From an uncultured Verrucomicrobiae bacterium (lineage in GTDB: Bacteria; Verrucomicrobiota; Verrucomicrobiia; Chthoniobacterales; JAFAMB01), in NCBI GenBank assembly GCA_963736745.1, contig CAVTQD010000029.1, positions 66,931 to 130,930 on the forward strand: a stretch of DNA of 64,000 bases, read 5' to 3'. Below the pieces are notes generated by a model. That model had not been told where the DNA came from and made no database searches. It saw only the letters and a program-made list of their open reading frames with translations. Shown one piece after another: positions 1 through 64,000 of this stretch. Every line of letters begins with the position of its first letter. Position 1 is the first letter of the stretch. The position numbers were made by a program, and so were the translations under genes.

Positions 1-453
1 GGCGGTTCAAATGGCGGGTTGCTGGTCGGCGCTGTGCTCACACAGCGTCCCGATTTGTTTGGGGCGGCGGTCCCGGAGGTTGGCGTTCTCGATATGCTGA
101 GGTTCCAAAAATTTTCGATTGGGTGGGCGTGGCAATCCGACTATGGATCTTCTGACGCTCCTGACGGATTTCAGAATTTGATCAAGTATTCGCCACTCCA
201 AAACATTAAAGAGGGAACATGCTATCCGCCCACTTTAGTGACTACTGGGGATCATGACGACAGGGTGGTGCCTGGTCACTCGTTCAAGTTCACCGCCACA
301 TTGCAGGCTGCGCAAGGATGCACGAATCCTGTTTTGATTCGAATCGAAACGAAAGCCGGACACGGGGCGGGCACGCCGATCAGCAAAATCATCGAGGAAG
401 AATCCGACGTCCTGGCATTTATGTGGGACGCTGTTGGAGTTCCCAAGAACTAG
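1..453 (+). CDS. Prolyl oligopeptidase (S9A), C-terminal part, truncated by window start
   Basis: Frame 1 opens with GGSNGG (catalytic Ser), then DHDDRV (Asp) and AGHG (His); stop TAG 451-453. Confidence 0.93.
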
Positions 454-729
454 TGCATCGTCTCATATGTAGCTGGCATATGGTTGCGTTCAAAATGGGC
501 CGCCGGGCAAGTCGTGAGGAGGGCGCATATCTGAATCGATACGTAACCCACGAGCAACGCAGCCGCCAGCCCATTTTCAACGCAACCCTCCGGGCCGCGG
601 CCAGTTGGCTGTTTTTCCGCGTTGCTCGCTCCTTACGTATCAATCTAGATATGCTCGTCGCTTGCGCCTTGAAAAACGGCCAACTGACCTGCGGCCATAT
701 GCCAGCTACATATGAGACGATGCACTAGT
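449..729. mobile_element. MITE-like element (~280 bp) with perfect 35-bp terminal inverted repeats including a CTAG at each end
   Basis: 449-483 ACTAGTGCATCGTCTCATATGTAGCTGGCATATGG is the exact reverse complement of 695-729; CTAG at 450-453 and 725-728; two internal hairpin subunits; no credible ORF. Confidence 0.85.
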
Positions 730-1225
730 AAAAATTCCGGATTTCCTGCAGCATCCGTCGAACGTGTGCGTAATCGCGACGCGGTTTCAGCACATGGTAG
801 CTTTTCCAGGGATCGCCCCATTCCAAAATTTGGATCGTGACGCGACGAACACCCCAGACATCCATTTCCGTTCTGGACGGGCAATAGAGGTCGATCGTGT
901 TTCGCCCGGACAAAGCCCAACCGTAGTCGTCGACCTGGTAGACCTGACCAGTGGCAAGGATCAGGAACTTCGTGCCGGCGGGCCACCTGGCCCAGTCGGC
1001 GGCCGCGCTGCGGACAGAATCGGCTAACAGCGTCGTGCCGATGGCACTGGATTTACCATAACGCCGATGATCACTCTCGGTGTCGGTGTAAGCGGTGGTC
1101 CGCACTTTCATGAACTGGCTGCGAGGCAAGGGAGCTTCATATTCCGGAAGTGAGCGCCCGGCGCAACCGACGAAGAGAATCGACAGAGTCGCGCAGGCGA
1201 CCTGGCGAACAACGCGAAAATTCAT
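725..1225 (-). CDS. 3D-domain (MltA-like) lipoprotein, putative peptidoglycan lytic enzyme
   Basis: Lipobox-like LFVGC; TTAY, AAADW-P-GTKF, VDDYG and TIDLY carry the three Asp motifs. Confidence 0.8.
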   Translation of the reverse strand: MNFRVVRQVACATLSILFVGCAGRSLPEYEAPLPRSQFMKVRTTAYTDTESDHRRYGKSSAIGTTLLADSVRSAAADWARWPAGTKFLILATGQVYQVDDYGWALSGRNTIDLYCPSRTEMDVWGVRRVTIQILEWGDPWKSYHVLKPRRDYAHVRRMLQEIRNFY

Positions 1226-1325
1226 GCGGGCCGATAATAGCTGGATCTGGAAAAAGAATGAACAAATTTTATCCTGAATTCCGCAGCTGTTGTGCGAAGC
1301 TCGAATCTGGAATAAAAAGCGAGTT

Positions 1326-2372
1326 ATGCTGGAGCGTTGGATTTTGCTTTTGGTATTTGGCTGGTCGGTCGGTTGGGCGGGATGCGAGCAGGCCTGCGCT
1401 CGCGACCCGAAGGTGCGCCGAGCTCTGCCGCTCGATGCGAATCTGCCTGCGGACTCGGCGCCATCGGTAGATTATCCGACCGCTCCGGGGGATTCGCGCC
1501 CGGGCCCAGATATTGCCGTGGCACGGACGCCCTCGTCCATGTCGGCTTTGCTTGTATATCCTTCAAGCGCGCCGATTACCATTGCGAGTTCTGCGATCAT
1601 GATTGATGCAAAGGCCGGCGCGGTGCTTTTTTTCAAGAACCCGGATGTCCAGCGACCGGTCGCCAGCACGCAGAAGCTTCTTACCGCTTTGCTGGTTGCG
1701 GAACATGGGGGATTGGATGACTCAGTTCGGGTAGCTCCCGAGGACTGCGCGGTTGAACCGACCAAGCTCGGATTCAGGTCGGGTGAAGTCTATACCAAAA
1801 GGCAACTCCTGGCCGCGATGCTGGTGCATAGTTGCAACGATGCGGCAGTATGCCTTGCCCGGAACGATGCCGGCAGTGTTTCGTCTTTCGCCAGATTGAT
1901 GAACGCGAAGGCGGCTCAACTTGGGGCAGGGAACAGCCATTTCGTCAATCCAAACGGCCTGCCTAAGCCGGGTCAGTTTTCGACCGCGCGTGATATGGCG
2001 CGGATCGCCTTTGCAGCCTATCACAATCCGACACTGCGCGAGTTCATGCGACTACCGGGTCTTACATTTACTTATAGTTCAGGCCGGCGGCGTTTTCTGG
2101 AGCCGACCAACAGGCTCGTCGAGCGTTCCTCAATATTTACAGGCATGAAGACGGGGTACACGGAGATGAGCGGTCGATGTCTAGTCTCCAGCGCATCAGA
2201 GGGCGGCAAAGATATAATCCTTGTTCAACTTGGTGGCACCCACCGCCTATTGTTCGATGACGCCCAAAGGCTTCTCCTCTGGGGTCTGGAACAAAGGGCA
2301 GGCGCCCCATTTAATAACATGTATTCAAATAGCTACGACCGCCGCGGCTCGGCGCTTCAAACCGTGTTTTGA
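1326..2372 (+). CDS. D-alanyl-D-alanine carboxypeptidase (peptidase S11)
   Basis: SxxK (ASTQK), SxN (SCN), KTG, HFVNPNGL; N-terminal signal peptide. Confidence 0.9.
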   Translation: MLERWILLLVFGWSVGWAGCEQACARDPKVRRALPLDANLPADSAPSVDYPTAPGDSRPGPDIAVARTPSSMSALLVYPSSAPITIASSAIMIDAKAGAVLFFKNPDVQRPVASTQKLLTALLVAEHGGLDDSVRVAPEDCAVEPTKLGFRSGEVYTKRQLLAAMLVHSCNDAAVCLARNDAGSVSSFARLMNAKAAQLGAGNSHFVNPNGLPKPGQFSTARDMARIAFAAYHNPTLREFMRLPGLTFTYSSGRRRFLEPTNRLVERSSIFTGMKTGYTEMSGRCLVSSASEGGKDIILVQLGGTHRLLFDDAQRLLLWGLEQRAGAPFNNMYSNSYDRRGSALQTVF

Positions 2373-2376
2373 GACC

Positions 2377-2979
2377 TTAAACGAGCGATTTGGGCTGGAG
2401 CCTTCCCACCTTGACATAGTCCATTCCGGCGGCGGTCGCGGCCTCAAAACCCGAGGTGCTGTCCTCGAGCACCAGACAGTCGGAAGGCTGAACGTCCATC
2501 CGGCGGGCGGCTTCGAGAAACATATCCGGGAACGGCTTTCCTCGTTTGACTTGTTCGGACGTGACTATGACTGGGAAAAAACCGCTGAATCCGATCGTTT
2601 CCAGGGTACTGATGACAACTGGAAGCACCCCCCCAGAGGCCACAGATACCTTCGCAAAGGCTGAGACTTGACGCGCGAACTCTGCGACTTCCGGAATGGG
2701 CTGAATCGTTGCAATCCGCTCGACATAAAGACGCTCCTTTTCAAACGCGACAATCTCCGGGTCGAGTGACGTACCGAATCGTTCGTTCAGATTTTCGACC
2801 ATCTTACTGCTTGGCCATCCTCCCAGGGCATAGAAGAGTTCTTCGGGCATCTGCCCGCCGAGCTTCTCCACTGTGTCTGCCCAAGCGCTATAGTGAATCG
2901 GCATGGAATCGGCCAGGGTACCATCGCAGTCAAAAATGTATCCCGCGTATCGCTTTTCGGGTGGAGTAAATACTGTCAT
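2377..2979 (-). CDS. HAD-family phosphatase (beta-PGM/YqaB-like)
   Basis: IFDCDGTLADS, GKPFPD, VLEDS motifs. Confidence 0.88.
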   Translation of the reverse strand: MTVFTPPEKRYAGYIFDCDGTLADSMPIHYSAWADTVEKLGGQMPEELFYALGGWPSSKMVENLNERFGTSLDPEIVAFEKERLYVERIATIQPIPEVAEFARQVSAFAKVSVASGGVLPVVISTLETIGFSGFFPVIVTSEQVKRGKPFPDMFLEAARRMDVQPSDCLVLEDSTSGFEAATAAGMDYVKVGRLQPKSLV

Positions 2980-3101
2980 AACGAAGGTCTGCGGATACTT
3001 GCACGTGTTCAAAGGGAGCACAACTGGTTCCGAGAAAACATATAATTGCAGGATTTTTATTGATTTTGGACGCTTTCCCAGGATGATTCCTCTCCCTTAT
3101 T

Positions 3102-3578
3102 ATGCGTCATACGATATCTGTTCTGGTTGAAAACAAGTTCGGGGTTCTTGCCCGGATTGCCGGCATGTTTAGTGGGCGCGGATTCAACATCGATAGTCTG
3201 AATGTTGCGCCGACAAATGATCCTTCTGCATCCAGAATGACGATCGTAGTACGCGGAGATGACACGGTTCTCGAACAGGTTACAAAGCAGTTGAACAAGC
3301 TGGTCGACGTGATTGAGATTCAGGATTTTCGGGATGGAGATTACGTCGATCGTGAGTTGGTGATGCTTCGTGTCAATGCTGATTCCGCGAATCGCTCGGA
3401 AGTCATGCAGATATGCGACATTTTCCGGGCAAAGATCGTCGACGTTCAGCCCAAGCGTCTGGCGATCGAAATTACTGGAAACGAAAGCAAGATCAGCAAG
3501 TTTCTGAAACTGATGGAGAACTTTGGCATCAGCGACTTGACGCGCACGGGCAAAGTCGCCATGGCTCGAGTGGAATAA
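3102..3578 (+). CDS. ilvN: Acetolactate synthase small (regulatory) subunit
   Basis: MRHTISVLVENKFGVLARIAGMFSGRGFNIDSL ACT domain; C-terminal RTGKVAM. Confidence 0.95.
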   Translation: MRHTISVLVENKFGVLARIAGMFSGRGFNIDSLNVAPTNDPSASRMTIVVRGDDTVLEQVTKQLNKLVDVIEIQDFRDGDYVDRELVMLRVNADSANRSEVMQICDIFRAKIVDVQPKRLAIEITGNESKISKFLKLMENFGISDLTRTGKVAMARVE

Positions 3579-3605
3579 GTCCCCCCTTTTAAATCAAATT
3601 CAAAT

Positions 3606-4632
3606 ATGCCAGCAAAAGTCTACACGGATAAGGACGCCGACCTCTCTCACCTCAATGGAAAGGTGTGCGCGGTGATCGGATTTGGATCCCAGGGTCACGC
3701 GCACGCGCTCAACCTCAAGGACAGCGGCGTACAAGTGGTAGTCGGTTTGTACAAAGGCAGCAAGTCTATTCGGGCAGCCGAGGAGCACGGTTTCCAGGTC
3801 ATGGAAGTTAGTGAAGCGACAAAAAAGGCTGACATCATTTTCTTTGCGACTCCCGATCTCAAGAGCGCGTCGATCTATCAAAGCGAAGTGGCACCTCATC
3901 TTCAGAAGGGAAAAACGCTTTTGTTCAGCCATGGTTTTGCGGTGCATTTCAAAACGATTGAGCCTCCGAAAGAAGTGGATGTAATCATGGTTGCGCCGAA
4001 AGGCCCTGGGCACATTGTGCGCCGGCAATACCTGGAAGGGAAAGGGGTTCCGGCGCTTATCGCGGTTTTTCAAAATCCGTCCAAGCAAGCGAAGAAATTG
4101 GCGTTGGCATGGGCGAAAGGGATTGGCGCGACCCGGGCGGGAGTGCTTGAAACGACATTCAAAGAGGAAACAGAGACGGATCTTTTCGGGGAGCAGACGG
4201 TCTTGTGCGGCGGCCTGACTTCGCTGGTTCAAAATGGATTCGAAACGCTCGTGGAAGCCGGCTATCAGCCGGAGATGGCCTATTTCGAATGTTTGCACGA
4301 ATTGAAATTGATCGTGGATCTGATGTACGAATCAGGGATCGCAGGCATGCGGTTCTCGATCTCCGAAACCGCAAAGTGGGGTGACGTCTCGGTCGGTCCG
4401 AAGGTGATTGACAGCTCCGTAAAGAAGAAGATGCAGAGCGGCTCTGAAGGATATTCAGAGCGGGAAATTCGCCAAGGGCTGGATCGCGGAATACGCAGCC
4501 GGTCTGCCGAACTATAAGAGACTTCTCAAGGAGGGGGAAAAACATTCCATCGAGAAGACCGGCGAACGCCTGCGCGGACTGATGCCCTGGATCCAGAAGA
4601 AAAACATCAAGGGCGCTCAGGCCGCCTATTGA
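3606..4632 (+). CDS. ilvC: Ketol-acid reductoisomerase, apparent frameshift near 4437
   Basis: [34 protein letters not shown]; C-terminus resumes in another frame ([15 protein letters not shown]) ending TGA 4630-4632. Confidence 0.95.
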
Positions 4633-4663
4633 TGGCAGAAATCCAACGTCGCCGAAATGCGAT

Positions 4664-5950
4664 TTAGAAGTCGAGGTGGTTCCAGTAGGTCACCTTGTCC
4701 TTGTGATTCGCGACGAATTTGACTGCGCCGTCCTGAGAAACCACAATTGCCAGGCATGGCGCATACTCGCGGCAAAGGCGATAGGCTGTACGGTGCCGGG
4801 TGCCGGCACCTTCCATGGACTCCAGGATGCAATCTTGCGCTTCGATGTCGAGGGCCCGATGCACCATTTCGTCTTCAAAACTAGGAACCTGAATCTCAAC
4901 GCCGAATCCAAATAAGGTGAATTTGTGGTCGACCAACAGGCAGCCGTCGACCGCCGTGAGATCAGAAAGCCACAAAGCCAGTTCCACAAATCGCTGGCTG
5001 AACGTGTATGGAAACTCTTCGTACCATGCCAGGTACTCTTGCCAGCCCGCGGACGTTTCTCCTTTAGCCACGGCAAATAGAGCCAGACGCCTTGTGACTT
5101 CCTCCAGAATGAGAGCAAAGGGAGACGCCGTGCAGCTTTCTTCGATCCGATACTTTGCACGCAAGGGGCCGCCTGTTTTCAGAAGGTCCCCCATGAGGAA
5201 TCTCGGTGCGAATACCATCGTGCCGCCGTGCCTGGAATTCCGAATCTCCCGGATGACTCTGCGCATGAAGGCGACCCCGATTTGTTCGGCGAGATCATCA
5301 CGTATAACGACCGAATTCGGCAGGTTTGGTGTAATGACTCCTGTAAATCCCTCACTTATCGTTCGATAACGCTGGAGAAACCAGGAAGAGGCAAACAGGT
5401 CGAATCCGTGACCTTCTACTCGGCCGTTGAGTAAGGTCACAATGCGCTCAGAACCGCGGTGAATTACGAGGTTTCCTGGACCTCTGACATGGATGATCAG
5501 CCAATCTGGAATTGGATGGTTGAGTGAGTCAACGGCTACAGTCAGATCCCTGGACCAGGCACCCGTGTGGATCATTCCGGAGATTTTGAACCCGCTTTGA
5601 GGGGACCATTCGACCGCGATCATCGATCGGTAAAAACCGGTCGCAGGCCCCAATCGGCGGATTTCCTGCTCTCCAAACATTCGGCGTTTTGCGAAGCGAA
5701 CGGCATGAAACCCGATGCGGGCCAGACCGGCGGGTTCAAGCTCTCGGCGCCCTAGAAGGGCGATGCGGCACTCGACAGGGCGACCTTCTTCCATGAGAAG
5801 GCTTGCCTGATAGGCGACGCTGATAAATGCATACAGCCTCTCGGCGGAATCAAGAATGGTATCTGCCCCAGTTGCCCGCATCCATAGCGACCAGATCTGT
5901 TCTGAAAGCTCGCGAGGATAGGAATGTGGGACTAATTCAACGGCTGACAC
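4664..5950 (-). CDS. DisA_N/DAC-like (diadenylate cyclase fold) protein with N-terminal sensor-type (DACNV-like) region
   Basis: HGGTMVF, AVDGCLLV (DGA-type motif), GTRHRTA (RHR motif), AIVVSQDG. Confidence 0.72.
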   Translation of the reverse strand: MSAVELVPHSYPRELSEQIWSLWMRATGADTILDSAERLYAFISVAYQASLLMEEGRPVECRIALLGRRELEPAGLARIGFHAVRFAKRRMFGEQEIRRLGPATGFYRSMIAVEWSPQSGFKISGMIHTGAWSRDLTVAVDSLNHPIPDWLIIHVRGPGNLVIHRGSERIVTLLNGRVEGHGFDLFASSWFLQRYRTISEGFTGVITPNLPNSVVIRDDLAEQIGVAFMRRVIREIRNSRHGGTMVFAPRFLMGDLLKTGGPLRAKYRIEESCTASPFALILEEVTRRLALFAVAKGETSAGWQEYLAWYEEFPYTFSQRFVELALWLSDLTAVDGCLLVDHKFTLFGFGVEIQVPSFEDEMVHRALDIEAQDCILESMEGAGTRHRTAYRLCREYAPCLAIVVSQDGAVKFVANHKDKVTYWNHLDF

Positions 5951-5999
5951 TGTTTAACTATTTCACTGAAGAGGCACCGGTACTTGTTTGAATTTTTCT

Positions 6000-7805
6000 T
6001 TATGCCAGTAATTCGCGAAGCTGGCCGATCCTCTTTTGGAATAGGTTCATTGCATTTTCGATTGGTTCGGGAGATTGCATATCGACGCCTGCCTCTCGTA
6101 ACGTGTCGATCGGGAATTTTGCTCCTCCCGATTTCAGGAAACTCAAGTAGGCAGCAACCTCCGGAGCGCCTCCCTTCAGAACTCTATCCGCCAATGAGAT
6201 CGAGGCGGAGATTCCGGTAGCATACTTGTAAACATAAAAAGCCGAGTAGAAATGTGGGATTCTAAGGCACTCGATGCTGAGTTGGTCATCGATCACGAAA
6301 CGCGGACCGAAATAGGCCTCGAGCAGATCGCGGTAGACTTTGCAGAACACATTGAGAGTCAGTGGGCCGCCGTTTTCCTCGATTTCGTGTACCTGTTTTT
6401 CGAACTCGGCGAACATCGTCTGGCGAAACAGGACCTGCCGGACGTCTTCGATCTGACGGTCGATGAGGTAAGCCCGCATCGTTGGTTCCTGCGCTCTCTC
6501 AAGGAGGTGATGCGTGAGCAGTTCTTCATTAAATGTCGAAGCTACTTCCGCAAGAAAGATCGGATAACTGTAATCTTGAAAGAGCTGATGATTCTGCGCA
6601 AACCAGGAATGCATCGAATGCCCTGCTTCGTGGGCAAGAGTGAATACATCGGAAAACACATCCGGTTTGTAGTTCATCAGGATATAAGGAGGATTGCCGT
6701 AACTCGAGGAGGAGAATGCGCCGCTTCTTTTCCCTTTTGTTTCGTAGCGATCGACCCATCGGGAACGCAGTCCGTTTTGGAGCGCGCCTACGTACTCGGC
6801 GCCGAGTGGACTAAGGGCCTCTACGACCAGATCGATAGCTTCATCGAAATTGACGTTGGTTTGAATCTTCGGGACCAGCGGTACGAAAGTGTCATACTGG
6901 TGAATATCATCGAGTTTCAGAAGTTCCCTTCGGAGATCGTAGTATTCGTGAAGCACCGGAAGATTTTTTCGAACCGTCGCGATTAGGTTGTCGTATACAG
7001 TCACAGGGATGTTGTCCCCGAATAGCGATGAGTGGCGAGCGGAGGGGTAATTGCGGATCTTTGCAGAGAAAGCGTCGGCTCGAACCGATGAAGCCAACGC
7101 GGAGGCCAGGCTGAATTTGTGATCCTCAAATTCCAGGTAAAACTGGAGGAAGGCTCTCCGGCGCAGGTTCCGGTCCTGTTTGTGGAGAAACGACAAATAG
7201 GTGCTCTGGGAAAGGGTGATTTCCTGGCCATCATCAGTCGTCAGAACGCCGAATTTCATGTCGACGTTTGTGAGCTGCGAAAATGTGTCCGAATGGCCGC
7301 GAATGACAGGTGCAGCGAGAGTCAGCAGCCGTTCTTCGGGCTCTGAGAGTGTGTGAGGCTTGTATCGGCGAAGTTTCGAGAGAGAGATCTTCCAATCCGC
7401 CAGTTTCGGGTCGTCCAGAAAGCGCTGAAATTGATCATCGGAAATCGCTTGGATTTCCGGATTGATGTAGGAGCCGGCCTCGCGGACCTTGGTGAGCAGG
7501 TTGGTCAACTCTGCGCGACGAGAAAGGTTTTTATCGTCCGAACTATCTTCGGAATATTTGAGCGAGGAGTAATGGCTGAGTCGTTCGGCAATTTGCTCGT
7601 GGCGGTTGTCGCAGTCCAGGCAGGCGAGCAGCGTGTCAGCCGATTCTGCCAGACGGCCTTTGAACTGCGCGATGTCCGTATAACGATCTCTCAGTTCAGC
7701 AAATGACCTTCGATATTTTTCTTCTGTTTTAAATAGATGGGTAAGATCCCATGTATCTTCTTCTTGGATTTCGGATCGGGCTGGGATTAGGAAAACAGTC
7801 GTCAT
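6000..7805 (-). CDS. pepF: Oligoendopeptidase F (M3B)
   Basis: TWDLTHLF start, GKRSGAFS, HEAGH zinc motif, AEVASTFNE, IPHFY. Confidence 0.95.
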   Translation of the reverse strand: MTTVFLIPARSEIQEEDTWDLTHLFKTEEKYRRSFAELRDRYTDIAQFKGRLAESADTLLACLDCDNRHEQIAERLSHYSSLKYSEDSSDDKNLSRRAELTNLLTKVREAGSYINPEIQAISDDQFQRFLDDPKLADWKISLSKLRRYKPHTLSEPEERLLTLAAPVIRGHSDTFSQLTNVDMKFGVLTTDDGQEITLSQSTYLSFLHKQDRNLRRRAFLQFYLEFEDHKFSLASALASSVRADAFSAKIRNYPSARHSSLFGDNIPVTVYDNLIATVRKNLPVLHEYYDLRRELLKLDDIHQYDTFVPLVPKIQTNVNFDEAIDLVVEALSPLGAEYVGALQNGLRSRWVDRYETKGKRSGAFSSSSYGNPPYILMNYKPDVFSDVFTLAHEAGHSMHSWFAQNHQLFQDYSYPIFLAEVASTFNEELLTHHLLERAQEPTMRAYLIDRQIEDVRQVLFRQTMFAEFEKQVHEIEENGGPLTLNVFCKVYRDLLEAYFGPRFVIDDQLSIECLRIPHFYSAFYVYKYATGISASISLADRVLKGGAPEVAAYLSFLKSGGAKFPIDTLREAGVDMQSPEPIENAMNLFQKRIGQLRELLA

Positions 7806-7975
7806 AGTGGAAAACGGGGTGCCGGTGCATTAACGAAACGGCAGGCGCCGTAGCGCCAGGAACGCAAGACACCAACGAACGTCAATGCGCGCGGGCGAAC
7901 GTCAATTGGAAAATTGAACCGCTGATTCCAGGCCAGCCGGGCATGGTCAAAGGTTTGCCGCTTGAAAATGGTTGT

Positions 7976-8872
7976 TCAGGAGCGTGGATGCGCTTCGTCA
8001 TAGGCCTTTTTCACGCGCTCCATCGTGACATGCGTGTAAATTTGTGTTGTCGACAAGTTGGCGTGTCCGAGTAGCGTCTGCACGCTTCGCAAATCCGCGC
8101 CGTTATCCAAAAGATGCGTTGCAAAGCTGTGGCGAAGTTTGTGTGGGCTGACACGCAGTTGGATGGATGTTTGAGATAAATGCTTCTTCAGCATCAACCA
8201 AATGGACCGCGCAGACGATCCGTTTCCTTAATTTGCTGAGAAACAACGGGCCGGACTGCACGTTTGCTTCAAACCGGTATTTCTGTATCGCCTTCAATGC
8301 AATCTGTCCTACTGGAACGATTCGTTCTTTCCGGCCTTTTCCAAGGACGCGGACGGTTTCGCTGAAGGTATCGACATCGGCGACATTCAGAGCGGCGAGT
8401 TCGCTCAGTCGGAGACCGCTGCTGTAGAAAAGTTCCATGATTGCAGAATCGCGTGCGGCAGCCCAGACAGGAGCTTGAGCTTGGCGCTGAACTCTATTCG
8501 GCGTCGTCAAAAGTTCGTCTACCTGCGTGACAGAAAGAACAATCGGAAGTTTCTTCTCCATCTTTGGCAATTGCACTTCCCTTAGCGGGTTTTCGCGAAA
8601 ACCCTCCCGTTCGACAAGGTATTTGTAGAAGCTGCGCAGTGCGGCAAACGTGAGCCGGACATACGACCTGGCCATGCCCTTTTTCATGCAGTCGAGCAGA
8701 AAGGCGCGGAACTGTTGCGCTGTGCAGATTCACCCACGAAATTTTGTCGCCTCCGAAATCCCTAAATTTTGCCAGGGCGTGTCGATAGGCTATGACAGTC
8801 CGTGGTGATGCATTTCGTTCGACGTCAAGATATTCAAAGTAGCGCTCAAGAAGCCGGTCCTTTTTATGGCAT
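7976..8872 (-). CDS. xerC: Tyrosine recombinase XerC, split over three frames
   Basis: [69 protein letters not shown]; start approximate. Confidence 0.88.
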
Positions 8873-8921
8873 CCGGCAATACAGAAAGGAGGCGAAGTCA
8901 TAGCCTGAATGTGCGGAAGGG

Positions 8922-9381
8922 TCACATTCGGCAAGTCGTCCTGAGTCAGAAAGCTGAGAAACAGCTGGCGATGTTCTCGTTCGTCCGAGAGAAGATCAAT
9001 CACCATATCCTGAGTTACGTAGTCGATTCCCTCTGTGAGGTTGATGATCTTCTGGTACTGCTGATGGATGCTTCATTGGCACTCATGACTCCTCGGATAA
9101 CTGCCATCGCATCAGCGTTGTCCAACGGTGGTTGCAACAAATTTTGATTTCGCGGCAATTCAAGCGAACCCGGGAAGACGGCCGCCCAGTACGTTGATGC
9201 GTTTCGCCAGGCGCCGCGCGTGTTTCAGTTTGAGAGTGACCTGTTCTTCGAGCGATTTCCTGATGCTTTCCGCGTCCGCCCCCTCCAGGTCGATCGAGTT
9301 GGCGAGATAATTCTGCATCGTCTCCAACTCTATGGCGTAGGATCTTTTCAGCTCGGTAATGATATCCTTCGTCTTATCCAC
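8922..9381 (-). CDS. Ferritin-like (Dps-like/bacterioferritin-like) four-helix protein, frameshifted
   Basis: SYAIELETMQNYLANSIDLEG, RINVLGG-PG, LQPP, DYVTQDMVIDLLSDEREH pieced across frames; end approximate. Confidence 0.75.
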
Positions 9382-9424
9382 ACGAAAGAATCCGTACGAA
9401 AGTTGCACTGAAGCGGAATGCAGG

Positions 9425-11300
9425 CTAATGTCTCTCGCCCATGGGCGTGCCTAAGTACTCAGGCTGCGCCGTAGCGCCGACATCTCCATACCGGGCTGTA
9501 TCGCGTCGCAGGGAAAGAACGGCTGACCTCGTTTCAACCCCATCCGGCGAGATAGCGACAATGGGGATTTCAAAATCGTTGTCCGGAAATTTGAAATGGT
9601 ACCGGAACGTTCCATCTGGTTGGAGTTGAACGGGTCTCCCCGCAATCGTGACCTTTGCCTGCGGATCGGTGCCGCCGTAAAAAATCACCTCTGCGTTCAC
9701 GTGCATGAAAAATTCGCGCTCGGACTGGCCGAAAGGCTGCCCGCTCCAACTTGCTCCGATCCCGCTGAACAGGCTGCTTTCGGAAACCAACTCTCCCCAA
9801 CTTGAAAGGCTGAACTCCAAGCCGCTCCAGCTTGAAGGGCCGAATTCTGAACCGCTCCAGCTTGAAGGGCCGAACTCCAAACCGACTCCAGCTTGAGAGG
9901 TTCCAGCTCGATAATTGCTCGGAACCAAAGGAAAAAGAGCTGACGTTATAGGACCCGAACGCTGTCTCCCAACTGGAGAGCATTTCGCTGCTCAGACTGT
10001 ACGAGCTCAGCAGAGTTTCCCAGCTGGACGTAATCTCACGAAAGCCAGCTTGCCAACTGGCCAACATCTCGCTGCTCACACCGTAGGAACTCAACACCGA
10101 TTCCCATTTCGCGAAAATCTCGGTGACACCTGCCTGCCAACTGGCCAGGGTTTCGCTGCTCAGACCGTACGAAGTGATTGTCACTTGTGAAACTAGAGGC
10201 AATCTCGCTCCAGACCGGCGTGCCAGCTCGCCATTACTTCGCTCCCAAGCCCCAATGAGACTGAGGGATTGTTCCCAATTCGAAATAATCGCTCTAACTC
10301 CGGCTTGCCAACTTGCCAGTGTTTCGCTTCCGCCGGCCAGAACTTCAGAAGACAGCTCGCCGAGCTGCGAAGAGGCACCGCCGACTTGTGAGGAGAGCCC
10401 GCCGAGTTGTGAGGAGGCTCCCCCAACTTCCACGTTCCCGAAACTGCTGACTCCTCCGCTCGAAACCTCCTGCTGCAAAAATTCCCGGATCGACGAGCTG
10501 AACAAACTTGACTCCCCAGGAGCCAGCAAAGAAGCCAAACGGCCCTTTGCAAGAAGTTCACTAGCCGATTCCGAGTCCAAACGACCGCTCAACTCAGAGT
10601 GAAGAAATTGAAGCACATCCTGCGAACTCATGGAAAAGAGACGATCAAGAAAGTCTTTTCCGAGCAGTGTCTCCAAGACCTTGACTTGTTCGCCGCCCCA
10701 ACTTGAAGGGCCGCTCTCGCCACCGATGGCTGCCTGTTGAAGACGAGCCAACGTTTCTGTCAACGGCTGGCCTTCCGATCGAGCGGCCGATACGACGTCG
10801 AGTAAAAAATTGAAACTGAGGTGGAATGGAACCGTGGCAAACTGCGTGTCCCAATTCGGACTGATCGACTCTGGCGGCGTTTGAGTAGGTCCCGCCTTGC
10901 TTACGATTGCCCAGACGTCATTCGCATCCCGGTATCCGAAAACCACGCTGTACTCGGATCCGGCTGATTGGACCGGGATATACCAGTTGCGCGCGATTTC
11001 ATTGATCTCGACGACGGATTCGAGCTCATTGTTTCGATAGACCTGGATAAACAGTTTTCGTGGTGATGGAAATTTCGCGTAATCAAAATCCCAATATGTG
11101 AATAGCCAGTGTGGATCACGCGCGATCAAAAACATCTCTCCGTATCCGGTCGGCAACGATCCTAAATCTTCAAACTTCAGCTTGTCAGCCGGTTCAACGG
11201 AAGCCTTACCTTCGGATTCCTGTCCCTGAGTTTTCTCGGACGGGACCGGACCAGTTGTTGTTCGGAAGCCACTCTTTTTCTTGGAAGATTCTTTGCTCAT
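9425..11300 (-). CDS. DUF4912-family protein with expanded Ser/Trp-rich repeat region and C-terminal Ig-like domain, frameshifted near 9885
   Basis: LPTGYG-LIARDPHWLFTYWD, ARNWYIPV; C-terminal EVIFYGGTDPQAKVTIAGRPVQLQPDGTFRYHF. Confidence 0.8.
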
Positions 11301-11450
11301 TTTCAAACCCTCAGGCGCGCGCCGGGGGCCTCGCACCCGCCAATGGTGGGCGAATTTTGGTGAAATGCAAATTCTATTTCGGGCGGACCAATTGGACCTT
11401 TGCGCGGCCTTTGGGACGGTCGGGTGAACGGTCGAATTCCGTGTCTGTCG

Positions 11451-12221
11451 CTAGCGAGATATTCCGGACTCCCCGAGCGCTTCGCTGATTGAAGACTCCC
11501 TGGCAATCAGACCCGCAAGGTAACCGTTCTTCCGTGGAAGAGTCAGGGAGCCCTCAATGTTAGACGGCGCATCAAGGCGCGAAAAAATGGCGTAAAAAAT
11601 TCGCGAGCGCGGTACCGCCTTTTCCCCGTAGCCGCCGGGTTTGTTGCTTGACCAGAATCGAATCGTCTCGATTCCATTCACTGCCCGTTTGCCCAGATAA
11701 ATCACGGAATGGCCGTGCTCTCGCATCCCGACTGCATCGGTCCAAAAGATCTTCATGAAATCACCCGGCCTGGCTTCGTCGAAAGATGTGAAATTGTGGC
11801 CAATTCTCAGCTCACGAAATAGACAGGCAGTGCCGGGACCGTTCGCGTTCCAGCGACCCCAGACTCCAACTCCGTCCGGTTGCCCCTTGATTGCGAGCGC
11901 TTCGGCCACGTTCTCTCCGACCAGCGATTCAGGCAGCAGCTCTTGGAGCGCTTGGATGAAGACCAGGTAGGTCGCGCCGGAACAGTACGTTGCTCGAGCG
12001 GCCGCCGGTTTCACAGAAAGTCTGCCTCCAGTTACTTGTACCGCAGATTGGAGATCTCGTGTGGCCCCGGAAGTTGCCGAGTAGCCGCCGCCTTTGGGCA
12101 TTGTATTCAATAAGGAGACAATGAGATTGTTCGGGTCTCTTTTGGTAAGCGCATCAATTTGTGCAAAGAGCGGCGAACAGTTCAAGAGCAGCAGGCCAAG
12201 AGCGACCAAAGGGCGGATCAT
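11451..12221 (-). CDS. Exported protein with probable papain-like (NlpC/P60-type) Cys-His dyad
   Basis: Signal peptide MIRPLVALGLLLLNCSPLFA; TYCSGATY, PGDFMKI, HGHSVIYLG; ATGA overlap with upstream gene. Confidence 0.5.
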   Translation of the reverse strand: MIRPLVALGLLLLNCSPLFAQIDALTKRDPNNLIVSLLNTMPKGGGYSATSGATRDLQSAVQVTGGRLSVKPAAARATYCSGATYLVFIQALQELLPESLVGENVAEALAIKGQPDGVGVWGRWNANGPGTACLFRELRIGHNFTSFDEARPGDFMKIFWTDAVGMREHGHSVIYLGKRAVNGIETIRFWSSNKPGGYGEKAVPRSRIFYAIFSRLDAPSNIEGSLTLPRKNGYLAGLIARESSISEALGESGISR

Positions 12222-12865
12222 AGAAAAATATCGAGACACTTGCGTGCCCGTTCGATTGGGTCGGAGAGTTCCGTGAAAGCGGCGAAGTCACCTCGAAGGG
12301 CTTCAAGTGAATATTTTTCGGCTTCGATCTCTTTGCGCGAACGGTAGCCGCGCTTGCGTAAAATGTCAGTTAATCCGTTGCGGCCCTGATAAGAGTATTG
12401 CAGTTGAAGGGCGGCGATCGCGAGAGCGAGGGCCCAGGCAGCTCTTCCCCTTCGCCTCAGGAGCAGCAGGGTGAGACCGATGATCGTCAATGCTGCGCCT
12501 CCGCGGTAAACGAGCGCTTCTAGAGGTATTTCCAGTTCCAGTTCGTCGATTCGTTTACTGACCAGTTGGGTTGGCCGGCTGGAATAATAGTAAATACTTC
12601 GGGCGGTGTCGCGATTGACTTCCCTCCTGGGTTTCACGTGCATTCTGGTCGAGCTAGGAGGTGGCTTCGCTGAAGTGACGGTCAGTTCCCCTTCCACCGG
12701 TCCGTTCTCGTGATGTACGCGTAGACAGACCTCGCTCTGGGAACGGGCTGAACGAAGCGCGGCTTCGATCGCCTCAATTTTTGAAGGAAACGAAGATTCT
12801 CTCAAGGGGGAACGAAACCACCACCTAGAGTCAGCAAAAACGATTTCGAAAACGATCTCCGGCAT
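12218..12865 (-). CDS. Membrane protein, DUF2188-like N-terminus fused to DUF2892-like C-terminus
   Basis: SKIEAIEAALRSARSQ-LRVHHENG; RIDELELE, two hydrophobic helices, GYRSRKEIEAEKYSLEALRGDF. Confidence 0.55.
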   Translation of the reverse strand: MPEIVFEIVFADSRWWFRSPLRESSFPSKIEAIEAALRSARSQSEVCLRVHHENGPVEGELTVTSAKPPPSSTRMHVKPRREVNRDTARSIYYYSSRPTQLVSKRIDELELEIPLEALVYRGGAALTIIGLTLLLLRRRGRAAWALALAIAALQLQYSYQGRNGLTDILRKRGYRSRKEIEAEKYSLEALRGDFAAFTELSDPIERARKCLDIFL

Positions 12866-12898
12866 ACCTCTGCAATCTTGGATGAGGAAACGCCGCTG

Positions 12899-13157
12899 GC
12901 AACAAAAAGCGTTCGGCGTTCACGGCTTGGTGTTCGCAGTTCGACGTTGGACGGTGGCGCGTTTAGTTTCTTTAACACCGGGTAAACCGAGACGGTTTAC
13001 TTACTGTGCTCGTTGAACGCTTTTTCTTGCGGGTATCAGTGCACTAGCTAACTCGGTGTTCGCAGTTCGACGTTGGACGATGGCGCGTTTAGCTTCTTCA
13101 ACACCGGGTAAACCGAGACGGTTTACTTACTGCGCTCGTTGAACGCTTTTCTTGCGG
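12899..13157 (-). repeat. Two reverse-oriented copies of the lexA-flanking ~125-bp repeat plus a forward partial end
   Basis: Copies at ~12926-13047 and 13048-13157; hairpins GTAAACCGAGACGGTTTACTTAC at 12982-13004 and 13108-13130; forward fragment GCAACAAAAAGCGTTC at 12899-12914. Confidence 0.95.
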
Positions 13158-13184
13158 ACCGCTGCGAAAACAAGAGATTTAGGA

Positions 13185-13206
13185 GAGGGTACACTATTGT
13201 ACCCTC
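13185..13206. terminator. 9-bp perfect hairpin enclosing the lexA stop codon (possible terminator or stability element)
   Basis: GAGGGTACA-CTAT-TGTACCCTC; no clear U-tract. Confidence 0.4.
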
Positions 13207-13805
13207 CGCAGCAGGCCAATCATTACCCCCTGAATGACGAGTTCTTCAGCTGGAAGAAGATCCGGATATAGCGGGTTCTCCGCTTTAAGGAATGGTTCGC
13301 CATGGTCGAGCAGATAACGTTTCAGAGTCGACTCACCGTCTATCAGCGCCGCGACGATCTCCCCATTTTTGGGGACCCGCTTCTGAAGGAGAACCGTGTC
13401 GCCGTCGGCGATCTGAGCCCCAATCATCGAGTCCCCCCGTACCCTGAGGGCAAAGACTTCCGCCCCACTTTCAACCCCAAACGCTGCCAGATCGACCCCT
13501 AACTTGGAACCGCTCCATTCCAAGGCTTCACTCGGCATGCCCGCCGGAATTTGGCCCAAGATCGGGATCGACCGCAATCCGGGCAAAAACCGGAAACTAG
13601 GATCGACCGCCGAGCGAGCCTTTCCCGGCGTTCGTTTGATCACACCCTTTCGTTCCAGCGCCCGCAGATGATTCATCGCAGCGGTTTGACTTTGGAACCC
13701 GAAGTACATTTGGATTTCGCGACTTGAAGGTGGAAACCCGGTTTGTTGTTGTTGCTGTCGAATGAAATCGAGGACTTCCTGCTGGCGCGCGGTGAGTTCA
13801 GCCAT
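13194..13805 (-). CDS. lexA: SOS transcriptional repressor LexA
   Basis: LTARQQEVLDFI-PPSSREI winged HTH; IPAG cleavage site; VRGDSM Ser; TLKR Lys. Confidence 0.97.
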   Translation of the reverse strand: MAELTARQQEVLDFIRQQQQQTGFPPSSREIQMYFGFQSQTAAMNHLRALERKGVIKRTPGKARSAVDPSFRFLPGLRSIPILGQIPAGMPSEALEWSGSKLGVDLAAFGVESGAEVFALRVRGDSMIGAQIADGDTVLLQKRVPKNGEIVAALIDGESTLKRYLLDHGEPFLKAENPLYPDLLPAEELVIQGVMIGLLRRVQ

Positions 13806-13808
13806 AGA

Positions 13809-13822
13809 TGTTCAGCCGAACA
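13809..13822. promoter_or_regulatory. LexA operator (SOS box), Verrucomicrobia type TGTTC-N4-GAACA
   Basis: TGTTCAGCCGAACA separated by 3 bp from the lexA ATG; matches the described Verrucomicrobia LexA motif. Confidence 0.9.
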
Positions 13823-13848
13823 CTAGATCAGTGCAGTGACACCCGCAA
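13820..13848 (-). promoter_or_regulatory. Putative sigma70 promoter of lexA
   Basis: Minus strand TTGCGG (13848-13843), 17-bp spacer, TAGTGT (13825-13820); -10 overlaps the SOS box, -35 lies inside repeat unit 1. Confidence 0.6.
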
Positions 13849-14334
13849 GAAAAAGCGTTCAACGAGCGCAGTAAGTAAACCGTCTCGGTTTACCCGGGGT
13901 TGAAGAAGCAAAACGCGCCATCGTCTAACGTCGAACTGCGAACACCGAGCTAGTGCACTGATACCCGCGAGAAAAAGCGTTCAACGAGGGGCAGTAAGTA
14001 AACCGTCTCGGTTTACCTGGTATTGAAGAAGCAAAACGCGCCACCGTCCACCGTCCAACGTCGAACTGCGAACACCGAGTTAGTGCAGTGATACCCGCAA
14101 GAAAAAGCGTTCAACGAGCCGCAGTAAGTAAACCGTCTCGGTTTACCCGGCGTTGAAGAAGCAAAACGCGCCACCGTCCACCGTCCAACGTCGAACTGCG
14201 AACACCGAGTTAGTGCACTGATACCCGCAAGAAAACGCGTTCAACGAGCCGCAGTAAGTAAACCGTCTCGGTTTACCCGGGGTTGAAGGAGCAAAACGCG
14301 CCATCGTCTAACGTCGAACTGCGAACACTGAGTT
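13830..14334 (+). repeat. Tandem array of four 122-130 bp units upstream of lexA
   Basis: Units start at 13830, 13952, 14082, 14212 (122, 130, 130, 123 bp); each has GTAAGTAAACCGTCTCGGTTTAC (13871, 13994, 14124, 14254); junctions read YTAGTGCA. Confidence 0.97.
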
Positions 14335-14408
14335 AGTTGCATTGACGGAATGCAGAACGAAAGACCGGACTCGCGCGATCGACCAGAATAGCTGAAGCTA
14401 TCGGTCTA

Positions 14409-15554
14409 ATGAGAGTCGTGGTGGTAGGAGCCGGAATCGCCGGGGCGAGCGCGGCATTTCATCTAACGCAGTTTGGCGCTGAAGTATTTCTTGTCGACGG
14501 AAACGTGCCCGGGCGCGCCACTCTGGCGGGCGCCGGAATTATCTGTCCCTGGCTTTCGCACAACCAGGATCCACGCTACCAAATGCTCGCCTTCGCGGCG
14601 GTAAAATATTATCCAGAACTTTCAGCCAGACTCGGTGCTTTGGGTGAAAACGGGGTCGGTTTCGAAAAGGTTGGAGGCTTAGTTGTCGGCCACTCAGTCG
14701 AGCAGCTCGATCCGGTCGTCCGCCGATTGCAAAGGCATCTGGAACAGGGAAACAGAGAGGTGGGGGAGGTTCGCTTGCTTGAAGCTGGCGGTCCCACCGA
14801 ATTGTTTCCTTACCTCGATTCCGCATTGGCAGGCGTTTATCTGAGCGGCGCTGCTCGAGTATGCGGGGAGAGTTTCCGAATTGGTCTGCTGAATGCCGCG
14901 CGAAAAGCCGGTACTCGGGAACTTTCTGGCACCGCGGTTTTACAGCGCTCAGGCGACGCCGTTGTTGGTGTGCGAGTCGCGAAAGAATTTATCGGCGCGG
15001 ACGCAGTGATCGTAGCGGCGGGCGCCTGGTCGGCCGAACTATGCAGACCGATTAACCTCCACGTTGCGGTTGAGCCGCAACGCGGCCAGATCCTGCATCT
15101 GAAAGTCTCTGAGACGAACACGGAGGCTTTGCCTGTCATTGTGCCCGTCCTGAGCGATTACTACATGCTCGCGTTCTGCGGTTCTCGAATAGTGGTGGGA
15201 GCAACGCGCGAAACCGGTTGCGGGTTTGACTTCCGCGCTACAGCGGGCGGTGTCGCAGAGGTTCTCCAGGAGGGGTTGCGGATCGCGCCTGGTTTGAAGA
15301 ACGCAACGCTGGAGGAGATCCGGGTGGGGTTCCGCCCAATGAGCAGGGACGGCTTGCCGTTGCTCGGCCCGCCCGCAGCGATCACTGGTTTGGTCCTGGC
15401 AACGGGACTCGGGCGGTACGGACTGACTCTGGGGCCATATGTCGGTCTGCTAGCAGCACAACTGGCCGTTGGAGAAACGCCTGCATCGGATTCCTCATGT
15501 TTTACACCCGACCGGCAGGCAGTCGAAGAGCGATCTGCATGCGTGCGCGCCTGA
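14409..15554 (+). CDS. FAD-dependent D-amino acid oxidase/glycine oxidase family oxidoreductase
   Basis: VVGAGIAG Rossmann motif, ATLAGAGII, AAGAWS, PQRGQI, VGFRP, GLTLGP. Confidence 0.88.
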   Translation: MRVVVVGAGIAGASAAFHLTQFGAEVFLVDGNVPGRATLAGAGIICPWLSHNQDPRYQMLAFAAVKYYPELSARLGALGENGVGFEKVGGLVVGHSVEQLDPVVRRLQRHLEQGNREVGEVRLLEAGGPTELFPYLDSALAGVYLSGAARVCGESFRIGLLNAARKAGTRELSGTAVLQRSGDAVVGVRVAKEFIGADAVIVAAGAWSAELCRPINLHVAVEPQRGQILHLKVSETNTEALPVIVPVLSDYYMLAFCGSRIVVGATRETGCGFDFRATAGGVAEVLQEGLRIAPGLKNATLEEIRVGFRPMSRDGLPLLGPPAAITGLVLATGLGRYGLTLGPYVGLLAAQLAVGETPASDSSCFTPDRQAVEERSACVRA

Positions 15555-15633
15555 AATGTAGCCAAATCCTGTGAACCAAAAGCATTTTGCAGGTTGACTT
15601 GGAGGAGATCGTATTGCGATCGTCGATGCGCGT

Positions 15634-17172
15634 ATGAAAATTTTCACGGTGCTCCTCGCTCTGGTTTTGGCGCGCGCGGCAGTTGCTCAAGAGGAGAGGG
15701 TATTTGGTTATCGGGACGTGGTTCAGAAGGCCGAAGCTCTCTCCAAACAGCCGTTCGCGATCCAGAACCAGGAGCTTTCGCCCGATTTGCAAAACCTGGA
15801 CTACGATCTCTATCGCAGGATCCGTTTCCTTCCGGAACGTTCTGTATGGCGAGATTCGCCGTACCGGCTCGGATTTTTCCATCCAGGCTATTACTTCAAG
15901 CGGCGCGTGCTGTTCGAGGAGATTGAGAAAGATCGTCTTCGGGATATCCCATTTTCCCCTGAATACTTTTACTATGACAAACCGCTCAAGTTCAGCGGGC
16001 ATGAGACTTTTGTTGGTTTTAAGGCCTATGTCCCATCTAGTCAGCCGGGCATTCAGGACGAGTTTATGTCGTTCCTCGGCGCCAGCTATTTTCGTGCGAT
16101 CGCCAAAGGTCTGCACTGGGGACTCTCTTCACGGGGCTTAGCAGTCAATACCGGCATCAATGGACCGGAAGAATTCCCTGATTTTCGCGAGTTTTGGATG
16201 CGGCGGCCAAATCCGTCGGATGATTTTCTGGAGTTCTATGCCCTCCTCGACAGTGAAAGCGTCACGGGCGGGTACGAGTTCGTTGTTCGGTTTGGGGCAA
16301 TCACGACGATGGACATCAAGGCGACCATTTTCATTCGGAAGAAGGTGGAGGTGCTTGTTCTTTCGCCTCTGACCAGCATGTTCTATTTCGGCGGCAATAC
16401 GGTGAATAAACCGACGCTGAAACCCGACTATCAGCCAACGGGCAAAACCGAGTTTTCAATGAACAAAACAGACTTCCATCGGCGCGAGTTTCGACCGCAA
16501 GTTCACGATTCTGACGGGCTGTTGCTTGACACTTCCTCAGGCGAAAAAATCTGGGCGCCGTTGAGCAATCCTCGGTCAGTCAGTGTGCGCCTCTTCTCCA
16601 ATGTGCTTTCTTATTCGCTGGTGCAGCGGGATCGTAATGTGAATGATTATCTCGATCGCGAAGCAGAATACCATATGCGACCGAATCTTACGGTGATTCC
16701 CAAGAGCGATTTCGGGCCCGGGTTTGTCCGGCTTCTTGAACTTCCCAGCAGCGACGAATACTCGGATAACATCGTAGCCGGTTGGCAACCTCAAAATCCG
16801 CCGGAGCCGGGAGCGAGTTTGGAATTTGCTTACCAGTTGAAGTGGCGCGGGGACGAACCGAACACTAATCAGTTTCGGGTGTTGTCGACGACCGTGCGAC
16901 CCAGTCCAGGCTCCAACGAAACACGTTTTGCGATCGAATTCGGGAAACCCGAGGGTGGTGAGACGATTCCCGTGGGTGAGCTGCGTCCGTACATTCTGGT
17001 GGGTCAAGGCGCCCAGGTTAAAGATGTCCAATTCACCCCGACCGACCGCGGTTGGCTGGTCGGCTTCACAATTTTCGACCCCGATTATTCCCAACCAATG
17101 GATATAAGCTGTGTTATATTGCGCCGTGAGACATTCTGCTCTGAGAAATGGCAATATCTCCTGAATATATAG
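15634..17172 (+). CDS. opgG: Osmoregulated periplasmic glucan biosynthesis protein G/D
   Basis: YDLYRRIRF, FLGASYFRA, GLSSRGLAVNT, EEFPDF, RPQVHDSDGL, DNIVA. Confidence 0.92.
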   Translation: MKIFTVLLALVLARAAVAQEERVFGYRDVVQKAEALSKQPFAIQNQELSPDLQNLDYDLYRRIRFLPERSVWRDSPYRLGFFHPGYYFKRRVLFEEIEKDRLRDIPFSPEYFYYDKPLKFSGHETFVGFKAYVPSSQPGIQDEFMSFLGASYFRAIAKGLHWGLSSRGLAVNTGINGPEEFPDFREFWMRRPNPSDDFLEFYALLDSESVTGGYEFVVRFGAITTMDIKATIFIRKKVEVLVLSPLTSMFYFGGNTVNKPTLKPDYQPTGKTEFSMNKTDFHRREFRPQVHDSDGLLLDTSSGEKIWAPLSNPRSVSVRLFSNVLSYSLVQRDRNVNDYLDREAEYHMRPNLTVIPKSDFGPGFVRLLELPSSDEYSDNIVAGWQPQNPPEPGASLEFAYQLKWRGDEPNTNQFRVLSTTVRPSPGSNETRFAIEFGKPEGGETIPVGELRPYILVGQGAQVKDVQFTPTDRGWLVGFTIFDPDYSQPMDISCVILRRETFCSEKWQYLLNI

Positions 17173-17726
17173 CTTTGCTTCGGATCGGGATCGGTTCTTC
17201 GCCGGAATGGAAAGAGGCTTGGGAACGCATCAATGATTACCTTGATGCGCTCAAAACGCCGGACAGCATCGATCGGGAGTTGATTCTGCTTTCGAGTTTT
17301 GAACGGGCGATTGCCCGAAAACGCAGAGAACCCTTTACTCCAGCCACCGAACTCGCGTTCGACGAGGCCCAGAAAAACTCTCGATTACGCACTTCGACAC
17401 TTGATCGATGAAGGGGTTTCGGAGGATCGCCGCTCTGATCGAGCAGCGGGTGCGCCTCTATTTGACCGAGAACGTCGATGGGAAATTCCTTGGCCGGACG
17501 GAAGAGATGTCAGAGGAAGTTCGCCAAGCGCTTGCGCGAAGTCAGGCTTCCAGGCGGCGCCAAATCTGCAAGTGGCGAGCATCACGGCTCGTCCGCTCGA
17601 ATTTTCGTCGCCTGGAAAAAGGCTTATCGCACTTGCGGAAAGCTTTCTCCTTTAGGTGCGAATCGGATTGTCGGTTGGGTGATCGGGTTGGCAATTTTCG
17701 GGCTGCTGGTTTTCGCCAGTCTTTAA
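17148..17726 (+). CDS. Hypothetical protein between opgG and opgH with C-terminal TM helix, frameshifted
   Basis: EWKEAWERINDYLDAL, AAPNLQVASITARPLEF and IVGWVIGLAIFGLLVF lie in successive frames. Confidence 0.55.
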
Positions 17727-17832
17727 GGATAGTGATTTTTCCGCAACCGATTGTATAGTCGCGCACGAACAGGGCGGGTGGCTGAGCAAGACTTCCGAGG
17801 TGGGGGGTAAGTCAGAGTTTCAAGTCAGGATT

Positions 17833-19965
17833 ATGAGTGAAAATCACAGGTCAGGGAAGCTCGTCGGATTGATCCGGTCGGAGACCGCTCAGGAAGCATT
17901 TCAAAAAAAGGTCGGGCAACGGCGTTGGGGAGTCGCTTTGGTCACGCTCGGTATTTCTTTACTCGGTTTGTGGCTGATGATCGACATCGTCGGCGCCAGA
18001 GGATGGACGCCTCTGGAAGTGTTGAGATGTAGGTTTGTTCGGGATATTATTCGCTAGTCTGGCGTTTGGATTTACTCAGGCGTTTCTTGGATTTCTGGTT
18101 CTCGCCGAAGGGCAGGAGCCGCTGAAAATCACGAATACACTGGATGAGGAGACTCCGCTGGCCTCCACGGCGGTCGTGATGCCGGTGTATAACGAAGACG
18201 CTGAAACCGTGTTTGGGAACGTCCGAGCTCTTGTACCAGTCCGTTCAGCAAAGACATGAACTCGATTCATACGATTTTTATATTCTAAGTGATTCAACCG
18301 ATCCGGCGAAAGCGGTCGAGGAGGAGTTGGCTTGGTCGGACATCTGTCGTCAAACGAATGGGTTTGGCAAAATTCATTATCGCCGTCGGAAACTTCCGGT
18401 GAATCGAAAGAGCGGGAACATCGCGGATTTTTGCCGCCGCTGGGGTCATCGCCATCGTTATATGGTCGTGCTTGATGCTGACAGTCTGATGACCGGTGCG
18501 GCAGTTTCTTCTTTGGTCCGACTGATGGAGGCCAATCCGCGCGCTGGAATTATCCAGACAATGCCGCGACTTGATCAGGACAGAAACATTATTTGGTCGG
18601 ATTCAACAGTTTGCGTCGCGCGTTTATAGCCCGATTTTTGCGGCTGGATTGAATTTCTGGCAGCAGGGTGAAGGCAACTATTGGGGGCACAATGCGATTA
18701 TTCGGGTGTCGCCTTTTCTTGCCAGCTGCGCCCTCCCTGGTTTGCCGGGAAAGGAGCCGCTGGGCGGGAGGATCCTGAGCCATGACTTCGTTGAAGCGGC
18801 TCTGATGCGAAATGCGGGATGGGAAGTGTGGTTCGCTTATGACCTGGACGGAAGCTACGAAGGGTTGCCCCCTAATTTGACCGAATACGTCAAAAGAGAT
18901 CGTCGTTGGTGTCAGGGAAACTTGCAACATTTTTGGTTTCTGCTGGCCCAGAACATTCGAGCAACTAGTCGGATTCACCTGATTCAGGGGATTCTTGCCT
19001 ATGCTTCCGCTCCTCTGCTGGTGTTGTTCGTGCTTTTTGGCGGGTTGCAAGCTGGAATCGACCGTCTGCGTGAGGGAGTTGGAACCTTTTCAGTCGCTTC
19101 GGCCAGTGTGCTCTTTCTGATGACGCTGATCTTGCTATTTGGCCCAAAGGTTCTTAGTTTGCTGCATCTCTTTACGCGGCCAAAGGAGATGGCATCTTTC
19201 GGTGGCCCAGTTCGAGTATTGCTCAGCGCTTTTTTGGAGACACTGTTTTCGATTCTTACCGCTCCGGTCCTGGTCTGGTTTCACACGCGATTTGTTCTCC
19301 GAAACATCGGCGGACAAACAGTCACATGGCATACTCAAACGCGCGACGGTGGTGCCGGGCCACGCTGGGTTGAAATCGTTCAAGAGTATTGGCCGTTGCC
19401 GATCGCTGGAGTTGGGCTCGGTGCGTTGGCGTGGTGGATTGCCCCCAGTTATCTGGCCTGGCTTTCTCCGATGCTCATCGGGTTATTGCTGGCAATTCCG
19501 GTCGCTAAGCTCAGTGGTCGTACCGATCTCTTTCGTGGTTTATTTCTGACTCCTGAAGAACTCCAGCCTTCGCAGGAACTCTCTGTGCGATTTCAGTTGC
19601 AGCTCCGCGATGGGGATCAGTTCGTCCATGCGGTTCTCGATCCTTTTTATAATGCCGTGCACGTTGCGCTTCAACGCACTCGTGATATCGGCTCTCCGGC
19701 GATCGGCGGCTATGTGGCATCGTTGGCAACCAAACTTTTCAAAGAAGGTCCAGAGTCATTGACACCTCAGCAAAAACGGGCCCTGCTGGCTGACGGCGAA
19801 ACGTTGGCCTTTATGCATAACCTGATCTGGAAGACGCCTTCGGAAATGATGAACCCTGCTTGGGCGCGGGCACTTGCCCAGTATCGATCATCGTGTCGCC
19901 GGAATCGGCCCAAGCTGGAAAGGGTGGAGGCGGTCTCGACGAAAACGCAGTCCGCCGCCGCGTGA
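17833..19965 (+). CDS. opgH: Glucan biosynthesis glucosyltransferase H, frameshifted
   Basis: [69 protein letters not shown]. Confidence 0.93.
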
Positions 19966-20094
19966 ATGATGCGGTTTCGGCGCATCGGCGTGTCGGAGTA
20001 TCGGCGAGGGTAAGCGTACCGCTGTGCCTCCTAAACATCTAGCAGAGCGCGCACTGCTCTGCCAGCTCCATAAGAAACTCCGCCAAAAAACAAC

Positions 20095-20264
20095 ATTTGA
20101 ACCTATAGCGGTGCAGATTTCGTAGATGACTGTGACCAAGGAGCTTGGCATTATCCGTCGCGAGAATGTATCTGGAACAAAAGATAGCTGACAGAAACGG
20201 TCTGCACTTCTCCTCCATCCTGCGAAATCTGTTGAATTTGTGGTTTCAAATTCGGAATTTGGTT
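20095..20264 (-). repeat. Dispersed ~150-170 bp intergenic element, copy A
   Basis: Reverse strand CCGAATTTGAAACCAC-GAAGTGCAGA-TTTTGTTCCAGAT-GACGGATAATGCCAA-GAAATCTG is collinear with the copies at 32397 and 58739. Confidence 0.75.
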
Positions 20265-20329
20265 TCAACGCCTGATCGGCGGAAACTTCGACAAAGCGGC
20301 TGAGTGTGTTTTTCTTACCAAGCTTCGCA

Positions 20330-21974
20330 ATGAAACGAGTCATCGCCGGAGGGGCGGTTTTACTACTCGTCTCGATTGGGATATTACTTTGGCAGCAAAA
20401 TCGATATACGTCGTCACCTAGCCAGATTGCGCCGGCCGACTGCGTGATCTACTTCGAGTTGCCCAATATAGATCAGACGGCTAAGCGTTGGCCAGAAGCG
20501 GCTCTTTGCCGAATTCTGGGCGAACCGTCAGTCCAACATTTCCTGAGGCAACCGATCTCGAAGGCCTCGCCGAATTACCAAAACGCCTGGCGATCGTTCG
20601 CGTCTTTGCGGTGTAGCGCACTTTTCTTTGGAATGACGGAGCCCGATCATGACCGATGGATTTGCGGTCTGCAAACTTCCGTTGATCAAACCACATGGCG
20701 ACGTGAGATCAGCAATGTTTCGCAGGCACTCTTCGGGCAGACCATCAAAGAAATCAATAATCTGGAACCCGCTGGGATCGACGCGGGAGGAGCCGGCAAA
20801 ATTGAGGCGCAGCTTTATTGTGCCAGGGCCGGTTCGTGGATCCTGCTGGGCCGCAGCACGGACTTGTTGCTTGAGGCAGTTCGGAATTCGAAGATGCGGT
20901 CTGGAGGGTTGCAGTCGCTGAAATTGTTTCAGGAATGTCGAGCAAACGCTCCGATCGGCTATGATCTTCTTTCTTTTATTCAGGGCAGACCTTCTCTCGA
21001 TCCGTCGGCCGGTTTGCATTGGCGCTTTCATGACCAGGAGAGCCAGGGAAAAGTTCGAGCATTGCTTGCGGCGACGACCATCGTTGGCACGCGGCTGCGG
21101 GACACGGTGTTTACCTTCACCGGTACCCCTCCCAATGGCAGCCCCCTCGATCGAAAGGGATTTGCTATGACGAGCCCGTCAACGATCGGTTACTTGGCTA
21201 CGCAAGTGGGTTTTTCCGAGATTTGGCAGTGGTGCGGTCAGCTCTCAGAGGAATCCCAGTTGGCCGAGACCATCCGAAACTATATGGGCCAAGCGAGATC
21301 GTTCGGGATCGAACCTCGAGATCTCGACAATCTGGTTTCTGGCGCAGAAATCATCGTTGATCGCGAGCCGAAGGCAGATTCGCTGAGTACGGCAATTTCG
21401 CTTCAAGTGACCGATCCAGACAAATTTCGACACTTGATGGACCAGATTGTGACGGAAAAGTTTCCTGATTGCTCCAGAAAGATTGAGGTCGCATCGGTGC
21501 CCGCCTATGTGATGCAGGTGAACGAGAGAGCTGCGATCGTATTTCGGTCTCATCGGCGGTCAATTCCTGATCTCAGGGAGCCAATCGAGCTTCGGAGAGT
21601 TCGTGCATCGGTTGCAGAGCCAGGCTCCTGGATTGAAAACGGACAGTCAATTCAAGTCGATCGCTAAGCTGGTGGCTGAACCGTACGATTTGTTTGCTTA
21701 CCTCGATACGAAGCCAGGCTTTGAGAGAGTCTATGAGGCGTCCAGGCCGATGCTCGTGTTCGGAATTCTCCTGATGCCTGCTCTCAATCGATATTTCGAT
21801 GCGATGGCACTGCCGGCAACCGGCGATATCAGCAAGCACCTGAGTCCGATCGTGCTTTCAAGACATCGCGTGGCGAACGGTGTTATTGACGAATCGGTCG
21901 GGCCAATCACCGCCTATGATGCCGTTGTACTACTCTTGGGAGGCGCCATGGCGATGGGACTATGGGAGCGTTAG
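20330..21974 (+). CDS. Membrane-anchored hypothetical protein (DUF3352-like), frameshift near 21545
   Basis: N-terminal TM helix; long ORF continued by 21603-21974. Confidence 0.55.
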
Positions 21975-21991
21975 TGCTCGCAGCAAAAACT

Positions 21992-22020
21992 TTGATAGGA
22001 CGGCCCGCCCAGAATAGGTT
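21992..22020 (+). promoter_or_regulatory. Putative sigma70 promoter of yggS
   Basis: TTGATA-N17-TAGGTT; same -10 as the rplM promoter. Confidence 0.55.
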
Positions 22021-22037
22021 CGACCAAGGATGCATCC

Positions 22038-22730
22038 ATGGGTGCGAATATCGCTGAAAATCTGCAATCCGTTCGAATGGATATCGCCGAATCAGAACGG
22101 GCATCGGGGCGCCCCGCCGGGAGCGTTGAGCTCTTGGCTGTCAGCAAGACGCATCCTGCAGAGGTGATCCGGCAGGCTGTTGAAGCAGGCCAAGTATTGT
22201 TTGGCGAGAACAGGATTCAAGAGGCGAAGGCGAAAATTCCCGATCTACCGGCGAAACTGCGCTGGCACTTGATCGGCCATCTGCAGAGCAACAAAATCCG
22301 TCAGGCCTTGCCTCTTTTTGAACTGATTCATGGCGTCGATTCAGTTGAACTGGTGGATGAGATTCAGCGTATTGCCGGGGATCTTGGTCTCTTTCCCAGA
22401 GTGTTACTGCAGGTAAACGTCTCCGGGGAATCCTCGAAATTCGGATTCGCCCCCGAGCGGCTGCTATCGGACGTCGAACGGATATCACGCGCCGACCGAG
22501 TGCAGGTGGAAGGACTGATGACCATTCCGCCACTGGCGGCCAATCCGGAAAATTCGCGGAAATATTTTATTCAATTGCGGCAGCTGCGCGAGAGGTTGGA
22601 GAAGGAGTTCCGGCTTCCTCTTCCTCAACTATCGATGGGAATGAGTGGGGATTATCGGATCGCGGTCGAGGAAGGCGCGACTCTTGTACGGGTGGGCACT
22701 GCGATATTCGGTGAGCGTCGAGGGAAATGA
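22038..22730 (+). CDS. yggS: PLP homeostasis protein YggS/PLPBP
   Basis: LLAVSKT, FGENRIQE, WHLIGHLQSNK, LSMGMSGDY, VRVGTAIFG. Confidence 0.95.
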   Translation: MGANIAENLQSVRMDIAESERASGRPAGSVELLAVSKTHPAEVIRQAVEAGQVLFGENRIQEAKAKIPDLPAKLRWHLIGHLQSNKIRQALPLFELIHGVDSVELVDEIQRIAGDLGLFPRVLLQVNVSGESSKFGFAPERLLSDVERISRADRVQVEGLMTIPPLAANPENSRKYFIQLRQLRERLEKEFRLPLPQLSMGMSGDYRIAVEEGATLVRVGTAIFGERRGK

Positions 22731-23101
22731 CCATGAGCGACCGCATAGCGAAACGTGTTGCAGCCTTCTTAGGTTTTTCCGGCGTTTTGTGTGGTGCTTT
22801 CGGCGCTCATGTTTTCCGCGGTTTGCTGGAAAAGTCAGGAATGACGCAGATCTGGCAGACCGGGGTGCTCTACCATCTTGTGCACGCGCTGGTGCTCCTC
22901 GTCCTGAGCGGATGGCGGCCGGTGCCGCGAGCTGCATTTAATCTCATTCTCAGCGGGGTGATCGTTTTCAGCGGATCGCTCTATATCTTGGCGTTGACCA
23001 ATTTCAAATGGTTTGGCGCGATCACGCCGCTTGGCGGCTTCGGGATGTTAGCCGGCTGGCTGGTTCTGTTGTTCGCAAATAGAAATGAGACTCTGCATTA
23101 A
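22727..23101 (+). CDS. DUF423 (YgdD/TMEM256) membrane protein
   Basis: GAFGAH, TGVLYHLVHAL, FSGSLY, GAITPLGG. Confidence 0.9.
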   Translation: MTMSDRIAKRVAAFLGFSGVLCGAFGAHVFRGLLEKSGMTQIWQTGVLYHLVHALVLLVLSGWRPVPRAAFNLILSGVIVFSGSLYILALTNFKWFGAITPLGGFGMLAGWLVLLFANRNETLH

Positions 23102-23217
23102 CCGCAAATCCTTAGAGATTTAGATTTTGCTGCTGGCCAGCGCCACGGTATCCTATCCTTCAGGGCTCGAAAGTTTGCCATCCATCATTTTGTAGATTTG
23201 AGGGTGAGAACGCCCGG

Positions 23218-23967
23218 TTATTTCAACTTTTGTTCCGCCTCGGCTACATATCGGCGATCCTCGGCATCGGTTGGCTTGAGCGCTTGGACCTTTAACCATT
23301 CTGCTCTGGCTTCCTTCGACTTTCCCATCGATTCCAATGCTTGCGCGAATTCGGCATGATGGATAATTCGCTCTGGCGCCGCGGCGATGGCCCTCTGAAA
23401 GTAGTCTACGGCTTGTTCTTTCGATGCTGGTGGAAGCTGACCATACAACGTCTGGGCGATAGCTTTAAGAATGGGATTTAGAGTGGCCATGTCGAAATTC
23501 CAGCGAGCAAGTATGAGCAGAGCCAGGTCATTTTTCGGATTCAGCTTAACAGCCACTTCTGCCTCTGACTTTACGACCTTGGAATATTCCATTTTGGTTT
23601 TGTTATCGACGAAGTCGGTCATCTTTCCGTAAGCGATGGAGAGGCAGACATGGGCGTCGGCATTGTCCGGCGCTACACGTACGGCGTTCTTGGCGTACTC
23701 CAAACACAACTTCGCGAAAGCCAACTTTTGCGACCGATTTTTCGTATCATCGATTTTGTCTGAATAGTCCTGCGACAACTTGATAAGCAGGCCGGGATCA
23801 TTCGGACTGATTTTTTCTGCCTGTTTCAGGACTGCGATCGCGTCGTCGATCCGTTCTTGCGCATCGAGTTCATCAGCCTTACGGATCAATGCCGAAACAT
23901 CCTGGCTCTGTGCGACAGCGGCAAAAAAAATGGAGCAAATCGTCGCGGTGAGGGAGAATAATCGCAT
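23218..23967 (-). CDS. Exported TPR protein resembling RMDN/RMD1-type repeats
   Basis: Signal peptide; ADAHVCLSIAYGK, AVKLNP, LARWNF, YGQLPPASKEQAVDYFQRAI. Confidence 0.65.
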   Translation of the reverse strand: MRLFSLTATICSIFFAAVAQSQDVSALIRKADELDAQERIDDAIAVLKQAEKISPNDPGLLIKLSQDYSDKIDDTKNRSQKLAFAKLCLEYAKNAVRVAPDNADAHVCLSIAYGKMTDFVDNKTKMEYSKVVKSEAEVAVKLNPKNDLALLILARWNFDMATLNPILKAIAQTLYGQLPPASKEQAVDYFQRAIAAAPERIIHHAEFAQALESMGKSKEARAEWLKVQALKPTDAEDRRYVAEAEQKLK

Positions 23968-24041
23968 GGACCTATGATCGAGGCTGAATGCGCTTTTGCA
24001 AGGCGACCTGGCAACGCGCCTGGCTCGGGAACAGAATCCCG

Positions 24042-24070
24042 TTGACATGAGGCCGGCTTAACCCTAGGTT
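24042..24070 (+). promoter_or_regulatory. Sigma70 promoter of rplM-rpsI
   Basis: TTGACA-N17-TAGGTT ending 23 bp before the ATG. Confidence 0.7.
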
Positions 24071-24093
24071 CCGGGCTCTTTTCGAAGGATTTC

Positions 24094-24519
24094 ATGAGGA
24101 CATTTTCAGCCAAGTCGAAGCAGATAGACCGAAAATGGTACATCGTTGACGCGAAGGACCGGTCGCTTGGTCGGGTCGCGGTAACGGTGGCGAATCTTCT
24201 CCGTGGCAAAGGGAAGACAATATTTACTCCGCACATCGATACGGGCGACTTTGTGGTCGTCATCAACGCGGAAAAGGTTCGTCTGACCGGCAAGAAGGAA
24301 ATCCAAAAGAAATTTACAAGTTTTTCCGGGTTTGTCGGTGGACACAAATCAGAAACGGCCGGACGTCGTCGAGATCGTCGCCCGGAGTTGTTGATCGAAC
24401 ACGCAGTAAGAGGGATGATCCCGCACAACCGTCTGGGGCGGGCGCTGTACACCAAACTGAAAGTCTACAAAGGGGAGCAGCATCCGCATGAAGCACAGCT
24501 GCCCATCCCGGTTCCCTAA
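24094..24519 (+). CDS. rplM: 50S ribosomal protein L13
   Basis: [41 protein letters not shown]. Confidence 0.98.
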
Positions 24520-24533
24520 TCCTATTCCTTAAT

Positions 24534-24923
24534 ATGTCAGAGGTATTTGCCGCTACAGGTCGCCGCAAAACAGCAGTTGCGCAGGTTCGTATTTCTCGCG
24601 GGTCGGGAAAAATAGAGGTGAACGGTCGCCCGTTGGAGGAATATTTTTCGACTCCGTCCCTGCAATTTACTGTGCTCAAGCCGTTTGAGGTGACCAAGAC
24701 GAGCAACACATTTGACGTCAAGGTGAGGACGACGGGCGGCGGGATTACAGGGCAAGCCGGAGCTATTCGTCTGGCGATTTCGCGTGCGCTCCTCGCGCAT
24801 GATGCTGCGATGCGGCCCGTATTGAAGGAGGAAGGACTCCTTACACGCGACCCGAGGATGAGGGAGCGCAAGAAATCGGGCCAACCTGGTGCGCGTAAGC
24901 GATTCCAGTTCTCGAAGCGGTAG
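24534..24923 (+). CDS. rpsI: 30S ribosomal protein S9
   Basis: [38 protein letters not shown]. Confidence 0.98.
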
Positions 24924-25133
24924 GGAAGAATGCGAGTCCTGGGCGGAAGATTTGGAAGTGGCCGCACCGCAAAACCGAAACCGGCAGCCAAAAATCGCCG
25001 GTAGCGGGGTTAACCCAGGAATTGCAGGAGTCCAGGAGTTGCAGCAATTGGAGGACGCTCCTTGATTCTGGTTTCCTGAATTCTTCCCCTCAAGTTGCTT
25101 TTCGACACTCGAGTCGGTAGCTTGGCCTCACCG

Positions 25134-26030
25134 ATGTCTTGCTCGAAAATCGATCCGTCGTTGCACCAGTCGAAAAAGCCCGCGTGGATCAAGGTCCGAT
25201 TGCCGTCAAGTCCGGTCTTTTTTTCCACGAAAGCCCTGATTTCAGATCTTCGGCTACACACGGTTTGCGAATCCGCTCAGTGCCCAAATCGCTGGGAATG
25301 CTGGAGTCAAGGAACCGCCACGTTCATGATTGCCGGGGAGAGATGTACTCGCGCCTGCGGTTTTTGTGCGGTCACTACCGCTAAACCGTTTTCCTTGGAA
25401 GGAGACGAGCCTCTACGCGTGGCGGAAGCGATCCGGCGCATGAAATTGAAGCATGTGGTGATAACCGCTGTCGCCCGCGACGATCTCGCCGATGGTGGAG
25501 CAAACCATTTCGCGGAAACGATCCGGGCCATCCGAAACCTGGATCCCGAAATCGTCATTGAAGTTCTGACTCCGGATTTCAATGGGAAAGAGAGTTCTCT
25601 TCGACTCGTCTTAGAAGCGCAACCCGACATCTTTAATCATAATCTGGAGACGGTCGAACGCCTGACGCCCGCGGTACGATCGCGTGCAAAGTATCGGTTG
25701 TCCCTGGAAGTGTTGCGACGGGCCAAAGAGTTGGACCCGGGCGCGGTCACTAAGAGCGGGGTAATGTTGGGACTGGGGGAGACTGAGGCGGAGTTGTTTC
25801 AAGCGATGGACGATCTGCGCGAGGCGCATGTCCAGGTTCTGACTCTTGGGCAATACCTCAGGCCGACTCCAAATCATCTGCCGGTTCTTGAGTATATCCG
25901 CCCTGAGCTGTTCGAACTATATAAACAGGTCGCCGAACAAAAGGGCTTCGATTACGTTGCATCCGGGCCGCTTGTCCGGAGTTCTTATCATGCCGCGGAT
26001 TACCATCCAACTCGCCGTCGAACGAGATAG
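25134..26030 (+). CDS. lipA: Lipoyl synthase
   Basis: CESAQCPNRWEC, CTRACGFC, HNLETV, VRSSYHA. Confidence 0.97.
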   Translation: MSCSKIDPSLHQSKKPAWIKVRLPSSPVFFSTKALISDLRLHTVCESAQCPNRWECWSQGTATFMIAGERCTRACGFCAVTTAKPFSLEGDEPLRVAEAIRRMKLKHVVITAVARDDLADGGANHFAETIRAIRNLDPEIVIEVLTPDFNGKESSLRLVLEAQPDIFNHNLETVERLTPAVRSRAKYRLSLEVLRRAKELDPGAVTKSGVMLGLGETEAELFQAMDDLREAHVQVLTLGQYLRPTPNHLPVLEYIRPELFELYKQVAEQKGFDYVASGPLVRSSYHAADYHPTRRRTR

Positions 26031-26088
26031 GCTGGCTTTGACGATCTCAAAGCGGATGGGCGATCGATGACCGGGAAGGGTCGCTGGT

Positions 26089-26589
26089 TCAGTGAGTAGC
26101 TGTGCTAGCCGGCGGTTTCGGATTGGAGAATTCTTTTTTTAGCATCTCGATGATTGCGGCGTTGCCAGCCTGGCGTTTCTCCTGCAAGTCATGCACGAGT
26201 TGTTCTTCCAAACGACGTCGTTCCTGCAGGTAACGCTTGTGGAATTGCGCTCGCTGCTCGTCGTTGAGCTGCAACCCGGACTTTTGGTAGGCTTCATTGA
26301 TTGAAGCTTCCAGCTTTTGACGTTGCACACGCTCTCTTTGGCGCAATACTTCTTTCTCATCCTGGCTCAGATCCTGCCAGCGATGAAAGTTTTGCAGGAT
26401 CCTCTCCTGCTGTTCCGTTGACATCTGCTCGAATGCCTTGCGCAAGAGCTCAAACCGGCCGGCACTAGTGGAAACGGAAGGGCTTGTTTGCGGCGCCGCA
26501 GTGGAGGTCGGTGAGGTGGAAACAACCTGCGCCTGACTCTCCGTGACCGCGAAACCCGCGAGAATCAATGCGGCGAAGAATCTAACCAT
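26089..26589 (-). CDS. Exported helical protein (DUF3106-like)
   Basis: Signal peptide; FEQMSTEQQERI and RWQDLSQDEKEVLR repeats. Confidence 0.55.
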   Translation of the reverse strand: MVRFFAALILAGFAVTESQAQVVSTSPTSTAAPQTSPSVSTSAGRFELLRKAFEQMSTEQQERILQNFHRWQDLSQDEKEVLRQRERVQRQKLEASINEAYQKSGLQLNDEQRAQFHKRYLQERRRLEEQLVHDLQEKRQAGNAAIIEMLKKEFSNPKPPASTATH

Positions 26590-26652
26590 ACGGAAGATTC
26601 CTCGGAGGAGAGCGCAGAATCCAGGTCGGCTATCAACTCGAGGTCGCTTGGC

Positions 26653-26910
26653 TCAGATCTGTGTTACAATCACTGGTTTGGACTCGATCTTGTGTTCGAC
26701 GCGAACGCTGAAAACGGTCAAAAAGACTGCCAGCGCGCCCGCCAACGCTCCGGGCAGACCGAACCGCAACCAATTTGTCCAGAACACTCTGCGATCCTCT
26801 TTCAGCTTTCTTACCGAAGCGACGACTTTGGCAGCAAAGAATGGTGAAGGCTCTTCGACCTTCGCCTTTCCAAGCAAGCTCCAAAGTTGATCGCGTTCTG
26901 GATCGTTCAT
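26653..26910 (-). CDS. Small single-TM protein resembling anti-sigma-type proteins; C-terminus possibly frameshifted
   Basis: DQLWSLLGKA-EPSPFFAAKV followed by a TM helix. Confidence 0.5.
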   Translation of the reverse strand: MNDPERDQLWSLLGKAKVEEPSPFFAAKVVASVRKLKEDRRVFWTNWLRFGLPGALAGALAVFLTVFSVRVEHKIESKPVIVTQI

Positions 26911-26989
26911 TGCGTTGAATTGAACACCACAGATTGCCTAAAGTTTCAATCAGACCAAGCAGCTGCCTCTTTAATCCGAAAGCAAAGTA

Positions 26990-27174
26990 TAAGTACAACG
27001 CAGTGACTTCCCGCTCAAGGAGGTTTTACGTTCAGCGTTCAACGGCGCGCGGCGCAGTCAGGACATCGGTAACACGTTAATTTAGGAGGCAGATGACAAC
27101 GGCCACCGAATGCGGTCTCAAACGCTGGCGAACGTCGAACGCTGGTGCACCAGTCACTGACTTGGTGCACTAGT
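26990..27174. repeat. Degenerate MITE-like element related to the lexA repeat scaffold
   Basis: CAGTGACT (27001-27008) and AGTCACTG (27152-27159) are inverted; right end TGCACTAGT; internal GCGTTCAACG and AACGTCGAAC in the same order as in the lexA unit. Confidence 0.5.
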
Positions 27175-27175
27175 C

Positions 27176-29032
27176 CTACTCCCCGGCTTCGAGGAATCCT
27201 TCAAGTTGCCGGATTCGCGTTGGATGGCGCATCTTTCGCAGTGCTTTCGCTTCGATCTGCCGAATGCGTTCGCGTGTGACACGAAATTGACGGCCTACCT
27301 CTTCGAGAGTTCTGCTATAACCGTCCACGAGGCCGAACCGCTGTTCGAGAACCTGGCGTTCACGCTCGGTCAAGGTGTCCAGGACGTCCCGGATTTTTTC
27401 CCGAAGCAGGACGATTGCGGTCATGTCGCTGGGATTTTCGGCGCCCTTGTCCTCGATGAAATCGCCGAAGCTGGTGTCGTCGCTATCCCCTACTGGGCTC
27501 TGCAGCGAGATCGGTTGCTGGGCCATCTTGAGGACGGCACGGACACGCTCGACAGGTAGCTGAATTTCCTCAGCCACCTCTTCGGGGGTAGGCTCTCTCC
27601 CATATTCCTGAACCAACTGCTTCTGTACCCGCATCAGCTTGTTGATCGTCTCGATCATGTGCACGGGGATGCGGATTGTGCGGGCCTGATCCGCGATCGA
27701 TCGGGTAATCGCCTGGCGAATCCACCAAGTGGCGTAGGTGGAAAATTTGTAACCGCGTCTATACTCGAATTTCTCGACGGCTTTCATCAGGCCCATGTTG
27801 CCTTCTTGGATCAGATCGAGAAATGAGAGGCCGCGATTTGTGTATTTCTTGGCGATTGAAATCACCAGCCTTAGATTGGCTTCTACCATCTCCGTTTTGG
27901 CTCGAAGAGCCCGTTTGAGCCAGTCTTTCAGATCGCAATGCTGACGGATGTAGTCTTCGGGTCTAAGCCAGAGCTTGTATTCGAGCTCGCGCAAACGGCT
28001 CCGGTAGTCAGGCAACCGGTCTCGCGCGGCCGTCGTCGATCCCTGCTCGGTCCGGGTAATTTCGTTCTGCAAGTTGTTCAGTATACGCAGATAATCATCC
28101 GCCAGTTGGACAAACTCCTCGGTGACCTTCTGTTTGAAGTAGAATCTCGGGTAGAGTTTCATCAGGCTGGTGTGCGCCTTTTGAAATTCCGATTTCACAG
28201 AGAATTCCTTTCCTGCCTCGCGAGCTTCCATCAGCTTGCGGTATAGTGCCGCGACCTCGCCGCTTGTTCGTTCAATCTGCGAACAAAGCTTCGGGAGCCC
28301 TTTCATGTAGCGTTCGCGGCTCTCGATTTTCTTATCGAGAATAACTCGGTCAAATCGCTCTCGTCCCTCGATTAACTTCTGCGCCAGATCCAGGTGCGAT
28401 TTCGACGTGAAGCCGAACCTGTTGATGAATCTCTGGACCATCATTTCGGCGTCTTCGATCCGCTTCGAGATTTCGACTTCCTGTTCGCGCGTCAGCAGGG
28501 GAACTTGCCCCATTTGCTTCAAATACATTCGGACGGGATCATCGAGAATATCGAGCTTTTGATCTTTTTCCTCTTCCTCGTCGTCTATGTCCTTTTTGCC
28601 GTCCTTATAGCGATCGACTTCGGATGCATCGATGATGTCCACCTCCATCGACCGAAGCCGGTTGATGAGCTGCTCCATTTCCTCCGGATCAGCCATGTTC
28701 TCAGGTAGAGCCTCATTGATGTCGTCGTAGGTGACGTAGCCTTGTTCCTTGGCAAGCTTCACCATGTCCCGGACCCTCTCCTGGAGGTCAAGAGCCGGAT
28801 CTGAAGACACCAGCTTCGACGCTAATCCGGAATGTCCGTTTGTCGACACGACGGAAATGTGCAGCTCCTGAGATGTCTCCGGCCGAATTTTGTCTTTTGT
28901 CGCAAGCTGAGAAATTTTCTTTACGGCAAAAGCAGCTTTTTTGCTGGATCCCTTAGGTTTCTTCTCGTCGTCGGCGGTTTTTGTTTTGGCACTTTTCGAT
29001 TTGGATGAATTTTGAGAAGTAAGCTTTGCCAT
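27176..29032 (-). CDS. rpoD: Primary sigma factor RpoD
   Basis: [59 protein letters not shown]. Confidence 0.98.
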
Positions 29033-29131
29033 AACCACCTACGAACTTTGCCACAACTACCTACAAATACTTTCGCGGCTCCGACAAGGGGGGGAATGAG
29101 AAACAATTGCTATCGGATGGATCCACTTTTC

Positions 29132-30940
29132 TCACGGTGCCCGGCTCGGAAGTCGCGAAATATCTGTGAACCGAGATTCGAGGTCAAGGATTTCTTTAAG
29201 TTCCTCGTTTGCATGTTGCTGTACAGTCAGATCGTCCCCGGCAAGCCGAAGCACAGTTACAATCTGCCGCTTTCTGCGCTGAAGCTCGGCGGCGGCCAAT
29301 TGCGTCCAGTACAAATGGCCCATTTGTTCGTTCAACTCTTTGTTAGCAAGGAGAAGAGATAAGACCGCAGCGTCCGATTTTGGTATCGAACCGAAAAAAG
29401 CAGCGATACTGGCGGGTTCTCCCGGCTCGAGGGCCGATTCAAATATTCTCGAGATTAATTCGGTACCATCGACATGTTGCAAGATGGACCTCCAAGGCTG
29501 TTGCCGAATTTCCCTTAAGAGATCGGGAACAACGAGAGCGGCTTTGCAGATGACAGCCAAATCATGCCGCGGCATTGACAACCGGGAGGTTAAAACATCT
29601 TCTTCAGAAGTTTTTCCTTGAGTTTCCCTAGCCGATGAACGGACCATTTGCTGCAATGTTTCCCGTGGAATCGTGAGGCGAAAAGCCAGCCTGCTGATTA
29701 ACGTGTCTCGCAGGACGGGATCGGGCACAACACTAATAAATTGAGACATTTTCCGCGCGAATGCAACTCTGCCGGCAGTTGTTTTCGATTCCGCTGTGCT
29801 CAATTTGCGATTGATTTGGAAATCAAAAAATTCTTCGGCCGATTCCACCCGGGCACGGAACGCGTCGCTACCCGATTTGCGGATCAGCGAGTCTGGATCC
29901 TCTCCCGGGGGCATTTCGCCGATTTTCACCTGGAGCCCTGCGCCGAAAAGGACTTCAAGTGCGCGCTCGGCTGCTTTCTGACCGGCCACGTCAGCGTCAA
30001 AGAACAAGATTACTTCGTCCGCGAAACGATGAAGCAGGGCGGCATGCCGGGCGGTTAAGGCGGTGCCCTGCGGAGCGACCACGTTTTGGATGCCAGCTTC
30101 GAAGGTGGTGATGAGATCGAGTTGACCCTCCAGAACGATCGCCTGCCGCGCGTTCGCGATGTATCGCTTTGACTGATGAAGTCCAAACAAAAGGTTTCCT
30201 TTTGAAAAGAGCGGCGTCTCCGGTGAATTGACATACTTGCCACCCGGTGCCTTCGGATCGAGGATCCGCCCACTGAAGGCAACAGCTTCGCCAAAGTCGT
30301 TGTGGATCGGGAACATTAACCGATCCCGAAATCGATCATAGATGCGAGAGCCCGGATTTCCTTCCTCGCGCAGCTTTACCAGCCCGCTCTCGATGAGTTC
30401 CTCTTTGACGAACCCCGCGGCGGTTGCCCAGTGAACCAGTGAATCCCAGGTATTAGGCGCGTAACCGATCTGCCAACGCCTGGCTGTCTCAATGTTGATG
30501 CCCCGGCTCTTGAGATAAGACCGCGCATGCGCCGCTGCCTTGGTGCGAAGCAAATTGCTGTGGAACCAGGCGGTGGCCTCGAAGTGGAGTCGAAGTAAAC
30601 GTTTACGCAGACTCTGTCGGTTTTCTTCCTCGGCGCTGAGTTCATCTTCGATAATTGCGATTCCAGCTCGCGATGCCAGACGACGCACAGCCTCCGGAAA
30701 ATCGATATTCTCGTACTGCATCAGAAACTGGAATACAGCTCCTCCGGCACCGCAACCGTGGCAATAGTACGATTGCTTGGACGGACTCACAAAGAAAGAC
30801 GGCGTTTTCTCCTGATGAAACGGACAGATTGCCCGAAACTCTGTTCCGGCCCGTTTGAGGGGGAAGTAGCTTCCGATCACCGCCACGATGTCCGAGGCGG
30901 CAGCGACCTGTTCAACGGTTTCCTGAGCGATACGAGGCAT
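29132..30940 (-). CDS. dnaG: DNA primase
   Basis: CPFH-EKTPSF-CHGC zinc ribbon, DRFRDRLMFPI, KYVNSPET, TOPRIM EG and FDAD. Confidence 0.97.
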   Translation of the reverse strand: MPRIAQETVEQVAAASDIVAVIGSYFPLKRAGTEFRAICPFHQEKTPSFFVSPSKQSYYCHGCGAGGAVFQFLMQYENIDFPEAVRRLASRAGIAIIEDELSAEEENRQSLRKRLLRLHFEATAWFHSNLLRTKAAAHARSYLKSRGINIETARRWQIGYAPNTWDSLVHWATAAGFVKEELIESGLVKLREEGNPGSRIYDRFRDRLMFPIHNDFGEAVAFSGRILDPKAPGGKYVNSPETPLFSKGNLLFGLHQSKRYIANARQAIVLEGQLDLITTFEAGIQNVVAPQGTALTARHAALLHRFADEVILFFDADVAGQKAAERALEVLFGAGLQVKIGEMPPGEDPDSLIRKSGSDAFRARVESAEEFFDFQINRKLSTAESKTTAGRVAFARKMSQFISVVPDPVLRDTLISRLAFRLTIPRETLQQMVRSSARETQGKTSEEDVLTSRLSMPRHDLAVICKAALVVPDLLREIRQQPWRSILQHVDGTELISRIFESALEPGEPASIAAFFGSIPKSDAAVLSLLLANKELNEQMGHLYWTQLAAAELQRRKRQIVTVLRLAGDDLTVQQHANEELKEILDLESRFTDISRLPSRAP

Positions 30941-30946
30941 AGGGCT

Positions 30947-31047
30947 TCAGAATTCAGGAGTCAGGATAGTGAAGGATCGATTTCCCAGCCATAGGCGTTT
31001 GTCTCCTGATGTTTTACCTCCTGGCTCCTGAATTCTGACTCCTGAAT
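30947..31047. repeat. Inverted pair of heptamer (CAGRAKT-type) tandem runs
   Basis: TCAGAATTCAGGAGTCAGGA (30947-30966) versus CTCCTGGCTCCTGAATTCTGACTCCTGAA starting at 31018. Confidence 0.75.
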
Positions 31048-31056
31048 AACCATTTC

Positions 31057-31257
31057 TCAGCCGCCGCCAACCATGCGTACGATCTCGATGGCGTCAGCCT
31101 CGCCGAGTTTTGTTTCTGGAAAGTCTGCGCGTTGTACAGCATGGCCATTGAGTTCGACCAGAACCAGTTTTTCTGCAAGTTGCAGTGAAGCCAGAAGCTC
31201 CGAGAGAGTCGACCCGTTTTCCAGATCGCGCACTTGTCCATTCAGCGTCAGCTTCAT
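31057..31257 (-). CDS. thiS: Sulfur carrier protein ThiS
   Basis: MKLTLNG, VELNG, IEIVRMVGGG C-terminus. Confidence 0.95.
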   Translation of the reverse strand: MKLTLNGQVRDLENGSTLSELLASLQLAEKLVLVELNGHAVQRADFPETKLGEADAIEIVRMVGGG

Positions 31258-32369
31258 AAAGAAAGAATCGCCGAATCCCAATCCTTCCAGACGGGCTCCA
31301 GACCGTTGACGCGAAGCGCTGCTGCGACCTCCTCAGGAGATCGGGTATCCTCCACTTCGAATTGGCCATCTGCCTTCGAACTCCCACAAGCAGTTTGGGT
31401 AACCCGTCCTTTGACCGTCAAATGCAGCGCATGCGTACCCTGTCCGGTATAACCACCCGGCTCGGTCCGGCTTCCGGCGCTCATCATCGTGACACCAATA
31501 GGCATCAGGGCATCTCTGAAATCCGAGGATTCGCGCGTGCTCAAGACGATGCCCAACTGCGGAAATGTAATCCTAAGCGCGCACAACACTTGGATGAGAT
31601 CCCGATCCGAAAAGCAATATCGAGGACGAAATCCGCCAGGCTGCCGGCCGCAGCCGGGGCAGACTGACAGTCAAATGCGAGCGCCAGCATTTTTTGAGGA
31701 GGTACTCGACATGTTCAGCCAGGGCGATCGCGTCGGATCGCCATTCCGCTAGCCCAAATAGCGGAGCGATCCCGATGCGCCGGAAACCAGCCGCATACGC
31801 GCGTTCCGGAGTTTCCAATCGCCAATCGAAATCCCGCTTTGGTCCGGAAGTGTGAACTGCGGCGTAGGCTGCGCGGTCATACGTTTCCTGGTAGACGACC
31901 AGGCCCTCGGCACCAGCCGAAACCAGTGGTCGGTAATCTCGGTCTCCATGGGCGCAACTTCGATCGAGACGGAGGGGACAAATGAAACCACTCTGGTGAC
32001 AACATCGAAGAGATAGTCATTCGAGACGAACTTTGGATGTTCGCCGGAAACCAGCAGAATATTGCGGAAGCCCTGGCGAACCAGGTATCTAGCTTCCGTT
32101 TCCACTTCGTCCGTGGAAAGAGTCACTCGCATGATCGGATTATCCCGTGAAAATCCACAATACTGGCAGTTGTTAATGCACTCGCTCGATAGATAGAGCG
32201 GAGCGAACAGGCGCATTGTTCGTCCGAATAGCCGACGTGTGAGTGCCTGTGATTGGCTGGCCAATCGCGCCAATTTCGCGTCCTGCATCGGCTCCAGTAA
32301 CGCAACAAACTGATTTATCGTTCGACTCCTGGGGCGATCCGATGAGCGAAATAGACGGGCAAACGTCAT
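31254..32369 (-). CDS. thiH: 2-iminoacetate synthase ThiH (radical SAM), frameshifted
   Basis: FAPLYLSSECINNCQYCGF, SLPRLRP, LSTRES, SAGSRTEPGGY, PVWKDWD. Confidence 0.92.
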
Positions 32370-32396
32370 TTCCGGGAAGGGATTCTTAGAAGAAAG

Positions 32397-32543
32397 TTAA
32401 ACCACAAATATCATGACCGAAGGCAGGAAGTTTAGCGTTATCCGACGCAAGAGTTCATCCGGAACCATATTGTAGATAACGGAGACTGTCTGCACTTCGC
32501 TTCTAATTTGTGAAGTCTGCGGTTTCAAATTCGGATTCGGGTT
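32397..32543 (-). repeat. Dispersed ~150-bp intergenic element, copy B
   Basis: Reverse strand CCGAATTTGAAACCGCAGA-GAAGTGCAGA-GTTCCGGAT-CGGATAACGCTAA-ATTTGTGGTTT. Confidence 0.72.
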
Positions 32544-32554
32544 GGAAGCACACG

Positions 32555-35131
32555 CTACCCTGCGTTCGAGACCTTCATGGTGTAATTTGGGAATCGGGTC
32601 TTAAGTTCCGAAAGAGTCTTTGTCGCTTGAGGTTCGTTCCCGGCCTTTTGAAATGCTTCGTACGCGTGTTCCAAAGCTCGCGGGGTGACTTCCGGATCCT
32701 CGTACAAGAGGGCTACGCTCATGTAAGAACGCGCCGCATTTTCGTAATTGCCCCGTGCAGACTCGATGTCCCCGATTAGCATTCTTGCCTCGGCATTGAG
32801 TCGGCCTTCCGGTTGAAGCGACAACGCTTCCTCCGCCGACTTGGTTGCCGCATCCAGATCTTTGGCTCCGAGTTGGGCACTGCTCAACACAAGGAACCCC
32901 TGCGCGCGATCACCCGGATCGGTTGCCTGTTCAAGGTAGTGATTAACGGCACCGTTTGCATCCTGATACTCCTTCAGGTCGTTGAGCGATTTGGCATAGT
33001 TCAGCCAGAGGCCTTTATCGACCTTGGCCGGCTCCATGTTCTTGGTCATTAGCCCGAAGTATTTTGCCGCTTGTTCGAAGTTGTTGTCGTTGTAAAACTC
33101 GGAACCGAGCCATCGACAGACATCCAGGACCATCGAGATTCGCTGAGGATCTTTCTGGATAAATCCGTCGACCTCTTTCGCGGCCTCCGATTTCCTGTGC
33201 AGATTCTGGTAACACAAAATCAGACGGAGAGTGGTCTTTTCCGCGAATTCGTCGGGATTCAGTTCCCGCGCCTTGGATAGCGGAGTGATCGCGTCCTCGT
33301 AATGCTTGGCTTCAAAAGCTGCCCAGCCGATCCAGTAGTTGGCCTGAGCCGCTCCGGTACCGCTCGGATAGTCCTTCAGCAACTGGCGGAATGTGGCTGT
33401 CATCTTCTGATAATCCGCCTGTTGGCCCAAAGTTAACCCCCTTTGAAGGAGCGCGGCTTCTGTTTCCGCCGATGCCGGATAGTCAGCGATGATCTTGTTA
33501 AAATCGTTCACGGCGGCCGGGAGATTCTTTGCCTCCTGGAACAGCAAGGCTCTCTTCAACAAAGCTTTTGAAGTCATCCGATGCTTTGGATATTTATCGA
33601 TCAAACCGGTAAACGCGTGGATTGCAGACGGGTTATCGTTCAGTTGGAGGAATGAAAATCCGGCGGCGTAATAACAATCCGCCTTGTAAGGATCGGCGAG
33701 CGACGAATTGGTGAGCTCGAGGTAAAGTCTTGCTGCCGGTTCGAATCGCCTTTGTTGAAACAGCGTTTGAGCTTTCAGAAGTTTGGCCTTGTCGGCTCGG
33801 TCTCGGTTCGGCCCTGTGGCGAGATAGGAATCGACCTCCGTGACCAGAGACGGATCCTTGATCGCGTCGAGAGAAACCAGTCGTTGATAGCGCGCGTCGT
33901 AAGCTTCAGGAGTGTTCGAATAGATGTGGATCAGCTGATTGTAGAGCTCGAGTGCCTTCTGCTGTTTTCCCAACTGGCGGTAAGAGTTTGCGACCAAAAG
34001 CATCACGCTTGGTCTCGTCTCGTCACCCAGGGTATTTGTGCTTTTCGCGTATGAATCGAGAACTTGCGAGAATTTGTCTCCTTCATACTGCAGCTTCATC
34101 TGTTCCAGCTCCGCGATCTGCTTCCATTTGCCCTCTGCGTTCAATGCTATCGCGGCCTTGAAGAGTTGGTCGGCTTTGTCCTTTTGCTTGAGATCGGCCG
34201 CTAAAATTCCTGCGCGCGTCAGAGCCTCGGCCCTGACTGCCGGTTTGGCAGCATCTGTTCCGAGGAGATTGAAGAGGTCGAATGCCTGCTGTTTCTGACT
34301 ATTCTCGAGTGCGAAGTACGCCAAGGACAATCGCGCTGCATCGCGATACGGATTCTTGCCCGCATATTTCGCGACGTCTGCGTATGCGATACTCGCGTCC
34401 GCCTTTTTGCCGGTCAATTCCAGGCATTTGGCTTGATAATATCTTGCGGTCAGTTTGATCTCAGGTGATTTCGCATTGATGTATGCCTTTTCGTACAATG
34501 GAGATGCTTCCTGAAAGTTCTTCTTGTCGAACTCTCGCGAACCTAGCCGGAACGCCGCGCTGCCGACAAATTCGCCTGTCCCAACTTCGTCGACTAGCAA
34601 GCGATACGTATTGAGCGCGGGCTGTTCCTGGCCAAGATTCGCATAACAATCTGCCAAACGATACATGGCGGACGGCCGACCAGAATCAGAGGGGAATTGG
34701 CCGAGGTACTTCTCGTATTCCGGCACCGCCAGATCGAACAGCTTTCGGATGTAGAGCCCGTCTGCAATCGCAAGTGCAGCTTTAGCCGGGTCGGCGTTCT
34801 GCGAATCCGGTCCCTGACCCGGCGTCAACCGGATCTCGTCCTGGTCCGCTTCATCTCTGGTTTTTGGATCGGGCTCGGCGGGGCTGCCGGAAGAGGCCTT
34901 TGCGTCCTTGGGACTATCGGCGGGGTGACGAGGTTCCGCAGTCTGCCCCGAGGGCATATTCTCGTCCAGGATGGACTGCTGCCCCGTGAATTGGTCCGGA
35001 AAAACCGGCAGTGCGCGCGGAGCCGGCCCAGGTGTCGGCGCTACCGGGAGCGCGCGACGAACTTCCTGGCTCTGCAGGTTCGATACAAAACAGATGCTGC
35101 AGATAAGTATTTGCCAGGGAAGCAATCTCAT
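32555..35131 (-). CDS. Large exported TPR protein (CpoB/BamD-like repeats)
   Basis: Signal peptide, Pro-rich linker, many TPRs with YP motifs (IDKYP, IADYP, LKDYP, KTRFP). Confidence 0.8.
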   Translation of the reverse strand: MRLLPWQILICSICFVSNLQSQEVRRALPVAPTPGPAPRALPVFPDQFTGQQSILDENMPSGQTAEPRHPADSPKDAKASSGSPAEPDPKTRDEADQDEIRLTPGQGPDSQNADPAKAALAIADGLYIRKLFDLAVPEYEKYLGQFPSDSGRPSAMYRLADCYANLGQEQPALNTYRLLVDEVGTGEFVGSAAFRLGSREFDKKNFQEASPLYEKAYINAKSPEIKLTARYYQAKCLELTGKKADASIAYADVAKYAGKNPYRDAARLSLAYFALENSQKQQAFDLFNLLGTDAAKPAVRAEALTRAGILAADLKQKDKADQLFKAAIALNAEGKWKQIAELEQMKLQYEGDKFSQVLDSYAKSTNTLGDETRPSVMLLVANSYRQLGKQQKALELYNQLIHIYSNTPEAYDARYQRLVSLDAIKDPSLVTEVDSYLATGPNRDRADKAKLLKAQTLFQQRRFEPAARLYLELTNSSLADPYKADCYYAAGFSFLQLNDNPSAIHAFTGLIDKYPKHRMTSKALLKRALLFQEAKNLPAAVNDFNKIIADYPASAETEAALLQRGLTLGQQADYQKMTATFRQLLKDYPSGTGAAQANYWIGWAAFEAKHYEDAITPLSKARELNPDEFAEKTTLRLILCYQNLHRKSEAAKEVDGFIQKDPQRISMVLDVCRWLGSEFYNDNNFEQAAKYFGLMTKNMEPAKVDKGLWLNYAKSLNDLKEYQDANGAVNHYLEQATDPGDRAQGFLVLSSAQLGAKDLDAATKSAEEALSLQPEGRLNAEARMLIGDIESARGNYENAARSYMSVALLYEDPEVTPRALEHAYEAFQKAGNEPQATKTLSELKTRFPNYTMKVSNAG

Positions 35132-35544
35132 CGGTCAGATTTACCCGTTGCAAATGCAACGTTCCAGATATCTGCTTGCCGGCAAATATCAAGCACATCG
35201 ACAATATGCTTGTAGTCGACGGCTTGATCGCCCCGCACAATGACAGCCTGGTCTGGGTAAAGTTGGGAGAGCTTTTTGAGCAAGTTCAAAAGTTCCTGCG
35301 GACTCTTTTGCTGGCGATTTACGATTACTGTTCCATTGGCCGCGATGTTGACCACTACTTGACCAACGTAGGGCTGCGCTTCATTCGCTTTGGTGGCAGT
35401 CGGCACTCGGACGTCCAGTTCATTCTCGTTCAGAGCAAAATTCCAGGTGACAATAAAAAACACCAGAACGACCAGAAGAATATCGACCATCGGCGCGATC
35501 AAAAACCCCAAGATCCTGGGTTCCGCGTGTTTACGAAAATTCAT
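35128..35544 (-). CDS. exbD: Biopolymer transport protein ExbD/TolR
   Basis: IAPMVDILLVVLVFFIV, VIVRGDQ. Confidence 0.9.
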   Translation of the reverse strand: MNFRKHAEPRILGFLIAPMVDILLVVLVFFIVTWNFALNENELDVRVPTATKANEAQPYVGQVVVNIAANGTVIVNRQQKSPQELLNLLKKLSQLYPDQAVIVRGDQAVDYKHIVDVLDICRQADIWNVAFATGKSDR

Positions 35545-35553
35545 TGGATTAGG

Positions 35554-36306
35554 TTAGATCTCGTCGCTATCTAGCACCCTCGACCGCTCTGGCCGGCGGA
35601 TTGGGTTCTGGGACGTAATGATGTTCACTATATGGGCTGTGGCCGATTCCAAATCTGAAATCATGGAGGCAACTTTACCTCGAAAGATGGCATAAAACGC
35701 CATCGCTATGATTCCAATAACCAAGCCTGAAGCGGTTGCAACCAGGGCTTCCGATACGCCACGGGCGAGCAGCATCGGACGGGGCTGGGTGGTATTACTG
35801 GCGAGGACCCCAAAAGAACTAATAATCCCAATAACGGTTCCAAGCAGTCCGAGCATCGGGGAAAGCGTCGCGATATCGGCCAGATACACGATTCGATTGC
35901 TTAGACTGCTGGCGACCCGGGAGCCTTCCGTCTCAGCTACTTCACGAATGGCCTGGGGTAACGCCGTCGGATTTTTCGTAGCAAAGTCCAACGTCCGTGC
36001 TGTAATCCGTGCCACAGCTTCCGAATGACGATTGGAAACCGCAATCAATCCGAGGTAGTCGCGCTTTCGCAGGAGCGCCTCGGCCGTTTCCATATATCGG
36101 CGCGTCACCACTGTTCTGCGTCGCAAGCTGAACAAACAGGCAAATATCAGGGAGAGCGTGATCACTGAGGTCAAAATCAAGGGCAACATGACCCAGCCCC
36201 CTGATTTCAATAGCTGCAGCAACGTCGCCTGCGCGGAGCCAGGTGACGGTGTTGACTCAACCGCCTGTGCCAGCAGCGGGACGATGACGAGAACAAACCA
36301 ATTCAT
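35554..36306 (-). CDS. exbB: MotA/TolQ/ExbB proton channel protein
   Basis: SPMLGLLGTVIGII, GVSEALVATASGL. Confidence 0.9.
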   Translation of the reverse strand: MNWFVLVIVPLLAQAVESTPSPGSAQATLLQLLKSGGWVMLPLILTSVITLSLIFACLFSLRRRTVVTRRYMETAEALLRKRDYLGLIAVSNRHSEAVARITARTLDFATKNPTALPQAIREVAETEGSRVASSLSNRIVYLADIATLSPMLGLLGTVIGIISSFGVLASNTTQPRPMLLARGVSEALVATASGLVIGIIAMAFYAIFRGKVASMISDLESATAHIVNIITSQNPIRRPERSRVLDSDEI

Positions 36307-36511
36307 TCCTATTAGCTCCCTATTTAAATGCACCTGGTGGCGAAGTGCAAACTCGTTCCATTCACCTGGAGATGCCGCACGTTGCGAATGTATCCGTCTT
36401 TTTTGTTATTACGGCATCATGGGCGCTTCACTTAAATGCAATACGACGTAAGAAGAAGCTCTCCCGGATATCCGCTGGAGCTTTCGCAAACACGAGCGTA
36501 CCGTTGCCCGC

Positions 36512-38080
36512 ATGGAGGGGCTCTTCCTCGCAGATAAGCCGGACCCGAACAAGAAATTACGCGAAATTCCGCATAAGCCAGGCGTCTACCTGATGAAGGA
36601 TCGCCTCAAACGCGTCATCTACGTTGGCAAGGCGCGGGATCTGCGAAAACGGCTCGCCCAGTATTTTATGCCGTCGCGTCGGATGACCGCAGATCTGAAG
36701 ACGCGCGCCTTGCTCGACAGCATATGGGATTTCGAAGTGCATTTAGTTCGAAGCGAGCCGGAGGCTCTTCTTCTTGAAGGCAAGCTCATCAAAGAATTTC
36801 GTCCGAAGTACAACGTCTCTTTCCGCGACGATAAGCGCTTTCTGTTGGTGAAGGTGAATCTCTCCGATCCAATTCCTCGTTTTCAGTTGGCTCGCTTGAA
36901 GAAGGAGGACGGATACAGATATTTCGGACCGTTTGCGCATGCCGGAGCGTTGCGCACCACGTTGAAGTGGATGAAGAAACGGTTCGGTATCCGGTCCTGC
37001 CGGGTATTTGAGCCAGGGGAAACCGATTACAAGCGGTGTATGGATCACATCATTAGAAACTGCTCTGCACCCTGCATCCGTCGCGTGACTCTCGATGCCT
37101 ACAAAGCGCGTGTTCTCGAAGCATGCGAATTTCTTGAGGGCCAGAGTCAGGAGATGCTGAAACAGATCGAGGAGCAGATGAAGAAGGCCGCCGAAAACCT
37201 GGAATTTGAAAAGGCTGCGGAGATGCGAAACATGCTGGATGATTTGCGTCGCACCACGAGGCCGGCTCGACGCTTTACGCGCGGCTCCCTGCCGACATCG
37301 ATTGATCCGATGGGAGATCTGCAGGCCTTAGCCGATGCGCTTCTCCTGCCGGGGCCGCCGACCGTTATGGAGTGTTTCGACATATCCAACATTTCCACCA
37401 CACATATTGTGGCCTCAATGGTCAGCTTTCGTAATGGCGTTCCAGACAAATCCAACTACCGGCGGTATCGCATAAGGACCGTCGAAGGTCAGGATGATTT
37501 TGCGAGCATGGCGGAAGTTGTGAGCCGCCGTTATTCGCGCGTGCTTTTGGAGAACAGGGGTGCGGCGCCAGAATTAGCCGAGTTCAGTCAGGAGACAGTG
37601 GACGAGTCTGTCGCAAGAATCCAGCGCACGATGCCCGAACGACTGGTGCGTTTGCCGGATCTGATCATTGTCGACGGTGGCAAAGGCCAGCTTAATTCCG
37701 CGTGCAAGGAACTTCAGCGTCTGGGTCTTCAGAATATTCCGATCATCGGCTTGGCGAAGGAATTTGAGGAAGTATATCGACCTGGCAGGCCGATGCCGCT
37801 GCAGTTGCCGGATGATTCGGGTGCGTTGCAAGTTCTTCAACGGATTCGCGACGAGGCGCATCGGTTCGCGAATGGATATCATCAACTCCTGATGAAGAAG
37901 CGCATTGCGGAAAGCATTCTGGACGATTGCCCTGGTATCAGTGAGAACCGGAAGCAAGCCTTGCTAAAGCGTTTCGGTTCGGTAGAACGTCTACGGAAGG
38001 CGTCTGTGGCGGAGATCGAGCAGGTGGATGGCATCAGCGCCAGGCTTGCCGAAGTCATTTTTCAGTTTTTGCAGAGATGA
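36512..38080 (+). CDS. uvrC: Excinuclease ABC subunit C
   Basis: PGVYLMKD-YVGKARDL GIY-YIG, UVR domain, ECFDISN, DGGKGQL, RIRDEAHRFA, HhH. Confidence 0.96.
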   Translation: MEGLFLADKPDPNKKLREIPHKPGVYLMKDRLKRVIYVGKARDLRKRLAQYFMPSRRMTADLKTRALLDSIWDFEVHLVRSEPEALLLEGKLIKEFRPKYNVSFRDDKRFLLVKVNLSDPIPRFQLARLKKEDGYRYFGPFAHAGALRTTLKWMKKRFGIRSCRVFEPGETDYKRCMDHIIRNCSAPCIRRVTLDAYKARVLEACEFLEGQSQEMLKQIEEQMKKAAENLEFEKAAEMRNMLDDLRRTTRPARRFTRGSLPTSIDPMGDLQALADALLLPGPPTVMECFDISNISTTHIVASMVSFRNGVPDKSNYRRYRIRTVEGQDDFASMAEVVSRRYSRVLLENRGAAPELAEFSQETVDESVARIQRTMPERLVRLPDLIIVDGGKGQLNSACKELQRLGLQNIPIIGLAKEFEEVYRPGRPMPLQLPDDSGALQVLQRIRDEAHRFANGYHQLLMKKRIAESILDDCPGISENRKQALLKRFGSVERLRKASVAEIEQVDGISARLAEVIFQFLQR

Positions 38081-38215
38081 GGAGCCAGGAGGAGTCGCCC
38101 CGAAGATGACGATCTCGGAATTAAAGCTATACTTTTAGATCAGGATTCTTCTACCTGGACCGAATTGCTCCCGGACTTCTGACTCCCGACTGCTGAATTC
38201 TGGCTTCTGACTTCT
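38081..38215. repeat. Degenerate inverted heptamer pair after uvrC
   Basis: GACTTCTGACTCCCGACTGCTGAATTCTGGCTTCTGACTTCT ending at 38215; weak partner GGAGCCAGGAGGAGTC at 38081. Confidence 0.6.
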
Positions 38216-38284
38216 CGCCGTACCTGCGGTTGCAGAAACTCCTTGCGCGTATTCGGTGCGGGTGTTGAGTTTAGCCTCTTCATC

Positions 38285-40156
38285 ATGTGTAGTCGCTTGA
38301 TATTTGGAATATGTGCCGCGGTGCTGTGTCGGATTTCAAGCGGGTGGTCACAGGAGACGGCTCCGCCAAATCCAACGCATTTGACTCCGAGTTGGGAGAC
38401 GCAGCGTCAGGCCGCAACCTACGCGTTGACCATCCCGGCGCCGAGAGGCCAGATCACGGATAGAAACGGTGTCCCGTTGGCTCAAACTCGAGTCAGCCAC
38501 AATCTGAGCATCGTTTTCCCGACGCCCTTTGATTTTACTGATCGGCAGGTGATCGATTTTGTGAATCGTGCAGTTGTTTCTGCCCATGGATTAACCAGTC
38601 GTCCGATTGGATTTTCGGAAGATGCCGCCGTCCAGCACTACCGGAATCGGGGCGCTATTCCATTCGACATTGCCACTGATCTATCGAATGAAGAAGTGGA
38701 AAAGGCGCAAGGCAGAGTGCCACCTGGGCTGACACTGCGAGCGATTTATGTGCGTACCTACCCGCAAGGATCTCTTGCGGGTCAGGTCGTCGGATATACT
38801 GGTCGCACCAGTCGGGAGAGCACACGAATTCTCCAAAATAACGAGCCGCTCTGGCCAGAGAGCGAGGGCCGAGAGGGCCTCGAACAAACATTCGACGATC
38901 AGCTGCGCGGTAAGCCGGGTCAGATGAATCTTACTTTCGACAAGGACGGAATCAAATCGGGAGAACGAATTGCCGTACCACCGGAGCCGGGATACAACGT
39001 CGTCACCACCCTTGACGTTGATATGCAGCGGCTGGCTGAAAAGATTCTCCAGAAAAGAGCTAAACGAGGTGCCATTGTCGTGATGGATCCGAACACGGGG
39101 GAAGTCCTCGCGCTCGCCTCCTGGCCCACGATCGACCCAAATGATTTCGTTCCCACGATCTCGGAAGAAAAATTCAAAAAGATAACGAGCGATCCGAATA
39201 TTCCGATGCTGCCACGCGCGTATCGCTCCGCGTATCCGCCTGGATCAACGTTCAAGATGTTCGTCGGAGTAGCGGGATTCGAGACGCATGCTCTCAATCC
39301 TACGGACGAATTCGATTGTCCAGCTTCTTTGGAGGTGGGCAACATCGTCTTCAGGAACTGGAAGAAGACGGACTCAGGGGACCTCAACTTTCGACAAGCG
39401 CTTACGCAGTCTTGCAATACCTGGTTTTATCAAGCCGGCCAGAAAATCGGATCGCGCGCGTTGGTGACATGGGCTAAGCGATTTGGATTGGGCGCGCGCA
39501 CCGGAATCCTTTTGAACGGCGAAGCCGATGGTAGAATCCCTACGGATGAGTACATGGAGCAGACCTACCATCGGCATATTCTAGGGGGAGATCTGGCGAA
39601 CCTCTCCATCGGGCAAGGAGACATTCTGATCTCGCCGCTGCAAATGGCCCAGGCCATGGGCGCGCTCGCCAATGGGGGGATTGTTTATCAAGCCAGAATC
39701 GTGCGGCAGGTGCAGACGCTGAACAATGAAGTAGTCTACGTTTACGCTCCGCGGGCCAAGGATGTTCTCAAGCTCGGTCCCGTCACAATGGAGCAACTAC
39801 GTAAAGGAATGATGGAAGTTGTTTCGAGTGGGACAGGCGAGGCCGCGGAACTTAAGAACGTCAAAGTAGCTGGCAAGACCGGAACCGCTCAGTGGGGACC
39901 GAAAAAGAAGGAACGGACCGCTGCCTGGTTCGCCGGATTCGCACCTGCGGACGCTTCTCCCAGATACGCCTTCGCTGCGCTGTACGAAGGTGCTCCCGGC
40001 GAAATGGCGCATGGCGGGACGGTCGCGGCCCCAATGATCGGTGATTTATTGCGGGAGCTTTTCAAAGGAGAACCACCGTCCAAGAAAACTCCGCAAGAGG
40101 ATGATTCTGACGAGATGGATGAGGATTCCTCTCGAGCGCAGGACCAGAGCAATTAG
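38285..40156 (+). CDS. Class B penicillin-binding protein (PBP2/MrdA-like)
   Basis: IPAPRGQITDRNG, GREGLE, PGSTFK, SCN, KTGT. Confidence 0.9.
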   Translation: MCSRLIFGICAAVLCRISSGWSQETAPPNPTHLTPSWETQRQAATYALTIPAPRGQITDRNGVPLAQTRVSHNLSIVFPTPFDFTDRQVIDFVNRAVVSAHGLTSRPIGFSEDAAVQHYRNRGAIPFDIATDLSNEEVEKAQGRVPPGLTLRAIYVRTYPQGSLAGQVVGYTGRTSRESTRILQNNEPLWPESEGREGLEQTFDDQLRGKPGQMNLTFDKDGIKSGERIAVPPEPGYNVVTTLDVDMQRLAEKILQKRAKRGAIVVMDPNTGEVLALASWPTIDPNDFVPTISEEKFKKITSDPNIPMLPRAYRSAYPPGSTFKMFVGVAGFETHALNPTDEFDCPASLEVGNIVFRNWKKTDSGDLNFRQALTQSCNTWFYQAGQKIGSRALVTWAKRFGLGARTGILLNGEADGRIPTDEYMEQTYHRHILGGDLANLSIGQGDILISPLQMAQAMGALANGGIVYQARIVRQVQTLNNEVVYVYAPRAKDVLKLGPVTMEQLRKGMMEVVSSGTGEAAELKNVKVAGKTGTAQWGPKKKERTAAWFAGFAPADASPRYAFAALYEGAPGEMAHGGTVAAPMIGDLLRELFKGEPPSKKTPQEDDSDEMDEDSSRAQDQSN

Positions 40157-40271
40157 AATCGGCAAAGCCGGCATATAGCCGCCTGAATTGTTGTTCGAAC
40201 GAGCTGATTCTTGACCGCTCAAAAATGGGTTGCGGCCTGTTAGCTTTGCGTTGAGGCTGCACGCCACCACC

Positions 40272-41099
40272 ATGAAACGGATTCGAATTACTCTCGCGGC
40301 TCTATTGATGTGTTCGGCATTTGCTTCGTATGCCGAAGACGCCAAACCGAGTCCTTCCCTCGCAAATAGTCCCTCCCCAACTTCGGCTTTTAAGGATGAT
40401 AAAGACAAGGTCAGTTATAGTTTAGGTGTCGATATCGGGCGGACGCTGCAAAAGTTCCAGCTCGACCTGAATGAATCGGCACTTTCTCAAGGGATTGCGG
40501 ACGTCCTGGGTAACAAACCGATGGCTATGACTGACCAGGAGTTGCAACAAACGCTCCAGGCATTTCAACAAAAGATGATGCAGAAGCAGCAGGAGGCGAT
40601 GTCCAAGAAGCAGGAAGAAATGAAGGTAGTTGCCGAGAAAAACAAGGCCGACGGCAAGAAATTTCTGGATGACAACGCCAAAAAGACGGGTGTGAAGACG
40701 ACTGCCAGCGGACTTGAGTACAAGGTGATCAAAGAGGGTTCTGGAGATAAACCGACAGATGCGGATGTAGTCGAAACAAATTACAAGGGCACAACAATTG
40801 ATGGGAAAGAATTCGACAGTTCGGCGAAGCATGGGAGCTCATTCAGTTTCCCAGTCAACGGCGTGATCAAGGGTTGGTCAGAGGCGCTGAAAATGATGCC
40901 GGTCGGCTCGAAATGGGAGCTCTATGTCCCCTCGGATCTCGCGTACGGAGATGAAGGCGCCGGCGACGACATCGCTCCGGGTTCAACGCTCGTTTTTGAG
41001 GTGGAGCTTCTGGGCATTAAGAAGAATGCCGCAAATACTCCGCCTGCTCCGAACGCACAACCCGAGAACGGCGCCGACAAGAAACCGGCGGGCTCTTAG
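40272..41099 (+). CDS. FKBP-type peptidyl-prolyl isomerase (FkpA/Mip-like)
   Basis: DKVSYSLG, TASGLEYKV, VIKGWSEAL, IAPGSTLVFEVELL. Confidence 0.95.
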   Translation: MKRIRITLAALLMCSAFASYAEDAKPSPSLANSPSPTSAFKDDKDKVSYSLGVDIGRTLQKFQLDLNESALSQGIADVLGNKPMAMTDQELQQTLQAFQQKMMQKQQEAMSKKQEEMKVVAEKNKADGKKFLDDNAKKTGVKTTASGLEYKVIKEGSGDKPTDADVVETNYKGTTIDGKEFDSSAKHGSSFSFPVNGVIKGWSEALKMMPVGSKWELYVPSDLAYGDEGAGDDIAPGSTLVFEVELLGIKKNAANTPPAPNAQPENGADKKPAGS

Positions 41100-41110
41100 C
41101 GAGCAGAACG

Positions 41111-41393
41111 TGTAAGCAAAGCGTCTCGCTTTGCCTCCTCCTGCATCCGGGGCAAACCTGGGGCGGTTTGTCTCTGAGGCTCGGTTTGGGATATTTGAGC
41201 TGTCCCTCGTTTCCGACCTCCAAAGCAAACCGAGACGGTTTGCTTACAAGTCAGGTAAGCAAAGCGTCCCTTTCTATTCTTTCTTGAGAACGGTGCACAG
41301 CGGGAAGCTTCGTCAATAATAAGCTTTGCGACGGTAGTAAAGCGTTCGATTTCCAGGCACTCGGAAGAAGCAAAGCGCGGACGCTTCGCCTAC
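41111..41393. repeat. Cluster of GTAA/GTAG-tagged REP-like hairpins including an inverted doublet (REPIN-like)
   Basis: TGTAA-GCAAAGCG-TCT-CGCTTTGC 41111-41134; inverted GCAAACCG-AGA-CGGTTTGC-TTACA 41225-41248; partial 41255-41268; GCAAAGCG-CGGA-CGCTTCGC-CTAC 41370-41393. Confidence 0.8.
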
Positions 41394-43165
41394 TGGGTCT
41401 TTCGATTCTGGATATGAAGCTCGCGGAGTTGCTTGTCCGGAACTTCACTGGGCGCATCCATCATCAGATCGAAGCCGCGACTATTCTTCGGAAACGCGAT
41501 GACCTCTCTGATATTCGATGTTCCGGTGATCAACATCACCAATCGGTCGACCCCAAGTGCGATCCCACCATGCGGCGGAGCGCCAAACGTAAAGGCCTTT
41601 AATAGATGGCCGAACAGTTTTTTTTGTTGTTCGGCGCTTATCCCGAGCACCTGAAACATTTTGGCCTGCAAATCTTGTTCGTGAATTCGGATGCTGCCAC
41701 CGCCGATTTCGACACCGTTCAGCACGACATCGTAGGCCTCAGCTCGCACTTTTCCGTACTCGCCGGCGTCCAAAAGCAGGAGGTCTTCCTTCTTAGGTCG
41801 CGTAAATGGATGATGCATCGCGCTCCACTTGTTTTCCGCAGGATCAAAAGCCAGCAATGGAAAGTCGAAAACCCAGAGGAACTTCAAATCGTTTGAATCC
41901 TTTATCAGTTTCTGGATCTCCGCGACCTTTAACCGTATCCGCCCGAGAACGGCGCAAACGATCTCCCAACTGATCAGCCCCGAACAGAAGCAGGTCGCCT
42001 TCCTCAACTCCCAGACTTTTCTTGCAGAGCCTCTTTTTCCGGTTTCTGATGAAAAATTTGACGATCGGTGATTTCCATTCCCCTCCCTCGGCTTTTAATG
42101 AAAGCGAGCCCTTTCGCGCCCGATTCTTTCGCGAGGTTGGTCAGTTCTTCGATCTGACCGGTCGTAATCTTGGCGAATCCTTTAGCGTTGATACATTTCA
42201 CGACGCCGCCGTTATCCAGGGCTCCGCGGAATACTTTAAATTGCGAATCCGAAAAGAGTCTCGCTCAAATCTACGAGCTCCAGTCCCAAACCGCAGATCC
42301 GGTTTGTCGATGCCATATCGATCCATTGCGTCGCGATAGGTCAAGCTGAAGGAAGGGAGTTTGAATATCGACGCCTCTTGTCGCGCGGAATATCTCCTTC
42401 AAAAGACCTTCGATAAGCCGAACGATATCCTCTCGCTCGACGAAGGAAGCTTCAAGATCGATTTGCGTTAGTTCGGTGATTCTATCCGCGCGCGGATCTT
42501 CGTCCCGAAAGCATTTTGCGATCTGGAAATATTTCTCGATCCCGCCGACCATCAGTAGTTGCTTATATTGCTGGGGTGATTGCGAAAGGGCATAGTAATG
42601 ATTCGGGATCAAGCGGCTCGGGAACAAGAAACTCCCGAGCACCCTCCGGGGTGCTTTTTGAGAGGACCGGAGTCTCGATCTCGAGATACCCATTCCGGTC
42701 CAGATAGTCCCGTGTGACTTTGGCAACGAGGTGGCGGGCTTTCAGGTTTCGAACAATCGAGGGCCTGCGCAGGTCAAGATAGCGGTGGGCCAGCCGGAGA
42801 TCTTCGTTGCCGACCTCTGAATCGAGCGGAAAAGGGAGAATCTCGGATCGGTTCAGAATGTTTAAAGAGGAAGCAACAACTTCGATTTCGCCTGTGGCAA
42901 GCTTCGGGTTATGTGTTCCGTCGACCCTGCGAGCGACCTTCCGAAAATTTGGACTACATCTTCATTTCGCAGCGTGTGCGCTGACAGCGGCGACTTCCGG
43001 AGATTCTTCGGGCCGAAAACGACCTGAGTGAGCCCTTCCCTGTCTCTGAGATCAACGAAAATTACACCTCCATGATCGCGCGTGGAATCAACCCAGCCGG
43101 CAAGTTTGACTTCCCGACCGATGTCCGGAGCTCCTGAGTTCGTTGCAATGATGAGTACGGTACAT
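41390..43165 (-). CDS. aspS: Aspartate-tRNA ligase, multiple frameshifts
   Basis: [66 protein letters not shown]. Confidence 0.95.
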
Positions 43166-43170
43166 AGTTC

Positions 43171-44431
43171 CTACGATTGGGATAACTCACTTGCTTCCCA
43201 GAGGCCGGGAAGGTCATCTTTCGATATGATTTTTTCAGTTCGTTCCGCCAACAGTTTGACGCGTACCTGCGGCCATTCTTGACCGATCACAACAGCGTAT
43301 TTGGCGCGGACAGCTTCCGCCTGCTGAAATTGTCGCGCAACTTTAACCGGCTGGAGGCAGTAGTCGGCTATCATCCCAGACTGACGGAGGGAATTGGCGA
43401 GTCCGATCGCATCCGGGCGCCTGGTTTCGTCGGCAATAATAATGAACACGCCAACGGGCGCCTTAAGTGCATCGTCGATCCGTTTGCGCGTGTGATCGAG
43501 TTCGTGCAACAGGTTGGAGAATGTCACATCCCCGATCGCAAAACCGGCAGCGGGGAGGTTCGTTTCGCCTTCACTGATGGCTGAAATCAAGTTATCGTAC
43601 CGTCCGCCGCCGGCGAGCGCCCGATTTTCCTTTTTGCGGTCAAAAATCTCGAAAACAAGGCCAGTGTAGTAATCGAGACCACGGACAATCGTCAGGTCCA
43701 GCTCGACAAATGTTTTCCAGGCCGCGCCACTTTAAGTTCGCGAAACAAGTCACTAAGGCCGGGCACCGATGCGGCGGGCGTTCGAAGAAATTCCCGGACT
43801 TCGGCGAGTTCGAGGCGAAAATCTTGGAGTTTGCGTGCAGTGACGTCCTCTCGCTCCCGCTCAAGTTTATCAATGATCGAGAGAAACTCGGACAAACTGG
43901 TCGATTGGCTGTTGGTGCTTGATCAGGAATTCTGCCCAGAGGTTACGATTGTTGACTCGCACAAAAAAATCGTCTTCGGTCAAACCGAAGACACGATGCA
44001 AGGCAATGGCAAGCCCGATCAGTTCCGGCATCCGCCGCCGGAGAGTTATCCCCTAAAATGTCGCAGTTAATTTGATAGAACTCCCGGAGCCGGCCTTTCT
44101 GCGGTTTTTCAAATCGGAAAAAGGGAGAAATGCTGAACCATTTGATCGGCTTCCGATATTCCCGCGCCCGGGCCGCAACCAGACGAGCCAAAGTCGGGGT
44201 CATCTCCGGTCTCATACAGACGTCCCGATCGCCCTGGTCAACGAAACGGAAAAGTTGCGTTTTCAGCTCCTCCCCGCTCTTTCTTTTGTAGAGTTCGGTC
44301 GGTTCCAGCGTAGGTCCGTCGTACTCCTGAAATCCAAACGACCTCGCTACACGGCGCCAATTGTCGAAGAGGTAATTCCGGAAGGCGCATTCCTCCGGAT
44401 AAAAATCACGGAATCCAGGTAACCGTTGCAT
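43171..44431 (-). CDS. hisS: Histidine-tRNA ligase, multiple frameshifts
   Basis: LPGFRDFYP, RPEMTP, FRFEKPQKGRLREFYQ, RGLDYY, GGGRYD. Confidence 0.95.
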
Positions 44432-44574
44432 AGGAAGAGTCCGAAAGGATGCATTCAACCCGACGAAAAGCAAACATTTCGCAGCGAGGCGGCCCTTGGA
44501 CCCGGCGAATCAGCGGCGGTTCGCTGAAACTCTCATTGGCACTGGGTCAGTTTTAGTGCCATGTTGCCGGCCCG

Positions 44575-45102
44575 ATGAATCCTCCTTTGCTAAAACTGGT
44601 CATACTGGCAGAGCGGCTTGCAGTATGTCGACTCGAGCCGGTGCCCCGATTCCAGAGTGGGCAACCGGTGAATCCTTCCTCTCGATCAGCCGTACTCGGG
44701 ATGAACTTTCAGTTATTTGTGAAGAGCACTTTGTTCCCGCTGGAGTGCCAGGCGAGTCGAGGTTGGCGAGGATTCAAGATTGTTGGTCCTCTGGATCTGG
44801 ATCTTGTCGGGAGCCTGGTCTCCGTCGCAGTCCCTTTGGCACAGTCGAATATAGGTATTCTCCCCGTCGGGACGTTCGAAACAGACTATGTCCTGGTTCG
44901 CGATCGGCAGTTGGCTGATGCAGTAAAGGCTCTGCGCTTCGCTGGATTCGACGTCGTCGAAGGGAAGCTGATTCAGAATTCAGAATTCAGAAGTCAGGAG
45001 ACAGAAGTCAGGAGTCAGCAGCCACTAATCGATTTACTTGGAAGAGTCGCAAGGGGATGGATCACCTTGCGAGGCAATTATGATCTTTTTCTTGAATTCT
45101 GA
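44575..45102 (+). CDS. Small ACT-domain protein (CASTOR/ACT_7-like) with two compensating frameshifts
   Basis: LAVCRL, IPEWA-FLSISRTRDELSVIC (second frame), GWRGFKIVGPLD, TFETDYVLV. Confidence 0.8.
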   Translation: MNPPLLKLVILAERLAVCRLEPVPRFQSGQPVNPSSRSAVLGMNFQLFVKSTLFPLECQASRGWRGFKIVGPLDLDLVGSLVSVAVPLAQSNIGILPVGTFETDYVLVRDRQLADAVKALRFAGFDVVEGKLIQNSEFRSQETEVRSQQPLIDLLGRVARGWITLRGNYDLFLEF

Positions 45103-45130
45103 CTCCTGAATTCTGCCTCCTGACTTCTGA
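44971..45130. repeat. Inverted pair of heptamer tandem arrays
   Basis: CAGAATT CAGAATT CAGAAGT CAGGAGA CAGAAGT CAGGAGT CAGCAG (44974-45021) versus GAATTCT GACTCCT GAATTCT GCCTCCT GACTTCT GA (45094-45130). Confidence 0.88.
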
Positions 45131-45153
45131 TTTCGGATTTTCGAATTCCGCCT

Positions 45154-45613
45154 CTAGATTTTCTTTTCAAAGCAAACCGCGGAGTGAATCATTTTCGAAC
45201 GGGGGGAAATTGGGGATACGATAAAAGCCTGCTTTTCCATAGAGCGCAATGGATTCGGGCTGTTTATCGCCTGTCTCAAGCCGCATCGCGTCGTAGTCAA
45301 ATTCCCGGGCCAAGGCGCTCGAGTGCATCCAGGATCATGGTGGCGATTCCGAGGCCTCGTTCTTCTCTGGCGACGAACATTCGTTTGACCTCAACAAAGT
45401 ATTCGTCCATCGGGACAAGCGCTCCGCATCCAACAGCCTTTGTATCTCGGCGTGCGACGAGGAAAACGCTTCTTGGGACCAAAACCAGTCCGGGATCGAA
45501 GATTCCGACATCGGCGGGAGGAGAATCGTAACGCTTTTTGACCTCTTCGACGAAAGCGGAAAGCAATCGCGACGCGTCTGGGGAACCTGGATCTCTTTCG
45601 CTATCGTAATCAT
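45154..45613 (-). CDS. GNAT family N-acetyltransferase, frameshifted
   Basis: AVGCGAL, EVKRMFV, RGLGIA, MRLETGDKQPESIALY, CFEKKI stop. Confidence 0.85.
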
Positions 45614-45826
45614 CTCGGCTAATTAGTCCACTTTTGCGCCATAGCCGCTCCCAAGGCGACGCTAAATTTTGCGCGGAAGTCATTTTCGTCTGAGTCGGAG
45701 AACAAAGCGAAGGCAAAACGACGATGAAGACGGCGGATGCTGCGCAGCCGAACCCAGCTGGGCTTGACTGCTTCTTTGCCTCGCTTCGACCTTGTCCTCC
45801 GATTGTGCTTCGGTCAGAATTGGCCA

Positions 45827-47294
45827 ATGGGCGGACTTTCGAAACGAACGAAGATTGTGGCGACGATAGGGCCGGCGAGCGATAGCGAAGAGATGCTTCG
45901 CCGCTTGATTGATTCAGGGATGGACGTGGCACGATTGAACTTTTCCCATCGCTCGGCGGAAGGTCGCCAAGCCTTTAGTGGAACGGATTCGTAAAGTGGC
46001 CGACGAGATGGGGGCATTCGTTGGTATCCTTGGGGATCTGCGCGGTCCAAGAATTCGCGTCGGAGAAATGCAGAACGGCAGTATTGAACTGGAACGGGGA
46101 AAAAGGATCATCTTGACATCGGAGAATATCGTTGGGACACCGGCGAAGATCGCCGTCAGTTTCAAAGGGCTGTACCGGGATGTGGCTCCTGGTACCATTG
46201 TGCTGCTGGACGACGGAAACATCGAACTTCAGGTGCTGGAGATCAGGGCGACGGGAGACGTGGTATGCGAAATTGTCCGCGGGAGCGAACTCAAAAGCAA
46301 CAAGGGAGTCAACCTCAAGAACCGGCTGGTCTCGTTACCGTCGCTGACAACCAAAGATTACCAAGACCTGGATTTTGCGGTTTCCCAGGAACTCGACTTT
46401 TTGGCGCTCTCTTTCGTGCAATCATCATCGGATGTCCGATTTCTCAAGCAAGCATTGGCCGAGCGAGGCGCATCAATTCCGGTCATCGCCAAGATCGAGC
46501 GGAAGAACGCGCTTGACGATATTGAGAACATTGTTCGCGAGTGTTATGGCGTGATGGTTGCCCGAGGGGATCTGGCACTGGAGATGAGCTTTGAAGATGT
46601 TCCGATTGCGCAGAAGCGGATAATCACCGTTTGTCGTGACCAGGGGGTGCCGGTGATCACGGCGACGCAGATGTTGGAATCGATGATCAATTTCCATAAG
46701 CCGACAAGGGCGGAAGCTGCCGACATTGCCAATGCGATTCTGGACGGTACCGACGCTGTCATGCTCTCCGCGGAATCGGCTGTCGGCCGGTTTCCAGTCG
46801 AAGCGGTTGCGACGATGGCCACCATCGCTGCCCGGGCCGAAGGGTCATGGATCACAGGAGAGCTACCAATTCCGCCATCGATTCCGGATCGGGCGGACCT
46901 GGAGGCGGCAGTAGGACATGCGGCGCACGCCATTGCAAATTCGGTCACGGCCAAAGCGATTATCGCTGCGACCGCGTCGGGAAGTACTCCTCGCCGGGTC
47001 GCGTGCCATCGACCTAAAATGCCGATACTTGCGCTCTGTTCCTCAAAGGAGGTGTGTCGCAGACTGGCATTGATCTGGGGGGTACAACCCTTGCTCTACG
47101 AACCCGTCGTAGGGACAGCCCATCTGGTGCATTTGAGCGTCGATGCAGCGACTAAAGTTCTGGGTGCTAAACCGGAAGATGTACTGACGATCTTGGCAGG
47201 TACGCCTTACAATATGCCCGGGAAAACGAACCTGATTAAGGTCGAAAAAATTTCTGACGCGTTGAAAGCCGAACACAGCGAAGTTGGTGAATAA
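45827..47294 (+). CDS. pyk: Pyruvate kinase, frameshift near 45950-45975
   Basis: [46 protein letters not shown]. Confidence 0.96.
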
Positions 47295-47348
47295 TCTGCT
47301 GCATAGAGGCCGGGTCCAACGAGTATCAGGCTCGAAGCCTTTGCGGGC

Positions 47349-48220
47349 TTACAGTTGCTGCACGGAGTAACCTGCTCGTCTCAGTTGCGCCACGATACCG
47401 TCATCACCGACAAGGTGTCCGGCTCCGACAATAATCAAATAGTTGCCGTTTCCGTGAGCGAACCGTTCGATTTCCGGCAACCATTTCAAATTTCTCCTGC
47501 GAGAAGAGAACATCGTGGGTTGCCGGATCGGCTTGCCTATCTTGATTTAAAAGTCGATCGAGCATTTGTACGTTCCCGTCTTTCCAGGCGTTAATCAGTT
47601 GCCGAATCATCTCTAGCGTAGGCGGGTAACCCGGAGAGAGTGCTTAGCAAGTATTGCTCGTTTTGTTTATCATTGAATCGGTCAAAAATCTCTGCTTGAT
47701 CACGGAGGGTTTCGAGCCCAAGCACCGGTTTGGATGCGGCTTTCGCTTTGCCGTAAAAATATAGGTCGATCCCAAGTCGATCGCTGAGCCCCACCATCTC
47801 GAGCGTGCGCGAACTTAAGGCCTCGGCGAGAAACCAGGGCTTTAAATGCTCTACCTTTCTTAGCGACAACCCGTAAAGTGGGAGCAAGTCGTTCAAGAGC
47901 TCGATCGTCTGAGGCGTGAGCTTTTTCGAGAGTGATTGTCCGGGGGGATAAAAAGCGGTCCGACTGAATTCCTGCCCGAAGCTTTTCTTGGTGAAGCGGC
48001 TTAGATCGATTTCAAACACGACCTTGTCGGCATCATCGAATGCGCGCTCGAGAACTGGTTTGAGAGGATAGGACTGCTTTGAAAGGACGTGAATCGATCC
48101 AAGCAGATAGACTCTGTTGTGATCTCCCTGAACTTTCCATAGCGTGGCCTTCGATTGGCCTAGTCGGGGTGTCGCCACGCAAGATCCGAAAAAGGGAAGC
48201 AAGCAGAGCAGATAAACCAC
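47349..48220 (-). CDS. TraB/GumN family protein, frameshifted
   Basis: LWKV-VYLLGSIH, GIDLYF, GLETLRDQ, VGAGHLVG; start approximate. Confidence 0.85.
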
Positions 48221-48262
48221 TGGGGAAGGGCGCTGAGGGAGGAAGAGGAGGGCGCGGAGAAT

Positions 48263-48444
48263 CGAATTTGCCACGGAGACACAGAGAACACGGAGCTTGG
48301 AAATTGGATCGGAGAAAGGATTGGCAGCTGAGATTTCCGGACCCCTCCGTGAACTCTGTGTCCTTGTGGTTAAGTCGCCTTTCTCTGTGTCCTTGGCACA
48401 GAGCAGCGAATTTACCACGGAGGCATCGCCTTTCTCTGTGTCCT
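48263..48444. repeat. CACAGAG-type imperfect inverted repeat element with adjacent 19-bp direct repeat
   Basis: 48271-48295 versus 48345-48369 pair at 20/25 positions; TCGCCTTTCTCTGTGTCCT at 48375-48393 and 48426-48444; CGAATTT(G/A)CCACGGAG occurs twice. Confidence 0.75.
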
Positions 48445-48479
48445 GCACTTCCCTTCTCCGCGACCTTCGCGAATTGCTG

Positions 48480-49358
48480 CTAATGTCCTTTATCGACATC
48501 TCGCTGGGTCTTCGGCCCGTTTGACTTGTCCGTGCGGCTGTCTGAGACGGTGAGGTTTTTGCCGACCATTCCCATGATCCCTTCGAATGCTTCCTCGGAA
48601 ATGCCGTGGGAAACCTTGACGCGAAACCGGCGCCACAAAAACTCTTCCATTGGCATCCATTTACCATTGAAGTTAACCCTTTGTGTCCAGGCGCAAATAG
48701 TGATGATGCTTTGCAGTTGCCGAATTCTCAAAATTAATACACCCGCGTAGATAACCACTGTGGCACTAAGGAAAAGCAGACCAGTTGAGACGGCGTCGCT
48801 TGTATCGAGCTTTGATTCATTTGCGCGTTTACGGTCACTGAGCTTCCCATCTTCGGCCACTTTCATTTCGGCGATGATCGATCGAATCTGGTCGATGATA
48901 GATGTACGTCCATCTCCGTTGGCAAGCCGAAGCGCCTGATCGTCCTGCCCCGACTTTTTGAGCGCAGTGACGTCGCGGTATTGAGCTAATTTTGCTTCTA
49001 CAAGCGTGCGCAATCGTTGCCATCGGTCCAATTGAGCTGGCCGATCCGAATACAAAGCGCTGAGATAAGCTAGACGAAACGAGGTGTCGTCGTAGGAGAA
49101 TTGATGCGCCCGAAGGTACGATTGATCGCCAGTGAGCAAAAAACCAGTTTCTCCAGCTTGCAATTCGTCCAAATCATCGCGCAATCCATTGAGCTGCTCC
49201 CGGTCTTCGTAACTCTGCTTCAAGAGATTCATCGCCTCGCGATGATCCGCGTAAATCCGCCTGGAGACGATAAACAAGATGCTGCCGAGCAAGATCGGAC
49301 CAATGACTAAGAGGATTTTGAGGTTCCTTTGATTGCGCTTTAGCGAGTGGCCGTTCAT
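48480..49358 (-). CDS. CHASE3-domain membrane sensor without kinase domain
   Basis: TM, GETGFLLTGDQSYL, IDQIRSIIAEM, TM, then ICAWT-W-ME-VSHGISEE tail. Confidence 0.8.
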   Translation of the reverse strand: MNGHSLKRNQRNLKILLVIGPILLGSILFIVSRRIYADHREAMNLLKQSYEDREQLNGLRDDLDELQAGETGFLLTGDQSYLRAHQFSYDDTSFRLAYLSALYSDRPAQLDRWQRLRTLVEAKLAQYRDVTALKKSGQDDQALRLANGDGRTSIIDQIRSIIAEMKVAEDGKLSDRKRANESKLDTSDAVSTGLLFLSATVVIYAGVLILRIRQLQSIITICAWTQRVNFNGKWMPMEEFLWRRFRVKVSHGISEEAFEGIMGMVGKNLTVSDSRTDKSNGPKTQRDVDKGH

Positions 49359-49590
49359 CGAAATTTCTCAGTTACGTCAACGGCAGCGCGAATAGGATCG
49401 AGCATCCAAGGAGAGATTTTAATGCACGCACTGGTCCCACTGATTTGGTGCGTCATGTCAATCATTTAGAAAAATGGTAGTTTCAATCTGCGGAGATACG
49501 TATTTCGCCGAAGGGAATGCGGAAAATAATAATTCCAACCTTTTCCACTAAGTGTTGCGCTAAGTGGCATTCTGGTCCACCAAAAAGCAG

Positions 49591-50268
49591 ATGCGATCGG
49601 TTAATATAGCTGTCTCGAAGGCTGATCGGACTCTCTCCGGGGCTTGGAGGAGATTTCGAAGGGCGGGCGTTTATGTTCTGGCGGGAATCGTCGGAGTAAT
49701 GGTCATTCTCGGTGCCTGGTATTACTACGTCGGAACCAGAAAAATACCTTCTGCTGGAGGGCTCTATTTTTTCTCGAAGCTTGTGTTACCGGTCGAGCGA
49801 TTTGCTCAGGACGATCCAAGGTGGGCAGACGACGAGTTGGGACCAGCAGGCTCGACGATGGGAGAGGAGGGGTGTGCCGTCAGCTCCGCAGCCATGGTCC
49901 TGGCATTCTACGGGCAGGACATTGATCCGGGGCGATTAAACGCCTTTCTCTCCAATAGTGGTGGTTATACCCGGCAAGGCTGGTTGTATTGGGAAAAGGC
50001 AGCCGATTATCACCCCGGTCTGGTGCGGCACGCCTACGAAGATTTGCCTTCCTATTTTCTGATTGATTCGAATCTCGGGCGCGGCAACCCGGTTATTGTT
50101 CGTATTCTTTTGCCGAACGGCATTACGCACTTCGTCGTCATCGTGGGTAAAGCCGGTTTTGACTATTTGATTCAGGACCCTGCGTCCGGCGGAGTGAAAG
50201 GAGTTTATCCTCTGCGGACGCTGGCTCCAGAGATCGAAGCCCTGAGATTCTATCAAAAACTAACATAG
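49591..50268 (+). CDS. Membrane-anchored C39-like cysteine peptidase
   Basis: FAQDDPRW, GCAVSSAAM, HFVVIVG, IQDP. Confidence 0.8.
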   Translation: MRSVNIAVSKADRTLSGAWRRFRRAGVYVLAGIVGVMVILGAWYYYVGTRKIPSAGGLYFFSKLVLPVERFAQDDPRWADDELGPAGSTMGEEGCAVSSAAMVLAFYGQDIDPGRLNAFLSNSGGYTRQGWLYWEKAADYHPGLVRHAYEDLPSYFLIDSNLGRGNPVIVRILLPNGITHFVVIVGKAGFDYLIQDPASGGVKGVYPLRTLAPEIEALRFYQKLT

Positions 50269-50322
50269 CAATCTTCTTTGAGCGCACGAGTTGCGCCGGG
50301 ACGATGAAAGATTCTATCCATT

Positions 50323-50997
50323 ATGCTGACAATCCCACGCAGGCCCTCGATTGTGGCCGTGATCGCTTCTCTCAAGGATTTTGATGAGGTTTTAAACATG
50401 CCCGCCAAGCATTTCGACTTATGCGAATTGCGCATCGACCTGCTCTATCGCTTTCCTGGGGAACTTGAAGCTCTTGTGGCAAAAGTTCCATTCCCAAAAA
50501 TCGTCACCGTGCGGGATGCCAGCGAGGGCGGGGCGAATGCTCTACCTGAAAAGACGCGAGTTGAACTTTTTGAATATTGGCTGCCGCTGTGCGACCTGCT
50601 CGATGTTGAACTCAGCAACCTGAGCCGCTTTTCAGACCTTGTTCGGGAGGCAGATTCTACCGGTAAGGAAGTCATTGTTTCTTTTCACGACTTTCTGAAG
50701 ACGCCTTCGCTCGAAGAGCTCCAGGGGATGCTCGCTCGTTGCCCCGAGCGCAGTAATCATATCTTCAAAGTGGCGACCAACGTTGCGCGATGGTCGGACG
50801 TGGAAACTCTGATTCGCCTGGTCGAGCGCAATCCAGAGTCACGCGTCGCTGCGATGGGAATGGGAAAACTTGGCAAGTTATCGAGGCTCGTCCTGGCTCG
50901 TTTGGGATCGTGTCTGGCGTACGGTTCACTCGGTGAGGCCGTGGTGCCGGGCCAATGGCCCGTCGCGGAACTTGCGCGATTACTATCTGAGATTTGA
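50323..50997 (+). CDS. aroD: Type I 3-dehydroquinate dehydratase
   Basis: ELRID, TVRDASEGG, DVEL, SFHDF, FKVA, MGMGKLGKLSR. Confidence 0.9.
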   Translation: MLTIPRRPSIVAVIASLKDFDEVLNMPAKHFDLCELRIDLLYRFPGELEALVAKVPFPKIVTVRDASEGGANALPEKTRVELFEYWLPLCDLLDVELSNLSRFSDLVREADSTGKEVIVSFHDFLKTPSLEELQGMLARCPERSNHIFKVATNVARWSDVETLIRLVERNPESRVAAMGMGKLGKLSRLVLARLGSCLAYGSLGEAVVPGQWPVAELARLLSEI

Positions 50998-51143
50998 TCG
51001 GGATGCGCTCCGTCGATCCGGACCTTCAGTGCGACACGGAGGCCCCTTTGCGATGATCAGTCGCTGAACTTTTCTTATCAGGAGAGGAGCGAGCAACCTC
51101 CATCTGAGATGACAAATCGAAATAAAACGCTACTTTGCGAGCC

Positions 51144-51500
51144 GTGTATATATCGCTCCTCAAATCGAAGATTCATCGGGCCGTCGTCACTGGGGCGGAT
51201 GTGAATTACGAAGGCAGCTTGAGCATTTCCGCTGATCTTGCGGAACTGGTCGAACTCGAAGAGTACGAGCGGATTCTGGTTGGTAACATAATGAACGGCG
51301 AAAGATTTGAGACATACGTGATTTATGGGGTTCGCGGTCACGGCACGATTGCGCTCAACGGAGCCGTCGCGCGTCTCGGAAAACCAGGAGATATCTTGAC
51401 GATCATGAGTTTTGCGTTGTTCGATCCGGCGGAAGCGGGAACGCATCGGCCAAAGGTCATTGTTCTCGGTAAGCAGAACGAGGTCCTTCGTCAGAAGTGA
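51144..51500 (+). CDS. panD: Aspartate 1-decarboxylase
   Basis: LKSKIHRAVVT, YEGS cleavage site, NGERFETY, LNGAVAR. Confidence 0.95.
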   Translation: MYISLLKSKIHRAVVTGADVNYEGSLSISADLAELVELEEYERILVGNIMNGERFETYVIYGVRGHGTIALNGAVARLGKPGDILTIMSFALFDPAEAGTHRPKVIVLGKQNEVLRQK

Positions 51501-51600
51501 TTGGATTGGCGCCTCTCCGCCCAATCTCGTTAACGCTTGGTCGGCGGGCTCGCGCTTGAACGTTTGAGCAGCGAGGTGGGTCCAACCTTGCCAATCAATT

Positions 51601-53229
51601 ATGAGGATTTCGCCCCTTTTGGCCTTCGCTTTTTCGTCCATGGGAATGTTCTGCGCTCTTTATGGGCAAGGGGCATCTCCCGTGAGTTCGTCCGTGACCG
51701 GAGTTACCGTTTATCCCGATCGCGCGCGAATAACGCGAACAGGAGCCGTGAGCCTGCCGATCGGACGATCGGTACTGCAATTTTCAGGCCTGCCGGCTGG
51801 CTTGGAAGAGGATTCAGTTGTGGTCAGCGCTCAATCGGGCGTGGCCCTGACTATCGAAGGAATCGATATCCGCGAAGATTTTCTTGCGTCAAGCGCGATC
51901 CCAAAGACGCAGGATCTTGAACGGCAATTGCAGGAGCTTCAAGACCAGAAAAAATCGCTTCAGTCAGAGAAGAGCGTGCTGGAGGAAAAACGAAATTTTT
52001 TTCGCAACCTGAGCACTGGCTTGGGAAAAGGGGACAAGGAATCGGTTAACCTCGATGAAATTCGGAAGCTATATACTTTCTATGGCGAAGAAGTCTCCAA
52101 CCTGGCGAAAACCATTCTTTCTCTTGAACGCTCCGAGGCGCAGCTCGAGCCGGAGTTGAATCGGATAAGGAGAGAGCTGGATGCGCTCAAGAATGCGGCC
52201 CAGAAATCGCAGCGCACTCTGCTAGTGAGCGTGAAAGCCGAGGGTGCAGCGAAGGCCGATTTCACTGTCCGTTATGTCATCGAGAAGGCTTACTGGAACC
52301 CGAGTTACGACGCCCGAGTCGATTCGGGAACCGGCAAGGTGGAACTCCTGTACAATGCTCTGGTGCGGCAAGAAACCGGGGAGGATTGGAACAATGTGCA
52401 GCTTGTTCTCTCAACCGCCCAGCCTGGTCGCAATGGCAGAATGCCCGAGTTGCCACCGGCATTCGTGGATTTCAAAACCGAAGAACCGATAGTTGGTTCG
52501 AGAGCCGAGCTTCCTATGAATGCGCCAATGCCGGCTCCCGGGGAGCCGGCTCGATCGAAGGCACAAGCTGTCCAAAGCAGCGATGCACAAGCTGAAGTGG
52601 AGAAGAACGGCCTGGCGGTCGCGTATGAGGTCCAACTGCCGGTGACTATTCCTGCTGACGGACAGTCTCATCGCACGAACGTGTTGCTGCTCAATCTGGC
52701 GGGAAGCCCGGAGTACGTCACAACTCCTAAACTCGATCCAGGCGTCTTCCTCAAGCTGCATCTGGAAAATACGAGTGACGCTTTGCTGCTTCCCGGTCCC
52801 GTAAGCGTTTTTCGGGACGCCGAATTCACCGGCACAATTCCGCTGAGCTTGGTGCCGGCCGGTTCGGATTTTGACCTGTACGTCGGCAAGGATGATTCGA
52901 TCAAGGTTGACCGGAAGGAGTCGGCAGGCAAGCGGTCTGAAACCGGGATTCTGAACCGAAGAGAGGTCGAAGATCGAAAGTACCAAATATCAATGCAAAA
53001 TTTCCGGTCCAATCCGGTCAAGCTCGTGATTTATGATCAACTTCCTGTCTCCAGGAATGCCGAAATCGTTGTCAACCAGGGCGCGTTTTCGGATAAGCCG
53101 GCCACGTTCGACAAAGACTCAGGCAAGCTGAGCTGGAATATTGAGCTTCAGCCGAAAGTCAAAAAAGTCTTAGAATTCAATTATTCCTTCGATTGGCCGA
53201 AGGGCAAGGAAGTCATCGGCGGGTTTTGA
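51601..53229 (+). CDS. DUF4140/DUF4139 (MuiA-like) exported protein
   Basis: VTVYPDRARITR, coiled coil, WNPSYDAR, QETGEDW, LSTAQP, DQLPVS. Confidence 0.88.
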   Translation: MRISPLLAFAFSSMGMFCALYGQGASPVSSSVTGVTVYPDRARITRTGAVSLPIGRSVLQFSGLPAGLEEDSVVVSAQSGVALTIEGIDIREDFLASSAIPKTQDLERQLQELQDQKKSLQSEKSVLEEKRNFFRNLSTGLGKGDKESVNLDEIRKLYTFYGEEVSNLAKTILSLERSEAQLEPELNRIRRELDALKNAAQKSQRTLLVSVKAEGAAKADFTVRYVIEKAYWNPSYDARVDSGTGKVELLYNALVRQETGEDWNNVQLVLSTAQPGRNGRMPELPPAFVDFKTEEPIVGSRAELPMNAPMPAPGEPARSKAQAVQSSDAQAEVEKNGLAVAYEVQLPVTIPADGQSHRTNVLLLNLAGSPEYVTTPKLDPGVFLKLHLENTSDALLLPGPVSVFRDAEFTGTIPLSLVPAGSDFDLYVGKDDSIKVDRKESAGKRSETGILNRREVEDRKYQISMQNFRSNPVKLVIYDQLPVSRNAEIVVNQGAFSDKPATFDKDSGKLSWNIELQPKVKKVLEFNYSFDWPKGKEVIGGF

Positions 53230-53252
53230 AAGCCTGAGATTTGGAATCCATG

Positions 53253-54491
53253 CTATGCTTTGATAAACAGAGCGGCAAAAGCTCCGTCAAGATGGTCGTG
53301 GATCGGCATGGATGATCTAGCTTCCGCAAAGCGAAGCTCTGGGATCTCTCTATCGATATAATCGACGACTCTTTCGTTTTCTTCCGGTTCCATGCTGCAA
53401 GTGCTGTAGACGAGACGGCCGCCGGGCTTCAGAAACTGAGTTGTCGCCTTGACGATCCGAGCTTGAAGATGCTGCATTCGCGGGAAGTCTTGCGGAGTCA
53501 AGCGCCATCTAACATCGGTACGTCTCCGGATTACCCCGGTGTTCGTACAAGGAACATCGACTAGGATTGCATCGAAGGTTTCGGACTTGAAAGGAGATGT
53601 ATGTTGAAGCCAGTCGATCAGGACGATGGTTGAATTGATGACACCTAGCCGGATCAGATTTTGCTCGAGCCGGGCGAGTCGGAGCTTGTCATAGTCACAA
53701 GCCACAAGGTTACCTTGATTTTCCATTTTTTGCGCCATGTATCCCGCTTTACCGCCGGGCGCCGCACAGGCATCGAGAACCACTTCCCCCGGTTTAGGAT
53801 CAAGTAAATCGCATGCCACAAGTGTGCTGGGATCCTGGACATAAGCGACTCCAGAGGAAATCCAGGACAGGGGCAGACGATGGACTTCCAGACAGTCAGG
53901 ATGAACGTCGACAACTTTTGCCTCTGGAAAACTCTCATTCAGCTCTCCGGGCGTCACTCTGAGCCGGTTTGCTCGCACGTAAATCTTCGCGGGCTCATTG
54001 TTCCAGGCGCAAAGCTCTTCCGCGAGCTTACCTCCATGCCGAGATTCCCATTTCTGCCAGAGAAACTCGGGGTGCGAATAGCGGATGTGAACCGGTGCAT
54101 CCTGCAGCTGCTGGAGGATATTATCTTTTTCGGCGATTGTTTTACGCAGGACAGCGTTCACCAATGTCCTGGCGGGCCCGGCGATATTGACGGTCTCATA
54201 GACGGCCGCGTGGTCTGGGATTCGCATCTTATAGAGCTGATAAACTCCCAACCGAAGAACCTGGCGAGTTGGCATGTCAAGACCAGCGGGCCGGAACCTG
54301 TGGATAATGAAATCGAGATAAGATCGATTACGGATTACGCCGTAGAAGGTTTCAGTAACAAAGGACCTGTTGACATTATTCAACCCGGATCGCTGCAGCG
54401 CCTGATGAAGAACCTCGTCAGCAAACTCTCGACCAGTCTCCCAACGCTGAAGCGCTTTTAAACAGCAGAGGCGCGGATTTTTGCCTACCAT
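53253..54491 (-). CDS. rsmB: 16S rRNA m5C methyltransferase RsmB/Sun
   Basis: NusB-like N-terminus, VQD, DACAAPGGK, DVPCTNTG, VYSTCS. Confidence 0.9.
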   Translation of the reverse strand: MVGKNPRLCCLKALQRWETGREFADEVLHQALQRSGLNNVNRSFVTETFYGVIRNRSYLDFIIHRFRPAGLDMPTRQVLRLGVYQLYKMRIPDHAAVYETVNIAGPARTLVNAVLRKTIAEKDNILQQLQDAPVHIRYSHPEFLWQKWESRHGGKLAEELCAWNNEPAKIYVRANRLRVTPGELNESFPEAKVVDVHPDCLEVHRLPLSWISSGVAYVQDPSTLVACDLLDPKPGEVVLDACAAPGGKAGYMAQKMENQGNLVACDYDKLRLARLEQNLIRLGVINSTIVLIDWLQHTSPFKSETFDAILVDVPCTNTGVIRRRTDVRWRLTPQDFPRMQHLQARIVKATTQFLKPGGRLVYSTCSMEPEENERVVDYIDREIPELRFAEARSSMPIHDHLDGAFAALFIKA

Positions 54492-54739
54492 TGTTCCTCT
54501 CCAGCGTCCCGCGGGACCGTAACACTGGAGGCGAAAAAAAGTGCGGGACAGCTTATTAAGCTTCCACAATTCAGGCAAAGTTCTACTGAAATCGCGTCTA
54601 TTGGTGAAACCTGGATGGCGCGGATGAACAGAATTAAAGACAAAGTGTTCTCGACACTTGCTTTCAGCGCATTGCTGGGGCTCAGACGTGTTGGGCCGCG
54701 GCCGGTTCCTGCAAGTGGCTGCAGGTTAGCTGATCTCGG

Positions 54740-56047
54740 TCAATGGGCGGGCGCGCGTCCGATGCCGAAATAACGGAAACCCAGTTCATCCATGATCCTG
54801 GGGTCGAACAGGTTACGCCCGTCGAAAACGATCGGCGTATGCATGCGCTTTCGGACCTGCACAAAGTCGACGCTTTGAAACTCATTCCATTCGGTCGCCA
54901 GAACGAGTGCCTCGGCATTTTCGACCGCCTCAATCGCGGACTTTGCCAGGATGGCACCGTTGCACAGATTTAATTCAGCAATTCTCTCGAGTCCTTTTGG
55001 GTCGTATACCTGGACGATTGCACCTTCTCGCAACAGTTGGTTGACCAGATCGATGGCAACAGAGTTGCGAACATCGTCGGTATCCGGCTTAAAGGTGAGT
55101 CCCCATACGGCAATGCGTTTATCCTTTAGCACCCAGAGCGTGTCTCTGATTTTCTTCAAAAACCGCTCAAGCTGCGCCTCGTTGACGCGTTGCACTTCCT
55201 TCAAAAGGTTGAAAGGCAGCCCCAATTGTTCACTGATGGCGATGAAAGCTGCCAGATCTTTTGGAAAACAAGATCCACCGTAACCGAGACCTGCGTTCAA
55301 AAAGCTGCGGCCAATTCGTCGATCGGCGCCGATCCCGTCGGCGACCCTCTCGACGTCCGCACCGCTCGCTTCGCAGATCGCCGAAATTGCGTTGATGTAG
55401 GAGATTTTCAGCGCCAGAAATGAGTTTGCCGCGTGCTTGATCAACTCGGCGCTGTTAACGTCGGTCACCATGATCGGAGCCATGAATGGCTCATAGACCT
55501 TCTGCATCAGGGCTAACGCGCGGTCGCTGTTTGAGCCGATTACGACTCGATCCGGATTCATGAGGTCGGCGACAGCGCATCCTTCCCTGAGGAATTCAGG
55601 ATTGCTGACGACATCAAATTCGACTCCGGTCTTGTTGTATCGCCGAATAGTTTCAGCAACTTTTTCTCCGGTTTTGACGGGCACGGTGCTCTTGTCAACG
55701 ATCACCCGGTACCCCTTAAGGACTTCCGCAATCTCGCGCGCAACCTTCTCGATGTAGGTGAGATCCACGCTGCCATCGGGTTGAGGAGGCGTGGGCACCG
55801 CAATAAAAACAACTTGAGAATGGTCGACGCCATCAGCGATGCTGTTCGTGAATCGCAAGCGACGGGCGGAAACGTTGCGATGAACGACTTCTTCAAGGCC
55901 TGGCTCGTAAATGGGGATATACCCGCTTTGGAGGCTCTCGACCTTTTTTTGGTCGTTGTCGACGCAAATGACATTATGGCCGACATCCGCGAAGCAAGCG
56001 CCCGTGACGAGACCGACATATCCAGAGCCTATAATCGCGATATCCAT
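54740..56047 (-). CDS. ugd: UDP-glucose 6-dehydrogenase
   Basis: IGSGYVGLV, KSTVPV, SNPEFLREG, GYGGSCFPKD, FKPDTDD. Confidence 0.95.
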   Translation of the reverse strand: MDIAIIGSGYVGLVTGACFADVGHNVICVDNDQKKVESLQSGYIPIYEPGLEEVVHRNVSARRLRFTNSIADGVDHSQVVFIAVPTPPQPDGSVDLTYIEKVAREIAEVLKGYRVIVDKSTVPVKTGEKVAETIRRYNKTGVEFDVVSNPEFLREGCAVADLMNPDRVVIGSNSDRALALMQKVYEPFMAPIMVTDVNSAELIKHAANSFLALKISYINAISAICEASGADVERVADGIGADRRIGRSFLNAGLGYGGSCFPKDLAAFIAISEQLGLPFNLLKEVQRVNEAQLERFLKKIRDTLWVLKDKRIAVWGLTFKPDTDDVRNSVAIDLVNQLLREGAIVQVYDPKGLERIAELNLCNGAILAKSAIEAVENAEALVLATEWNEFQSVDFVQVRKRMHTPIVFDGRNLFDPRIMDELGFRYFGIGRAPAH

Positions 56048-56171
56048 TGTGCGCTTTTAGAAAAGGAGCTTTTGAGATATCCCGCTTCGGCATTTTGTCC
56101 AGCACAATATTATCCTGCCAGGCGCAATTTATCGGTTATGTCCTCCAAACGGAGGGGTGTAAAATCCTCCC

Positions 56172-58567
56172 TCACTCGCCGATAGCGTTACCCACATTCA
56201 GGTTGAGCGGCAATCCGAACCGGGGCAAATCCTTCAGCGTAAACGTGAGAACGAGCGCGATCTGGCGTTTCCCTGTGCCGTTGTTCGTGATATTCAGGCC
56301 AAGCGCCCCGACCCAGCTGCTCAGGTCCCGATGGAGTGCGTAAGTTTGTTGATTCAGCAAGCCGGTCTTGAATTCGTAATCCTCGTAAATGCTGAAGGCC
56401 CAGTTGTCGTTCAACCGCAGGTAGGTGTAAAAGGAGAGCTCGCTGCTATCCTGGTAGTATGGATTGCTTTGCAGATATTGATGTCCGATTCGGAACTCGA
56501 TATTCGGGTTTACCATCCAGTCGCAAGCGGTATTGATTTCCCAAAACCCTTTGTCCAGGAGAGGAACCTGCGAATCGACGGAAAGATAGAGCCAGGGTAC
56601 CGGTTGGAACCGGACCCGGTTGAACACGTTGGAGAAGAGCTCGCTTTGAGGGGACGAGCGGATTGGAACGGGAAACACTCGTAGTTGACGGAGGAATGAC
56701 CTGGGCGAGCGGATTATCGAAGTCGACATCAAAATAGGTGTCGACATCGAGCCAGTTGAGTGTTGACGAATCCCGGCGGGTCTGGAGCCGGTTGCGCATG
56801 CCCAGACGCAGAATCGTCCAGCGATCGAGCGAATCGATAGAAAGATACTGAGGAAAATTAATCGATTGCAGTCGCGTACTCGGAATGTATTGATCAAACG
56901 GAAGAATATCTGAGGGAGAGACCGTCGGTTGAGAAACCCATGAGAAGTCTGCGTACGGCTGGATAACGTGTCGCAGTCCGTCCAGCCCAAGCGATCTCTC
57001 TTGTACTCCTTCGAAAGCTTTCGAAAGCTTGAAGGATGCTTCCACATCAGCGTTCAAGGCAAACCTTACGCGCCCGCCGTGTTCGGTAAGAAGCCCCTCC
57101 GGGAGGGGGTTACTGGGATCAGATTCCGTGAAGCTTCCGGTCGTACTGTAGTAGGTCCCGCGGAAACCGACGCTCGGAACCACCGAGAGCCAGCCGAAAT
57201 AGGTTTTGGGGTAAAGAAATTGGTGGAAGGAATCGATGCGAAAACTGTTGTAGTCCGGATTCAGCGCTCCAGCCTGCAGATCGATCGATTGGTTGCCAGT
57301 TTTTGCAGCGAAGGCACGGTGCAGCCATGATGCGCTGGTCGTTGCCTCGTAGAAAATCGGTCCATTAAACAGGGGTGTTCGCGCGACCTCCCAGCTAAGT
57401 TCGGGCAAGTCGTTCGACCGTTTCCTGAAAGTTGTTCACTTGAACACGAGTCGTGCACATTCAGCGTGTAGGCCTCGCCGCGCTTTAAGAGTTCGAAATA
57501 AGTATCCGGCTGTGGATCGTATGCGAAAACGGCGGGGTAAAAATCCTGCAGGAAATATTGGTCGCTCAATTTGTTGAAATCAACGACCGCCGATAGATCC
57601 TCTGTGATGTAGGTCCGCGACTGGTACAGAATCCGATACCGTCCGGCACTGATTGGTGCGCGGCCAAGCGCGGTTTCATTGATGTTGGGCGATTGGTCGA
57701 ACATTCCGTAGAGACGCAGGTGTCCGTAGCTCTCGTTGTTGTCGCCTAAGTGGTAGTGCGCATCCCCGCCGAGTGCCGGGCCCCTGGAAGTTCGCAAATC
57801 AAGGTGAACAGTCCCGCTCACGTTCGTCGCAATCGGAAACGTTATTGAGGTGAGCAAATACGCACCCCAAGTCGAGTTGTAACCGGGATCCAGGTTATAA
57901 CTGAACTGGTCATTCAACGATTGGTAAATGTAAGGAAACCAGAAAATGGGTGTACGACCCAGAAACAGAGTCACATTCGAGAGGATGATCCGATCATTGG
58001 CATAGATGCGGATTGTCCGAGCACGGAGTTGGTAATCTGGTTTCGACGTGTCACTGGTCGTTATTAAGCCATTGAGGATCGTGTATTCATTTTCTTTGAA
58101 GAGAAACGACGGTGTCGCCGATGACTTGAAATGGCTGTTTCGGACCGCCGAAATCAGTCATCTTGAGTTGCTTTGGTTTGCAGGTTGTAGATGGCGCGAT
58201 CGGCTGTGAATGCGTATCTGTCCCGGAATAATTGGACATTGCCTCGCAATATGATTTCGTGCGTCGAGGGGTTGTATTCGGCATAGTCGCAGTAAATGGT
58301 GACATCGGCGTACCGCACAACGACATCCCTTTCCGCGACAGCAATTCCGCCCTCAAATCGGGTTTGCTGCGAGTTGATCTCAACGGGAATCGACCCGGTC
58401 TTCTGATCCGCTCTGAAACGGCAGCAACGGATTAAACTCCGATTCTTTGGCCGGCTTTAGCCGGTGTCGGATATGGAGTCGGCAGATGCGGGTGGAGGCG
58501 TTGCCTGGGCAAACAGATCCGTCGGCAGCAAAAGCACAAAAAACAGACCTAGAATCTGGAGCCTCAT
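56172..58567 (-). CDS. lptD: LPS assembly protein LptD, multiple frameshifts
   Basis: Signal peptide MRLQILGLFFVLLL; TPIFWFPY, PGYNSTWG; beta-barrel C-terminus with HRDLSSW. Confidence 0.8.
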
Positions 58568-58738
58568 GAGGGATTGTGAAGGCGGATAAAATAAGACAAA
58601 GGCCAACATCTGGTGTCTTGAAATGCAAGGAAAAATCCCCTTCGGGCGGCTGCGATCCGGTACATCGGGCGCAGATCCAGACTCGCACTGAACCTATGCA
58701 AAGCCCCGCAAGCATCTATTTCCCCGCCGCTTTGACCT

Positions 58739-58898
58739 AAAATCCGAATTTGGAACCCCAGGTTCCGCAGATTGGCAGAGAAGGGCAGATGGTATTTGGC
58801 AGCTGCATTTTTGTTCCAGATGCTTTCTTGAGACGGACAATGCCAAATTCCTTGAAATCAATCATCTCTGAAATCTGTCATTTGCCTCTTTCTGCGGG
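58739..58898 (+). repeat. Dispersed ~150-bp intergenic element, copy C
   Basis: CCGAATTTGGAACCCCAG-GAGAAGGGCAGA-TTTTGTTCCAGAT-GACGGACAATGCCAA-TCATCT-GAAATCTG. Confidence 0.75.
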
Positions 58899-58905
58899 CT
58901 TTGGG

Positions 58906-59883
58906 CTAATCCGAGAACCCATCCGGATGAGCAACATGCCACCGCCATGCGCTTTCGACGATCGCTTCGATATTCTCGAACTGCGGCTTCCAATTGAGTT
59001 CTTCTTTTGCTTTTTCCGAAGCAGCAACCAGACGAGGGGGATCGCCGGCGCGTCGAGGTTTTTCGACAGCCGGAATTGGATGTCCGTGACACTTTTCGGC
59101 AGGCATCGAGGACTTCTCTCACTGATGTTCCGCCGCCGGTTCCGAGGTTAAAAAGTCGCTCTTCTGAGCTGAGAGGGCAAGGATGTGTGCTGAAGCAAGA
59201 TCAAGAACATGGACGTAATCCCGGATACAGGTCCCGTCCGGAGATCGGAAAATCGGCCCCGTAAATCTCAGCGTGTGGCGAGCGACCAAGGCGACTTGCA
59301 GGACCCGTGGAATTAAGTGCGTTTCGATCCGGTGGTGCTTCGCCGAATCTTTCGGAAGCGCCTGCGACGTTGAAGTAGCGCAGGGCAACAAAGGTGAGAC
59401 CGTGAATCTGATCAAACCAGCGGAGAATCTTCTCAAACATCAGTTTGGACTCCCCGTATGGGTTAATCGGGTTCTGTGGCGATGCTTTCATCGATCGGTA
59501 TCCGGTCGGGCGTCCCGAAAGTCGCGCAGGTTGAAGAAAACACGATGCGGTTCACGCCGTTTTCAATCATCGCACTGGAGAAGATTCAGGCCGCCGTACA
59601 CGTTGTTTTGAAAATACTTGTACGGATCCAGCATGGATTCGGCCACGAGCGCATTGGCCGCGAAATGCATGACTGCATCCGGACCGGATGTCTTGATCGC
59701 GAGCGAAATCGATTTAGGATCAAGTCAGATCGCCTTGGATAAATGTCGCCCTGTGAATCGATCGAAAGGCGGTGACCTTCTGACAAATTGTCGAAAACGT
59801 ACGACTTCGTCGCCCCGTCGAAGCAGTTCTTCAACACAGACGCTTCCTACATAACCCGCGCCACCTGTCACAAAAACTTTCAA
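58906..59883 (-). CDS. galE: UDP-glucose 4-epimerase, multiple frameshifts
   Basis: [55 protein letters not shown]. Confidence 0.93.
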
Positions 59884-59886
59884 GCG

Positions 59887-60411
59887 CTAAAAGCTTGTTT
59901 CGATTTTGCTTTTGGATATTTTTGCACCATCTGCCTCACATACCGGCTTCCCCTGGCGCGGCTTCAACACTTCTAGGCTTTTTTCGTACGAACCCTTTTC
60001 AAGCACCTCGATCGTTACGCGTTTCGCGCCCCATTGATTCATAAGTCGGCGCGATGGCACGTACAAATCGATGGTATCGGTGCCAACCAAAGCGGGCACC
60101 GTAGTCGTCGATCACATACAGTTGGTTGTTATCCACAATCCGGAATTTGGTGCCGATCGGAAAGCGTGACCAGTCCGCCGCCGCGCTATTCATGCTGCCC
60201 GACTGCAAACGAGATCCGATCGCATTTTTGACGCCGTAACTGCGATGTCCGGATTCCGAATCGGTATATGCAGTGGTTTTGACAACTTTTCGTTCGCCGA
60301 CTGGAACCTTGCTTCTGACCTTCACTCGATTTACCTCTTTTCCGAGTTTTCCGCACAACCCACAAGCAAGGAGTGTCAGCCCGATCGCAGGGGGCGCAGG
60401 GCTTTCGTCAT
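59887..60411 (-). CDS. Second 3D-domain lipoprotein, frameshifted
   Basis: TTAYTDSESGHRSYG, SAAADWSRFPIGTKF, IDDYG, TDTIDLY. Confidence 0.8.
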
Positions 60412-60542
60412 TAAGTTGCCGTATGTAAACGACCGGCTTCAAAATGATCAAACAAAAAGGGAGTGGAGTGGGGTTCCGCGTCTGAGGACGCGAGACTCCT
60501 GCTTGAGGGCCAAGCATTTGCATTGGCCTACGCCGAAGAAGT

Positions 60543-60618
60543 CGAGGACGTGAACGAGGACGGCTTGGGAACTCTTCAGGCCCCGGCCCGCACCTCTGTC
60601 CTCGTCTCGTGGTCGTCT
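60543..60618. repeat. Inverted pair of GACGAG-type hexamer runs
   Basis: CGAGGACGTGAACGAGGACG versus GTCCTCGTCTCGTGGTCGTC. Confidence 0.5.
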
Positions 60619-60677
60619 TGTCACCGGTCTCCAAGGCGTGGACCAATGCCCGCCCCGCTGACTTCTCACGATCGGAT

Positions 60678-61499
60678 CTATCCCTCATCGCCGCCTCAAA
60701 GTGGCTTCCCTCGACTTCTCCCCATCGAACCATCGGGCAGATTCCGCGTTTCGAGGTCGCTACGAAATCCCAGAATAACGAAACCTCCGTTCGACCACGA
60801 GCGCCTCTCGGACTCCTCGAGAGCCTGGCTTAATTTAATCCACTCTGGTACAAGACCTCAAACGCGTCTTTCACTTCCTTACGCAATGCCGGACCGTATC
60901 CGGCCCGTCGCAGCCCAACGACATTGATCGTGGAAACACCGTCTTTGCCGATGGCGATAGAAAACGGCGGGTACATCTTTGCCGACGCCGGAAATACCCT
61001 GCAGCAGCGAGACGGCGCCCATCCTGGTGAACTGATGGACGACGCTTCCGCCGCCGATAAAGACTCGATCGTGAATTTCGGCATATCCACCAAGTAAGAC
61101 ATTATTCGCCAGGATGACGTTGTTCCCCAATCCGCAGTGTTGTGTCCCAGATGTGCGCCCACCATCAGAAGGTTGTTCGAGCCGATGAGAGTATATGTGC
61201 CTTCCTTCGTGCCCCGATGGATCGTGCAGTATTCCCGGATGACGTTGTTGTCGCCTATCTCGACCCGGAGGTTGCGTTCGGATCAAAACTGAGATCCTGA
61301 GGGAAACGAACCGATCACGCCCCCATACCCGATCCGATTGTTTTTGCCGATCCGAACCGAACCGGTGATCACCGCATGGCCTTGAATCTCCGTGCCGGAA
61401 GAGATTCGAACAGCGACCTTCAATGAACACATACGGACCAACCTCAACATCGGAATCAATCTGAGCTTTCGGATCAATGACGGCCGTGGGGTGAATCAT
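60678..61499 (-). CDS. lpxA: UDP-N-acetylglucosamine O-acyltransferase, multiple frameshifts; end approximate
   Basis: [12 protein letters not shown], hexapeptide repeats, [32 protein letters not shown]. Confidence 0.9.
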
Positions 61500-61629
61500 C
61501 CGGGATATTTAGCAGGAAAGCAGGCTGCTTGTCGATCCAGGAAGCGAAAGCTACGAACGCTAAGTCGCTCCGGATTCGACTGGCAAAGGTGGAGCCTCCG
61601 CTTAAGGACGGCGTTTGCGACCTTCAGGC

Positions 61630-63191
61630 TTACACCGCTGCATGTTCGACCGGGCTTAGATCGCGGCCGCGGCTCTTCGGGATCAAAAAAATGAGCCAGC
61701 GGCTGCGCAGAAGCATCACAAGGTTAATCAACGAGGAAATGACAAAGCCATGAGCATAGTCGGCAGGGGTGGCACCATGTTTTGGAATCGTGCTGAACAC
61801 CACTGCACCAATGAGCGCGATGCCAACGGAGTTTGCCAGTTGGGGCATCGTAGAGGTTACGCCGGACGCCGCGCCGGCATCCTTATGCGGAATGCCGCTT
61901 AGCACCGTATTGTAAAGAGGTGAAGTGACGATTCCGCGCCCGATCCCATAGAGGAAACAAGTCAATACAAAGCTCAGGCGTCAAATGACCTGGAGCCCTG
62001 CCCGCCTCCAACGCCAGAGCAACGATCCCGACCTCAGGATAGCGACACCGAGATGGAGTGAAGCCGCGCCGAGGTAGACCGTTGATCTTGCCGGAAATAG
62101 CCGAGCCGAGCAGAAACGCGAAGGAAAATGGCACAAGGGCGAACCCGGCGTACATCGGATTCAGACCAAGGCTGAATTGAAGATAAAGGCTCAACACGAG
62201 GATCATGGAGGTAGTGGCCTGCGAAGTAGATGCAGGTCACCATTAATCCGACAACAAACCCGCGTCCCGAAAGAGCCGAGGCTCGATCAGAGGAGAGTGA
62301 TTATCTCGCGGATTGCCTGCGCTCGAAAAGATAAAACGCCCATAAGACAGGAAACGAGGCGAATAGCGAAACCCATGCCCAAAAGGGCCATCCGCTGCTG
62401 TTGGCCTTCCATAAAGGGATAGGAAAACAGCGCGAGACCAACGGTTAGGATTGCGACGCCGCCCAGGTCTAACTTCGGCGCCGCTTGCGCGCGCGATTCC
62501 GGAGCACAATCGAAGCGCTGACGATCGTAATGATCCCGATCGGCAGGTTGATCAGGAAGATTGGTCGCCAGCCGAGATGGAACAAATTGGCCTGAATGAG
62601 GAATCCGCCGAGTAACTGCCCAACGATCGATCCAAAACCGATCATTGCGCCGTAGAGACTGAAGGCAAGCCGTTTCGACGGGCCCGCAAAATTGACTTGG
62701 ATAAAGAAAGCGCTTGCGGAAACATGACCGCGGCGGTGCAGCCTTGGACCAATCTCCAGAAAATTAACCACCCCGCTGTGGGTGCCAAGCCGCAGAGAGC
62801 CGACGTCACGGTAAAACCGGCCATCCCAAGGATAAACGTCACTTTTCTGCCATAAGATGTCTCCGAGGCGTCCGCCAGTGATCAAGCAGACGGCGTAGGT
62901 CAAGCCGTAGCCGGCGATCACCAGTTCAATCTCGCTGAAGGAGGCGCCCAAAGAGGTGCGAATGGAAGGAATTCCGATATTAGCGATAAAAAAGTCGATC
63001 ACCCCCAGAAACGGCCCGACGAGGATAACAGCCAGCGAGATCCATTTGTTGGCCGGTGTCTTTTTCTGTAGCCCCAACCGTACTCGTGGAGGGCTCGAAG
63101 GCCTGCTGAGCTCCGGCTCAAATCGTTTCGGCGAAAGCGTTGCAACTCCCGAATCCGAAGAGATATCCGCCGCCGCCGTTATTAGTTTCAT
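61630..63191 (-). CDS. DHA2-type MFS transporter, multiple frameshifts
   Basis: IDFFIANIGIPSI, GGRLGD, GWRPIFLINLPIG, DAGAASG. Confidence 0.88.
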
Positions 63192-63251
63192 ATCTGCTAC
63201 CCTTCTAACAGCTCTTAGCAATAAGAGAAATAGCTTGTTTTGCTAGCTGTA

Positions 63252-63266
63252 ATCTGTTTAACTGAT
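63252..63266. promoter_or_regulatory. Putative LysR-type operator between divergent MFS and LTTR genes
   Basis: ATC-N9-GAT containing T-N11-A; nearby palindrome CTCTTA-GCAA-TAAGAG at 63212-63227. Confidence 0.45.
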
Positions 63267-63290
63267 CGATGAGATCTTATCACTCCTGGG

Positions 63291-64000
63291 ATGGAACTTC
63301 GTCATCTACGCTACTTTGTTGCGGTTGCCGAGGAACTTAGCTTCACCCGTGCAGCTGCAGTGCTGCATGTAGCGCAGTCCGCGGTGAGTGCTCAAATCCG
63401 TCTTCTGGAAGATGCCGTTGGCGTGGTGTTGCTGGAACGGAACAGCCGGCGCGTTGAACTGACCGGCGCCGGGCACATTTTTTTGCAGGGAGCGAAGAAG
63501 ATCATCACCGATCTCGAAGAAATCACCAGACAGGCGCGCAGAATCGGTCGGGCGGAGACCGGTCATCTGGCGATCGGATTCATCGGGGCCCAGAGCCACG
63601 AGTGGATGCCGCAAGTGCTGAAACGCTTCCGCCGAGAAATATCCTGACGTTGAGGTGACCCTGACGGAGATGGTACCCTCAGCGCAATTGGAGGCTCTTT
63701 CGACGCACCGGCTAGACGTGGGAGTCATCGGTGCCATCGATGGGAAAGCGCCACCGGGTTTGCGGGTTGAATGTATTGCCGAAGAACAACCGATGGTCGG
63801 AGTGCCCAGCGATCATCCGCTGGCAACTCGTCCCTTTATACGCCTCCAACAATTGAAAGAGGAAGGATTCATCCTAACCTCGCGCGAAAATGCGCCCAGT
63901 TACCGCTCCTGGTTGGCGCGACTTTGTCAACGGGTCGGATTTACGCCAAAGGTGGTTCAGGAAGTGGATCGAGCAAGGACCGCGGTTCAATACGTTGCCG
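63291..64000 (+). CDS. LysR family regulator, frameshift near 63640, runs off window end
   Basis: MELRHLRYFVAVAEELSFTRAA-QSAVSAQI-LE; continuation PDVEVTL, LDVG, GFTPKVVQE. Confidence 0.93.

Follow-up and report, generated by a model that had tools for sequence, protein, structure and literature searches.

Inverted orientation of lexA between arrays of a GTAA-tagged hairpin repeat in an uncultured Chthoniobacterales genome

Gene order and repeat units at the lexA locus

The lexA gene of this genome was analyzed within a window of 64,000 nucleotides, i.e., the whole stretch of DNA under study. It is located between the genes p215 and FADox and is enclosed by two oppositely oriented arrays of a repeat of about 125 bp. 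The locus comprises the following features (coordinates refer to the window):

12218-12865, minus strand: p215, hypothetical membrane-type protein without a Pfam or NCBIfam match
12899-12925, plus strand: native p215-proximal arm of the ancestral intergenic region, GCAAC-AAAAAGCGTTC plus GTTC heptamers
12926-13032, minus strand: unit D2 (distal downstream), reverse complement of the U units, continuing straight from the native arm
13033-13157, minus strand: unit D1 (proximal downstream), starting exactly at CCGCAAG in the U orientation, new junction between 13157 and 13158
13182-13207, minus strand: palindrome with a 10-bp stem, spanning the lexA stop codon
13194-13805, minus strand: lexA, intact ORF of 203 aa
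13809-13822, no strand: LexA operator palindrome TGTTC-N4-GAACA, 26 nt before the lexA ATG
13843-13964, plus strand: unit U1, 122 nt, CCGCAAG register
13965-14094, plus strand: unit U2, 130 nt, with a 7-bp CCACCGT duplication
14095-14224, plus strand: unit U3, 130 nt, with the 7-bp duplication, 95% identical to U2
14225-14346, plus strand: unit U4, firm up to 14336, second new junction
14409-15554, plus strand: FADox, FAD-dependent oxidoreductase (DAO family), homology to congeners resuming at 14359-14362

In a profile search, the LexA ORF matched TIGR00498 with an E-value of 3.9e-46, above the family cut-off, as well as LexA_DNA_bind and Peptidase_S24. A protein scan returned 65 lexA loci, none of them closer than 92% over the full length. 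The operator is of the type TGTTC-N4-GAACA, which we take to be the LexA motif type named for Verrucomicrobia. A perfect copy precedes the lexA ATG by 26-33 nt in all 18 loci examined and is also found near lexA in the loci L123 and L066; genome-wide, 12 perfect sites were counted vs. 3-6 in five shuffled versions. The stretch TTGCGG-N17-TAGTGT was read by eye as a promoter candidate for lexA. The palindrome at the 3′ end of the gene was seen in none of the relatives' lexA 3′ ends inspected, and its exact 26-mer occurred in no stretch of the metagenome contigs searched; it is possibly a terminator or a scar of a rearrangement.

According to a first-pass annotation of the sequence, lexA is preceded by four tandem units and followed by two units in reverse complement; this layout was confirmed by repeat detection and unit alignment. 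Tandem Repeats Finder reported one array (13830-14345, period 130, 4.1 copies, 90% matches, score 779), and a repeat search found four direct copies with spacings of 123, 130, and 130 bp. The same search paired the inverted arms 12925-13045 and 13830-13950 (121 nt, 92%) as well as 13048-13150 and 13851-13953 (103 nt, 96%). The inverted arms have 15 exact matches of 25 nt or more in common, with a maximum length of 47 nt. The mean column identity of the six-unit alignment is 86%, and the alignment agrees with the earlier statement that the additional CCACCGT is confined to units 2 and 3. In the whole 5.84-Mb assembly, exactly six unit matches of at least 104 nt (E-value 1e-31 or better) were detected, all at the lexA locus. 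Such an arrangement is far beyond chance.

The units D1 and D2 have common changes that are absent from the U units, and the first 18-22 nt of U1 still align to the lexA promoter region of congeners. Some single-base differences between units are changes in homopolymer length, which could be assembly errors, since a XerC/D-like gene of this window is distributed over three reading frames. The arm GCAAS-AAAAAGCGTTC was found at the lexA locus only in a genome-wide search, and it matches the p215-lexA intergenic arms of congeners. The adjacent heptamer tracts were rejected as a lexA-specific feature: with at most one mismatch allowed, the pattern (GAACGNN)4 was detected in 18 of the genus's 19 genomes, where a single genome has as many as 679 matches, and controls gave none.

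The absence of a transposase nearby, likewise part of the first description, was borne out by a Pfam search across 27 ORFs (window 1-30940). The sole recombinase-type match in this set was an ORF with a Phage_integrase domain (8106-8687), which is part of the XerC/D-like gene (ORFs 7976-9006). Matches to this gene were found in each of the 19 genomes of the genus; for 13 congeners or more, the best one is on the contig of an un-inverted lexA, at a distance of 4-5 kb from it. Due to this synteny it was ruled out as a lexA invertase, and no dedicated invertase next to short inverted repeats, as expected for an inverton, was detected among the 27 ORFs.

A genome-wide family of GTAA-tagged hairpins

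Each lexA unit contains one copy of a GTAA-tagged hairpin with an 8-bp stem and a 3-nt loop. Allowing up to three substitutions from the lexA-type core, the 23-nt core was found in 86 copies at 36 places of this genome. At 22 of these places there are multiple copies, in 13 cases as arrays with 3-7 copies on one strand and a period between 63 and 230 bp; most of the family is found in such tandem arrays. Among the stem variants, GCAAACCG/CGGTTTGC is represented by 46 copies with a TCT loop, GTAAACCG/CGGTTTAC by seven, and GTAAAGCG/CGCTTTAC by four copies. The stem changes are compensatory, with C:G, T:A, and G:C at paired positions. In the 11 arrays inspected, units are near-identical inside one array and different arrays have only the hairpins in common; flanking DNA has been amplified together with the hairpin. 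The hairpins of other arrays often form head-to-head pairs (...CTTAC CG GTAAG...).

An IUPAC pattern of the hairpin gave 83 matches in this genome, none in the reversed control, and 0-45 matches in 18 congeners. ORFs of 150 aa or longer contain only 25 of the 102 hairpins but cover 80% of the same contigs, as estimated with a crude ORF map without gene calls. An extragenic location of this kind is characteristic of REP elements, and so are compensatory stems as well as stems of 5-13 bp with loops of 2-20 nt (ranges from Table 1 of PMC3733652), all of which were found in the hairpin family. The canonical unpaired GTAG tag 5′ of the stem is replaced by GTAA in nearly all copies; the GTAG form accounts for one copy among the 15 listed variants, together with a few more GTAG forms with one mismatch. 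The two opposed REPs per unit that define a BIME are present in several other arrays of the genome, but the six lexA units contain a single hairpin each. Judged by these sequence features, the family is classified as REP/BIME-like. The architecture is not specific to lexA: multi-unit clusters of the same hairpin occur at 22 places, and no comparable array was seen next to lexA in relatives, which is the refuting outcome named in the first-pass annotation.

The genome encodes a putative RAYT-like Y1 transposase:

L023:1180-1755: Y1_Tnp/RAYT-like gene, PF01797 with 23.2 bits (cut-off 23)

The gene product also matched NF047646 with an E-value of 1.4e-13, but the 51 bits are below the NCBIfam cut-off of 80. 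Hairpins of the GTAA family flank the gene on both sides, and a second paralogue (L022:1210-1809) is without flanking family hairpins. A search of the RAYT-like protein against the PDB sequences gave no match to a solved structure.

In E. coli, REP clusters or BIME-2 together with the RAYT (TnpA-REP) are described as a REPtron, for which growth by local amplification has been proposed (PMC3333891). As described there, the present family resembles BIME-2 in its short, tagged, intergenic hairpins of high copy number, and in that tandem copies are conserved within one locus and differ between loci, with a locus- and strain-specific copy number in E. coli. Like the E. coli REPtron, it includes a gene, here for a putative Y1 transposase, that is bordered by the same hairpins. 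The differences from the account in PMC3333891 concern the tag (GTAA instead of GTAG), the perfect stem, whereas the E. coli enzyme needs a mismatch, the periods of up to 230 bp with much flanking DNA included, and the single hairpin per lexA unit in place of a REP/iREP pair. In addition, the host is verrucomicrobial, and the enzyme is a putative one.

A catalogue of the GTAG-tagged REP superfamily covers different phyla, among them Verrucomicrobia (O. terrae) (PMC3733652). The stem and loop lengths, the frequent clusters, and the head-to-head dimers of that superfamily recur here, whereas the fourth tag base differs in nearly all copies; a GTAA family of Chthoniobacterales was not found in the catalogue as described in PMC3733652. 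In Pseudomonas, REPINs are defined by a pair of opposed REPs that move together (PMC3116915, PMC3337134). According to these descriptions, a non-autonomous hairpin repeat, a single- or low-copy RAYT, putative in the present genome, and an abundance that varies strongly between related genomes are common to both systems, but long same-strand tandem arrays dominate in the genome analyzed here.

Orientation of lexA in relatives

In all 23 relatives' loci with a recognisable flank that were compared for gene order, the ancestral order is p262(-) p215(-), lexA(+), FADox/p512(+). Over all fetched loci with a recognisable flank, lexA is in the ancestral orientation in 57 of 60 and inverted in 3 of 60; among the relatives, one distant lineage is the only exception to the ancestral state. 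The window is collinear with three congeners over positions 1-39100, and the sole piece aligning on the opposite strand is 13201-13860/13864. On the p215 side, the homology to congeners stops at 12918-12921; 3′ of lexA, the strong divergence of the relatives' spacers prevents a base-exact mapping of the breakpoint. While p215 is divergent from lexA in relatives, it is located downstream of lexA on the same strand here, and FADox, which is downstream of lexA on the same strand in relatives, is divergent from it here. The idea that the repeat arrangement goes with an inversion of the lexA segment was supported: lexA and its operator are on the opposite strand compared to relatives with respect to both flanks, and the lexA segment is inverted in this genome. 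Since the gene retains its own operator, which was relocated along with it, and its promoter, autoregulation should be unchanged.

A second lexA inversion was found in a distant relative (L123), so that lexA has flipped twice independently within the family. In L123/L124, lexA is inverted without long inverted repeats and this state looks fixed.

The orientation and the copy numbers are those of one MAG assembly (76% complete, 64 contigs). The best public sequencing run contains 13% of the sampled words, with read pieces mostly of about 150 nt at a depth of about 2, none of which bridges an array. The only opposite-strand joint seen in reads is a 95-nt contig from another REP arrangement.

Homologous recombination between inverted repeats such as rRNA operons or IS copies is known to invert DNA, and site-specific invertons are known as well. 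The lexA segment is likewise bounded by inverted repeats and is oriented opposite to relatives. In contrast to these systems, there is no adjacent dedicated invertase, the arms are arrays of diverged 125-bp units instead of short recombinase sites, the repeats appear to result from the first inversion, and a complete regulator gene has flipped together with its promoter instead of a promoter alone. A literature search found no publication linking lexA with an inverton. The repeats at lexA are ordinary repeat biology with a neat rearrangement, and the new result is the lexA inversion.

Proposed history and alternative explanations

As an overall explanation, amplification of the repeat from native DNA, followed by a single lexA inversion that split the array, is probable. 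The unit of about 125 bp is not a gene; it is a native p215-lexA intergenic stretch that was amplified in tandem around one GTAA hairpin. A single inversion would then have turned a lexA cassette consisting of the coding sequence, the operator, and the promoter-proximal units, with one break inside the array, then of at least two units, at a unit boundary and the other just 3′ of lexA. Two units would have stayed beside p215 in the original orientation and the rest would have moved, inverted, to the FADox side. The gene now faces p215-p262 in place of FADox-MdoG.

The order of events with a single break is suggested by the junctions. Directly at the lexA 3′ end, D1 begins with CCGCAAG, and the corresponding unit tail terminates the U array. 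The two new junctions coincide with a single unit boundary, and it is therefore probable that an array already present was divided by one inversion. The final 10 nt of U4 (14337-14346) differ from the unit tail by one insertion, one substitution, and a 2-nt deletion and presumably represent a decayed tail; read in this way, the U array would end exactly at the start of D1 in the unit register. One relative's native spacer contains GTTGC..GGAATGC, which is faintly similar to this stretch. Due to the decayed tail and this similarity, an exact reciprocity of the two junctions is likely rather than proven. The symmetric arrays would thus be the product of the inversion and not a pre-existing device, because a break inside the array left units on both sides. 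The changes common to D1 and D2 indicate that some of the copies were either formed or homogenised only after the array had been split.

The same arms could also belong to an active switch, a RecA-dependent invertible segment that occurs in both orientations in the population, with the assembly representing one state; flipping would alter which neighbours receive read-through from lexA. This is compatible with inverted arms of at least 240 bp, with units that are 82-94% identical (92-96% for the arms of the repeat search) and contain the exact matches given above, and with two independent lexA inversions in the family. In addition, the similarity among inverted pairs is highest (93.5%) for the innermost units U1 and D1, as expected from gene conversion. 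However, the divergence of the arms lowers homologous recombination, L123/L124 are inverted without long inverted repeats in an apparently fixed state, and no function ties p215, p262, FADox, or MdoG to SOS, so that we consider a switch unlikely. An inverted duplication, in which the unit block was copied in reverse across lexA, e.g., by replication template switching, with or apart from a flip of lexA, would account for the changes in D1 and D2 that are missing from the U units and for the new palindrome at the lexA 3′ junction, a type of scar that may be left by fold-back synthesis. It is nevertheless improbable, because the copied block would need the same register at its start and end by chance, which a single break provides automatically, and because duplication alone leaves the inversion of lexA against both flanks unexplained.

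An assembly artefact, with a mis-oriented middle segment or collapsed or expanded units, has little probability. The genome is a MAG, the frameshifted, syntenic XerC/D-like gene indicates that small errors exist, and the copy number could be off given the 95% identity of U2 and U3. Against a mis-orientation stands the exact identity between the arms of at most 47 nt, which is below ordinary read length and makes such an error by the assembler unlikely; furthermore, each new junction has a unique sequence, the contig runs collinear with three congeners to either side, and opposed units flanking lexA need a past inversion-type event whatever the current orientation. That the units tune lexA as LexA decoys, extra promoters, or structured RNA is very improbable. 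GTTC/GAAC heptamer-like tracts in the units resemble one operator half-site and the TTGCGG element located ahead of the operator recurs in the units, but no match to TGTTC-N4-GAACA with up to three mismatches was found in any unit. At this threshold, apart from the true operator (13809), the only matches in 12899-14346 are two weak sites, both located off the unit bodies, and a role as LexA decoys was rejected, as the units are without LexA boxes. Scans for promoters and terminators gave one site each, not above shuffled sequences, and an Rfam search of 12000-15000 with E-values up to 1 returned only a chance snoRNA match (E-value 0.47). A long RNA duplex or ssDNA fold-back across lexA, as suggested earlier, was not supported: folding was confined to the 8-bp hairpin, and complete units did not exceed shuffled sequences in stability (z-scores of -0.06 to -0.93 for five unit folds). 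The lack of arrays in relatives also speaks against a regulatory role of the units.

With amplification followed by a single inversion as the preferred history, the puzzling symmetry around lexA becomes a readable sequence of a hairpin repeat, its local amplification with flanking DNA, and a gene-sized inversion leaving inverted arrays. In an uncultured soil member of the Chthoniobacterales, the genome documents a family that is REP/BIME-like, as judged from its hairpins, whose GTAA tag is unusual and for which a RAYT is likely. RecA-dependent changes in the number of units are conceivable, and the present inverted arms could still recombine via RecA; in this case they would be a natural RecA substrate around the gene for RecA's own target. 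Repeat-rich spacers on either side of lexA are found both here, as REP arrays, and in relatives, as paired heptamer tracts. It is quite doubtful that lexA is a recurrently invertible module, in which such spacers let RecA, which inactivates LexA, flip the SOS repressor gene. If this were true, its flips would change the direction of lexA relative to replication and the operon receiving read-through, creating SOS-linked population heterogeneity. In one family, the gene of a core regulator was flipped as a cassette twice, and here the surrounding 39 kb stayed collinear.

Orientation of lexA and its surroundings

The gene at the centre of the repeat arrays was assigned as follows:

13194-13805, minus strand: lexA, 203-aa ORF (TIGR00498, E 3.9e-46, with LexA_DNA_bind and Peptidase_S24)

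In relatives, the order p262(-) p215(-) | lexA(+) | FADox and/or p512(+) was found in 23 of 23 loci with a recognisable flank, p215 being a hypothetical membrane-type gene and FADox an FAD-dependent oxidoreductase gene. In the genome under study (G000), lexA is located on the opposite strand relative to both sides. Altogether, the three routes used to fetch loci gave 60 in which LexA is near-full and one or both flanks are present, several of them representing one contig fetched twice; 57 show the ancestral orientation and three are inverted (G000 and the relatives' loci L123 and L124). After removal of identical LexA sequences, 38 of 40 loci are ancestral and two are inverted.

Positions 1-39100 of the window are collinear with the congeners G011, G014 and G006 at a DNA identity of 75-87%, and within this region a strand switch common to the three comparisons is confined to 13201-13860/13864. 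Flank homology ends at 12918-12921 and resumes at 14359-14362. The inverted block therefore contains lexA, its operator and the first bases of the promoter-proximal repeat unit, and the DNA private to G000 in this comparison consists of the two arrays. The first-pass annotation had proposed that the lexA segment could be inverted by recombination; the flip relative to relatives with collinear flanks bears out one part of this, and a present ability to flip is weighed below. The inverted state and the array structure were read from one assembly, and a search for public reads bridging the arrays found none. A mis-orientation of the segment by the assembler is unlikely, as exact identity between the arms never extends beyond 47 nt.

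At its lexA end, the p215-lexA intergenic region of the congeners has a perfect palindrome, TGTTC-N4-GAACA, which precedes the lexA ATG by 26-33 nt (18 of 18 loci). A second perfect site in the window (57433-57446) is probably a chance occurrence, since it lies within a long ORF (57261-57974, minus strand) and the genome holds 12 perfect sites vs. 3-6 in shuffled sequences. Another perfect palindrome with a 10-bp stem spans the lexA stop codon (13182-13207), the last residue being Q instead of P, and had no counterpart among the relatives' lexA 3′ ends inspected. It is a possible terminator, or may be a fold-back scar of the rearrangement.

On the plus strand, 13 of 15 8-kb windows across the whole stretch have a positive GC skew. 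If this were the leading strand, lexA might have been co-directional with replication before the flip and head-on after it. Repeats of the form SSE(M/T)LASWQAG occur within a DUF4912 protein (9570-11336, minus strand, 588 aa), which keeps its synteny with p262 and p215 in relatives.

The unit arrays and a genome-wide hairpin family

Both arrays described by the first-pass annotation are real. Upstream of lexA (right in the window), Tandem Repeats Finder reported an array at 13830-14345 with a period of 130, 4.1 copies and 90% matches (units U1-U4); downstream, two reverse-complement units (D1 and D2) were found, and the inverted arms measure 121 nt (92% identity) and 103 nt (96%). The mean column identity of the six aligned units is 86%, and the alignment also confirmed a 7-bp CCACCGT insertion exclusive to units 2 and 3. 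U2 and U3, which have this insertion in common, are 95% identical, and D1 and D2 have substitutions in common; these likenesses suggest local changes later than the break in the array proposed below.

A search of the whole 5.84-Mb assembly found the full unit confined to the lexA locus. Fifteen further matches elsewhere cover only unit positions ~44-106, and a fuzzy search with the 23-nt core (GTAAG, stem, 3-nt loop, stem) revealed 86 copies at 36 places in the genome. Of these places, 22 are multi-copy, including 13 arrays with 3-7 copies on the same strand at periods of 63-230 bp, so that the arrangement is not an architecture specific to lexA. Stem variants are compensatory (C:G, T:A and G:C pairs), and the hairpin is therefore what is conserved. 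In the 11 arrays printed, units are near-identical within one array, hairpins alone are common to different arrays, and hairpins often stand head to head (...CTTAC CG GTAAG...). Only 25 of 102 hairpins fall inside long ORFs, vs. an ORF coverage of 80%. The hairpin pattern has 83 matches in G000 vs. 0-45 across 18 congeners (reversed controls 0).

Two Y1_Tnp matches were found in the genome. One, at L023:1180-1755, has family hairpins on either side and scores just above the Pfam Y1_Tnp cut-off, and below cut-off with the REP-associated tyrosine transposase (RAYT) model (E 1.4e-13). A second RAYT-like paralogue (L022, contig C13, 199 aa) has no GTAA hairpins nearby and is followed by a different long tandem repeat, the two together spanning 1210-3072; this repeat can be read as a repetitive ORF in which GKQCSIGFQPVSTVHCRW... 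recurs. Two REP arrays on different contigs, C22:3774-4222 and C24:4129-4602, have near-identical lead sequences and units (periods ~206-230 bp), which may stem from duplication of a large segment or from a repeat left unresolved where contigs end.

Judged from sequence, the family appears to be built like REP/BIME clusters that have a RAYT: units near-identical within an array, tagged hairpins and a RAYT-like gene flanked by hairpins. It differs in the tag (GTAA here, GTAG there), the perfect hairpin stem and the single hairpin per lexA unit. According to passages of Ton-Hoang et al. (PMC3333891), the tandem copies of a BIME at a single locus vary in number and are well conserved, and local amplification is the mechanism proposed there.

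Origin and possible function of the facing arrays

Inverted arms, GCAAC-AAAAGCGTTC... and ...GAACGCTTTT-TTGC, delimit the p215-lexA intergenic region of the congeners. The GCAAC-AAAAGCGTTC arm occurs in G000 nowhere but at this locus and forms the edge of every unit; the unit is therefore p215-lexA intergenic DNA amplified along with one REP hairpin. In the spacer between lexA and the FAD oxidoreductase gene (464 bp) of the closest relative (L025, G015), two direct copies of a ~190-bp segment were found, another sign of ready amplification in these spacers.

Heptamer tracts (GAACGNN)n fill the p215-lexA spacer in relatives. They were rejected as a lexA-specific feature, since (GAACGNN)4 with at most one mismatch is a repeat of 18 of 19 genus genomes (9 matches in G000, a maximum of 679 in G011, reversed controls 0). 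Upstream of lexA in L025-L031 and L035, tandem 7-bp (YGAACGY)n tracts reach ~30 copies at most (L026) and are often arranged in inverted pairs separated by 100-200 bp.

Each of the six units starts with CCGCAAG, D1 exactly at the new junction with the lexA 3′ end (13157|13158). The upstream array extends to ...GAGTTAG (14336), followed by ten bases, read here as a decayed unit tail, and the FADox spacer. With this reading of the tail for the 14336-side junction, both new junctions lie at one point of the unit, the outcome expected when a tandem array is broken once. The order before the event would have read p215 - D2 - D1 | U4 - U3 - U2 - U1 - operator - lexA | FADox, with at least two units present before the break. 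One break would have occurred inside the array and the other just 3′ of lexA, where the relatives' spacers are too diverged to place it to the base, and inversion of the lexA cassette would have created the inverted arrays.

A dedicated invertase was rejected: the sole recombinase-type gene within 30 kb is XerC/D-like, is matched in all 19 genus genomes and, in at least 13 congeners, stands 4-5 kb away from a lexA that is not inverted. In the window, this gene (7976-9006, minus strand) is split over three overlapping reading frames, being ~300-309 aa and intact in congeners; it is either a pseudogene or affected by assembly indel errors. The present arms have 15 exact common stretches of at least 25 nt (longest 47 nt), in principle sufficient for homologous recombination, and the lexA segment might thus still be able to flip. 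A long RNA duplex or ssDNA fold-back, as initially suggested, found no support, the units having no stable fold apart from the hairpin. They match no known RNA family, contain no LexA box with three or fewer mismatches, which speaks against LexA decoys, and show promoter and terminator sites not above shuffles.

The inverted lexA of L123 and L124

With one and the same sequence over 1.4 kb, L123 and L124 encode a LexA 70% identical to that of G000. From their order, p512(-) | lexA(+) | p215(+) p262(+), lexA is again flipped against both flanks. The inverted label needs two changes in the LexA tree, where L123 groups with L066 (support 98/79) and G000 with L025 (83/84), both of these partners being un-inverted. 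L123/L124 thus represent a second, independent case. Two CGTTTCN heptamer tracts in inverted orientation separate lexA from p512 in L066 (1560-2900); in L123 (2700-3720), the first tract moved with lexA and the second stayed at p512. This inversion, too, ends within a repeat element.

A literature search pairing lexA with "inverton" found no paper. The array feature is real and its reading mostly ordinary, namely a REP/BIME-like array amplified with flanking DNA. Added interest comes from the clean lineage-specific inversion of the lexA cassette and the second, independent inversion in the same family.
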